DNA from: Nemertoderma westbladi
Taxonomy: Eukaryota > Animalia > Xenacoelomorpha
Direction of reading: 5' to 3'
DNA length: 64,000 bases
Assembly: GCA_032718475.1 (NCBI GenBank)
Contig: JAUCBJ010005018.1
Location: forward strand, 9,613-73,612
The position numbers and the translations under genes are program-made. Shown here in pieces: positions 1 through 64,000 of this stretch; position 1 is the first letter of the stretch, and every line of letters begins with the position of its first letter. The notes beneath the pieces were generated by a model, which was not told where the DNA came from, did not search any database, and was given only the letters and a program-made list of their open reading frames with translations.

Positions 1-180
1 AATAAGGCCGTAGGAAACCAAGAATCTAAGTTTCTGTGAAAATTTTGCTCGATGCAGAATTTGGCGATAGGTATTTAATGAATCCTGTCAATTTCATATC
101 CAATGATGTCCTGCGATTGATAATTCCTGCAACAACCAAACAACACGTTCGTGGGGACTTCGCGCAGCACGAGGCCTAGT
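1..180 (+). mobile_element. Possible 3' end of a non-autonomous Helitron
   Basis: Short GC-rich stem (TCGTG...CACGA, 149-172) followed by CTAG|T at 176-180, the usual layout of a Helitron 3' terminus. The 5' end is not visible. Confidence 0.35.
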
Positions 181-247
181 TATTATATACAAATTAAAAT
201 GCAGCGACTGTATCACAAAATCAGGTTTTGAGAAATTTACCCACACC

Positions 248-690
248 ACCAATCAATCAAAGAAAGGTGGACAGTACGTGTTCACCCCTTTTAATCCCCC
301 CCCCCCCCCCCCCCACCCTTCCCAACCACCAATACATAACCGCGACATCTACCACCCACGGAAGGGTAGCACGAACTTATTTCCAATCGCACGTTAAATA
401 TGCAAAGCCAGGTGGTTTATAGGAATATAATAAACGCGAGTACTCGTTTTCATTATAAGCCTCTTTGCGTTCGTCCTGTTTTGTATTTAAATATATTTCT
501 TAAACGCAGGCTAGGACGATCTTTATAATAATAATAACTAGGGATGCGATCAATATGTGAAGCCAGGTGGTTTATATAATAATTTAGTCAACGCAGTACT
601 CGTCTTCATTATATGCCTCGTTGCGCTCGTCGCTTGTCCTGTTTTGTCATAAAATATTTTTCCTAAACGCAGACTGACGATCTTTATACA
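248..690 (+). repeat. Dispersed repeat, copy 1 (with poly-C tract and internal partial duplication)
   Basis: CCAATCAATCAAA...ACAGTACGTGTTCA...CCAATACATAACCGCGACATCTACCAC...AAGCCAGGTGGTTTATAGGAATATAAT recurs at 1485-2197. Segment ~397-527 is repeated at ~551-690. Confidence 0.8.
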
Positions 691-1270
691 GTTATAACTA
701 TGCGAAGTTTCGAAACTGTGCGAGTAACTGTTGATACATCTATGTGGAGATGTGTGATATGTGGAGATGTGTGATACAACGCCAACGCATCTTATGCCGA
801 TGTAGTAATATGGGTATTGAAATAATATTAAATCAATGTACACTCTTAAAGCTGCAGCGAAAAAATGTAGCTAATTTCCTAGGTTACATATAAAATAATA
901 ATATTATTTTTAAGAACATTAATTTTACTACTTTGCAAAAATTCAATTAAAAAATAACCAGACATATACATTGTGGAATAAACTATTTCAGATAAGCCTA
1001 CACAACAGCCATACCATGGATGGTATTTATGTTATTATATCTGTCATTTAACTGAGATAGCAATAGTAGTAATAGTCGAACGGTTATGCGGCCCGTCCAG
1101 CCTATAATAAACACAATTCAGTGATTGGGCTGGAATAGCAATACTATGGTTGCCTCTATTACAATTCCTCTCAGGTTAGTCTACAGCCACAACTCCCAGC
1201 AGCTAGCTCCACACCAGCAGAGACTTGACCAATAATGGGAAGGATTAAATTTGTACTCAATAATTGTGCG

Positions 1271-1484
1271 GTTTAATTACGTTTAGATCAATTAAAGACA
1301 CATTTATTAAAGCAAATCACTTAAACTAATTAAAAACTATAATAGAATGGCGTATGGGGATTATATCTGTATAATTTTTAAGTATAATTATTTAAATCTT
1401 ATACTGTAAAACAATTAATTTCCTTTAAAAGGCAGGTTGAAAATGGTGTTTTCACCGTAATCAACTTAATTAACTAATTAACCG
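1271..1484 (+). repeat. ~215-bp direct repeat, copy 1
   Basis: TTTAGATCAATTAAAGACA...GGCAGGTTGAAAATGGTGTTTTCACCGTAATCAACTTAATTAACTAATTAAC is nearly identical to ~3676-3888. Confidence 0.85.
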
Positions 1485-1538
1485 CCAATCAATCAAAAAA
1501 AGAGGGACAGTACGTGTTCAGCCCTTTAAATCTGCACT

Positions 1539-2076
1539 CCCACCCCACCCCACCCCACCCCACCCCACCCCACCCCACCCCACCCCACCCCACCCCACCC
1601 CACCCCACCCCACCCCACCCCACCCCACCCCACCCCACCCCACCCCACCCCACCCCACCCCACCCCACCCCACCCCACCCCACCCCACCCCACCCCACCC
1701 CACCCCACCCCACCCCACCCCACCCCACCCCACCCCACCCCACCCCACCCCACCCCACCCCACCCCACCCCACCCCACCCCACCCCACCCCACCCCACCC
1801 CACCCCACCCCACCCCACCCCACCCCACCCCACCCCACCCCACCCCACCCCACCCCACCCCACCCCACCCCACCCCACCCCACCCCACCCCACCCCACCC
1901 CACCCCACCCCACCCCACCCCACCCCACCCCACCCCACCCCACCCCACCCCACCCCACCCCACCCCACCCCACCCCACCCCACCCCACCCCACCCCACCC
2001 CACCCCACCCCACCCCACCCCACCCCACCCCACCCCACCCCACCCCACCCCACCCCACCCCACCCCACCCCACCCC
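1539..2076. repeat. (CCACC)n / (GGGGT)n pentanucleotide microsatellite, ~107 units
   Basis: Perfect 5-bp periodicity visible directly. It accounts for the spurious HPTPP/GGVGW ORFs. Confidence 0.98.
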
Positions 2077-3204
2077 CCCCCACCTTTCCCACCCACCAAT
2101 ACATAACCGCGACATCTACCACTCACGGAAGGTAGCACGAACTAATTTCCAATCGCACGTTCAATATGCGAAGCCAGGTGGTTTATAGGAATATAATCTA
2201 CGTAGTACTAAATACAGTCGATGCAGTAATGAATGATATTCAAATAATTTATTTAATATACTGTTAATGCCTCTGAAAACTTAGACAATTAAAATACACA
2301 GAAATCCCATCAAAAAATAATAAGCATAATATTTTGAGAAATAAACAATTTTGGATATAAGCCTTCTGCAGTGGTAATCTTATAACGAACCTGTCTTTAG
2401 ACTGGGTAGTTTTTGTCTAAAGCTGAGGCCGGCAAAAACACGATGGATATATATATTTATATATTTACCTATATCACTATATATGTCACTATGTATGTTC
2501 ACCAAATGGCTTGAAACCACTTGCATGCATTGTAAAATTGTAAACGCAAGTATTTATTAATTGTTGTCTAGTTGTTGAATAAAAAAGTTGGGAACGATTC
2601 GAAGTGCGATATTCGAAATATTTGCATATTTTCAACATTATTGAACGCGAAATTAAATACCCACAACTCCCTTGCTTGAAATGTTTTTCAGGTGATTGAT
2701 ATTTAGCAATTATTATGAGGTTACTTACTACTGAAATCTGACAGAATGCCAAACGTATTATTATAGTTCTATCTCTATTCAGCCAGTTAGTGTAATGTCA
2801 AGCAGTACATCATTTATATATCGTATGTATCTATAGGGCCTAATTGTCATCGTTATAATACTGTCATCAACTTAGGCTAAGCTCAATTGGAATGCAAAGG
2901 CTTAGAAGGGTTTTGTATATCTGGGACGTTTACAACAGCTGTCGATTAAACTAACAAAACCATAAAACTGAACCAGGGTGGCTGCCAGCCGGGTACCAAC
3001 GGCTGTTGGGTAGACTTAAGGGAACATTTCACAAACTTTCATAGGAGGCATGTACATGTACATTATATTGGTTGCTCCGATGTTTTTATTAGGCTAACTG
3101 AGAATGTATCAGGTATAAATACTGTAATTATAGTGTTCTTTATTTTATTTATCTAATACAGAAAAGACCCCTCCGCAGAATAAACTGCACTTTTGGGCCG
3201 TTTC

Positions 3205-3426
3205 TCAGGTTGCGGATATGGATACCATTTCACACATCATCGTAGTAATTGTGATTATGATTTGTTTGCCTAGGCGAATGTGTATTACATTAGATGGGAG
3301 GCAGTTTTTTGGTTGATGCAAGTCATTCTTGGTTTGCATCTTCCAATCCCATCTGTTTCTTGGAGTCTGTGTAAGACAGGTTCGTTTAAAGCCATCTTGA
3401 TGGCGTTCTAGTTGACTGACAATCAT
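3205..3426 (-). pseudogene. Possible degraded RTE-like LINE ORF C-terminal remnant
   Basis: Translation DGFKRTCL...W...N.L...P..VI.IR loosely resembles the post-RT region of RTE-clade LINEs. Confidence 0.3.
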
Positions 3427-3675
3427 TAAATGAGATCTGTCTATTACCTGAGACTAAAGAACACAGACTCTATAGTGTAATAGGAGGTAGGGAATGCAGG
3501 TTTCAATCTCGTTAGGTCTAGCTGGCAGCCGTGTGGCTAGTTACATACAACCCCCCTCCACTGGCATTCCCAGCAACTGGCTCCCTTACACACACATCCC
3601 CCATCTATGTACCAGCCAACTTGCAAGTTGGCCAATAAATTATCAGTATTTAATGAGAATCCATTTTTTATGCCG

Positions 3676-3888
3676 TTTTAATTACTTTAGATCAATTAAA
3701 GACACAATTATTAAAGCAAATCACTTGAACTAATTAAAAACTATAATAGAATGGCGTATGTGGATTACATCTGTATAATTTTTAATTATAATTATTTAAA
3801 TCTTATACTGTAAAACAATTAATTTCCTTTAAAAGGCAGGTTGAAAATGGTGTTTTCACCGTAATCAACTTAATTAACTAATTAACTG
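3676..3888 (+). repeat. ~215-bp direct repeat, copy 2
   Basis: Nearly identical to 1271-1484. Confidence 0.85.
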
Positions 3889-4024
3889 CTATTATCTTAG
3901 CTTCTCGAAGGCCACACGGAAATTCTACTTGGAAAATTTCTAAACTTTTGCCAAACAACATGTGTACCAAGTTTGGATAGATTTCATCAAAGATTGGCTG
4001 AGTTATTAACGTTTAAAATTGAAC

Positions 4025-4087
4025 ACGACAGAACGACAGAACGACAGAACGACAGAACGACAGAACGACAGAACGACAGAACGACAG
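4025..4087. repeat. (ACGACAGA)n 8-bp microsatellite, ~8 units, possibly inside a DINE/HINE-like element
   Basis: Direct periodicity. TGTGTACCAAGTTTG at 3961 upstream resembles motifs common in such non-autonomous elements; the element assignment is tentative. Confidence 0.85.
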
Positions 4088-4397
4088 GTTGATTAATGGT
4101 ACCACTACGCTAAGGCTCACTCACTTCGTGGCTCGCCCCACAAGGCGGCACTATATTGTATTGAGGAAATAAAGATAACTTTTATATCCTGCAACTTGCA
4201 GCTGCCACTTTTAAAAATAAATAATTTAAAAGAATTACATTCTAGTGAGCTGACAGTGACCGCGTTTTATACCATGTAACTAGGAAATTTTTTTCTTTCA
4301 TATTTTCTAGAAAGAATAAAATCAATTACGGTTTAACCAACCACAATAACTGACATCTACACGCTATACATCGTACATGTACAGTACATTTTATAAG

Positions 4398-6611
4398 AAG
4401 GGATCTAGGGGGTCTCTATGTACAGTTACAGGAAGGGATCTAGGGGGTCTCTTATGTACAGTTACTAGGGGGTCTCTATGTACAGTTACTAGGGGGTCTC
4501 TTATGTACAGTTACTAGGGGGTCTCTATGTACAGTTACTAGGGGGTCTCTATGTACAGTTACTAGGGGGTCTCTATGTACAGTTACTAGGGGGTCTCTTA
4601 TGTACAGTTACTAGGGGGTCTCTATGTACAGTTACTAGGGGTCTCTATGTACAGTTACTAGGGGGTCTCTATGTACAGTTACTAGGGGGTCTCTATGTAC
4701 AGTTACTAGGGGGTCTCTATGTACAGTTACTAGGGGGTCTCTATGTACAGTTACTAGGGGGTCTCTTATGTACAGTTACTAGGGGGTCTCTATGTACAGT
4801 TACTAGGGGGTCTCTATGTACAGTTACTAGGGGGTCTCTATGTACAGTTACGAGGGGGTCTCTATGTACAGTTACTGTACTAGGGGGTCTCTATGTATAG
4901 TTACTAGGGGGTCTCTATGTACAGTTACTAGGGGGTCTCTATGTACAGTTTCTAGGGGGTCTCTATGTACAGTTACTAGGGGGTCTCTATGTACAGTTAC
5001 TAGGGGGTCTCTATGTACAGTTACTAGGGGGTCTCTATATACAGTAACTAGGGGGTCTCTATGTACAGTTACTAGGGGGTCTCTATGTACAGTTACTAGG
5101 GGGTCTCTATGTACAGTTACTAGGGGGTCTCTATGTACAGTTACTAGGGGGTCTCTATGTACAGTTACTAGGGGGTCTCTATGTACAGTTACTAGGGGGT
5201 CTCTTATGTACAGTTACTAGGGGGTCTCTATGTACAGTTACTAGGGGGTCTCTATGTACAGTTACTAGGGGGTCTCTATGTACAGTTACGAGGGGGTCTC
5301 TATGTACAGTTACTGTACTAGGGGGTCTCTATGTACAGTTACTAGGGGGTCTCTATGTACAGTTACTAGGGGGTCTCTATGTACAGTTACTAGGGGGTCT
5401 CTATGTACAGTTACTAGGGGGTCTCTATGTACAGTTACTAGGGGGTCTCTATGTACAGTTACTAGGGGGTCTCTATGTACAGTAACTAGGGGGTCTCTAT
5501 GTACAGTTACTAGGGGGTCTCTATGTACAGTTACTAGGGGGTCTCTATGTACAGTTACTAGGGGGTCTCTATGTACAGTTACTAGGGGGTCTCTATCTAC
5601 AGTTACTAGGGGGTCTCCATGTACAGTTACTAGGGGGTCTCTATGTACAGTTACTAGGGGGTCTCTATGTACAGTTACTAGGGGGTCTCTATGTACAGTT
5701 ACTAGGGTGTCTCTATGTACAGTTACAGGAAGGGATCTAGGGGGTCTCTATGTACAGTTACTAGGGGGTCTCTATGTACAGTTACTAGGGGGTCTCTATG
5801 TACAGTTACTAGGGGGTCTCTATGTACAGTTACTAGGGGGTCTCCATGTACAGTTACTAGGGGGTCTCTATGTACAGTTACTAGGGGGTCTCTATGTACA
5901 GTTACTAGGGGGTCTCTATGTACAGTTACTAGGGTGTCTCTATGTACAGTTACAGGAAGGGATATAGGGGGTCTCTATGTACAGTTACTAGGGGGTCTCT
6001 ATGTACAGTTACTAGGGGGTCTCTATGTACAGTTACTAGGGTGTCTCTATGTACAGTTACAGGAAGGGATCTAGGGGGTCTCTATGTACAGTTACTAGGG
6101 GGTCTCTATGTACAGTTACTAGGGGGTCTCTATGTACGGTTACTAGGGGGTCTCTATGTACAGTTACTAGGGGGTCTCTATGTACAGTTACTAGGGTGTC
6201 TCTATGTACAGTTACAGGAAGGGATCTAGGGGGTCTCTATGTACAGTTACTAGGGGGTCTCTATGTACAGTTACTAGGGGGTCTCTATGTACAGTTACTA
6301 GGGTGTCTCTATGTACAGTTACTAGGGGGTCTCTATGTACAGTTACTAGGGGGTCTCTATGTACAGTTACAGGAAGGGATCTAGGGGGTCTCTATGTACA
6401 GTTACTAGGGGGTCTCTATGTACAGTTACTAGGGGGTCTCTATGTACAGTTACTAGGGGGTCTCTATGTACAGTTACAGGAAGGGATCTAGGGGGTCTCT
6501 ATGTACAGTTACTAGGGGGTCTCTATGTACAGTTACTAGGGGGTCTCTATGTACGGTTACTAGGGGGTCTCTATGTACAGTTACTAGGGGGTCTCTATGT
6601 ACAGTTACAGG
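4398..6611. repeat. 24-bp minisatellite (TAGGGGGTCTCTATGTACAGTTAC), ~90 units, with 35-bp variants carrying AGGAAGGGATC
   Basis: Direct periodicity; the ORF track repeats the 8-aa unit TRGSLCTV. Confidence 0.97.
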
Positions 6612-6999
6612 CCCTTCGTATTCAAATTCATAGATACATTATTATTCCGTATCATTTTATTAGAGTAGCGCCTATAAGAAATTATTAAACGCAATTACGT
6701 CCACACGCGTTTTATTATTTTATCTCCCTATCCCTTGTCTCTCAAACTTCACTATATTCATTCTCTAAAAATGTTTTACTTAATTCACCGACAACTGGGG
6801 ATTTACTTATAGAACTTTGTTTAATCCTATTGATGTTGAAGGCTGGTTTTTTTTAATCCATGAGAATGTCATAATATCTAAATTATTAACGAGATGGAAT
6901 TTTGATGAAGTTTTTGGACTTGTGTACTACCCGTGTGAATAAACGTAGTGCAGTGTATACGCTACGATCAACGATCATCATTGCGCTGTAAGCTATTAG

Positions 7000-8340
7000 A
7001 AATAAATACTAAATTATAATGGATTGTCTCAATTGATAATTTTTATTGATAATCAAAATGCTAATTAGTTCAGTTTGTAATGACATAAACGGGAGTCAAC
7101 AAAAGCACATGGTATAGTTTCATATTTGCTCGTAATTTCCAGTGGTTTTCTCATGGAAACATTCTAATATTGCTTTCAGCATGTAAACCCCCTATTAATG
7201 TGCATTTTCAACACCAGTGACGTTTAGTAGACAATCAGGAATCAATGGCTACCCCCACATGTTTCTGCTCAACATCCGGTTGCAATAAAAAAAAACGATC
7301 ATGCACATGGTGATCTATTCTACGATAACGACCAGACTCCAGTCTTGCCTGCGTTATGGTGATTGGTTTTTATATTACGATGTTATTGATTGATGTTGTC
7401 CAGTGCGACATTTTTTTTAAAGTAATCATTGTAACTTATGCCATAAACAAAGCGATGTACCTTGGTCTATAAACCATCAAGGGATACGATGCCTTCTGCA
7501 TCTGCAGTTCGAGTTCATCATTGATTGTCATTAAGAAAAGTTTCTAGTGCTGCCCGGAAAAGCTGTCCTTCAGTAAGACTTGATTCTAAGAAATGTCTGA
7601 TAATTTATTTAATTACTTATAGGCCTACGTATACGAAGATTATCTCCTTGGGCTATACTTGTCTAAATAATGTAGTAATCCGCAATTGAACGCCCACTGT
7701 GAATTGGCAAGTCTTATAATTTAATTATTTACTGTTACATCTATTTATACTACCGGTACTAGCTCTATATGATCTAATGATCTAATCCCTATTTTGGCGC
7801 CAGACAGCTCGTCAGCACAAATTTAATTCGGGTTATTACACCCACGTGGTATATAAATCAAAATTATTACTGTTACTCGAATAAATGATGCGAAAGCTGA
7901 ACAAAAATATGGGGCACACATTGTAATTCTGCAGTAGACCAGAGAAGTTGGAGAATTGAGACATTTTTTAGAGAATTAATTCTCCAGTTCAAATATGTCA
8001 AAATGATTTATCATTGTTTTTTCCCAATAAAAATAGTATGGCGTGATTGTGAAATTCTACCCGGTTGTAGTGTTATTAGCCATTTGACACAGTAGTACGA
8101 TGTACGTACCGATACAATACGATACTATCTGCTGAGATGATAGATTTCTCGTAATGCCATCCGGCGCATTCACTAATAGCTACACGATCAACATCCTGTC
8201 TTGAAATTCATTTCCCAGGGGTGTTAGGAGAGTTAATCTAAACAGCATCGGCTAACATAAACGTAATTTGTCTTGAAATTGATTTGTGGTCTTTTGATGT
8301 TATTTCAACAACGTTCAACAATTACAAATCCAATTTGGTA
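7000..8340 (-). pseudogene. Possible very degraded LINE (endonuclease to pre-RT region)
   Basis: The minus strand near 8140-8180 reads LVNAPDGITRNL, like the AP-endonuclease W..PdG.t.nqIDyI motif. Weak G.D.IP-like and NYR-like traces lie near 7130-7260. No intact frame. Confidence 0.25.
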
Positions 8341-9520
8341 AAGTTACAGTTGAACTTAAAATAATACTCTCGTGTGTCTGTCTACCGAACATACTGATAT
8401 TGGTGATCTGTCAAGTAATAAAGTTAATTACGGCATCGCATGTTGTACTCTATGGGATCTTCTCCGTAGTGATTTATTCAAATAACTTGAAAAAAATGTT
8501 TTACCTGTATGTAATTATCTTTACAATCGGCCATGTTGCCAGAGGCAACAAAGACCAGATCATAAACACAGGTTGTGCTTAATCAGGAGACTCGCCTTTA
8601 GACTATTCCAAAGATCGCCAGTAGAAGATTCACTGACTTGTTATTATTTAATCAAGATCAGTCCATTCATGTATTGACCCTTTAAATAAATCTTTATATA
8701 ATTTGATATACATGCTGTGCTCCTCGGAGGTGCGAACGAATGTAACTCGAAGAAATAACAATTGAAATGCAATGGAATTATTGTTGGTTAAATACCTCTA
8801 CATGGATACGTAACAAAGTCCCATTCATATTTAATTCTAATCTAATGGACTTCCGTTAATTTACGAAATTAAAAACATTACAGTTAAGCAATAAAATTCA
8901 GATTTAATGGATTTTACTCTTGGAGACGTTTAACAATTTCCGGGTCTCGATCGCTTCTAAGTTATAATCCCCATGACCCGTAACGCAGTATCTACCGCGA
9001 GTGTTGTTCAGACATACCACCTTAAAATGTTCATTTCCATTTTTTTGAAATTTATATTATTAAACAACAATTATTTTTGTCGGGTGTGGTTGTCGGTTTG
9101 TCGCCGTAACGTTTAGACCACGATCTCGAAGAATACCATGTTTTCATTTTTCGGTGGGAATTATATTAGACTCTCCCTAATCGTTATTATAATCATAATC
9201 GGCACGTTATTTTAAACCAAAACAATAAACTAAACACAATAGAACATGTTACAGTTTTATTTTTGAGAGTAATCAGCTGTTATTTGCGTCGAATTTCCCC
9301 TGGAGAGGATGGATTTTTATTGTGTCGAAAGTCCCCCCCTCCTCCCCCCTATCTGATTTTACTATAAATAAATCTTAGTTTGTGAAGTTGATATTAAGTT
9401 ATATCTTCTAACAGTGCAATGAACGACTGAAACAATTGAGAAAGTAATTGTACCTTTATTAGAACTTGTGAACTTGTCAAGTGGGTTTTGTCACCGTTTC
9501 TCTTATGGTCTAGTTAGCCC

Positions 9521-9754
9521 ATGCAGCTGCCGTTGGTGTATAGAAGCCAATTTGCTGTAGGCCTCTTACTGTATGGTTGTGCACACAGCAGGATGCTAGG
9601 CAGGCATGGTTTTGTAGCACAATACAATGGTAATTTAATAAATGGATCATTGTACAATGTCAAATCTATGCCACATCTTATTCTCAAAACCCAGCGCAGG
9701 CAAGCAGGCACGGCAGAAGCGTCTCGCCGATCAGGGGGACAGACCAGGTTGTGA
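9521..9754 (+). pseudogene. Degraded RTE-like LINE C-terminal fragment
   Basis: Translation LLLYGC...RML...N..LY...P......QRR..AG follows the RTE pattern LLYGCE / RMLR / N..LY / RRL..AGH. Confidence 0.45.
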
Positions 9755-11698
9755 TGATCTTGTTAATGATTGGATAATTCATAAGAATCGGGGATTTACA
9801 TGATTGAGAAGGTCTGATCGCAAAATATGGAAGTATTGCATTATAGATAGAGGCGGGTGGCAAACTATGTCTATTGCTTGGCGTTGGCTGATGTATTGTA
9901 TGTATGTTGGCATTTACTATCGAGTAATAATTGATGTTTATATTGATGTATTATCTCTTCTATAGGTCTACTTACGATATTATGAATCATGTTTGAATAA
10001 AAATGAGCTGGTGAAGTTTATTAAACAACACTGGCAGTAAATTAACAGTGGAACAGTGTATTATGACAATTGTGCTCCATCAGACATTGTTGAACTTTCC
10101 TGTCTTATAGATAGATATCCACAATAGCCTTAAGGGCATTTCTTTAGGTAGAGGCCGCTTTACCATATAGAAAGTCGTTCATTGTCGTAAGCTGTTTCAT
10201 TTTTCTTAACAACTAACTGGTGCAATTTGTGGAGTGATATTCGATCGATTGAAATGAAGCCGACTTTGCTCAGCTCTCTCCAATACGACAATAATTGTAA
10301 TGATATATTAAGCCGCTCTTTTGTCCATAGAACCATAAGCGTAACACTAATAATGCGAACTTAAATTGCAACCTTAGTTGTTGCGACACTGGTAAGCTAA
10401 ATAACTTATTATTAACTCAATATTAATTCATTCTTTAAATTATGCAAAACTTAATTAACAATACATGAAACAATCCGCATCTTATTTAAGAGAAAAGCTC
10501 CATGCGTGAATTACTTTGGAGGGAAAGCCGTCCTCAGAAAATGCTGTATGTCTGTCCTCGATTGGTCGGTCTATCTGGCCATCAATTATGCTTCCTTTAC
10601 TTCCTAATCCGGTTATCATCATCGTGAACAGTGATCTAATAATATAATAGTACTATGTATTTCAGAAGGGGTAAAATCCCCGTTAAAATAGGACTGGTAA
10701 CACACCAGAGGGGTGGGGGGGGGGGGGGGGGTCTATTTAAGGAAATCCCATCTCCACCAATTAAGATCCCGTTAACAATGTTAATTACAAAATGTAGAGA
10801 AAGGAACAGGTTACAGTCGCATATAATTCTAAAACTAATTCAATAAACTATAGTCCAATTTTCAAAATACAGTTTAATGTTTGTTCGTAACTTTTCTTTG
10901 AGGCGTCTTTCCTACAGAGAGGGCTGAATTTTGATCGCTAAGGCAAGAAAATAGATCTTATATGCGAAGTTTGTTCCAATGGCTGCGAACTTTATTCCAA
11001 AACTTATTTTGCGAACTTTGTTTCAATAAAATTAACAATTGCGAAACTCTTGTCAATAAGCTGTACAGTCTAGCCCTATCTACATCCCCATTTCTCACTT
11101 ATGCTCCTATAAGTTCCAATATAAAATTATGTTTATGATTTATGTTTATTACGCTTAAACAGCATAAAGGTGATACACAGAAGCACAGCTGCTAGTGCTT
11201 TAAACTTGTACCTACCGAATCGCAAAGCTTTTGAAACAGGTACTTTTATTTTTAATGGTATTTAAAAAAAAATTATAACACAAGGTCTAATCAAATAAAA
11301 AAACTTAGACAATCAACATTCATTTAAAGCGACAATAAAATCTTAACTCCGTGTACTGTGAGTGTGGTGTGCAGTGTAAAAATAAGTATAATATTACTAA
11401 TTTCATATGTATCTATAATTTAATGTAAAGTTATACTTGAAACTATATATACCTTATGTTACGGTATATAATAGTTTCAGATCGTATTTGTGTATTTTAT
11501 CTGTAACCCAGTAACATAAATGACCCTCTTAGAAATAAGCTACAAAGATTCAGGGGTAATCCGATATATTATGTGGGACAAATCTATTTACATTGTCTAT
11601 TGAATTATTACTTATTGACTTCGTAAATGTTTACATTATGATAATAAATATGATAATAATGATAATAATGATAATAAAATAATGCTTTTATGATAATA

Positions 11699-11772
11699 AA
11701 AGCGCTTTGAGTATGCTGAGCGTAGAAAAGCGCTATATAAATAACCTATTAACCTACTAACCTTATTATTAT
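11699..11772 (+). mobile_element. 3' tail of an L2-clade LINE or LINE-derived SINE
   Basis: AAAGCGCTTTGAG...AGAAAAGCGCTATATAAAT stem-loop followed by (TTA)n, a layout typical of L2 3' ends. Confidence 0.55.
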
Positions 11773-12611
11773 TACATTATGTTTTTCATATGATAAATAC
11801 ATGGTTATTCATTACATTAGTTGAACTATATCAATCTTTTTAACCATTTATTATTCACGTTCAATACCTACCTGAGACCACGTTGGTACATCAAAATTCC
11901 TTGATTTATAAATTATATTGTAATTATGTGATGAGTGATATCATTTGTTAAATATGTCGTCTTAGAGTTTGTAAATAAATTTAGAAATCCCTTGCATTAT
12001 TGATGAATAAAATTTATGATTTTATGCTCAAATACTATCTATGTTCTTAATGAATTTTAACCGTCATACAATGAATATGACATATTGAATATATATAGAA
12101 AATGGTTTTAATAAAGACCTTTGTTATCAGAATATCCGGATTAACCTATTATATATGGATGAGAAACCATTTATCGTTCTTATTGTATTTGTTAACTGTG
12201 ATATTTTGGCAACAGCTGGCTGGATATAATGAGCATGATACATGTCCAGCTCGAGATTCCATAAGACACGATTCAATTATATATCTTCCCATCACACTGA
12301 ATAATTAAATTCTAATTATACGAATTTAATATTAGAGAAAGCAAAGTTGAACGCGTGAGAAAATTAATAATTGGATTTCTATGAATGAGTTTTGGTCTTA
12401 GGCCCTATTTGCACATATGAGCTATTGAGCTTCCATATTTCAACACCCATATTCAATCTTTCATCTTTCAAAAGGTCTCAATTCACGCATGAGCTTTCTT
12501 TTCTTACTTTATAATGGATGAAGATATCACTGATGTGTTTGTTGTTTACCTAAAGTATAAGTAGGATGCGAGAGGAAGGGTGTAGATTTTGAATTCATCC
12601 AATTAATCAAG

Positions 12612-15600
12612 AAAGAGGAACGCATGGAGCGATAGGTAGAGCGATAGGTAGAGTTCCAACAAAGAGGATCGCATGGAGCGATAGGTACAGTTCCAACAAA
12701 GAGGAACGCACGGAGCGATAGGCAGAGTTCCAACAAAGAGGAACGCACGGAGTGATAGGTAGAGTTCCAACAAAGAGGATCGCATGGAGCGATAGGTAGA
12801 GTCAACAAAGAGGAACGCACGGAGCGATAGGTAGAGTCAACAAAGAGGAACGCACGGAGAGATGGTAAAGTTTATTAGAGTTATACAAAGAAGATCGCAT
12901 GGAGCAATAGGTAGAGTCAACAAAGAGGAACGCATGGAGCAATAGGTAGAGTCAACAAAGAGGAATGCATGGAGCGATAGGTAGAATTTATTATGAGTTA
13001 TACAAAGAGGATCGCATGGAGCAATAGGTAGAGTCAACAAAGAGGAACGCATGGAGCAATAGGTAGAGTCAACAAAGAGGAATGCATGGAGCGATAGGTA
13101 GAGTTTATTATGAGTTATACAAAGAGGATCGCACGGAGCGATAGGTAGAATTTATTATGAGTTATACAAAGAGGATCGCACGGAGCGATAGGTAGAATTT
13201 ATTATGAGTTATACAAAGAGGAACGCACGGACCGATAGGTAGAGTTTATTATGAGTTATACAAAGAGGATCGCACGGAGCGATAGGTAGAATTTATTATG
13301 AGTTATACAAAGAGGATCGCACGGACCGATAGGTAGAGTTTATTATGAGTTATACAAAGAGGATCGCACGGAGCGATAGGTAGAGTTTATTATGAGTTAT
13401 ACAAAGAGGATCGCATGGAGCAATAGGTAGAGTCAACAAAGAGGAACGCACGGAGCGATGGGTAGAATTTATTATGAGTTATACAAAGAGGATCGCACGG
13501 ACCGATAGGTAGAGTTTATTATGAGTTATACAAAGAGGATCGCACGGAGCGATAGGTAGAGTTTATTATGAGTTATACAAAGAGGATCGCATGGAGCAAT
13601 AGGTAGAGTCAACAAAGAGGAACGCACGGAGCGATGGGTAGAGTTTATTATGAGTTATACAAAGAGGATCGCATGGAGCGATAGGTAGAGTTTATTATGA
13701 GTTATACAAAGAGGATCTCATGGAGCAATAGGTAGAGTCAACAAAGAGGAACGCATGGAGCGATAGGTAGAGTTTATTATGAATTATACAAAGAGGATCG
13801 CCCAGAGCGATAGGTAGAGTTTATTATGAGTTATACAAAGAGGATCGCATGGAGCAATAGGTAGAGTTTATTATGAGTTATACAAAGAGGATCGCATGGA
13901 GCGATAGGTAGAGTTTATTATGAGTTATACAAAGAGGATCTCATGGAGCAATAGGTAGAGTCAACAAAGAGGAACGCACGGAGCGATAGGTAGAGTTTAT
14001 TATGAGTTATACAAAGAGGATCGCATGGAGCGATAGGTAGAGTTTATTATGAATTATACAAAGAGGATCGCACGGAGCGATAGGTAGAGTCAACAAAGAG
14101 GAACGCACGGAGCGATGGGTAGAGTCAACAAAGAGGAACGCACGGAGCGATAGGTAGAGTTTATTATGAATTATACAAAGAGGAACGCACGGAGCGATAG
14201 GTAGAGTCAACAAAGAGGAACGCACGGAGCGATAGGTAGAGTTTATTATGAGTTATACAAAGAGGAACGCACGGAGCGATAGGTAGAGTTTATTATGAAT
14301 TATACAAAGAGGAACGCACGGAGCGATAGGTAGAGTCAACAAAGAGGAACGCACGGAGCGATAGGTAGAGTTTATTATGAGTTATACAAAGAGGAACGCA
14401 CGGAGCGATAGGTAGAGTTTATTATGAATTATACAAAGAGGATCGCACGGAGCGATAGGTAGAGTTTATTATGAATTATACAAAGAGGATCGCACGGAGC
14501 GATAGGTAGAGTCAACAAAGAGGAACGCACGGAGCGATGGGTAGAGTCAACAAAGAGGAACGCACGGAGCGATAGGTAGAGTTTATTATGAATTATACAA
14601 AGAGGAACGCACGGAGCGATAGGTAGAGTCAACAAAGAGGAACGCACGGAGCGATAGGTAGAGTTTATTATGAGTTATACAAAGAGGATCGCACGGAGCG
14701 ATAGGTAGAGTTTATTATGAGTTATACAAAGAGGATCGCACGGAGCGATAGGTAGAGTTTATTATGAGTTATACAAAGAGGATCGCACGGAGCGATAGGT
14801 AGAGTCAACAAAGAGGAACGCACGGAGCGATAGGTAGAGTTTATTATGAGTTATACAAAGAGGATCGCACGGAGCGATAGGTAGAGTTTATTATGAGTTA
14901 TACAAAGAGGATCGCACGGAGCGATAGGTAGAGTTTATTATGAGTTATACAAAGAGGATCGCACGGAGCGATAGGTAGAGTCAACAAAGAGGAACGCACG
15001 GAGCGATGGGTAGAGTCAACAAAGAGGAACGCACGGAGCGATAGGTAGAGTTTATTATGAATTATACAAAGAGGAACGCACGGAGCGATAGGTAGAGTCA
15101 ACAAAGAGGAACGCATGGAGCAATAGGTAGAGTCAACAAAGAGGAACGCACGGAGCGATAGGTAGAGTTTATTATGAGTTATACAAAGAGGATCGCACGG
15201 AGCGATAGGTAGAGTTTATTATGAGTTATACAAAGAGGATCGCACGGAGCGATAGGTAGAGTCAACAAAGAGGAACGCACGGAGCGATGGGTAGAGTCAA
15301 CAAAGAGGAACGCACGGAGCGATAGGTAGAGTTTATTATGAATTATACAAAGAGGAACGCACGGAGCGATAGGTAGAGTCAACAAAGAGGAACGCATGGA
15401 GCAATAGGTAGAGTCAACAAAGAGGAACGCACGGAGCGATAGGTAGAGTTTATTATGAGTTATACAAAGAGGATCGCACGGAGCGATAGGTAGAGTTTAT
15501 TATGAGTTATACAAAGAGGATCGCACGGAGCGATAGGTAGAGTCAACAAAGAGGAACGCATGGAGCAATAGGTAGAGTCAACAAAGAGGAACGCACGGAG

Positions 15601-18600
15601 CGATAGGTAGAGTTTATTATGAGTTATACAAAGAGGATCGCACGGAGCGATAGGTAGAGTCAACAAAGAGGAACGCATGGAGCAATAGGTAGAGTCAACA
15701 AAGAGGAACGCACGGAGCGATAGGTAGAGTTTATTATGAGTTATACAAAGAGGATCGCACGGAGCGATAGGTAGAGTTTATTATGAGTTATACAAAGAGG
15801 ATCGCACGGAGCGATAGGTAGAGTCAACAAAGAGGAACGCACGGAGCGATGGGTAGAGTCAACAAAGAGGAACGCACGGAGCGATAGGTAGAGTTTATTA
15901 TGAATTATACAAAGAGGAACGCACGGAGCGATAGGTAGAGTCAACAAAGAGGAACGCACGGAGCGATAGGTAGAGTTTATTATGAGTTATACAAAGAGGA
16001 TCGCACGGAGCGATAGGTAGAGTTTATTATGAGTTATACAAAGAGGATCGCACGGAGCGATAGGTAGAGTTTATTATGAATTATACAAAGAGGAACGCAC
16101 GGAGCGATAGGTAGAGTCAACAAAGAGGAACGCACGGAGCGATAGGTAGAGTTTATTATGAGTTATACAAAGAGGATCGCACGGAGCGATAGGTAGAGTT
16201 TATTATGAATTATACAAAGAGGAACGCACGGAGCGATAGGTAGAGTCAACAAAGAGGAACGCACGGAGCGATAGGTAGAGTTTATTATGAGTTATACAAA
16301 GAGGATCGCACGGAGCGATAGGTAGAGTTTATTATGAGTTATACAAAGAGGATCGCACGGAGCGATAGGTAGAGTTTATTATGAGTTATACAAAGAGGAT
16401 CGCACGGAGCGATAGGTAGAGTTTATTATGAGTTATACAAAGAGGATCGCATGGAGCAATAGGTAGAGTCAACAAAGAGGAACGCACGGAGCGATAGGTA
16501 GAGTTTATTATGAGTTATACAAAGAGGATCGCACGGAGCGATAGGTAGAGTTTATTATGAGTTATACAAAGAGGATCGCATGGAGCAATAGGTAGAGTCA
16601 ACAAAGAGGAACGCACGGAGCGATAGGTAGAGTTTATTATGAGTTATACAAAGAGGATCGCATGGAGCAATAGGTAGAGTCAACAAAGAGGAACGCACGG
16701 AGCGATAGGTAGAGTTTATTATGAGTTATACAAAGAGGATCGCACGGAGCGATAGGTAGAGTTTATTATGAGTTATACAAAGAGGATCGCACGGAGCGAT
16801 AGGTAGAGTTTATTATGAATTATACAAAGAGGAACGCACGGAGCGATAGGTAGAGTCAACAAAGAGGAACGCACGGAGCGATAGGTAGAGTTTATTATGA
16901 GTTATACAAAGAGGAACGCACGGAGCGATAGGTAGAGTTTATTATGAATTATACAAAGAGGAACGCACGGAGCGATAGGTAGAGTCAACAAAGAGGAACG
17001 CACGGAGCGATAGGTAGAGTTTATTATGAGTTATACAAAGAGGATCGCACGGAGCGATAGGTAGAGTTTATTATGAATTATACAAAGAGGAACGCACGGA
17101 GCGATAGGTAGAGTCAACAAAGAGGAACGCACGGAGCGATAGGTAGAGTTTATTATGAGTTATACAAAGAGGATCGCACGGAGCGATAGGTAGAGTTTAT
17201 TATGAATTATACAAAGAGGAACGCACGGAGCGATAGGTAGAGTCAACAAAGAGGAACGCACGGAGCGATAGGTAGAGTTTATTATGAGTTATACAAAGAG
17301 GATCGCACGGAGCGATAGGTAGAGTTTATTATGAGTTATACAAAGAGGATCGCACGGAGCGATAGGTAGAGTTTATTATGAGTTATACAAAGAGGATCGC
17401 ACGGAGCGATAGGTAGAGTTTATTATGAGTTATACAAAGAGGATCGCATGGAGCAATAGGTAGAGTCAACAAAGAGGAACGCACGGAGCGATAGGTAGAG
17501 TTTATTATGAGTTATACAAAGAGGATCGCATGGAGCGATAGGTAGAGTTTATTATGAATTATACAAAGAGGAACGCACGGAGCGATAGGTAGAGTCAACA
17601 AAGAGGAACGCACGGAGCGATAGGTAGAGTTTATTATGAGTTATACAAAGAGGATCGCATGGAGCAATAGGTAGAGTCAACAAAGAGGATCGCACGGAGC
17701 GATAGGTAGAGTTTATTATGAATTATACAAAGAGGAACGCACGGAGCGATAGGTAGAGTTTATTATGAGTTATACAAAGAGGATCGCACGGAGCGATAGG
17801 TAGAGTTTATTATGAGTTATACAAAGAGGATCGCACGGAGCGATAGGTAGAGTTTATTATGAGTTATACAAAGAGGAACGCACGGAGCGATAGGTAGAGT
17901 CAACAAAGAGGATCGCACGGAGCGATAGGTAGAGTTTATTATGAGTTATACAAAGAGGATCGCACGGAGCGATAGGTAGAGTTTATTATGAATTATACAA
18001 AGAGGAACGCACGGAGCGATAGGTAGAGTTTATTATGAGTTATACAAAGAGGATCGCACGGAGCGATAGGTAGAGTTTATTATGAGTTATACAAAGAGGA
18101 TCGCACGGAGCGATAGGTAGAGTTTATTATGAGTTATACAAAGAGGAACGCACGGAGCGATAGGTAGAGTCAACAAAGAGGAACGCACGGAGCGATGGGT
18201 AGAATTTATTATGAGTTATACAAAGAGGATCGCACGGAGCGATAGGTAGAGTCAACAAAGAGGAACGCACGGAGCGATGGGTAGAATTTATTATGAGTTA
18301 TACAAAGAGGAACGCACGGAGCGATAGGTAGAGTTTATTATGAATTATACAAAGAGGAACGCACGGAGCGATAGGTAGAGTCAACAAAGAGGAACGCACG
18401 GAGCGATAGGTAGAGTTTATTATGAATTATACAAAGAGGAACGCACGGAGCGATAGGTAGAGTCAACAAAGAGGAACGCACGGAGCGATAGGTAGAGTTT
18501 ATTATGAATTATACAAAGAGGAACGCACGGAGCGATAGGTAGAGTCAACAAAGAGGAACGCACGGAGCGATGGGTAGAATTTATTATGAGTTATACAAAG

Positions 18601-21600
18601 AGGATCGCACGGAGCGATAGGTAGAGTCAACAAAGAGGAACGCACGGAGCGATGGGTAGAATTTATTATGAGTTATACAAAGAGGAACGCACGGAGCGAT
18701 AGGTAGAGTTTATTATGAATTATACAAAGAGGAACGCACGGAGCGATAGGTAGAGTCAACAAAGAGGAACGCACGGAGCGATGGGTAGAATTTATTATGA
18801 GTTATACAAAGAGGAACGCACGGAGCGATAGGTAGAGTTTATTATGAATTATACAAAGAGGAACGCACGGAGCGATAGGTAGAGTCAACAAAGAGGAACG
18901 CACGGACCGATAGGTAGAGTTTATTATGAGTTATACAAAGAGGATCGCACGGAGCGATAGGTAGAGTTTATTATGAGTTATACAAAGAGGATCGCACGGA
19001 GCGATAGGTAGAGTTTATTATGAGTTATACAAAGAGGATCGCACGGAGCGATAGGTAGAGTCAACAAAGAGGAACGCACGGAGCGATAGGTAGAGTTTAT
19101 TATGAGTTATACAAAGAGGATCGCACGGAGCGATAGGTAGAGTTTATTATGAGTTATACAAAGAGGATCGCACGGAGCGATAGGTAGAGTTTATTATGAG
19201 TTATACAAAGAGGATCGCACGGAGCGATAGGTAGAGTCAACAAAGAGGAACGCACGGAGCGATGGGTAGAGTCAACAAAGAGGAACGCACGGAGCGATAG
19301 GTAGAGTTTATTATGAATTATACAAAGAGGAACGCACGGAGCGATAGGTAGAGTCAACAAAGAGGAACGCATGGAGCAATAGGTAGAGTCAACAAAGAGG
19401 AACGCACGGAGCGATAGGTAGAGTTTATTATGAGTTATACAAAGAGGATCGCACGGAGCGATAGGTAGAGTTTATTATGAGTTATACAAAGAGGATCGCA
19501 CGGAGCGATAGGTAGAGTCAACAAAGAGGAACGCATGGAGCAATAGGTAGAGTCAACAAAGAGGATCGCACGGAGCGATAGGTAGAGTTTATTATGAATT
19601 ATACAAAGAGGAACGCACGGAGCGATAGGTAGAGTCAACAAAGAGGAACGCACGGAGCGATGGGTAGAATTTATTATGAGTTATACAAAGAGGATCGCAC
19701 GGAGCGATAGGTAGAGTCAACAAAGAGGAACGCACGGAGCGATGGGTAGAATTTATTATGAGTTATACAAAGAGGAACGCACGGAGCGATAGGTAGAGTT
19801 TATTATGAGTTATACAAAGAGGATCGCACGGAGCGATAGGTAGAGTCAACAAAGAGGAACGCACGGAGCGATGGGTAGAATTTATTATGAGTTATACAAA
19901 GAGGAACGCACGGAGCGATAGGTAGAGTTTATTATGAATTATACAAAGAGGAACGCACGGAGCGATAGGTAGAGTCAACAAAGAGGAACGCACGGACCGA
20001 TAGGTAGAGTTTATTATGAGTTATACAAAGAGGATCGCACGGAGCGATAGGTAGAGTTTATTATGAGTTATACAAAGAGGATCGCACGGAGTGATAGGTA
20101 GAGTTTATTATGAATTATACAAAGAGGAACGCACGGAGCGATAGGTAGAGTTTATTATGAGTTATACAAAGAGGATCGCACGGAGCGATAGGTAGAGTTT
20201 ATTATGAGTTATACAAAGAGGATCGCACGGAGCGATAGGTAGAGTTTATTATGAGTTATACAAAGAGGATCGCACGGAGCGATAGGTAGAGTTTATTATG
20301 AATTATACAAAGAGGAACGCACGGAGCGATAGGTAGAGTTTATTATGAATTATACAAAGAGGAACGCACGGAGCGATAGGTAGAGTCAACAAAGAGGAAC
20401 GCACGGAGCGATGGGTAGAATTTATTATGAGTTATACAAAGAGGATCGCACGGAGCGATAGGTAGAGTCAACAAAGAGGAACGCACGGAGCGATAGGTAG
20501 AGTTTATTATGAGTTATACAAAGAGGATCGCACGGAGCGATAGGTAGAGTTTATTATGAGTTATACAAAGAGGATCGCACGGAGCGATAGGTAGAGTTTA
20601 TTATGAGTTATACAAAGAGGATCGCACGGAGCGATAGGTAGAGTTTATTATGAATTATACAAAGAGGATCGCACGGAGCGATAGGTAGAGTTTATTATGA
20701 ATTATACAAAGAGGATCGCACGGAGCGATAGGTAGAGTCAACAAAGAGGAACGCACGGAGCGATGGGTAGAATTTATTATGAGTTATACAAAGAGGATCG
20801 CACGGAGCGATAGGTAGAGTTTATTATGAATTATACAAAGAGGAACGCACGGAGCGATAGGTAGAGTTTATTATGAATTATACAAAGAGGATCGCACGGA
20901 GCGATAGGTAGAGTTTATTATGAGTTATACAAAGAGGATCGCACGGAGCGATAGGTAGAGTTTATTATGAATTATACAAAGAGGAACGCACGGAGCGATA
21001 GGTAGAGTCAACAAAGAGGAACGCACGGAGCGATAGGTAGAGTTTATTATGAGTTATACAAAGAGGATCGCACGGACCGATAGGTAGAGTTTATTATGAG
21101 TTATACAAAGAGGATCGCACGGAGCGATAGGTAGAGTTTATTATGAATTATACAAAGAGGATCGCACGGAGCGATAGGTAGAGTTTATTATGAATTATAC
21201 AAAGAGGAACGCACGGAGCGATAGGTAGAGTCAACAAAGAGGAACGCACGGAGCGATAGGTAGAGTTTATTATGAATTATACAAAGAGGATCGCACGGAG
21301 CGATAGGTAGAGTTTATTATGAGTTATACAAAGAGGAACGCACGGAGCGATAGGTAGAGTTTATTATGAATTATACAAAGAGGAACGCACGGAGCGATAG
21401 GTAGAGTCAACAAAGAGGAACGCACGGAGCGATAGGTAGAGTTTATTATGAATTATACAAAGAGGATCGCACGGAGCGATAGGTAGAGTTTATTATGAAT
21501 TATACAAAGAGGATCGCACGGAGCGATAGGTAGAGTTTATTATGAATTATACAAAGAGGAACGCACGGAGCGATAGGTAGAGTCAACAAAGAGGAACGCA

Positions 21601-24600
21601 CGGAGCGATAGGTAGAGTTTATTATGAATTATACAAAGAGGATCGCACGGAGCGATAGGTAGAGTTTATTATGAATTATACAAAGAGGAACGCACGGAGC
21701 GATAGGTAGAGTCAACAAAGAGGAACGCACGGAGCGATAGGTAGAGTTTATTATGAATTATACAAAGAGGATCGCACGGAGCGATAGGTAGAGTTTATTA
21801 TGAATTATACAAAGAGGAACGCACGGAGCGATAGGTAGAGTCAACAAAGAGGAACGCACGGAGCGATAGGTAGAGTTTATTATGAGTTATACAAAGAGGA
21901 TCGCACGGAGCGATAGGTAGAGTTTATTATGAGTTATACAAAGAGGATCGCACGGAGCGATAGGTAGAGTTTATTATGAGTTATACAAAGAGGATCGCAC
22001 GGAGCGATAGGTAGAGTCAACAAAGAGGAACGCACGGAGCGATAGGTAGAGTTTATTATGAATTATACAAAGAGGATCGCACGGAGCGATAGGTAGAGTT
22101 TATTATGAATTATACAAAGAGGAACGCACGGAGCGATAGGTAGAGTCAACAAAGAGGAACGCACGGACCGATAGGTAGAGTTTATTATGAGTTATACAAA
22201 GAGGATCGCACGGAGCGATAGGTAGAGTTTATTATGAGTTATACAAAGAGGAACGCACGGAGCGATAGGTAGAGTTTATTATGAATTATACAAAGAGGAA
22301 CGCACGGAGCGATAGGTAGAGTTTATTATGAGTTATACAAAGAGGATCGCACGGAGCGATAGGTAGAGTTTATTATGAGTTATACAAAGAGGAACGCACG
22401 GAGCGATAGGTAGAGTTTATTATGAATTATACAAAGAGGAACGCACGGAGCGATAGGTAGAGTTTATTATGAGTTATACAAAGAGGATCGCACGGAGCGA
22501 TAGGTAGAGTTTATTATGAGTTATACAAAGAGGATCGCACGGAGCGATAGGTAGAGTCAACAAAGAGGAACGCACGGAGCGATAGGTAGAGTTTATTATG
22601 AATTATACAAAGAGGAACGCACGGAGCGATAGGTAGAGTCAACAAAGAGGAACGCACGGAGCGATAGGTAGAGTTTATTATGAGTTATACAAAGAGGATC
22701 GCACGGAGCGATAGGTAGAGTTTATTATGAATTATACAAAGAGGAACGCACGGAGCGATAGGTAGAGTCAACAAAGAGGATCGCACGGAGCGATAGGTAG
22801 AGTTTATTATGAGTTATACAAAGAGGATCGCACGGAGCGATAGGTAGAGTTTATTATGAGTTATACAAAGAGGATCGCACGGAGCGATAGGTAGAGTTTA
22901 TTATGAGTTATACAAAGAGGATCGCACGGAGCGATAGGTAGAGTCAACAAAGAGGAACGCACGGAGCGATAGGTAGAGTTTATTATGAATTATACAAAGA
23001 GGATCGCACGGAGCGATAGGTAGAGTTTATTATGAGTTATACAAAGAGGATCGCACGGAGCGATAGGTAGAGTTTATTATGAGTTATACAAAGAGGATCG
23101 CACGGAGCGATAGGTAGAGTCAACAAAGAGGAACGCACGGAGCGATAGGTAGAGTTTATTATGAATTATACAAAGAGGATCGCACGGAGCGATAGGTAGA
23201 GTTTATTATGAGTTATACAAAGAGGATCGCACGGAGCGATAGGTAGAGTCAACAAAGAGGAACGCACGGAGCGATAGGTAGAGTTTATTATGAATTATAC
23301 AAAGAGGATCGCACGGAGCGATAGGTAGAGTTTATTATGAGTTATACAAAGAGGATCGCACGGAGCGATAGGTAGAGTTTATTATGAGTTATACAAAGAG
23401 GATCGCACGGAGCGATAGGTAGAGTCAACAAAGAGGAACGCACGGAGCGATAGGTAGAGTTTATTATGAATTATACAAAGAGGATCGCACGGAGCGATAG
23501 GTAGAGTTTATTATGAGTTATACAAAGAGGATCGCACGGAGCGATAGGTAGAGTCAACAAAGAGGAACGCACGGAGCGATAGGTAGAGTTTATTATGAGT
23601 TATACAAAGAGGATCGCACGGAGCGATAGGTAGAGTTTATTATGAGTTATACAAAGAGGATCGCACGGAGCGATAGGTAGAGTCAACAAAGAGGAACGCA
23701 CGGAGCGATAGGTAGAGTTTATTATGAGTTATACAAAGAGGATCGCACGGAGCGATAGGTAGAGTTTATTATGAGTTATACAAAGAGGATCGCACGGAGC
23801 GATAGGTAGAGTCAACAAAGAGGAACGCACGGAGCGATAGGTAGAGTTTATTATGAATTATACAAAGAGGAACGCACGGAGCGATAGGTAGAGTCAACAA
23901 AGAGGAACGCACGGAGCGATAGGTAGAGTTTATTATGAGTTATACAAAGAGGATCGCACGGAGCGATAGGTAGAGTCAACAAAGAGGAACGCACGGAGCG
24001 ATAGGTAGAGTCAACAAAGAGGAACGCACGGAGCGATAGGTAGAGTTTATTATGAATTATACAAAGAGGATCGCACGGAGCGATAGGTAGAGTTTATTAT
24101 GAATTATACAAAGAGGAACGCACGGAGCGATAGGTAGAGTCAACAAAGAGGAACGCACGGAGCGATAGGTAGAGTTTATTATGAGTTATACAAAGAGGAT
24201 CGCACGGAGCGATAGGTAGAGTCAACAAAGAGGAACGCACGGAGCGATAGGTAGAGTCAACAAAGAGGAACGCACGGAGCGATAGGTAGAGTCAACAAAG
24301 AGGAACGCACGGAGCGATAGGTAGAGTCAACAAAGAGGAACGCACGGAGCGATAGGTAGAGTTTATTATGAGTTATACAAAGAGGATCGCCCAGAGCGAT
24401 AGGTAGAGTTTATTATGAGTTATACAAAGAGGATCGCACGGAGCGATAGGTAGAGTTTATTATGAGTTATACAAAGAGGATCGCACGGAGCGATAGGTAG
24501 AGTCAACAAAGAGGAACGCACGGAGCGATAGGTAGAGTTTATTATGAATTATACAAAGAGGAACGCACGGAGCGATAGGTAGAGTCAACAAAGAGGAACG

Positions 24601-27600
24601 CACGGAGCGATAGGTAGAGTCAACAAAGAGGAACGCACGGAGCGATAGGTAGAGTTTATTATGAATTATACAAAGAGGATCGCACGGAGCGATAGGTAGA
24701 GTTTATTATGAATTATACAAAGAGGAACGCACGGAGCGATAGGTAGAGTCAACAAAGAGGAACGCACGGAGCGATAGGTAGAGTTTATTATGAGTTATAC
24801 AAAGAGGATCGCACGGAGCGATAGGTAGAGTTTATTATGAGTTATACAAAGAGGATCGCACGGAGCGATAGGTAGAGTTTATTATGAGTTATACAAAGAG
24901 GAACGCACGGAGCGATAGGTAGAGTCAACAAAGAGGAACGCACGGAGCGATAGGTAGAGTCAACAAAGAGGAACGCACGGAGCGATAGGTAGAGTTTATT
25001 ATGAATTATACAAAGAGGATCGCACGGAGCGATAGGTAGAGTTTATTATGAATTATACAAAGAGGATCGCACGGAGCGATAGGTAGAGTTTATTATGAAT
25101 TATACAAAGAGGATCGCACGGAGCGATAGGTAGAGTTTATTATGAATTATACAAAGAGGAACGCACGGAGCGATAGGTAGAGTCAACAAAGAGGAACGCA
25201 CGGAGCGATAGGTAGAGTTTATTATGAGTTATACAAAGAGGATCGCACGGAGCGATAGGTAGAGTTTATTATGAGTTATACAAAGAGGAACGCACGGAGC
25301 GATAGGTAGAGTTTATTATGAGTTATACAAAGAGGATCGCACGGAGCGATAGGTAGAGTCAACAAAGAGGAACGCACGGAGCGATAGGTAGAGTTTATTA
25401 TGAGTTATACAAAGAGGATCGCACGGAGCGATAGGTAGAGTTTATTATGAGTTATACAAAGAGGAACGCACGGAGCGATAGGTAGAGTTTATTATGAGTT
25501 ATACAAAGAGGATCGCACGGAGCGATAGGTAGAGTTTATTATGAGTTATACAAAGAGGAACGCACGGAGCGATAGGTAGAGTCAACAAAGAGGAACGCAC
25601 GGAGCGATAGGTAGAGTTTATTATGAGTTATACAAAGAGGATCGCACGGAGCGATAGGTAGAGTTTATTATGAGTTATACAAAGAGGAACGCACGGAGCG
25701 ATAGGTAGAGTTTATTATGAGTTATACAAAGAGGATCGCACGGAGCGATAGGTAGAGTTTATTATGAGTTATACAAAGAGGAACGCACGGAGCGATAGGT
25801 AGAGTTTATTATGAGTTATACAAAGAGGATCGCACGGAGCGATAGGTAGAGTTTATTATGAGTTATACAAAGAGGAACGCACGGAGCGATAGGTAGAGTT
25901 TATTATGAGTTATACAAAGAGGATCGCACGGAGCGATAGGTAGAGTTTATTATGAGTTATACAAAGAGGATCGCACGGAGCGATAGGTAGAGTTTATTAT
26001 GAATTATACAAAGAGGATCGCACGGAGCGATAGGTAGAGTTTATTATGAATTATACAAAGAGGATCGCACGGAGCGATAGGTAGAGTTTATTATGAATTA
26101 TACAAAGAGGAACGCACGGAGCGATAGGTAGAGTCAACAAAGAGGAACGCACGGAGCGATAGGTAGAGTTTATTATGAGTTATACAAAGAGGATCGCACG
26201 GAGCGATAGGTAGAGTTTATTATGAGTTATACAAAGAGGAACGCACGGAGCGATAGGTAGAGTCAACAAAGAGGAACGCACGGAGCGATAGGTAGAGTTT
26301 ATTATGAGTTATACAAAGAGGAACGCACGGAGCGATAGGTAGAGTCAACAAAGAGGAACGCACGGAGCGATAGGTAGAGTTTATTATGAGTTATACAAAG
26401 AGGATCGCACGGAGCGATAGGTAGAGTTTATTATGAGTTATACAAAGAGGAACGCACGGAGCGATAGGTAGAGTTTATTATGAGTTATACAAAGAGGATC
26501 GCACGGAGCGATAGGTAGAGTTTATTATGAGTTATACAAAGAGGAACGCACGGAGCGATAGGTAGAGTTTATTATGAGTTATACAAAGAGGATCGCACGG
26601 AGCGATAGGTAGAGTTTATTATGAGTTATACAAAGAGGATCGCACGGAGCGATAGGTAGAGTTTATTATGAGTTATACAAAGAGGAACGCACGGAGCGAT
26701 AGGTAGAGTTTATTATGAGTTATACAAAGAGGATCGCACGGAGCGATAGGTAGAGTTTATTATGAGTTATACAAAGAGGATCGCACGGAGCGATAGGTAG
26801 AGTTTATTATGAGTTATACAAAGAGGAACGCACGGAGCGATAGGTAGAGTTTATTATGAGTTATACAAAGAGGATCGCACGGAGCGATAGGTAGAGTTTA
26901 TTATGAGTTATACAAAGAGGATCGCACGGAGCGATAGGTAGAGTTTATTATGAGTTATACAAAGAGGATCGCACGGAGCGATAGGTAGAGTTTATTATGA
27001 GTTATACAAAGAGGATCTCATGGAGCAATAGGTAGAGTCAACAAAGAGGAACGCACGGAGCGATAGGTAGAGTTTATTATGAGTTATACAAAGAGGATCG
27101 CACGGAGCGATAGGTAGAGTTTATTATGAATTATACAAAGAGGAACGCACGGAGCGATAGGTAGAGTTTATTATGAGTTATACAAAGAGGAACGCACGGA
27201 GCGATAGGTAGAGTTTATTATGAATTATACAAAGAGGATCGCACGGAGCGATAGGTAGAGTTTATTATGAGTTATACAAAGAGGATCGCACGGAGCGATA
27301 GGTAGAGTCAACAAAGAGGAACGCACGGAGCGATAGGTAGAGTTTATTATGAGTTATACAAAGAGGAACGCACGGAGCGATAGGTAGAGTTTATTATGAG
27401 TTATACAAAGAGGAACGCACGGAGCGATAGGTAGAGTTTATTATGAATTATACAAAGAGGAACGCACGGAGCGATAGGTAGAGTTTATTATGAGTTATAC
27501 AAAGAGGAACGCACGGAGCGATAGGTAGAGTTTATTATGAGTTATACAAAGAGGATCGCATGGAGCGATAGGTAGAGTTTATTATGAATTATACAAAGAG

Positions 27601-30600
27601 GAACGCACGGAGCGATAGGTAGAGTTTATTATGAGTTATACAAAGAGGAACGCACGGAGCGATAGGTAGAGTTTATTATGAATTATACAAAGAGGAACGC
27701 ACGGAGCGATAGGTAGAGTTTATTATGAATTATACAAAGAGGAACGCACGGAGCGATAGGTAGAGTTTATTATGAGTTATACAAAGAGGAACGCACGGAG
27801 CGATAGGTAGAGTTTATTATGAGTTATACAAAGAGGAACGCACGGAGCGATAGGTAGAGTTTATTATGAGTTATACAAAGAGGATCGCACGGAGCGATAG
27901 GTAGAGTTTATTATGAGTTATACAAAGAGGATCTCATGGAGCAATAGGTAGAGTCAACAAAGAGGAACGCACGGAGCGATAGGTAGAGTTTATTATGAGT
28001 TATACAAAGAGGATCTCATGGAGCAATAGGTAGAGTCAACAAAGAGGAACGCACGGAGCGATAGGTAGAGTTTATTATGAGTTATACAAAGAGGAACGCA
28101 CGGAGCGATAGGTAGAGTTTATTATGAGTTATACAAAGAGGATCGCACGGAGCGATAGGTAGAGTTTATTATGAGTTATACAAAGAGGATCTCATGGAGC
28201 AATAGGTAGAGTCAACAAAGAGGAACGCACGGAGCGATAGGTAGAGTTTATTATGAGTTATACAAAGAGGAACGCACGGAGCGATAGGTAGAGTTTATTA
28301 TGAGTTATACAAAGAGGAACGCACGGAGCGATAGGTAGAGTTTATTATGAGTTATACAAAGAGGATCGCACGGAGCGATAGGTAGAGTTTATTATGAGTT
28401 ATACAAAGAGGATCTCATGGAGCAATAGGTAGAGTCAACAAAGAGGAACGCACGGAGCGATAGGTAGAGTTTATTATGAGTTATACAAAGAGGATCGCAC
28501 GGAGCGATAGGTAGAGTTTATTATGAATTATACAAAGAGGAACGCACGGAGCGATAGGTAGAGTTTATTATGAGTTATACAAAGAGGAACGCACGGAGCG
28601 ATAGGTAGAGTTTATTATGAATTATACAAAGAGGAACGCACGGAGCGATAGGTAGAGTTTATTATGAGTTATACAAAGAGGATCGCACGGAGCGATAGGT
28701 AGAGTTTATTATGAATTATACAAAGAGGAACGCACGGAGCGATAGGTAGAGTTTATTATGAGTTATACAAAGAGGAACGCACGGAGCGATAGGTAGAGTT
28801 TATTATGAATTATACAAAGAGGATCGCACGGAGCGATAGGTAGAGTTTATTATGAATTATACAAAGAGGAACGCACGGAGCGATAGGTAGAGTTTATTAT
28901 GAGTTATACAAAGAGGATCGCACGGAGCGATAGGTAGAGTTTATTATGAATTATACAAAGAGGAACGCACGGAGCGATAGGTAGAGTTTATTATGAGTTA
29001 TACAAAGAGGATCGCATGGAGCGATAGGTAGAGTTTATTATGAGTTATACAAAGAGGAACGCACGGAGCGATAGGTAGAATTTATTATGAGTTATACAAA
29101 GAGGAACGCACGGAGCGATAGGTAGAGTTTATTATGAGTTATACAAAGAGGATCGCATGGAGCGATAGGTAGAGTTTATTATGAGTTATACAAAGAGGAT
29201 CGCACGGAGCGATAGGTAGAGTTTATTATGAGTTATACAAAGAGGATCGCACGGAGCGATAGGTAGAGTTTATTATGAGTTATACAAAGAGGAACGCACG
29301 GAGCGATAGGTAGAGTTTATTATGAGTTATACAAAGAGGAACGCACGGAGCGATAGGTAGAGTCAACAAAGAGGAACGCACGGAGCGATAGGTAGAGTCA
29401 ACAAAGAGGAACGCACGGAGCGATAGGTAGAGTTTATTATGAATTATACAAAGAGGAACGCACGGAGCGATAGGTAGAGTCAACAAAGAGGAACGCACGG
29501 AGCGATAGGTAGAGTTTATTATGAATTATACAAAGAGGAACGCACGGAGCGATAGGTAGAGTCAACAAAGAGGAACGCACGGAGCGATAGGTAGAGTTTA
29601 TTATGAATTATACAAAGAGGATCGCACGGAGCGATAGGTAGAGTTTATTATGAGTTATACAAAGAGGAACGCACGGAGCGATAGGTAGAGTTTATTATGA
29701 ATTATACAAAGAGGAACGCACGGAGCGATAGGTAGAGTTTATTATGAGTTATACAAAGAGGATCGCACGGAGCGATAGGTAGAGTTTATTATGAATTATA
29801 CAAAGAGGAACGCACGGAGCGATAGGTAGAGTTTATTATGAGTTATACAAAGAGGATCGCACGGAGCGATAGGTAGAGTCAACAAAGAGGAACGCACGGA
29901 GCGATAGGTAGAGTCAACAAAGAGGAACGCACGGAGCGATAGGTAGAGTTTATTATGAGTTATACAAAGAGGATCGCACGGAGCGATAGGTAGAGTCAAC
30001 AAAGAGGAACGCACGGAGCGATAGGTAGAGTTTATTATGAATTATACAAAGAGGAACGCACGGAGCGATAGGTAGAGTCAACAAAGAGGAACGCACGGAG
30101 CGATAGGTAGAGTCAACAAAGAGGAACGCACGGAGCGATAGGTAGAGTTTATTATGAATTATACAAAGAGGAACGCACGGAGCGATAGGTAGAGTCAACA
30201 AAGAGGAACGCACGGAGCGATAGGTAGAGTTTATTATGAATTATACAAAGAGGATCGCACGGAGCGATAGGTAGAGTTTATTATGAGTTATACAAAGAGG
30301 AACGCACGGAGCGATAGGTAGAGTTTATTATGAATTATACAAAGAGGAACGCACGGAGCGATAGGTAGAGTTTATTATGAGTTATACAAAGAGGATCGCA
30401 CGGAGCGATAGGTAGAGTTTATTATGAATTATACAAAGAGGAACGCACGGAGCGATAGGTAGAGTTTATTATGAGTTATACAAAGAGGATCGCACGGAGC
30501 GATAGGTAGAGTCAACAAAGAGGAACGCACGGAGCGATAGGTAGAGTCAACAAAGAGGAACGCACGGAGCGATAGGTAGAGTTTATTATGAGTTATACAA

Positions 30601-31626
30601 AGAGGATCGCACGGAGCGATAGGTAGAGTCAACAAAGAGGAACGCACGGAGCGATAGGTAGAGTTTATTATGAGTTATACAAAGAGGATCGCACGGAGCG
30701 ATAGGTAGAGTCAACAAAGAGGAACGCACGGAGCGATAGGTAGAGTCAACAAAGAGGAACGCACGGAGCGATAGGTAGAGTTTATTATGAGTTATACAAA
30801 GAGGATCGCACGGAGCGATAGGTAGAGTTTATTATGAATTATACAAAGAGGAACGCACGGAGCGATAGGTAGAGTCAACAAAGAGGAACGCACGGAGCGA
30901 TAGGTAGAGTTTATTATGAGTTATACAAAGAGGATCGCACGGAGCGATAGGTAGAGTCAACAAAGAGGAACGCACGGAGCGATAGGTAGAGTTTATTATG
31001 AGTTATACAAAGAGGATCGCACGGAGCGATAGGTAGAGTCAACAAAGAGGAACGCACGGAGCGATAGGTAGAGTCAACAAAGAGGAACGCACGGAGCGAT
31101 AGGTAGAGTTTATTATGAGTTATACAAAGAGGATCGCACGGAGCGATAGGTAGAGTTTATTATGAATTATACAAAGAGGAACGCACGGAGCGATAGGTAG
31201 AGTCAACAAAGAGGAACGCACGGAGCGATAGGTAGAGTTTATTATGAGTTATACAAAGAGGATCGCACGGAGCGATAGGTAGAGTTTATTATGAGTTATA
31301 CAAAGAGGAACGCACGGAGCGATAGGTAGAGTTTATTATGAGTTATACAAAGAGGATCGCACGGAGCGATAGGTAGAGTTTATTATGAGTTATACAAAGA
31401 GGATCGCACGGAGCGATAGGTAGAGTTTATTATGAGTTATACAAAGAGGATCGCACGGAGCGATAGGTAGAGTTTATTATGAGTTATACAAAGAGGATCG
31501 CATGGAGCGATAGGTAGAGTCAACAAAGAGGAACGCACGGAGCGATAGGTAGAGTCAACAAAGAGGAACGCACGGAGCGATAGGTAGAGTCAACAAAGAG
31601 GAACGCACAGAGCGATAGGTAGAGTT
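12612..31626. repeat. ~19-kb satellite array of interleaved 35-bp and 47-bp units
   Basis: 33-bp core ACAAAGAGGAWCGCAYGGAGCGATAGGTAGAGT followed by either CA (35 bp) or TTATTATGARTTAT (47 bp). 37-bp variants occur at the left edge. Confidence 0.98.
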
Positions 31627-32710
31627 TTTGAAGTGGATGATGAGAAGTTGAATATAAATGTCAATCGCATCTTTCGACAAATTAAAGAGTTGGTAATATA
31701 CCAGAATGGCTTCTTGGTTAGTTGAAATTTAATATAAACAAACGACTACTACAAACTTTATACAAACCTACAATATGTAGAAAGCCAACATCTCTCATAA
31801 AATTTCAACAAAAAATATAACAAAAAAAAGCAAAGCTGTAATTTGAAAGTCTGAATGTCTCCATAGACGGATGTGTTTTCTAAAATTTTTATAAGATTCA
31901 ATATGATAGATGACAGATGGGTGATGATAGATGAATATCACTTGTGTGCATCGGACCTTACAGTAAGTTTTATATTAGAGATGAGAGAATGTACAACAAT
32001 CCATAATAAAAGGATGTAAGCCTAAACAAGGTTGTATGTCGTATAATATAGTAAGTATGTGCAATGTGCTGTGCATGCACAATGGATCTTGTGTTTAATA
32101 TAATTATTTATTAATCCGACAGATAGGTACGTACAAAGCGGAGTTTAAATTATATTATAGAAATAATATAGAGACATAAAACTGATTAAATCCTTCAGTA
32201 AGTATATAACTCTTAAAATCATAAAAAATTCATAAACTCAAATTATATGAATAAAATGATAGGCAGAGTACATAAGAAAAGTGAGCCGACAGTACTTAAC
32301 AACTGGAGGAGTGAGTGATATCCACTGCAAGTTGGTTATAGAGACAAAGAGCGCTCCACTCTTCCCGCTAATGTTAGAGTCTCTGCAGATCGAATGTAGC
32401 AGATGAAGGCGCGATATTTTTACTCGCAATGTTTTTAAATATAACCCATTAAGGGTTCTCTAATGCATATAATATTCGAGTTGTAGACAAGTATTTTATT
32501 AATTCTACACCAAAGTAATATAATAAAAACCCATGACTTTGATCACAAACTAAACACATATATAGGATTCCCAGCTTTGAAGCTGATTTTATGGTAGTTA
32601 GTTACAAATTCAGTATTTACACAAATGCACTACGCTAACCTAAAACTACCATAAAATAAAATTAGTTAAAGTATAAATAACTTCATGGTAAAACGAGAAC
32701 GTCGTCTCTA

Positions 32711-34710
32711 TTGGGACATCGGTTTCGCGATTATCCCCAGTCTATGCTATGGGACACTTGTTTCGCGATTATCCCCAGTCTATGCTATGGGACATCGGTT
32801 TCGCGATTATCCCCAGTCTATGCTATGGTACACCTTTTTCGCGATTATCCCCAGTCTATGCTATGGGACACCGGTTTCGCGATTATCCCCAGTCTATGCT
32901 ATGGTACACGTGTTTCGCGATTATCACCAGTCTATGCTATGGGACACTGGTTTCGCGATTATCCCTAGTCTATGCTATGGGACACCTGTATCGCTATTAT
33001 CCCCAGTCTATGCTATGGGACACCGGTTTCGCGATTATCCCCAGTCTATGCTATGGTACACCTGTTTCGCGATTATCCCCAGTCTATGCTATGGGACACC
33101 GGTTTCGCGATTATCACCAGTCTTTGCAAAGGGACACTGATTTCGCGATTATTCCCAGTCTATGCTATGGGACACCGATTTCGCGATTATCCCCAGTCTA
33201 TGCTCTGGGACACTGGTTTCGCGATTATCCCTAGTCTATGCTATGGGACACCTGTTTCGCGATTATCCCCAGTCTATGCTATGGGACACCGGTTTCGCGA
33301 TTATCCCCAGTCTATGCTATGGTACACCTTTTTCGCGATTATCCCCAGGCTATGCTATGGGACACCGGTTTCGCGATTATCCCCAGTCTATGCTATGGGA
33401 CAACGGTTTCGCGATTATCCCCAGTCTATGCTATGGTACACCTTTTTCGCGATTATCCCAGGCTATGCTATGGGACACCGGTTTCGCGATTATCCGTCGT
33501 CTATGCTATGGGACACCTGTATCTCTATTATCCCCAGTCTATGCTATGGGACACCGGTTTCGCGATTATCCCCAGTCTATGCTATGGTACACCTGTTTCG
33601 CGATTATCCCCAGTCTATGCTATGGGACACCGGTTTCGCGATTATCACCAGTCTTTGCAAAGGGACACTGATTTCGCGATTATTCCCAGTCTATGCTATG
33701 GGACACCGATTTCGCGATTATCCCCAGTCTATGCTCTGGGACACTGGTTTCGCGATTATCCCTAGTCTATGCTATGGGACACCTGTTTCGCGATTATCCC
33801 CAGTCTATGCTATGGGACACCGGTTTCGCGATTATCCCCAGTCTATGCTATGGTACACCTTTTTCGCGATTATCCCCAGGCTATGCTATGGGACACCGGT
33901 TTCGCGATTATCCCCAGTCTATGCTATGGGACAACGGTTTCGCGATTATCCCCAGTCTATGCTATGGTACACCTTTTTCGCGATTATCCCCAGGCTATGC
34001 TATGGGACACCGGTTTCGCGATTATCCCCAGTCTATGCTATGGTACACCTTTTTCGCGATTATCCCCAGGCTATGCTATGGGACACCGGTTTTGCGATTA
34101 TCCCCAGTCTATGCTATGGGACACCGGTTTCGCGATTATCCCCAGTCTATGTTATGGTACACCTTTTTCGCGATTATCCCCAGGCTATGCTATGGGACAC
34201 CGGTTTTGCGATTATCCCCAGTCTATGCTATGGGACACCGGTTTCGCGATTATCCCCAGTCTATGCTATGGGACAACGGTTTCGCGATTATCCCCAGTCT
34301 ATGCTATGGTACACCTTTTTCGCGATTATCCCCAGGCTATGTTATGGTACACCTTTTTCGCGATTATCCCCAGGCTATGCTATGGGACACCGGTTTTGCG
34401 ATTATCCCCAGTCTATGCTATGGGACACCGGTTTTGCGATTATCCCCAGTCTATGCTATGGGACACCGGTTTCGCGATTATCCCCAGTCTATGCTATGGG
34501 ACAACGGTTTCGCGATTATCCCCAGTCTATGTTATGGTACACCTTTTTCGCGATTATCCCCAGTCTATGCTATGGGACAACGGTTTCGCGATTATCCCCA
34601 GTCTATGCTATGGTACACCTTTTTCGCGATTATCCCCAGGCTATGCTATGGGACAACGGTTTCGCGATTATCCCCAGTCTATGCTACGGGACACTAGTTT
34701 CGCGATTACC
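32711..34710. repeat. 38-bp minisatellite (GGGACACCGGTTTCGCGATTATCCCCAGTCTATGCTAT), ~52 units
   Basis: Direct periodicity, with a 531-bp higher-order duplication (33162 vs 33693). Confidence 0.97.
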
Positions 34711-35453
34711 TTTGCTTTACCACCACCGGGCCACAGTTTTAATCGTCAGCCTCGTCCCTGATATCTAACAATTATCATCCTTAAGTTGTCTTTAATTTAT
34801 TGTTAACTCCATCATAACCATCATTTTCGAGCTCTGTTAAAATCTGGTGTATAATTGAAAATGCGGGAGAAATCCATAACCATCCCTTCATTTTCATCAT
34901 TTTTTTTCTTTTTTCCTTTTGTAATTGGGTATTTTAATTATTAATTATTATTATTTTAATTATTAATTTTTAATTAATTTTAGTAAGTTTTGCCAATTGG
35001 GGTTGAATAAGTTTTCGAAATTTGAGGTAGGCAACTAACAGTGCATGTTTCGCTTTGAAGAAGAGGGTTGGGGTTGAACCAAGGCTTCCTCTAATATTAT
35101 TTATTATTAGTATCAAAGGGCGTCTTGGGTTGAACGGTAAACAGTTGTTTCATATCTCGTTTTGTATGTTCAAAATGTGTAGTTTTGGGGGTGGGCGAGT
35201 GGGTGGTATTTATAGATACTAAATGCTATAGAAGAGGTTTGAGTAGATGGAGGGTAAATTTTGAATCTTATGAAATAGAGAAACTGGACAATTCGGATGG
35301 GCTGATAATGACGAGAACACCAGTCGTCATCCTTCGTCATCCGTCACTATGATACTATAAGCTGCAAGTTCGTGGAGGTTCAGAGATTTCTGAAAATTGA
35401 AATTAAATTGAAGTTAATTTTAATAATAAAAGTGTATGTATTACTTGAAAATA

Positions 35454-35660
35454 GATGTCCTTCAAGGGGACACATTAGCCTCCTTGCTCTTGTTTATTGT
35501 GGTGGAGCTGATGGGTGGAAATATCTCCATCATAATACAGCAGTAGCCGTTGGTCCGCTTCCGCAAAAAAACATCTATCCGATGAGAATAAGAGTTGGTT
35601 TGTGTTTAGACTGTGAAATAGTGGATAAAAGTCATTTATTAGAATATACTTGGGAAACTT
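35454..35660 (+). pseudogene. Degraded RTE-like LINE reverse transcriptase fragment
   Basis: Reads VLQGDTLASLLLFIVV (compare RT motif GVLQGDTLAP.LFI), then RVGLCL and a frameshifted YLG-like motif. Confidence 0.55.
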
Positions 35661-36149
35661 AAAAATCTCTATAATGTTCTATAATCTTTCGATGCTGTTA
35701 TTTTTGTTACTAAAGCAACTGTACAGTAAAAATAATCTAGCATAAAATGGGCATCATCCACGTTACAGCAATGGCAAATACTGAAGATGTGTTCTAGAAG
35801 GTTATTTTCTCTAAGTTATATAGTAGAGTTCCGTCATCTATATAGGACGTAAAAAGAAATTGGTACTTTACAGCATCACAAGCATTTCACTGGATCGGTG
35901 ACAAGTTGAAATAATATCACAGAAACAAAGTTTTGAATTTGGACACTTTTATTCGACATTTGAATATTTGTTCTGTACGGTACGCAATTAATTAATTAAA
36001 ATAAATACAATATATAAAATAATATTAAAATCTGAGTAGGCCCAATAAAATATACCCTTAAATAGTTATAGAGTTTTCAATATTTAACGGTTGTTCCATT
36101 AGGATCGGGTCTACCTATATCTGAATGTTATAGAGCTACCTGGATTGAC

Positions 36150-37330
36150 GAGGAAAGGTTAGGGATGCCTGGACATGAGCGATAATGATCTTTGTTTGAT
36201 GAATCAGAATGGCAGAGTCGGCAAATACAATGATCAGTTGGACGCCAACAGTTGTTTGAAACACAAAGGTGGTGATGGTATCCTTTGGATACCAATTAGG
36301 CTGCCGAGCGACGACGGTAACTGGTCAGCTGATGCAAAGATATACCATCATCTGATAGACCATCTATGTTCGCGAGTATTGAAGAGCTTGATGCGTACTT
36401 ACTCAGTCCGCACCAGAGCTTCCAGTACTATGCGCTGGTCTTCTGAACATGATCTAGTTTATAGACTTCACTCGGATCACAGAATGTTGTGCATCTATAA
36501 CTGGCAGCAGGGAGGATAACAGACTTCCATAACTCCTTTGCCTTTGACTTTTATTGCCAACCTGATACAACGTGCAACCCCTTTTCTGTAAAGATGGTGG
36601 TAATGAATGCATGAGACGTTTTTTGTTGAGAATAGCCCAACCTTCAAGCGCTTGTCTTTGCCATATGCTGAGAGTTTGTCCAAGCTGGCCTGAACTGCAT
36701 CGATCGATTCTCCTGCAATTCCAGGTCATCCGCGTACATTAGTAGGAGACATGGCTGCCACGTCTACCAGAGCTGGGAGGTCAGCCACAAACAAGGCGAA
36801 AAGGGTTGGCGAGAGTCTGTCACCCTGAACCACGCCGACTGTCTGCTATGGGGTCCAGGATATAAGATCCAACACACAGACAGACAACATTTATTGTGAT
36901 TAATGCCCATATTGCACAGATAAATTTCTTGCTAACACCTAACAAAGTTAGTTTTAGACTTAGAATGGACCTGTCAACAGAGTCAAAAGCTTTGGTTAAG
37001 TCTATAAATACGCAATAAAGGTGATATGAAGGTGTATAATTTTAGAACACATGATAGGATAGCTATTCCTCGATAACAGTCTGGGGATGATTTCGAACCG
37101 TTACCCTTATACAAAAGCGCCAAGTAGGAGTTTAGCCAAATAAGTGGGCATACAGCAGCAGAGAAGCAGAAATTGAATAAAATTAATAAATATGGTAATA
37201 GTTGAATTAGATCACTCTTTAAAGCCTAATTAGAGACTTGATCAGGACCAGTAGACTTCCCCGTCTTTTGGTGGTTGATCGAGTCAATTACTTCATCTGC
37301 TGAGAAAGTTTGATCGAGAACCGGTGAAGG
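36150..37330 (-). pseudogene. Non-LTR retrotransposon (LINE) reverse transcriptase remnant
   Basis: Minus-strand motifs in the correct order: KSTGPDQV (~37250), CVFIDLTKAFDSVDR (~36970-37015), GVVQGDRLSPTLFALFV (~36785-36835) and MYADDL (~36724-36741). Interrupted by stops and frameshifts. Confidence 0.88.
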
Positions 37331-38473
37331 ATGTTCAAACAAGAAACAAAGTTTTGTACCACTGGACAGAGAGCGTACTCTGTCTCACAAAGTATAAACA
37401 GTGAGCCAATGAATTAAACAGCGATTGATTAACCAGAATTACATATTCCGAGTAGCAAACTTTTGGGGAGTCCGTTCCATTCCCGCAGCTATGCATACAA
37501 TCCGCATCATAAGCTGCTGAGTAATGCAAATAAGTATATGACAAGATTGAACTCTTTAGTCCGTGCCCAGACTAATCTTGAATGTGATCTTGAACCATTG
37601 ATAGCATTCTAAGGATTAAATAACTAAATACTGTACAGTAGTAGGTTATATTCACGATTTGTATGCCCCACACATCCACGGCAAGGTAATCCATTGTTTG
37701 ATTATCTTCACAGGTACATAATCTGATTCCTATCGGTTTTCCTTTGGAATAGAATATATTAGAATAAATCGATGGAAGATAAGAAAACTTACAAAAACTA
37801 CTTACAATTATCGAATAAGAATATTTTGTTCACAAAGGTGAATAACACTAGCACGATTCAACACATATAACTTTACTCTCGTTTATCCCAGAGCGGTGGC
37901 CCGGTAATTCGTGAACATTGCATTGGCGATCCCTGTCAGCCATGGTCTATCCCGGTCAGATTGACTGGACTTATAGCACAAGGAAATGAGGTCTAAAACA
38001 CTCAACCTAAAAGCAAAAATCGGACACTGTAATTGTACATCATTTTAATTAAGGAATTATAAATCCACTCAAAATTAAAATATTACAATAGGTACATATG
38101 ATGTTTTTTTATTATTCTGAAAGCCCAGTTATTGCCAAGTACTTCAGAACAGATCGAATTGTGAGACTGGCCTAAAATCTATGATATACAATATTATTGT
38201 CGAGGGTCAAGGTGGAGTTTCACTTTCTTTAGTGGTGATACCACCACAGTACATACAGTCTAATAAATTCGCAAGTCTCCAGATAAAGGTGAAATTTATA
38301 CAAACCAATGGTTAGAGGCTTTTGCTCCGCGCATAACGCAGTTCAACGATGAGCGGACAATAAGCCCACTCACATAATGTTGAAATATTTATACAGTACG
38401 GTTTTTATATAAATATAATTTGTCATTGTACTTTCAAAGTTAGGTCTTTTAAACTTCATTTTGTTATTTACAG

Positions 38474-39283
38474 ATGTCGAAACTCCTGGCTGTCATCGCT
38501 ATTGTGAGTAGTTTCCTGTTGTCGCCGGTCATTTGGTACAATATTTTTCCAGACCTGGCTAACGAGTTCGTTCTGGGGGACTTTATTCTGATATTGGTGC
38601 TCATGTTCATGATAGCCACGGTGTACTCACTCATCGGATGTCACATACACCGGAACGCCAAGTCCCGGACTCAAATGCTCGGCGGAAAACAACAGCATTC
38701 CACCCCGAAACGAAAGGAGGAAAAGACAAGAAATTATGACACTCCCAGAGAAAATAGGGAAGAATTACTACCTGATTCGGAAGAAAAAGAAATTCATTCG
38801 GAATCTCCTAAACCTAAAAACGGACTTCTTAGAAAGGCAACGTTGAGAACAGTAAACAGTAGTTTTAGTTCCACCAATAAAACTACAAAATCGCACCACA
38901 CTAAGTCAGATTTAAAGGCGATGGTATCTGTGGCTGTTGTTACCTCTGTTTATATTATAATAATCCTACCCAACGGAATAATCATGATCGCGGACAAGTT
39001 GTACGCGGTTGAGGGAGGTTTGTGTCTTGGTAACGGGGTTCCCGTCTTTATCACCTGCGCGATATTTATCGAGATTCGAACCTTAGCCCCTCTTGTCAAC
39101 CCGGTTATCCTCTTGGCAACGTCGGCCAAGTTTCGCCAGGACTCGTGGCGTCTGTGGGACCGATTTAAAGACTTGGTCTGGTGCAGACCGGCCTATCAAT
39201 ACAGACCGGCGAGGTCGCGACCTCGATTGGGACAGACTCTTGTCGTTCCGACCCATTCGGCGATAGCACAAACCTCATTGTAA
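38474..39283 (+). CDS. Terminal coding exon of a rhodopsin-like (class A) GPCR: TM4 to TM7 and C-tail
   Basis: Splice acceptor TTGTTATTTACAG ends at 38473. The exon has four hydrophobic helices, TM5 ending ATVYSLIG, a long charged ICL3, TM6 YIIIILPNGI (CWxP position), TM7 LVNPVILL (NPxxY position) and helix 8 AKFRQD. Confidence 0.85.
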   Translation: MSKLLAVIAIVSSFLLSPVIWYNIFPDLANEFVLGDFILILVLMFMIATVYSLIGCHIHRNAKSRTQMLGGKQQHSTPKRKEEKTRNYDTPRENREELLPDSEEKEIHSESPKPKNGLLRKATLRTVNSSFSSTNKTTKSHHTKSDLKAMVSVAVVTSVYIIIILPNGIIMIADKLYAVEGGLCLGNGVPVFITCAIFIEIRTLAPLVNPVILLATSAKFRQDSWRLWDRFKDLVWCRPAYQYRPARSRPRLGQTLVVPTHSAIAQTSL

Positions 39284-39905
39284 TTTAAACTTAACAGATC
39301 CAATGGTAGAAAAATAGTGCATGAAGTCACAGAGAAATGCACCTAAACTAAATAATATCGAGATCAAGGCAAATATAATATTATAATATATTGTTAAATA
39401 TGCTCACAAACCTCATTGTTTTACACTTTTTACTATTTTATTAGAAATATTAAACTCACTTTATTCCACTTCAGTAGTTTTAACATTGTAATTTAGTAAA
39501 ACGTATTTGTACTTATTAGATAGACAGGGAGTGCATATGGTGATGATATAAACTATATGAATTGGATGTGAATTTAGGAACGCTGTATATTGTGTACACA
39601 CACATACAGTCCCGGAAGTCTCTAAGAAATATTATCAGACAAAGTGTTTCAATTTCTATTCTATTTTCTATACTAATCAATTTTATTGTGCGTTTGATTA
39701 CAAATAAACATTGTCAGTAGATATTTAGATGTACTAAATAATTACTATAAAAGCCAGCAAGCTGACTGTAAACTAAACTGCCTAATATTTAAATCGAAAT
39801 ATAAGATTAAACAAAAAGACTTAATCCGGGATAGAACCCATAGTACTTTAAAATCTTAATCGTTGAGGAGTAACGCAAAAGCAAGCAAATAGGGTCCCTT
39901 ATTAA

Positions 39906-41465
39906 CCCTCTTAGAGCCGGGGGGTCGAATCGATCCCCATTGGTGTTTGCGCTGGTGCTGTGAAAAAATGGGAAGACTTGAGCTGCTGAATTTTTGTGAT
40001 AATTTCCCCATATAGTTGCTCTACCGAGCGGACATAAACTTATAAAAAGATATACGCTCATGTCTGTCTGGCTGTCTGTCAAATGTGTCTGTCAATTTTC
40101 AAACTATGAAAAATATGGTACTTAAGTATAATGTATCTATTACTTTGCAGTGTAAGCACCCTCAATTGCTTACTTGAGATATCTTATAACGTATATATCT
40201 CTGAAATTTATAGGACGTTTATGTCTGTCAGTCTGCTTGTCTGCCTGTATGTCTGTCTGTATGTCCGTCTGTCCGTTTGTCCGCAGTCTGTCTGTTTCTC
40301 TGGTATGCTACAATTACCAATGAAATATAAAATTCATATCAGTAAAGCAAGACAATCCAAGTTCAGTATCATGATAAATGTACCCTGTCTGTCGGTCTGA
40401 CTTACTGACTGTCTGTCATTTTCTCTGCCCATTTTATATTGTATGATACAATTATCAATGAAATATAAAATTCTTACAAGTAAATCACGACTATTCAAGG
40501 ATAAATTGTATAAATTGCATAACGTTGCATATGACGCACAAATAAGAAATGATGTGTTATACAACTATGGTAACATATCATTGCCAATACCCAGTATCAT
40601 CCTGCAGAGACACCGCCTGACAATGCTTGCTGGGCACAGTTTCCACCGGCAGGATCAACCTGTGCACAACCTTGTGCTGTGGTATCCGACTGGTGAGAAT
40701 AGAAGTGGTGGACGGCAAATTAATTTCTATCTGTCTGTCTGTGTGTCTGTCTGTCTGTCAGTCTGTCTGTTTGTCGGTCTGCCTTTCCATTTTAGTCAAG
40801 TACATTTATCTACTAAATTGCAGTATAAGAACACACAATTGTTTCAAACAGACATTTGATGACGTCTGTGGTATCTGTAATTTATTGTATGTCTGTCTCT
40901 TTGTCAGTATGTCTGTTTGTCGGTCTGTCTGTTCATTATATAAGGTAAATACTACACTCATCAACAAATATAAAATTCATATAAATAAATCAATAATATC
41001 TAATTATTGAAATTATATTGTGTTTGTTTCCAAAATTATATAGAACTTTACAAGCATTACTGTAATTCTAATTGACAGACAAGCAGACAGACAGTCGGAA
41101 AGACAGACAAAGTTGTACAGACCTACAGACTGGCAGACCAGAGCGTCATACGTTGGTAAAGAAACCATTATCTACCTAGTGTGAGTACGTTGTTGAATGA
41201 AACTAAGCCATGATAAAATATTTTTGTATTGTATGTACATCCAAAAGAACAGACAACAGACAGACAGCCAGAACTCACGAACCGACAGTAACTAAGTTTT
41301 ACCACTTCACCAACTTGTAGAGGAGATTTCATAGTATATATGTACCAAATTTCAAGAAGGCAGACCAAAACGGGGCCGAGATATAAAGGGGGGGGGGGGG
41401 GGTCGCATCGACCCCCCCCCCCCCCGGTCCTTAGCGGGGGTAAAAAACGCCCGGCCCTAAAAGGG
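39906..41465. mobile_element. Non-autonomous piggyBac-type DNA transposon, 1560 bp
   Basis: TTAA at 39902-39905 and 41466-41469. TIRs CCCTCTTAGAGCCGGG / CCCGGCCCTAAAAGGG match 14/16. Subterminal GGGGTCG-ATCGA-CCCC palindromes at both ends, internal degenerate (TCTG)n tracts, no transposase. Confidence 0.85.
40510..40730 (+). pseudogene. RTE-like LINE C-terminal fragment nested in the piggyBac-type element
   Basis: NDVLY..G..LP...IILQRHRLTMLAGHSFHRQDQPVHNLVLWYPTGENRSGGR matches the RTE tail RRL.FAGH..R......LVLW.P..G.R..GRP. Confidence 0.7.
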
Positions 41466-42457
41466 TTAAGGGTCCCTCTTTCCCATAACAACTAGCTAGC
41501 TATCTCTATAAAGATAAGTTTTTGTTTCGTTATTATTTAATATTATCGAGGCAAAGTGCAAACTCAAAGTAATAAATAATTTACTATTATTATTTATTAA
41601 ACTTCGGTGGATATATATTATTCAAAGCAAAACATCGATACATAGACTTTACCTTTATGGATACCAAATTTTCTTTCAGTATCGTTCAATCTATTTCAAC
41701 TACTGTAAGTGTACGTTGTTACGACTAAAACGTTCTAGATTGGATCCCGAACCCTTACCCTTAAATCCACCTATTTCAAACTAAAATAATGTTTCAATTT
41801 TCCAATAAAATTAGGTACTAATGTTGATTAACGCACTTGTTATTAAACATAAATTTGTTGGACTACCTATTAACTAAGTTATTTACCGTAGTTTTTTTTG
41901 TGCATTTGTGAAATTATTATATTAAGCCGGCACTTGCAATGGAACCAAAACCTTATTACATAATAATATGAGAAATCACTGTAGGATAGAAAGTGTTAAT
42001 AATTTATACAAATACCGACTAACTGACTCATAATAGAAACTGTAGGCTATAATCCCACAAACAAAACCAGAACCATAAAACAGGAGATTGCTCAGCACAA
42101 AACTCAGAAGGGAAGGATGGGAAGGCCAACCGCGATGTGTATATGGCATGTGGGCGATTGAAACATGTTGTTAATTGTACACAATGTGATTTGTGTTGAA
42201 TATTAATAAGAAAAATTTAGTATAATTATACATATTTTTTAAAGATTAAGCTAGGGTTCGCATATGCTATGCTACGCGGGCTAAAAAGTATTTTTTCTTA
42301 AAATTCACCACACTTTTCACAATCAATAATTTACTCCTAATTAATCCAGCGATACAATTGACACATGTATACAGTAATCAATAAAATCAATGGTAAAAAT
42401 ATTCGTATGTGTGAATTTGCAATTAGATGCTAAATATGGAAATATATTCAATGAAAT

Positions 42458-44713
42458 GCCCTCATACTCCTAACCATCTGGGTAACAACGGTTGTTTGGG
42501 TCCCCCTCATACTCCTAACGATCTGGGCAACTGGGTCCCCCTCATACTCCTAACCAATCTGGGCAACAACGGTTGTTTGGGTCCCCCTCATACTCCTAAC
42601 CAATCTAGGCAACAACGGTTGTTTGGGTCCCCCCTCATACTCCTAACCAATCTGGGCAACAACGGTTGTTTGAGTACCCCTCATACTCCTAACCAATCTG
42701 GGCAACAACGGTTGTTTGAGTACCCCCCATACTCCTAACCAATCTGGGCAACAACGGAGTCCCCCTCATACTCCTAACCAATCTGGGCAACAACGGTTGT
42801 TTGAGTACCCCCCATACTCCTAACCAATCTGGGCAACAACGGTTGTTTGAGTACCCCTCATACTCCTAACCAATCTGGGCAACAACGGTTGTTTGAGTAC
42901 CCCTCATACTCCTAACCAATCTGGGCAAGAACGGTTGTTTGAGTCCCCCTCATACTCCTAACCATCTGGGCAACAACGGTTGTTTGGGTCCCCCTCATAC
43001 TCCTAACCATCGGGGCAACAACGGTTGTTTGGATCCCTCTCATACTCCTAACCATCTGGGCAACAACGGTTGTTTGGGTCCCCCTCATACTCCTAACCAT
43101 CTGGGCAACAACGGTTGTTTGGGTCCCCCTCATACTCCTAACCAATCGGGGCAACAACGGTTGTTTGGATCCCCCTCATACTCATAACCATATGGGCAAC
43201 AACGGTTGTTTGGGTCCCCCTCATACTCCTAACCATCTGGGCAACAACGGTTGTTTGGGCCCCCCTCATACTCCTAACCAATCTGAGCAACAACGGTTGT
43301 TTGGGTCCCCCTCATACTCCTAACCATATGGGCAACAACGGTTGTTTGGGTCCCCCTCATACTCCTAACCATCTGGGCAACAACGGTTGTTTGGTTTCCC
43401 CTCATACTCCTAACCAATCTGGGCAACAACGGTTGTTTGGGTCGCCCTCATACTCCTAACCAATCTGGGCAATAACGGTTGTTTGGGTCCCCCTCATACT
43501 CATAACCATATAGGCAACAACGGTTGTTTGGTTTCCCCTCATACTCCTAACCAATCTGGGCAACAACGGTTGTTTGGTTTCCCCTCATACTCCTAACCAT
43601 CTGGGCAACAACGGTTGTTTGGGCCCCCCTCATACTCATAACCATCTGGGCAACAACGGTTGTTTGGGTCCCCCTCATACTCCTAACCATCTGGGCAACA
43701 ACGGTTGTTTGGGCCCCCCTCATACTCATAACCATATAGGCAACAACGGTTGTTTGGGACCCCTCATACTCCTAACCATATGGGCAACAACGGTTGTTTG
43801 GGTCCTCCTCATACTCCTAACCAATCTGGGCAACAACGGTTGTCTGGGTCCCCTTCATACTCATAACCATATAGGCAACAACGGTTGTTTGGGTCCCCCT
43901 CATACTCCTAACCATCTGGGCAACAACGGTTGTTTGGGCCCCCCTCATACTCATAACCATATAGGCAACAACGGTTGTTTGGGACCCCTCATACTCCTAA
44001 CCATATGGGCAACAACGGTTGTTTGGGTCCTCCTCATACTCCTAACCAATCTGGGCAACAACGGTTGTCTGGGTCCCCTTCATACTCCTAACCATATAGG
44101 CAACAACGGTTGTTTGGGTCCCCCTCATACTCCTAACCATCTGGGCAACAATAACGGTTGTTTGGGTCCCCCTCATACTCCTAACCATCTGGGTAACAAG
44201 GGTTGTTTGGGTCCCCCCCACACTCCTAACCAATCTGGGCAACAACGGTTGTTTTGGCCCCCCTCATACTCCTAACCATATGGGCAACAACGGTTGTTTG
44301 GGTCCCCCTCATACTCCTAACCATCTGGGCAACAACGGTTGTTTGGATCCCCCTCATACTCCTAACCATATGGGCAACAACGGTTGTTTGGGTCCCCCTG
44401 ATACTCCTAACCATCTGGGCAACAACGGTTGTTTGGGCCCCCCTCATACTCCTAACCATCTGGGCAACAACGGTTGTTTGGGTCCCCCACATACTCCTAA
44501 CCATCTGGGCAACAACGGTTGTTTGGGTCCCCCTCATACTCCTAACCATCTGGGCAACAACGGTTGTTTGGATCCCCCTCACACTCCTAACCATCTGGGC
44601 AACAACGGTTGTTTGGGTCCCCCTCATACTCCTAACCATCTGGGCAACAACGGTTGTTTGGGTCCCCCTCATACTCCTAACCATCTGGGCAACAACGGTT
44701 GTTTGGGTCCCCC
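42458..44713. repeat. 45/46-bp minisatellite, left part
   Basis: Unit GGTCCCCCTCATACTCCTAACCATCTGGGCAACAACGGTTGTTTG; interrupted by the LTR element. Confidence 0.97.
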
Positions 44714-45909
44714 TGTAAAAGCTTTTGCGGATATACTCAGTCCCCCTCGCCCGCAAGGTACCGTTATAGGTGTTTTAACGGACATAAAAGTCATTCTTCT
44801 ATATACGTGCTTTGGAGGACATGGTAAGGCAAAAAACCCGCAATGCACCAAATACCCTTGCACAGCTTAGCCTTGATGATTCAGATTACGACATCTAACA
44901 GCTGGTTGCTGACATGGAAACGGCCATTGGACACATGGTTCTTTGTTTGCTTAACAGCCAATCAGAGCGATTTTTTCTGTCGATGTGGAGCTTTTTGGCA
45001 GATCATGCTAGGAGTGTTCAGTCTTACTGTTTTTTCTTGATACTGTTGTGTTGTTGCTATCTAGGCCAGGAACACCGGCTCTAGAGTCAATTCGTTTTCA
45101 TACTTTAGAAGAAACATTAGTAGGCTTAAGATTATAGAGCGTATAACTGTTAACAGTCCAGTCTATGTCATATATCACATATCATTACTTGTCATATCAT
45201 ATCTTAACCTACCGTCTTAATGTTTTCGCTGTTGTCATATTTTGTATCAGTTGGTTGAATCCTATTTGGAGAACATTTATAAAGAACCCAAATTTCCCAA
45301 TTTTCTTGATACACTACAGGTTAGAGAGACGGGTTATATATAGCGATTGCGACTTATATTGTTGTGGTTTGTAGTGAATTTAATGCTATTTGATAAGCAC
45401 TACATGAGTCCGTTGCTGTTCTCTTTATATATGATAAAATTCATTGACGGTCGGCAAATTAGTGAGCAGTATTGTGTGTTACCGGTAGTGTGCATGATTG
45501 TGGCTGATAACTAAGCATTTCCTAAAGAATGCGCCTCATACGTGAATCATAAGCCTTACCGACTTACCGTTGTGATTAGTATAAGTGATATCTCTGTTTA
45601 CCTAGATAGAGCGCCACGTCCTAAAGGAACTGTTAATATTTCCCGAAAGTGAATAATATTAGTCAGAAATTATTTATTAACGATCAATCGAATAATACAG
45701 TAAGCTTACACTGCAATAATAATCTAAGCCCTCAGAATCCAGTCTCCCGGGTATATCCAGCGGGTGAATGGACGCGCACTAGGCTGGCTTCTGCTAATGT
45801 TGTGTTTATTGGTATTAAATATTTGTCAACTTCTAAAGTCTATTTATAAACCATAAGACATATAAATTTTGGCAGGTTAAACTGCTAAAGGTCTTCAAAA
45901 GCGCGTACA
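44714..45909 (+). repeat. 5' LTR
   Basis: TGTAAAAGCTTTTG...CAAAAGCGCGTACA with imperfect terminal inverted repeat (11/14). About 9 substitutions versus the 3' LTR by eye. Confidence 0.97.
44926..45022 (+). promoter_or_regulatory. Putative LTR promoter (CCAAT boxes plus initiator)
   Basis: ATTGG 44926-44930, GCCAATCAG 44957-44965 and Inr-like TCAGT 45018-45022. Motif-only inference. Confidence 0.4.
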
Positions 45910-45974
45910 ATAACAGTTATTGTCTTTATTGCAGTAAGCAATAAAGTTGAAAGTACCGGTCGACCGGTAAACCT

Positions 45975-46102
45975 GAACCGGTACTTCTGTAGGTCAGTAG
46001 GCCCAACTGCCAGAACCGGTACTGCTGTAGGTCCGTAGGTCCAACTGCCAGAACCGGTACTTCTGTAGGTCCATAGGCCCAACTGTCCTAACCGGTACTT
46101 CC
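45975..46102. repeat. ~37-bp tandem repeat in the retrotransposon leader
   Basis: About 3.5 copies of AACCGGTACTKCTGTAGGTC..TAGGYCCAACTGCCAG. Confidence 0.8.
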
Positions 46103-46269
46103 AGTATAAGTACATTAGTATTATTCGATTTGATTATTGTATACCGGTAGGTCTTAGTATTTAATCAGGGACTGCAGCCCTGGTTTTTTATTGAGATTTT
46201 ACTTATTTCTGTCAGTTTTATTTCCTAGTAAGTTAATATTGAGCTGAAGACGTATAAGTCTGCTCAGAT

Positions 46270-46860
46270 TGTTCAGATAATTGTAGGCCAGACTGTTGTC
46301 GGATTGTTGTTGGGTTTGGAGAGATTGTGGCGTGTGTAGAGTTTGTCCGATAGAGTGCCAGTTAGTAAGTTGGGGCAGCCATAGCTGTAAGGTCAATCCC
46401 CTCTTAAAGAATAAGTCGTACTACCGTGTTAGAACGCATACTAACTAACCATTTTGGAATCTGCACATACTGTAGTTTATTTAGGCTTGACAGTATTCTG
46501 CCAGCGTTTTGGCCTGTGTTTGTTTGTGTGGTCTGTTCAGGTACCGTAATAGTTATTGCTCCGATATTTTGTAGGCTGGATTGTTGTCTAGCTACTATTA
46601 GGTCTGAAGAGATTGCTGCGTGTGTAGAGTTTGTCTGATAAAGTGCCAGTTAGTAAGTTGGGGCAGCCATAGCTGTAAGGTCAATCCCCTCTTAAAGAAT
46701 AAGTCGTACTACCGTGTTAGAACGCATACTAACTAACCATTTCGGAATCTACACGTACGGTAGTTTATTTAGGCTTGGTGGTAGTCTGCCAGCGTTTGGT
46801 TTGTATTTTGTTTGAGTATTCTGTACGGGTAGCGTAATATTTATTATTCAGAGTTTATGC
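46270..46860. repeat. Two tandem 288-bp units in the retrotransposon leader
   Basis: GAGATTG...AGTGCCAGTTAGTAAGTTGGGGCAGCCATAGCTGTAAGGTCAATCCCCTCTTAAAGAATAAGTCG... at 46321 and 46609. Confidence 0.85.
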
Positions 46861-48457
46861 GATTATTCGCAACATTCATGTCCCCAAGTTTATTCCTACA
46901 GTAATTGTGTTTGTTACACATACCGTTATAGTTAAATTAACCCCGGTACTACACGGGCTGCTTGGCGTAGGAAAAGACTGGTGACTTTGTGCTTCGGTCA
47001 CTCCAGCAGATGCCGTGGTTCTTTTAACTGTTCAAGTATATTTAACTACTGATTATTTGTTGTACCAGTACTTGTACCTAATTCAGGGTTTAGTGTACAG
47101 TGCTTTCCGAAAGTAATTAGTGTGTGGGCAGTATATTTGTGTTGTAAAGTGGTTAATAGGCACGTTGGATCTGGTAGTCCGCGGTAATTAACTTCCAGGT
47201 AGGAACACTCCGTGATACATAACGTAGTACCTATAGCGATACGGCTATAGGTCGTCAGGCGGTGGTATTTTCTTATCTGGACAGTGCAATATATTTACTA
47301 CTACTTATTATTTTCAAATACCGTAGTACCCTGTCCGTTGTAATAAACAGAATTCTAACCCTTTGTTAGACTGGTTTGTAGACTTCCTGTAAAATTACCC
47401 TAAAATTTCGTACGTAATATTTTTGTTGTGTTTAATTAGAGAATTAATCTCACCCGTATCGTAAGTAATTTGTAGTATTAAGTAACTTAGGTAAATTAGA
47501 ATTATCTGTTTTAGTGTCCCATAAGTAGCACTCCACTGAGAGCGCACAGCTTCTGTGTAGTGACTTCCCCCAGAAATAATAACATTTATTTCAAGTATTG
47601 ACAAAACCCATTTTAAACAGGTATATAAATATTATAAATCAACTCAAACGATTTATAAATAGTAGGCCTGCCATACAACAACTAGGTCTCAATATCAGTT
47701 GGACTACTGCTTAAATAACGGTAATAAAGTAAGTTAAAGTAACCAAGTAACCCTAAAATATTCAGAAATTCAATTATTCTAAAATAATTGACATACCGGT
47801 ATTTACCATAGGCTTATTATATTTATTTCTATAAATTTGGGCTGAAATCATACCGGTACTCTGTAATTAATTCTAGTTCATAATTATACTTATATATACT
47901 ATAAGTGCAAGCTGTATACCGGTATTCACGATAGGCCTATTATATATTTATATATATTTGTGCTAAATTTATATACCGGTACTCTGTGACAAAACTAGTT
48001 TACAATACTTATATATATTATAAGTGTATACCGGTATTCTAATATACTGCAATAAATTACCGGTACTAGGCCAACGGTCATACTGAATTACTAGACTTGC
48101 TTTAACTGTAACTATAGCAGTAAGCATTCAACTGTATAGCTAAACATGTCTGACACCCAGCAAAACCTGTCAGACAGTCTAATCGATACAACCATCTGTG
48201 ACACAGATAGGAGTGTGGAGCGATTAAGAAAGGAGTTCAGCTCACCTCCTACTGAAAGAAAGGTCATCCCTCCAGTAGTAGTATCAGACCCTAAGCTAAT
48301 CCAACACCGTAGGTCTATCATTGGCACTCGGGCCTAAGTCAAGCGGAACCAGGAAGCAGCTGTCCAACAGCAGCAACATCCTAGTCAAGAAACTTGTTCC
48401 CAGCGATCAGATAGCTCCAGTAGTTCGGATACTGTAGAGCTGACCCCCGAACGCGGA

Positions 48458-51400
48458 TTGCAGATGGCGGCTACAGCCTACTCGGACCCCCTTCTCACCC
48501 TTCCTGCCGCAGTACTAACTACTATATTGATTGCGGTGGAAGAACATCAAGCCGATTGGGCGAGAAGTATGAGCGCGACCCAAGATAATTATGCGGGATA
48601 CGCCAGGGAAGAATTGATGTCTGTTGTCGAGTCACAATGGAACTTTCCCGGACCCGGACTCCCGTTAGATTTGTCCGAGGCTACTTGGGAAGATATACAC
48701 AGGATGGGAGTGGCTAAAGATACGATGGATCCAGCTGTTTGGAAGAGGTCGGCAGCAGGATATGTGCAGGGATTCTTCGGCTCCTTAGAGCGATTGGAAG
48801 AACAATTGTTTCGACAACCCCAAGGACCTCAAGAGCAGGAAGAGCTGCTTTATCAAGTACGTGAAAGAACCCTACGCATTAGACTAATCCTATCAGCCTT
48901 TGAGGAAACTTCCAAAAGAAGACAGGACATGTCGCTGCAGGTTGCTGTCAAAACTTGGTTCCAGCGGGTAGGTCTCAAAGTACAAGAAATGGACCAGTGG
49001 AAATCCCAGCTGTCTGAGAGACTAACCTATGAAGAACCAACCGATGCCACCCTTTCTCAAGTGGAAGGCGAAGAGACCGCAGAGAGACCACGAACGAGAG
49101 ACGCCATCGACATTTATCTGTCCGACTATCAGCGTTTCCTAGGAGACGAACAGTTGAGGAGACGGCTGTCTGGACTTTCCCCTAATAGTGAAGGAACCCA
49201 GCGTGTGTTAGACTCAATCGATGCTGAAATGTTAGCTGCAAACCAAGCTAAATTTGATGAAAAACTTCGCCTCGCTAGAGTCCAGGAAGAAGAAGTAAAG
49301 AAAAGACGGATAGAGGAACAAAAGGCGGCGGCCATGACAGAAGCAGAAGTAGAAAGAAAGGCAGCGGCGGCAGAAGCAGAAGCAGAAAGAAAGGCAGCGG
49401 CAGCAGAAAGAAAAGCAGCAAAGGCAGTGGCAGAAGCAGAACGGAGAGCCTCTGAGGAGACTACCCAACTGGAGTTGGAGAATCTGCAAGAGACGCAAGA
49501 CAACATAAATAAACAGTTAACTGCTAGTCACATGCAGATGATGAGAAGATCTACTCCCAAACGCCAGGGATATACGTCATCGGAGGAAAGCGAAACCACC
49601 GATCCTGAAGGCGGAGGAAATAGATCTCGTCTCAGCAGGCGTAGAAAAACATCTTACCGTCACAAATTGCCTGATTTGCCCCCAGCTGTGAGAAGACAAC
49701 TAGCTAGCACAGACTTAAGTAGAATAGAACCTACAGACCAAATTATTAAGGTCAAAAAACTCCCTACTATAGTTGATGAGCCTGAAATAATTAGGCCTGT
49801 CGTTCCCAAAGTCACTCCTGTGCTAGAGACCCCTGTACTTCCAGAGCTTAACTCTAAGTTCCCTTTACACAGTACTACACTGCCTGTACCCGGTAGAACA
49901 GTCCATGAGAATATCCCTGTCCCGGAAGCTGAGAGAGAAATCAAAGATTTGTCTCCCGTCGTCCCGCGTCAGCCCGCTACAATGTTGGCGACTCCCGCTT
50001 CGGCAGTAGAGTGGGTAGAGGAGGGACGGCGGGGGATGAATCTCCTGCTCGGACAGATGCAGGAGACTGTCCACCAACTTAAGGGAACAGTAAGGGAAGG
50101 TAGGGCCGAATTGCAAGAAGTGCAGCAAAGTATCGCGCTAGAACGCGACAAATTAGTCAATATCCAAAAAGGGATACCAATACCCCCTGTAAAATTGTGT
50201 CAACCTGTTAGGTCTGAAGTATTACATGCGCAAGGTGTGGAGCCTACACGCATCTATACTGCTAGTGAAGTAGAAACTCCTATAGCAAACCCTATTAAGG
50301 GTGATTATAGACCTGTTGTTAATGATATTCCTTATAGACCTGATAATGATCCGAGAAATTTATATACCGATAATTCGATATTAAATAACACGATGGCCCA
50401 AGAAAGCTTTACGCGTCAGATGGCTAGAACAGAAGCCCGCCAAGCGGTCAAAGTGGGAGAGATCGTCAAATTCAATGGAGATGAGATGAAATGGTTACCT
50501 TTCAACGAATATTACAAAGACAGCATACAGAACTCTGTGCTGTCTAACGGAGAGAAACTTAAGTTCCTCATCAAGTGCTTGGAAGGACCTCCCAAGTTAA
50601 TGGCGTTAAAGTTTATTGGACATCCAGAAGGATTAAGACAAGTTTGGGATACATTAAACATCAGGTATGGTAACAAGGATAACATAGCTAAGTATTTGTA
50701 TGCAAAATTAGTAGCCCCCCAAAACTTCCTTAGTAGCGGGATTATAGAGTTTTCCGATGAGATTCAGGAGATCTGTAGACAATTGGACTGGTTAGGTAAG
50801 TCTCATGAATATCAGAGTTCCATGGTTATTGGAGCCGTAGTCTCTACTTTACCAAAGGGTGGAGTATGTACACGCTGGGACAAGAAAGTGTTGTACATGA
50901 ATGAACAACAACGACGAAGCCCTACCATGGCTGATCTCATGTCCTTCTTAGATGGTGAGGTAAAACTACAACTCATCAAGCAGTCCAGAGAGAAAACATC
51001 GGAAAATAAGGTAAGTGAGAAACCCGCTTCTAGGAGAAGAGTAACACCGGTGTGTTACACTGACGACGGCGAAAGCCAAGCTTCTCAAGAAGAAGACAGT
51101 GGGAAAGACACTGACCGATCTTACTACGTTAGCAAAACCCCAAAGGACGTAAGTAAATACAAGTCTCGAACCAACGATAGGAGAGAACAGGTTGCCAAGA
51201 CCCCTCCTCAGTCCCCTAACAGAATGCACGTAAGAAAGCCCGAACAAAGAACGAGAGTGCATCAGGTTACCCAAGGTAAAGTGAGTAACATAAAACCTAA
51301 CTGTGCGCTGTGCGACGGTACCCACCGTTTGAGTGCGTGTGCTGAATTTCTAAAGAAATCCCTTGTAGACAGACGTGCAGTCGTATGGGATAAGCGGTTA

Positions 51401-54139
51401 TGCTATAATTGCCTCAGACCAGGACACCAACGGCGAACCTGTTACTCCGACATAAAGTGTGCAAAGTGTAGCGCGAAACATCACATCTTATTACACAGTG
51501 AGTTCGACCGAGACAACCCGAGCCAGGTAAGTGAGCCCGAACTACATGTCCAATTCAGTGATGTAAACGACACTGATCAAGAATCTGAGATGGAAGGATT
51601 CTATACTGACGAATTCTCCGACGCCAACGAATCCTGTTATCTAATCAATACCGCAGTGTATCGAGCACTTACTTATGAAAAGGACACCAACAATGAGTTT
51701 CCCCTAACTACTTTTGCCAGACCACCATCTTGGAAAGCTCCAACTTCCAACGTAGGAATCAGAGAATTTCCTGTAGTGCAGGTAAGAGTTCACGGCCCTA
51801 ACAAAAGTTACATAGTGAACGCACTCCTTGACTCCGGCAGCACAGGAACATTCATCGATCAAGAACTAGCCGAAGATATCTTTGCTGGACAACCCAAATT
51901 CCGGACTAAATTGAATATGTCAGAAATTATGCAGGTTTGGAAATCTACCCTAACGGCAGATTACTATGTAGGTGTGTTGTCCACCCCCCAGGATAAATTA
52001 GGAGCACAAGGTATAAGGTCGGTAAAAATGGTGGCTATAAAGAACTTCGCTACTACTCAAGCAGACCTTTATAATTGGGACGAGGATGAGAGCATCCAAC
52101 ATCTTGAGATACCTCGATTCCAGACAGATTATCCTGGAGTGCAAATCCTCATCGGCCAGAACGCGCATGAGGCGCTCGAGACATTGGAGAAACGGCCTGC
52201 TCAACCACAGCCACTGCAAACCTATGCGGTAAGAACTAGAGTAGGTTGGTACTTTACTGGCCCTTCCCGCAGGACTCTCGAAGAGAGAATGCCACAAGAA
52301 CAAATATACCAAGTAAACGATTGGGAAGTGGAGAGCAGTGAGGTGGACGAACTAACTGAGGGAACACCATACTCCTCAGATAATGACGACATCTACCAAC
52401 TCTTCGATGAAGAGAACACAATCGACCTACTTACAGAAAACCAAACTTGGAAAAATCAGGTGAACCTATGTCAACTGATTCGCCCATCGGAACCCATTGC
52501 TTACAATGACGAACTAAACGATGAGATAGAGCGCTACAACGCTAAAACTCGGGACGAACTAGCCGTACGATTCTTTACTCAAGAACTGGTAGAGCCCAAT
52601 TCATACGATAAGGCTCTATCGATAGAAGAAGAAAGAGCCAAGCAAATCCAGGAAACAACTACACGTTTTTTAAAGGACCAAGGTAGATATGAAATCGGCC
52701 TACCATTTCGAAAACGAGAACCTATATTTATAAATAACAGACCCTTGGCAGAGAAAAGAATCGCTCAATTACATCGACGCCTTACAGCTAATGCTTCAGC
52801 TAAAGAAATGTACCAAACTCAGCTGAAGAAATTTATAACAAAGGGATACGCGGAGCGAGTACCGGAAGGAACACCAGTGACTGAGAGAACGTATTACTTA
52901 ACACATCATTACGTTCCCAAACCCGGTAAACCCCACGAAGTACGAGTCGTATTCGATGGCTCCGCTCTATATATGGGCCAATCCCTCAATTCCGAGTTGT
53001 TACCAGGACCCAACTTACTCCAATCTTTGTTGGGAATACTTTTAAGATTAAGACAATATTCCATCGCGTTCGCCTCCGATATAGAAGGAATGTTCTTACA
53101 AGTCAAGGCGCTGGATAGAGATAGAGACAGCCTGAGATTTCTGTGGTGGCCTGAAGGAGACCTCAATCAGAAACCGGTAGAGTACTGGATGACCATCCAG
53201 GCTTTTGGGATCATATCTAGTCCTTCCAACGCCTGCTCCGTGGTGCGAACCACTGCGAATGACAACCGAGACGCCTTCTCAAAAGAGGTGATAGACAACA
53301 TCAAACGGAATATATACATGGACGACAATTTAAGGTCCCTTCCATCAGTAGAAGAAGCCATAGATGTCGCGAAAGGAACGGTAGAGTGTTTGAAAAGAGG
53401 TGGATTTCGACTGACGAAATTCACTAGCAACTCCCGTGAGTTTCTGGAAGCCATACCGGTAGAAGACCGAGGAACGAAAGACCTAGACTTAATAAAGGAC
53501 GATCTTCCTGAAACCAAGACGCTTGGCTTGAAGTGGGACACTGAAAGAGACATCCTGTTTTTTCAGTTAAAACAGCGAGATAATCCAGTTCGGACCAAAC
53601 GGATTTGTTTAAGTATCCTGAGCACTTATTTCGACCCATTGGGATTTATAAGCCCAGTTATATTGATTGCTCGGAGTTTAGTACAACAAATGTGGCTTGA
53701 AAACCACTCATGGGACGATCCGCTTAAGGGAGAATTGTTAAAGAAATGGATGAAAAGGGAAGATTCTCTACCCGCCATCGAGAACTTTATAATTTCCCGT
53801 GCATATTTTGGCCATGTTCTTCCTACGTATTCCTATCAACTCCATGTGTTTGGAGACGCCAGCGACATGGGAATAGGTATAGTAGCATATCTGCGAGTCG
53901 AAACCCCGGATGGAATCAAAGTCGCCTTGGTTACCTCTAAGGCATTGATTAACAACAAGTTAAAGGTTCCTCGAGCGGAGTTAAAGGCGGCTTTATACGC
54001 TACAGCCATCGGCCGGAACGTAACGGAACAAATCGACTATCCACTGGAGAAAACGGTTTATTGGACCGACGCTTTACTCGTGTTGGAGTATCTAACCAAT
54101 GAAGTCTGTCAGTTCAGCGTTTTGTTACTAACAGGGTAG
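48458..54139 (+). CDS. BEL/Pao polyprotein part 1: Gag, aspartic protease, reverse transcriptase, RNase H (N-part)
   Basis: Gag core KFNGDEMKWLPF...EKLKFLIKCLEG; triple knuckle CALCDGTHRLSAC / CYNCLRPGHQRRTC / CAKCSAKHHILLH; protease LLDSGST; RT RVVFDGS, SDIEGMFLQV, FGIISSP, YMDD; RNase H HVFGDAS, PRAEL, YWTD. Confidence 0.95.
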   Translation: MQMAATAYSDPLLTLPAAVLTTILIAVEEHQADWARSMSATQDNYAGYAREELMSVVESQWNFPGPGLPLDLSEATWEDIHRMGVAKDTMDPAVWKRSAAGYVQGFFGSLERLEEQLFRQPQGPQEQEELLYQVRERTLRIRLILSAFEETSKRRQDMSLQVAVKTWFQRVGLKVQEMDQWKSQLSERLTYEEPTDATLSQVEGEETAERPRTRDAIDIYLSDYQRFLGDEQLRRRLSGLSPNSEGTQRVLDSIDAEMLAANQAKFDEKLRLARVQEEEVKKRRIEEQKAAAMTEAEVERKAAAAEAEAERKAAAAERKAAKAVAEAERRASEETTQLELENLQETQDNINKQLTASHMQMMRRSTPKRQGYTSSEESETTDPEGGGNRSRLSRRRKTSYRHKLPDLPPAVRRQLASTDLSRIEPTDQIIKVKKLPTIVDEPEIIRPVVPKVTPVLETPVLPELNSKFPLHSTTLPVPGRTVHENIPVPEAEREIKDLSPVVPRQPATMLATPASAVEWVEEGRRGMNLLLGQMQETVHQLKGTVREGRAELQEVQQSIALERDKLVNIQKGIPIPPVKLCQPVRSEVLHAQGVEPTRIYTASEVETPIANPIKGDYRPVVNDIPYRPDNDPRNLYTDNSILNNTMAQESFTRQMARTEARQAVKVGEIVKFNGDEMKWLPFNEYYKDSIQNSVLSNGEKLKFLIKCLEGPPKLMALKFIGHPEGLRQVWDTLNIRYGNKDNIAKYLYAKLVAPQNFLSSGIIEFSDEIQEICRQLDWLGKSHEYQSSMVIGAVVSTLPKGGVCTRWDKKVLYMNEQQRRSPTMADLMSFLDGEVKLQLIKQSREKTSENKVSEKPASRRRVTPVCYTDDGESQASQEEDSGKDTDRSYYVSKTPKDVSKYKSRTNDRREQVAKTPPQSPNRMHVRKPEQRTRVHQVTQGKVSNIKPNCALCDGTHRLSACAEFLKKSLVDRRAVVWDKRLCYNCLRPGHQRRTCYSDIKCAKCSAKHHILLHSEFDRDNPSQVSEPELHVQFSDVNDTDQESEMEGFYTDEFSDANESCYLINTAVYRALTYEKDTNNEFPLTTFARPPSWKAPTSNVGIREFPVVQVRVHGPNKSYIVNALLDSGSTGTFIDQELAEDIFAGQPKFRTKLNMSEIMQVWKSTLTADYYVGVLSTPQDKLGAQGIRSVKMVAIKNFATTQADLYNWDEDESIQHLEIPRFQTDYPGVQILIGQNAHEALETLEKRPAQPQPLQTYAVRTRVGWYFTGPSRRTLEERMPQEQIYQVNDWEVESSEVDELTEGTPYSSDNDDIYQLFDEENTIDLLTENQTWKNQVNLCQLIRPSEPIAYNDELNDEIERYNAKTRDELAVRFFTQELVEPNSYDKALSIEEERAKQIQETTTRFLKDQGRYEIGLPFRKREPIFINNRPLAEKRIAQLHRRLTANASAKEMYQTQLKKFITKGYAERVPEGTPVTERTYYLTHHYVPKPGKPHEVRVVFDGSALYMGQSLNSELLPGPNLLQSLLGILLRLRQYSIAFASDIEGMFLQVKALDRDRDSLRFLWWPEGDLNQKPVEYWMTIQAFGIISSPSNACSVVRTTANDNRDAFSKEVIDNIKRNIYMDDNLRSLPSVEEAIDVAKGTVECLKRGGFRLTKFTSNSREFLEAIPVEDRGTKDLDLIKDDLPETKTLGLKWDTERDILFFQLKQRDNPVRTKRICLSILSTYFDPLGFISPVILIARSLVQQMWLENHSWDDPLKGELLKKWMKREDSLPAIENFIISRAYFGHVLPTYSYQLHVFGDASDMGIGIVAYLRVETPDGIKVALVTSKALINNKLKVPRAELKAALYATAIGRNVTEQIDYPLEKTVYWTDALLVLEYLTNEVCQFSVLLLTG

Positions 54140-54258
54140 CTATTATTCTTAGTCGCACAAAGATAGATCAATGGAGACATTGCCCTGGTACGATTAATCC
54201 AGCCGATATCGCCTCCAGGGGAGCAACTCCACAGGAACTGATAGATACTCCAGATTGG

Positions 54259-56067
54259 TTGGGTGGACCCGACTTCCTGAGCAAGGAAGAGGATGAATGG
54301 CCCCCTCACCTTACTACGGCGGAGATTAGACAAGCAAAGGGAGCGGAGACAGTCAAACCTAAAACCCGGGCGAGTAAATCGAAGTTATTTAAACCGACTA
54401 TCGATCTATCTGTATTACATACTTCCGGGAATGATGCTTCGGATCCACAATCCCTCAACACAAATAAGTCTGTTGTGGAAATTAGAGATAGAGATTGGAA
54501 ATCTGGAATACCAGACGTCTCGCAAGGAATCTCACCCATGCTGCAGAGAGCAATGCATAACTACAGTTCCTGGAATCGGCTCTGTAAAGCCGTCACATAT
54601 TTAAGACGATGTTTTCATCATCACTACTCCAGGACGAAGACCACTAGTGATACCGCTCCATTGACATCTGCACAAGTTCATGTTATTAAAAATTTACCCA
54701 AATATAAGACATCTGACTGTTTTCTAAAGGAGAAAATTAGTCACCAGGAGCATGAAGAAACCAATAAGCAGATACTGAGACTCCTGCAATGCTATGAGGA
54801 TTCCGAAAAGTATTTCCTGTTGTTGAGAAATCCGCAGATGCGCTTAAGGGATCGATTCTCGAGCACAATGATAGATGGGTTAATACGTGTTGGAGGAAGA
54901 CTCACCAATGCGCCCTTATCCTTTGACACCAAATTCCCCATACTTATTAGAAATCTTGAAGTACAAATCAAGATGATTGTAGATGTTCACAGTAAACTTT
55001 ATCATGCTGGTAGAGAACGAATTCTTAGCGAAATTCGAACTCGCTATTATTTTGATAAACCCCGTAGAGCTCTGAACCAAGTTCTTAGGAACTGCATACC
55101 CTGTAGGAAAGCATTCAGTAGGCCTTTAACACAGCGAGAGGCAGAATTACCTAGGGAACGAGTAAGCTTCTATGAACCACCTTTTACTAATACTGGTGTA
55201 GATTTATTTGGCCCTATTGAAGTATATCGTGCTAGGACTATAGTCAAGAGATGGTGTGTCATCTTCGTGTGCATGACTTGTAGAGCCATCCATCTCGATA
55301 TGGTGAACGATCTATCTACCAACAGCTTCGTCTTAAGTTTACGACGACAGATCGCTTGCTTCGGGACGAGTAATACCATGAGATCGGATAAGGGAACGAA
55401 CTTCATTGGTGCCAAAAACGAAATACAGGCTTACGTGAAGGACTGGAACCAAAGACAGGTGGACGACCAGCTAAGGATAACAGCGTCTAGCTGGACCTTC
55501 AACGCCGCCGACGCCCCTTGGTGGGGAGGAAGTTGGGAGAGATTAATTCGAAGTGTCAAAACCGCATTTCACTTTATAGTGCCATGCCGCGCGTATCTCA
55601 CCGACGAACTTTTGCGGACGTTAATGGAGGAAATAGCTGCCTATCTCAACGAGAGACCGCTTATGCCAGTCTCATCGAGTCCCGATTCCCTGGAAGCGCT
55701 AACACCCGCGCACTTCCTACTGAAGAAACCTGTAGCCATGCTCCCACGATCGGAGATTGCCGACGGAGACGAATACTGCCGTCGAACTTGGAAACTTATG
55801 CAGTTGCTATCCCGTCGTTTCGCTGACCATTTCGAGAAACATTATCTGCCCACGCTACAACTTCGAACTAAGTGGTTTGCGCAGCAAGAAAACGTCAGCG
55901 CCGGAGATATGGTGCTTATTGTAGATCCAGACCTCCCACGTAAATGGTGGCAGACAGGTCGTATCATCGAGACTCACATCTCGGATGATGGTTTAGTGCG
56001 CTCAGTAGAACTTGTCGTCATGCGGCGTAACTTCAAGAAGCAAGGCATAATCTTTGAGACGCAATAA
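54259..56067 (+). CDS. BEL/Pao polyprotein part 2: RNase H end and integrase (frame open from 54121)
   Basis: W..GPDFL, RVGGRL, HHCC zinc finger (H...YHAG...CIPC), DDE core GVDLFGP / RSDKGTNF / WERLIRSVK, LTPAHFL and C-terminal PRKWWQTGRI...DGLVRSV. Confidence 0.95.
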   Translation: MGGPDFLSKEEDEWPPHLTTAEIRQAKGAETVKPKTRASKSKLFKPTIDLSVLHTSGNDASDPQSLNTNKSVVEIRDRDWKSGIPDVSQGISPMLQRAMHNYSSWNRLCKAVTYLRRCFHHHYSRTKTTSDTAPLTSAQVHVIKNLPKYKTSDCFLKEKISHQEHEETNKQILRLLQCYEDSEKYFLLLRNPQMRLRDRFSSTMIDGLIRVGGRLTNAPLSFDTKFPILIRNLEVQIKMIVDVHSKLYHAGRERILSEIRTRYYFDKPRRALNQVLRNCIPCRKAFSRPLTQREAELPRERVSFYEPPFTNTGVDLFGPIEVYRARTIVKRWCVIFVCMTCRAIHLDMVNDLSTNSFVLSLRRQIACFGTSNTMRSDKGTNFIGAKNEIQAYVKDWNQRQVDDQLRITASSWTFNAADAPWWGGSWERLIRSVKTAFHFIVPCRAYLTDELLRTLMEEIAAYLNERPLMPVSSSPDSLEALTPAHFLLKKPVAMLPRSEIADGDEYCRRTWKLMQLLSRRFADHFEKHYLPTLQLRTKWFAQQENVSAGDMVLIVDPDLPRKWWQTGRIIETHISDDGLVRSVELVVMRRNFKKQGIIFETQ

Positions 56068-56737
56068 CTCAATCGCCCAGTTGGTCGTTTATGTTTACTG
56101 GAAAGAGACAGAGAACTCTCTGGAAACTATGGAAGGCAAGACACTCTTCCCACGACCACCTCCCTAATTCCTCAAACATCTAGGGACTCCCCAACATGAT
56201 ACGTCTGGAGTGGGTGTATGACTATATTATTTTATCTATTTTATTGTATTTTTATATGCGAACTTTATTATGTACTTTATTATAATCGTTTTTATTCAAT
56301 TTTATTTAGTAGAATGTTATTTTAGTGATTATTTAGTAGATTAGTGCAATATATTAGTGTTTATTACGTACGTAATTACTTATAATATACATTTAGTGCG
56401 ACGGCGAGAAAATAATTATTTTTCTCTTTCCTTACTGTCCGTATCATATTATAAATACGTGACTACAGTAAGATGAAATGTCCGTACTTATTAAAGTACA
56501 ATAAAGCCACTACTATATTCAAGTATTATTGGTAGGCAGAGTATTAGGAATGCAAAGTTCAGATCCTCGTGTCTCGGCTAAACCAAGCTCTGGGTAGACC
56601 TTGGAAACGACTTGCCTCTTCACACTGACATTGCTTCGTGCGATATTGCTCTTCTACCTTATATTAAATAATACATATAGTAGCGTGATGTCCATATAAC
56701 AGTAGCGTAAAACGCAAATCAATCTGTTAAACCTTTT

Positions 56738-57030
56738 GACCATCTGTAATTCTAGTCGATTAAGATATCGCGGCACCCACCGATATACTTGAAAGACAAA
56801 TTCTAGAATCAGTGGTTAACGTCCCCAGACAAACTCTGGAATAAATCGGTGCCCATCTTAAATATTAATTTAATATTTAGTAAAATTTGTAAAATTCAGA
56901 TCCTTTAAATTTCTAGTCAATTAAGATATCGCAGCACTTACCGATACTCTTAAAGGACAATTGTCATAGAATTAAGGATCCTATGCCCCCAGACCTGCTC
57001 TGGAATCAAATTGTGTCAATTTTAACATCA
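56738..57030 (+). repeat. Two diverged ~161-bp tandem units, each forming a long hairpin
   Basis: TTCTAGTCRATTAAGATATCGC.GCAC...CCGATA...CCCCAGAC...CTCTGGAAT at 56750 and 56911; complementary arms seen in both units. Confidence 0.7.
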
Positions 57031-57642
57031 AATAATAAAATTCACGGGAATAAATTTAAATTCATATTTTAAATGAATTTCATAAATTGTCATTTTGTGC
57101 AATTTATAACATTCCCAAAATTCCATTAATTAATAGATCATGGGAGCGGAGATTCATCCTATTGAGTGTATTAGAGTGCGAGAATCTCCAACATATAGTC
57201 AATAGCCGATAAAATTAATAAAATCATACATAAAGAGGATATTGACAATTAAAGAATTATTATTAAATAGCATTCCAGATCTGGATGCATGAGAATTACC
57301 CTAATTCTACCGCTAGCATTCCATAATGTCACCATAGCAACACCCACGCTAGAATTAGAAGCAAGTTAAAAGAACAATAGAAAGCTTGTCCCATTGCATA
57401 GCATAGAGAATATATAGCACACTGTTAGTATCCAAGGATACACAGTAATAACGTGACATTCTGGAAGGCACTGACTAACGGACAAATAGCCTGTATGTGT
57501 GCAGTTGGTGACAGTTGTGTGGAATTTGTGCGTTTATAGGTGAATGTTACTGCTAAAGTATGTTTACAGTAGCTAGTCGCAATTGTAAAAGTAGCCCAAC
57601 TCTCCTATAGAAAGAACCTAAGTGGATCCAAGCCTTTGGGAC

Positions 57643-57745
57643 GGACAGTGGAGTGACTTGTGCCGGTTATCGTTGTCGTGCTGTTGCTACATGTTGGCGT
57701 AAACACCGCGACGACGGTACATCGGCGCTGAGAATCCCACTGTCC
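57643..57745 (+). other. ~100-nt imperfect RNA hairpin upstream of the accessory gene
   Basis: GGACAGTGG/CCACTGTCC, GTGCCGGT/ATCGGCGC and TATCGTTGTCGTG/CGCGACGACGGTA pair with several G:U wobbles. Confidence 0.7.
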
Positions 57746-57825
57746 AGGGGCAAAGAGAAGTAGGCAGCGACGCCCGCTCGCCTAAATATAAACTTATTTG
57801 ATATTAATAAACTCAGATAGCAGAT

Positions 57826-58269
57826 ATGACGGAGTTGATAGAAGATGATCTTGGTATTAGGGAGCGATATACCCTACCTTTACAAGCATTTGTGGATAGC
57901 TTAATACGCGGTGAAGCCGATCCAACCATTACGGAGGACGATGGTCGTTATATCGAACCGCCGATGTCCCAAGAGCAACTTGCGCGTGAATTGGACTATC
58001 GAAAATTCACCAATCGCTATACGAATCGTAATGGTACGTATATGGACTTCTTAACTACCGGCCATCCTATCGATTTGCATGATACGGACGATGTAGATAC
58101 AGAGAGGGAAATGGTTCTATTTAAATATCATACCCAGCGGAGTCGTAACGATAAACCGAGAATAGATCACGAAAATTCTATTCATAATAGACTGGAAAGA
58201 GAAAACGTTGAAGAACCGGATAAACGCATCGACTTCAACGAATACCTAGAATTTTTGAGAGAAAGCTAA
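57826..58269 (+). CDS. Accessory ORF-A (147 aa, acidic, unknown function); possibly the N-terminus of the exonuclease protein
   Basis: ATG-initiated ORF with protein-like composition inside the element; the next reading frame is open from 58224. Confidence 0.65.
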   Translation: MTELIEDDLGIRERYTLPLQAFVDSLIRGEADPTITEDDGRYIEPPMSQEQLARELDYRKFTNRYTNRNGTYMDFLTTGHPIDLHDTDDVDTEREMVLFKYHTQRSRNDKPRIDHENSIHNRLERENVEEPDKRIDFNEYLEFLRES

Positions 58270-58310
58270 TATCGCCCTTTGATCCTTACAATCGTCCAGG
58301 ATTAAACCCG

Positions 58311-59768
58311 ATGCAACCCGCCACGGAAGTCGAGGAGAGCGTTATAAGAAACGCTTTAGACGCCATTCGACAGAAAATCGGAAAGGGAACACAAGATTGT
58401 TTAGAGAAACGTAAATTACAACAACAAGTCCAATCGGTGAAGGAGTTAACCTTGCCACAGTTCGATAGAGAAATCCAAAACCTCGAGGAAGACATCGAGC
58501 TTGGACGCACGTATTCTCTACAAGAATTTTTAGATGAACGCTTACAGAGACAAGCGGAAGAAAATCTACTCGAAGAGAAACACACGAAACTGGAAGAGAG
58601 AGAAGAAGCCGCTTTAGCCCAACCGGAAGCTCAAATCCTCATGACGGACCTCTACTCTAAAACCGTTCGGCATCCCTCGATGATTCCACATTTCGGGGAC
58701 AAGCTCTTCGCGACGATACAACCTCAACCGGTGGATATCAGTACAGGATCGCAAAATCTTATCGCTGACGCCCCTATGTTACAGCGTCCGCCGATCGAGG
58801 CCGCTCGTGTTGACGGTATACTCGTTGAACCTCCGGACAATCGAGCGGATCTTGTCCGTCGTATGGTACACGATGTCAACATACGCGCTAGACCTTTACA
58901 GAACTCGTTTTATGGGATTAAAGACCACCCTTATTACGTTAATCTGACTCAATATTATATGGTAAAACCAGAAGACCCGACACATAATTTAAAGTTTCTA
59001 CCACTAATAAATCCTCTAGACATTGTCGAACTCGAACAATTGCAGAAACATCTGGATCAGTTAGTAAAGGTAAACTCATTTAGAAAACCATATAACATTT
59101 CTCGAATCGAGAAAGATATAGAACCTCCTTATAATCTCGATGGATTTATTAAAACTCGATTAGTCCATTGGAATCTAGATGTATTATTTGAAGAAGAGAA
59201 AATACAAAGATATGGAAATGTGGAGACGTATACCACTCGGCACATGAAGTATAGTGATCTCCCTGACGCTAACCAATGCGCCACCTTGTGGCATCCAGTA
59301 GGGATGACCCTAGAGAACGCCACCAAGGAGTGGAATGAAACTCTTAATGTTATTGAGATGTATGGAGTTGTCACCTACGATAATGAAGGTAGCGTTCCGG
59401 TCGGAGAACTAGGAACTACGCGCATGATCCACATACGCGGATTAGCTGGTTCTACCCACGTGTTTACTCGAGCGTGTTCCGACGTGATTGATTATTCTTT
59501 TGAAACTCTCACCGAAACACAAAAGAATCTCCGACATGGACAATTCGAACTCGCGCAGCGTTACGTCATTGACACCGAACGCAAACCGGCCATGGGCATC
59601 GATGGATCGATGTTACCCCAGCCCGTACTCGAGATGTTGTTCAACGAAAGAATCCTTAAAATCGGCTCAGCTGTTTATGGAGATCTCCAAAACGACTTTC
59701 GGAATATGGAGAACATTCCATACCCTTTCGTTGATACTCAGCTGATTGCTCCCTGGGCAGAAGGTTGA
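58311..59768 (+). CDS. Accessory ORF-B: coiled-coil N-part plus N-half of a DEDDy 3'-5' exonuclease (WRN/EXD/Mut-7-like)
   Basis: ExoI VVTYDNEG; LPQPVLEMLFNERILKIGSAVYGDL (ExoII; compare LP..L..LL.d..I.KvG..i..D); FVDTQLIA. Confidence 0.75.
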   Translation: MQPATEVEESVIRNALDAIRQKIGKGTQDCLEKRKLQQQVQSVKELTLPQFDREIQNLEEDIELGRTYSLQEFLDERLQRQAEENLLEEKHTKLEEREEAALAQPEAQILMTDLYSKTVRHPSMIPHFGDKLFATIQPQPVDISTGSQNLIADAPMLQRPPIEAARVDGILVEPPDNRADLVRRMVHDVNIRARPLQNSFYGIKDHPYYVNLTQYYMVKPEDPTHNLKFLPLINPLDIVELEQLQKHLDQLVKVNSFRKPYNISRIEKDIEPPYNLDGFIKTRLVHWNLDVLFEEEKIQRYGNVETYTTRHMKYSDLPDANQCATLWHPVGMTLENATKEWNETLNVIEMYGVVTYDNEGSVPVGELGTTRMIHIRGLAGSTHVFTRACSDVIDYSFETLTETQKNLRHGQFELAQRYVIDTERKPAMGIDGSMLPQPVLEMLFNERILKIGSAVYGDLQNDFRNMENIPYPFVDTQLIAPWAEG

Positions 59769-59783
59769 GGTTTCTTCCGCACT

Positions 59784-61052
59784 ATGTATGCTAATACGTC
59801 TAGCAACATTACAAAGGTGCAACGAACTTCCATCGGACATCTTGCCTTTCAGGAATACGGATGGAATTTCAAAGTCGGAAATCCCATTAACTATCAACAA
59901 GTATACGGAGACCATTATTCTCGATTATACTTTGATGGACCATTGACCGCACCTGGCGCCGTGTATAGCTTTATGAGTGTTCCACTCCGTCCCTCCTTAG
60001 CTATATACACGATCTTTGAAAACACCGCACTTGCCGGTTGGCTAGCCGATGTGTGCAGTCGTACTATACGCGCCCATCCATTAATACTTGGGACCAAACT
60101 CGCTAAGCTAGATGAACATAATAAATTCATCCGCTTCGAATGTTTCCGGCGATTTAAATCAGATTCAATGCAGACTCAATATTACTTATTATATATTATT
60201 ATTATTATAGTACTTATTACTTATTGCAGACTCAATAACTTGCATATCTTTGCGGTTTGCCCTCAATTTATGACTCAATGTCACCATTGTCAACTAAAGG
60301 GACATGCCAGTTTCGATTGCCCTTTTAATCACAATTTGGAAAGCGTAGATGAAATGATCACACTACGTTACATCAGAGCTTGGGAAGCGAACGCTGATTT
60401 ACATTGTGATTCGCGCCATCGCTATTATCCCGGACGCGCTTACGAAGGAGTTTATGCGTTCCATCCTTATCTCTTCGCTTCGGTCGAACAGAAATCACGC
60501 ATATCGAGTTACGAGCTACTGAAGCGCGTCGGAGAATGTATTTCAACCAAATTCGTACGCAAATTTCTCAGGAGTGTTAATCCTAGCGACCTTCATTCCT
60601 ATAACTTAATCAATTATATCCGTCAGGATCCGGACTATGGAGACTTGTTTGTTAACTCACACCCCGAGTTACAGGAAGTATATCGACGGCCTTACGAATA
60701 CCGAGCCCGCGAACGCGAGTTGGAAAGAACCATTAAACCCCGGAGGTTTCTAACTGCCTATGGTCCACCCACGGCCCTCGTTCAGACCACTCGCAAAGGA
60801 CCCGTAAGAGCGGCTGTCTTAAAACGAGCTCTCAAAGCCGTTAGACCCCTCTCCCCCGACGTTGATGTCAATCAACCCGGTACTTCGACTGGCGGATACA
60901 CCGACCATAATCCTACACCCTCTGATGCAATCATATTGCACCCTTCACCCAGGAGTTATAGCCCTCCTTGTAAAGTGGCTCGCCCCAAAGAGAAAAGGAC
61001 TCTGGCTAGCTTTAAAAAACTGCGTAAACGCCGTCCGCGCAAGAAAGACTAA
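59784..61052 (+). CDS. Accessory ORF-C (in frame with ORF-B across one TGA): exonuclease C-half, CCHC zinc knuckle, basic tail
   Basis: SIGHLAFQEYGWNFK (SL..L....G..l.K), ExoIII-like PLRPSLAIYTIFE, CHHCQLKGHASFDC (CX2CX4HX4C) and C-terminal KKLRKRRPRKKD. Confidence 0.75.
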   Translation: MYANTSSNITKVQRTSIGHLAFQEYGWNFKVGNPINYQQVYGDHYSRLYFDGPLTAPGAVYSFMSVPLRPSLAIYTIFENTALAGWLADVCSRTIRAHPLILGTKLAKLDEHNKFIRFECFRRFKSDSMQTQYYLLYIIIIIVLITYCRLNNLHIFAVCPQFMTQCHHCQLKGHASFDCPFNHNLESVDEMITLRYIRAWEANADLHCDSRHRYYPGRAYEGVYAFHPYLFASVEQKSRISSYELLKRVGECISTKFVRKFLRSVNPSDLHSYNLINYIRQDPDYGDLFVNSHPELQEVYRRPYEYRARERELERTIKPRRFLTAYGPPTALVQTTRKGPVRAAVLKRALKAVRPLSPDVDVNQPGTSTGGYTDHNPTPSDAIILHPSPRSYSPPCKVARPKEKRTLASFKKLRKRRPRKKD

Positions 61053-61122
61053 CTGTTTAGAGTATTTACATATATTAGAAACTGTGATTTTTGTATATTT
61101 ATAAACTTGAATCCCATTTTCT

Positions 61123-61130
61123 GGGAGCGG
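61123..61130 (+). promoter_or_regulatory. Polypurine tract (short, imperfect)
   Basis: GGGAGCGG directly abuts the 3' LTR TG. Confidence 0.65.
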
Positions 61131-62326
61131 TGTAAAAGCTTTTGCGGATATACTCAGTCCCCCTCGCCCGCAAGGTACCGTTATAGGTGTTTTAACGGAC
61201 ATAAAAGTCATTCTTCTATATACGTGCTTTGGAGGACATGGTAAGGCAAAAAAACCGCAATGCACCAAATACCCTTGCACAGCTTAGCCTTGATGATTCA
61301 GATTACGACATCTAACAGCTGGTTGCTGACATGGAAACGGCCATTGGACACATGGTTCTTTGTTTGCTTAACAGCCAATCAGAGCGATTTTTTCTGTCGA
61401 TGTGGAGCTTTTTGGCAGATCATGCTAGGAGTGTTCAGTCTTACTGTTTTTTCTTGATACTGTTGTGTTGTTGCTATCTAGGCCAGGAACACCAGCTCTA
61501 GAGTCAATTCGTTTTCATACTTTAGAAGAAACATTAGTAGGCTTAAGATTATAGAGCGTATAACTGTTAACAGTCCAGTCTATGTCATATATCACATATC
61601 ATTACTTGTCATATCATATCTTAACCTACCGTCTTAATGTTTTCGCTGTTGTCATATTTTGTATCAGTTGGTTGAATACTATTTGGAGAACATTTATAAA
61701 GAACCCAAATTTCCCAATTTTCTTGATACACTACAGGTTAGAGAGACGGGTTATATATAGCGATTGCGACTTATATTGTTGTGGTTTGTAGTGAATTTAA
61801 TGCTATTTGATAAGAACTACATGAGTCTGTTACTGTTCTCTTTATATATGATAAAATTCATTGATGGTCGGCAAATTAGTGAGCAGTATTGTGTGTTACC
61901 GGTAGTGTGCATGATTGTGGCTGATAACTAAGCATTTCCTAAAGAATGCGCCTCATACGTGAATCATAAGCCTTACCGACTTACCGTTGTGATTAGTATA
62001 AGTCATATCTCTGTTTACCTAGATAGAGCGCCACGTCCTAAAGGAACTGTTAATATTTCCCGAAAGTGAATAATATTAGTCAGAAATTATTTATTAACGA
62101 TCAATCGAATAATACAGTAAGCTTACACTGCAATAATAATCTAAGCCCTCAGAATCCAGTCTCCCGGGTATATCCAGCGGGTGAATGGACGCGCACTAGG
62201 CTGGCTTCTGCTAATGTTGTGTTTATTGGTATTAAATATTTGTCAACTTCTAAAGTCTATTTATAAACCAAAAGACATATAAATTTTGGCAGGTTAAACT
62301 GCTAAAGGTCTTCAAAAGCGCGTACA
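61131..62326 (+). repeat. 3' LTR
   Basis: Co-linear 1196-bp copy of 44714-45909. Confidence 0.97.
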
Positions 62327-63145
62327 CCCCCTCATACTCCTAACCATCTGGACAACAACGGTTGTTTGGGTCATCATCATACTCCTAACCATCTGGGCAA
62401 CAACGGTTGTTTGGGTCCCCCTCATACTCCTAACCATATGGGCAACAACGGTTGTTTGGATCCCCCTCATACTCCTAACCATCTGGGCAACAACGGTTGG
62501 TTGGGTCCCCCTCATACTCCTAACCATATGGGCAACAACGGTTGTTTGGGTCCGGGATCAATGAAGTGCCCTCATACTCCTAACCATATGGGCAACAACG
62601 GTTGTTTGGGTCCGGGATCAATGAAGTGCCCTCATACTCCTAACCATCTGGGCAACAACGGTTGTTTGGGTCCCCCTCATACTCCTAACCATCTGGGCAA
62701 CAACGGTTGTTTGGGCCCCCCTCATACTCCTAACCATCTGGGCAACAACGGTTAATGTTTGGGCCCCCCTCATATTCCTAACCATCTGGGCAACAACGGT
62801 TATTTGGATAACCCTCATACTCCTAACCATCTGGGCAACAACGGTTGTTTGGATCCCCCTCATACTCCTAACCATCTGGGCAACAACGGTTATTTGGATA
62901 ACCCTCATACTCCTAACCACCTGGGCAACAACGGTTGTTTGGATCCCCCTCATACTCCTAACCATCTGGGCAACAACGGTTGTTTGGATCCCCATCATAC
63001 TCCTAACTATATGGGCAATAACGGTTGTTTGGGACCCCCTCATACTCCTAACCATATGGGCAACAACGGTTGTTTGGGTCCGGGATCAATGAAGTGCCCT
63101 CATACTCCTAACCATCTGGGCAATAACGGTTGTTTGGTTCCGGGA
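62327..63145. repeat. 45-bp minisatellite, right part
   Basis: Same unit resumes in register after the TSD; some 60-bp variants contain CCGGGATCAATGAAGTG. Confidence 0.95.
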
Positions 63146-63499
63146 TATTGTATTTGTTCTTACTGTAAGGCAAGTGTCCCACGACCCTATGAAGCGATTG
63201 CAAAATAAAAACATTATTCGCTATGCAGGAAGCTGCAACTTTATTTATATTATTATATTGTATTGAGGCATCATCAATGCGAACAGTAGTATAAATTTGC
63301 GGAATTACGACTTATTTATATGGATTGTGGATTTATAAGAATTATTTATAATAACTAAAATATTCTGTACCAAAAGATAAGATAATTATTAGAGGAGTTA
63401 CCAAATTGAACCTCGTATTTTTGTGTCTCTGGATCATAAAATTGGGTGAAAATGATTTATTGTGCTACTAAACATCGTCTGAGTTGTTTAAGAATAACC

Positions 63500-64000
63500 A
63501 AACCAAATATTTTTAAAATTGGCCACAAAATGGCTTTGTAATGGTCAAAAGTGCCTTTTTAAGCCAAGGGCTATTTCTCCGCCAATATTTGTTGAAATTT
63601 GTCAAATATGTGTTCAAATATAATAAGTTCAAAACACACCGCATCCAATTCTTCTGAAAGAGTTTCGCTGGAAATGGATTGGTGTTGGTGCGATTTTAGA
63701 AATAAAAGGCCCCAAAAATTGCTATTTTGAGGTCTTTTTGATATTAAATGTACCCAGATGATTTTGAGCCATATTCGTTCCGAAGAATTATGGACAAAGG
63801 TATTCTGAATAAGTGTACCAAATTTCAACTCATTTCAGTTAAAATTCGCCGAGAAATAGCCTTTTTTTCATGAAAAACATCATTCTGATACTGTTTTAAA
63901 TTTCGTTAGAATTCTGTAGGCTCAATAGAAAATTGTGTTTTGCAAATGACCTGTTACCATGGTGAAACGGGACCCAGAAATTCATAATTGTGCTTGGCAC
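63500..64000. mobile_element. Possible non-autonomous foldback/MITE-like element fragment
   Basis: Inverted pair GGCTATTTCTC (63569-63579) / GAGAAATAGCC (63851-63861) and a TGTACCAAATTTCA motif. Termini not defined. Confidence 0.3.

Follow-up and report, generated by a model that had tools for sequence, protein, structure and literature searches.

A third gene with a predicted RNase D-like DEDDy exonuclease domain is under purifying selection in a BEL/Pao retrotransposon family

Introduction

What occupies the position of env in the BEL/Pao retrotransposon described here, and does it serve the element that carries it? The element lies in a window of 64,000 nucleotides (the whole stretch of DNA that was analysed) from the genome of Nemertoderma westbladi. 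All coordinates are positions in this window, and all features described lie on its forward (+) strand. The role of retrotransposon-borne DEDDy genes has been open since 2017, and the paper describing them reported no selection on them (PMC5408684). The present accessory protein comes from a different superfamily, in a family that is young, multi-copy and clearly under purifying selection. It is a tractable starting point for the question whether retrotransposons of animals produce enzymes of counter-defence or process the RNA that they make.

Architecture and age of the element

A BEL/Pao element of 17,613 bp occupies positions 44714-62326. Its two 1196-bp LTRs (5' LTR, 44714..45909; 3' LTR, 61131..62326) have the TG...CA ends and, at 1.2 kb, the length expected for BEL/Pao (0.2-1.2 kb), and the element is flanked by a 5-bp target duplication, CCCCC. 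Nine differences separate the LTRs, corresponding to 99.25% identity. With this identity and the target duplication, the element is complete and young and has moved recently. A satellite with a 45-bp period, followed by CCCCC, is found upstream of the 5' LTR; it ends at 44714 and resumes after the CCCCC beyond the 3' LTR.

The gag-pol frame 1 (48338..54139; PF03564, E 2.6e-12; PF05380, E 3.6e-35; motifs) encodes a long low-complexity N-terminus, DUF1759, three knuckles, protease, reverse transcriptase (YMDD) and RNase H, in this order. It is followed by pol frame 2 (54103..56067) with an H2C2 integrase (PF17921, E 2.2e-7) and DUF5641 (PF18701, E 3.9e-18). In this copy, frame 2 is shifted relative to the upstream part of pol, and a stop precedes the usual tail. 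The gag-PR-RT-RH-IN order with DUF1759, Peptidase_A17, Integrase_H2C2 and DUF5641, all above their cut-offs, bears out the BEL/Pao identity proposed in an earlier note on this DNA. In its 1.2-kb LTRs, its gag with knuckles, its domain order and its Pao-specific Pfam domains the element resembles Belpaoviridae (PMC8742986). It differs in its third gene, which is nuclease-like rather than env-like, and in its length of 17.6 kb, against the 4.2-10 kb given as a descriptive range, not a demarcation rule, in the ICTV profile (PMC8742986). Much of the extra length is accounted for by the accessory block, a 2.4-kb leader and the long LTRs.

Belpaoviridae are further characterised by an 18-nt primer-binding site for tRNA-Arg or tRNA-Gly, whereas no tRNA-type site was seen here, and TGG is absent from the 40 nt downstream of the 5' LTR. 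Instead, 10 nt at the position of the primer-binding site (45911..45920) can pair with nucleotides 45143-45152 of the element's own LTR. In a self-complement control, 24 of 3930 windows attained 10 nt at offsets 0-3. Positions 45911-45920 are a possible self-priming site. An element of 17.6 kb that apparently lacks a tRNA primer site strains the current definition of Belpaoviridae.

The accessory gene and the damage private to this copy

An AT-rich non-coding spacer (56068..57825; 36% GC), covered by contigs in all four runs compared, follows pol and may contain a promoter or splice acceptor for the accessory gene. The accessory frame (58224..61052, first ATG at 58311) consists of ORF-B (58224-59768) and ORF-C (59769-61052), separated by a single stop. 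It lies inside the LTRs of the element, and a short purine-rich tract (61123..61130) precedes the 3' LTR. Its protein, P0001, has more than 900 residues and comprises a coiled, charged N-terminal part, a DEDDy-like domain, knuckle(s) and a basic tail.

The predicted RNase D-like DEDDy domain (59304..60089) rests on profile and homolog evidence. Inspection of the frame locates an ExoI-like motif at 59367-59390, an ExoII-like motif at 59655-59687, the DTQ motif at 59727-59750, SIGHLA at 59829-59846 and an ExoIII-like motif at 59982-60020; the motifs quoted in the earlier note were all recovered at their positions in this one frame. In the numbering of P0001, candidate catalytic residues are D386, E388, D487, Y595 and E599, the last being Glu where DEDDy enzymes have Asp. 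A partial knuckle remnant and one complete CX2CX4HX4C knuckle (60279-60320) follow at 60222..60320 (zf-CCHC_3, E 0.24). The C-terminal tail (61014..61049) is rich in Lys and Arg and NLS-like by inspection only.

A signal peptide and transmembrane anchor of the env type were not encountered in the accessory frame; for the signal peptide this agrees with the earlier note. The sole segment exceeding 1.6 in hydropathy, residues 648-679, falls in an AT-rich stretch (60156..60220, end approximate) with a 13-bp direct repeat at its flanks. This stretch and the in-frame stop (59766..59768) are damage private to this copy. At the stop, more than 99.9% of the contig depth reads otherwise (five runs, X1-X5, from four studies). 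In run X1 the AT-rich stretch has a depth of 46 while the flanking bins exceed 200,000, and in X4 and X5 its depth is 0. Contigs show loose ends on both sides, and the other copies have longer, different sequence at this site; an intron was therefore dropped as an explanation of the stretch.

Selection in the family

Between 59300 and 60460, 33 of the 38 differences listed relative to other copies are synonymous, where a null model predicts 12.2 +/- 2.8 and reached a maximum of 24 in 20,000 draws. The accessory gene is therefore under purifying selection in its family, with a rough omega of 0.07. In the N-terminal part, six of the eight differences listed are synonymous (P 0.02).

These data bear on whether the gene is a neutral passenger, i.e. 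a one-off transduced host gene or a nested insertion decaying in the element. The stop and the replaced segment in this copy's ORF would fit such a passenger, as would the fact that linkage of the gene to pol was seen in this copy alone. However, both lesions are private and the synonymous excess is pronounced. Moreover, contigs of 1-20% divergence cover all 30 bins in four of four runs, and there are no inner LTRs or terminal repeats. A neutral passenger is thus largely refuted and extremely improbable, and the earlier view of a cargo kept by the family is upheld.

Assignment to the DEDDy exonucleases

It is highly probable that the accessory domain has the DEDDy fold. The assignment is based on a weak NCBIfam match, one distant homolog, a profile comparison and a blind genome search, all of which agree with the DEDDy-type domain and knuckle that the earlier note had placed at the env position. 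The best NCBIfam match of P0001 is RNase D with an E-value of 0.008, which is weak. For P0001, neither Pfam (up to E 1) nor PHROGs nor PDB sequences yielded an exonuclease, and the PDB sequences were likewise blank for the domain and for the P0001/P0002 pair profile.

P0002 (648 aa, from one 9.4-kb ENA contig) was the only homolog found among 1.84 billion proteins (E 6.5e-6); its own Pfam exonuclease match reaches only E 0.2. The two proteins share the domain with 29% identity over 171 aa, including DxE, D, DTQ and YxxxE with the ExoIII Glu, and have CCHC knuckles downstream. P0002 differs in having three knuckles and no long N-terminal part, and it is known from its contig rather than placed on a retrotransposon. 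The knuckle region of P0001 can be aligned to knuckles 2-3 of P0002 with a score that 4 of 2000 shuffles reach. A block shared after the knuckles was rejected, as 1988 of 2000 shuffles score equally high. No further homolog appeared among 4114, 1057 and 3522 candidates (lengths 518-1649, 356-1134 and 135-510), and a scan of viral and metagenome contigs, phages and plasmids gave no match. Atlas leads for P0002 range from 0.77 to 0.86, with EXD1-like clusters at 0.77.

The earlier note had proposed Pfam and profile comparison as checks. The former gave no exonuclease, as described above, whereas hhalign, comparing the pair profile with 70 bacterial DEDDy domains, yielded a probability of 91.3 and a score of 45.1 over 143 columns from ExoI to ExoIII. 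The best of 300 decoys scored 24.8, and decoy probabilities were at most 10.5%. In a blind search of 201 genomes with the pair profile, 19 of the 20 loci inspected carried a DEDDy domain; 157 of the 201 genomes gave no match. E. coli, searched separately, gave none either. RNase D is the best fit among the groups tested, in reference sets that are bacterial, with a probability of 75.5 for RNase D-type against 3.9 for Pol A exonucleases. The WRN/EXD2/Mut-7/EXD1/Egalitarian group named in the earlier note is a candidate placement.

The register of the individual motifs varies. Across 72 alignment settings ExoII was in register in 72, ExoI in 50, ExoIII in 18 and all five residues in 13. Scored singly, only the ExoII motif stands out, and a YVIDTE word at 450-452 rivals the chosen ExoI in some alignments; alignment A2 was discarded with ExoI and ExoIII out of register. 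The ExoI D-x-E and the ExoII D can be placed in register and both are kept in P0002. At ExoIII the Tyr is kept, whereas the acidic position holds Glu in P0001 and P0002, as the earlier note had read it for P0001, and Asp in 70 of 70 references. The domain is DEDDy-like in its predicted fold and a variant at this position.

An unseeded single-sequence model gave no reliable fold, with a pLDDT of 33.7, and a second model, seeded with DEDDy sequences, reached 61.0. The similarity of the seeded model to RNase D (Z 13.7, rmsd 3.7 over 163 residues) is circular because of this seeding; the same applies to Nibbler and Exd1 among its structural neighbours (Z 11.3).

Relation to known systems

DEDDy cargo as such is known from another group of elements. 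DEDDy ORF3s were described in 2017 in the Juno and Vesta LTR retrotransposons of bdelloid rotifers, shared with Athena/Terminons (PMC5408684). As here, an RNase D-like DEDDy gene with an altered acidic motif follows pol as ORF3 inside an LTR element and replaces env. The present case differs in its BEL/Pao host, the CCHC knuckles after the domain, the ORF of more than 900 aa and the element length. Compared by description rather than by sequence, the acidic change is written DEED in the rotifer paper and is Glu at ExoIII here (PMC5408684). Purifying selection was found here, whereas in the rotifer study tests of variation were confined to env and GDSL ORFs (PMC5408684). The novelty suggested earlier is overstated as regards DEDDy genes in LTR retrotransposons in general; for BEL/Pao, the published papers searched, as distinct from the Repbase and GyDB catalogues, contained no DEDDy cargo. 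A predicted DEDDy gene under purifying selection in a different superfamily shows that such cargo benefits the element and that its capture or exchange recurs.

Among cellular proteins, the RNase D/Rrp6/Egalitarian/EXD1/Nibbler/WRN group shares the order and spacing of ExoI, ExoII, DTQ and ExoIII, with RNase D as best match. Here, ExoIII has Glu, inserts of about 30 residues follow the third strand and precede ExoIII, and knuckles were found instead of an HRDC domain, which was not detected. Dada DNA transposons (Laccaria, Ectocarpus) also carry a DEDDy 3'-5' exonuclease, but inside the transposase and with all four acids intact (PMC3706591).

Possible function

We tentatively favour the explanation that this selected third gene, predicted to encode an RNase D-like exonuclease domain joined to knuckles, has a product that would bind and trim the element's own RNA. 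Presumably, the protein would be made from a separate spliced or internal transcript. Its knuckles, of the nucleocapsid type, would target it to the element's RNA, and the predicted DEDDy domain may trim structured RNA 3' ends in the replication cycle. A self-made primer is a candidate substrate, because no tRNA-type primer-binding site was seen and the 10 nt at its position can pair with the LTR of the element itself. The role proposed for the rotifer ORF3 is the same (PMC5408684).

Catalysis by the domain is a candidate activity, given that P0001 and P0002 both carry Glu at the position of the final catalytic Asp. This exchange would also suit an adaptor that binds RNA without catalysis, in the manner of Egalitarian or Exd1; the domain would then cap the 3' end of element RNA, or keep hold of it, and aid RNP protection or transport. 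According to a preprint, Egl localises RNA without requiring any of its DEDDy residues, all of which it has kept, and Exd1 lacks activity (bioRxiv 10.1101/2025.08.03.668247). The knuckles and the charged N-terminal part would be suitable as well. D, E, D, Y and a fifth acid are nevertheless kept at 29% identity, which fits a working or near-working site, and we regard an adaptor as rather unlikely. Mature piRNAs are 2'-O-methylated and PIWI-bound, which counts against another role, the anti-piRNA counter-defence raised in the earlier note. In a broader form of this idea, the nuclease would trim or destroy host small RNAs such as piRNA precursors and siRNAs, or tie up piRNA factors, and silencing would be relieved. 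The EXD1-like Atlas leads, the circular Nibbler and Exd1 neighbours and a young multi-copy family would be in line with it, and arenavirus ExoN offers a precedent in suppressing immunity (PMC7968707). RNase D nevertheless came first in each comparison made, with bacterial reference sets, and rotifer families with ORF3 still have small-RNA coverage (PMC5408684). With no observation pointing to it specifically, counter-defence appears unlikely.

The earlier note had also considered a proofreading helper for reverse transcriptase that would permit so long a genome, by analogy with nidovirus ExoN. The element does lie far above the family range (PMC8742986), but again no observation points to this role specifically. 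The nuclease ORF stands apart from pol, the match to Pol A exonucleases is poor, the accessory block, leader and LTRs account for much of the extra length, and nidovirus ExoN is DEDDh. Proofreading is hence very unlikely.

It is conceivable, although doubtful, that DEDDy domains with an ExoIII Glu and a CCHC array form a widespread, unrecognised class of retroelement accessory nucleases, with which a BEL/Pao family could act against small-RNA defences of the host or process a self-made primer to maturity. In that case, the retrotransposon would encode an enzyme of a kind absent from the literature searched, on an element almost twice as long as the stated family maximum.

ORF-A

ORF-A (57826..58269, 147 aa) lies in another frame than ORF-B and ORF-C. 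Pfam, NCBIfam and PHROGs searches assigned it to no family, and DUF444, an Atlas lead, was rejected with a score under the Atlas recognition threshold. Among the differences listed for ORF-A, five of eight are synonymous (P 0.06). As a separate observation, contig depth dips at 58265-58771.

Accessory gene and its other copies

The accessory region comprises a 1.76-kb AT-rich spacer, ORF-A (147 aa) after it, and a long frame at 58224-61052 (ORF-B plus ORF-C) with one stop. All motifs quoted in an earlier note on this sequence were located in this frame. Six public sequencing runs from four studies contain this stretch or part of it, and the contigs of five (X1-X5) were aligned. At the stop codon, depth in X2 totals 131,539.9 units, of which 131,513.6 belong to other letters; in X1, X3, X4 and X5 other letters take up the whole depth, contig depth not being equal to copy number. 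The in-frame stop is private to the window copy. The same holds for an AT-rich stretch at 60156-~60220, where depth is 46 in X1 against >200,000 alongside and 0 in X4 and X5, and where contigs at both sides continue into different sequence, one through 327 letters. The only hydrophobic segment of the accessory protein lies within this copy-private stretch. Therefore no env-like feature is left, in line with the earlier note.

None of the aligned runs has a contig reaching from pol into the accessory gene. Several X5 contigs match only from the ORF-A/ORF-B junction (58264-58269), with 155-214 differing letters upstream; thus, the part before ORF-B may vary between subfamilies. Run X4, labelled as a second organism, contains a 0.31 share of the words, in pieces about 82-99% alike.

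Selection was assessed on the best-supported 40 of 222 differences in 59300-60460, of which two at or just before the stop were removed. Synonymous changes make up 33 of the remaining 38, while random placement of the same changes (20,000 draws) gave 12.2 +/- 2.8 with a maximum of 24. The rough omega is 0.07 and no candidate catalytic codon is hit by any of the 38. Filtering by support may have enriched this set for older differences, and its sites do not each represent a separate event. Among 40 of 1054 differences listed, 6 of 8 are synonymous in the N-terminal part (P 0.02) and 5 of 8 in ORF-A (P 0.06). The accessory feature is real and selected.

Fold and active site

Neither Pfam nor a PDB sequence search gave an exonuclease match for the accessory domain, and structure prediction without seeded sequences failed. 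NCBIfam returned two matches only, both to models of RNase D; the stronger lies at ExoII, with E 0.008. Among 1.84 billion protein sequences, the single match to the accessory protein (P0001) was P0002, a 648-aa protein from one ENA contig (E 6.5e-6, 29% over 171 residues). P0002 carries DxE, the ExoII D, DTQ, YxxxE and three knuckles, and matches PF01612 with E 0.2; its Atlas neighbours, a lead only, are PF01612 plus zf-CCHC clusters (0.86) and EXD1-like clusters (0.77).

A profile of both proteins, run blind against 201 proteobacterial genomes, found weak matches in 44 (best E 0.0013). Counting genomes also searched with PF01612, 10 of 12 matches fell within PF01612 domains, and 19 of 20 loci fetched have a PF01612-type domain. 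Re-aligned and compared with 70 bacterial DEDDy domains, the pair profile reached a probability of 91.3 and a score of 45.1 over 143 columns, ExoI through ExoIII, against 24.8 for the best of 300 column shuffles and 18.4 for the reversed pair. P0001 alone gave 9.7 bits versus 5.2 for 500 shuffles, with signal from ExoII only. The ExoIII register varies with alignment settings (found in 18 of 72; all five residues in 13 of 72). The word YVIDTE competes for the ExoI position, for which we prefer D386/E388 because P0002 aligns there together with the following strands.

A second model, seeded with the 70 bacterial domains under an alignment setting chosen for register, shows compatibility only. 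Its pLDDT is 61 (72-91 in blocks surrounding the motifs), and the predicted structure is closest to RNase D, at Z 13.7 with an rmsd of 3.7 over 163 residues (E 1.9e-4 in Foldseek), followed by NrnC-like, Egl, Exd1, Nibbler and WRN. The DEDDy domain claimed earlier has the profile comparisons, the NCBIfam RNase D models and P0002 on its side, and the blank Pfam and PDB searches, the unseeded model and a Glu as ExoIII acid against it. The accessory domain very probably has this fold. The ExoIII acid is Asp in 70/70 bacterial references and Glu in both P0001 and P0002; the other four catalytic-type residues are common to the two, at 29% identity. Judged from sequence, the domain could be an enzyme with a variant active site, or the site could serve as a pocket for binding. 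Group fit, on bacterial sets only, is 75.5 for RNase D-type, 8.4 and 1.8 for standalone and 3.9 for Pol A domains.

The LTR element

The accessory region is enclosed by a complete LTR element at 44714-62326 (17,613 bp). Its LTRs, 1196 bp each, differ at 9 sites, CCCCC stands at both flanks, and a 45-bp-period satellite ends at 44714 and restarts at 62327. Pfam matches over cut-off are DUF1759, Peptidase_A17, Integrase_H2C2 and DUF5641; motifs run in the order protease, YMDD, RNase H, integrase. The element is a BEL/Pao element, and these domains and ordered pol motifs bear out its earlier assignment. In the window copy pol is divided between two frames and terminates prematurely. The element contains neither an internal LTR nor terminal repeats that would point to a nested insertion. 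The ICTV Belpaoviridae profile (PMC8742986) gives a length of 4.2-10 kb, in contrast to 17,613 bp here, and names only env-like third genes. Directly 3' of the integrase, a purine tract followed by TGT (56208-56219) resembles the true PPT/LTR start (61123-61133) and may be a relic of an older 3' end, in which case the 4.9-kb accessory block would be a later addition.

No TGG was found in the 40 nt 3' of the 5' LTR and no tRNA-type PBS was seen. The 10 nt directly after this LTR (45911-45920) are complementary to 45143-45152 within it, a match equalled by 24/3930 control windows, and 45908-45922 is a perfect hairpin. The pairing is a possible self-priming site.

Satellite with 35/45/47-bp periods forms long arrays at 12900-44714 and 62327-63100, much of the window, and the element sits within one unit. 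The 2.4-kb leader (45910-48337) has tandem duplications of 38, 288 and 123 bp. Ahead of DUF1759, the N-terminal ~700 codons of gag (48338-50470) are charged and of low complexity, with a 33-bp repeat; a Pfam search of this part found no family. A repeat spaced 161 bp (56750/56911) seems variable in copy number among contigs.

Precedents and proposed role

RNase D-like DEDDy ORF3s in LTR elements are already published: the consulted part of Rodriguez, Kenefick and Arkhipova 2017 (PMC5408684) describes them in Juno and Vesta elements and Terminons, with a motif altered to DEED and a putative function. PMC6431247, PMC6338049 and PMC5718144 cite this case, and Dada DNA transposons also carry a DEDDy domain (PMC3706591). 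The literature searched, which included PMC12440569, PMC6681497 and PMC7968707, with subscription papers, Repbase, Dfam and GyDB outside its scope, yielded no BEL/Pao element with a nuclease gene. The main text of PMC3118150, the part covered, lacks the word "nuclease"; its element-sequence supplement, outside scope, may bear on novelty. Within the literature covered, the cargo is new to BEL/Pao and not to LTR elements at large. The arrangement itself is known; new here are the superfamily, the domain layout, the altered ExoIII, the record-size element and the direct evidence of constraint.

CCHC knuckles bind single-stranded nucleic acid. In the simplest reading, which we favour tentatively, the accessory protein would be made separately from pol, bind the element's RNA and then trim or hold 3' ends. 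A candidate substrate would be a self-made primer, given the missing TGG and the pairing of 45911-45920 with the LTR. An inactive adaptor is rather unlikely. In its favour are the Glu at ExoIII and two precedents given in bioRxiv 10.1101/2025.08.03.668247, Egalitarian, which retains all five residues although RNA localisation requires none, and the inactive Exd1; the four residues shared with P0002 speak against it. The most exciting roles of the earlier note are possible yet have no support here, counter-defence against small RNAs being unlikely and proofreading quite improbable. A mere passenger, set beside 33 synonymous differences among 38, is hardly credible.

The first knuckle of P0002 (within residues 501-553) has CX2CX3HX4C spacing, the same as the first gag knuckle of the window element, a hint that the knuckle array may derive from a BEL gag.
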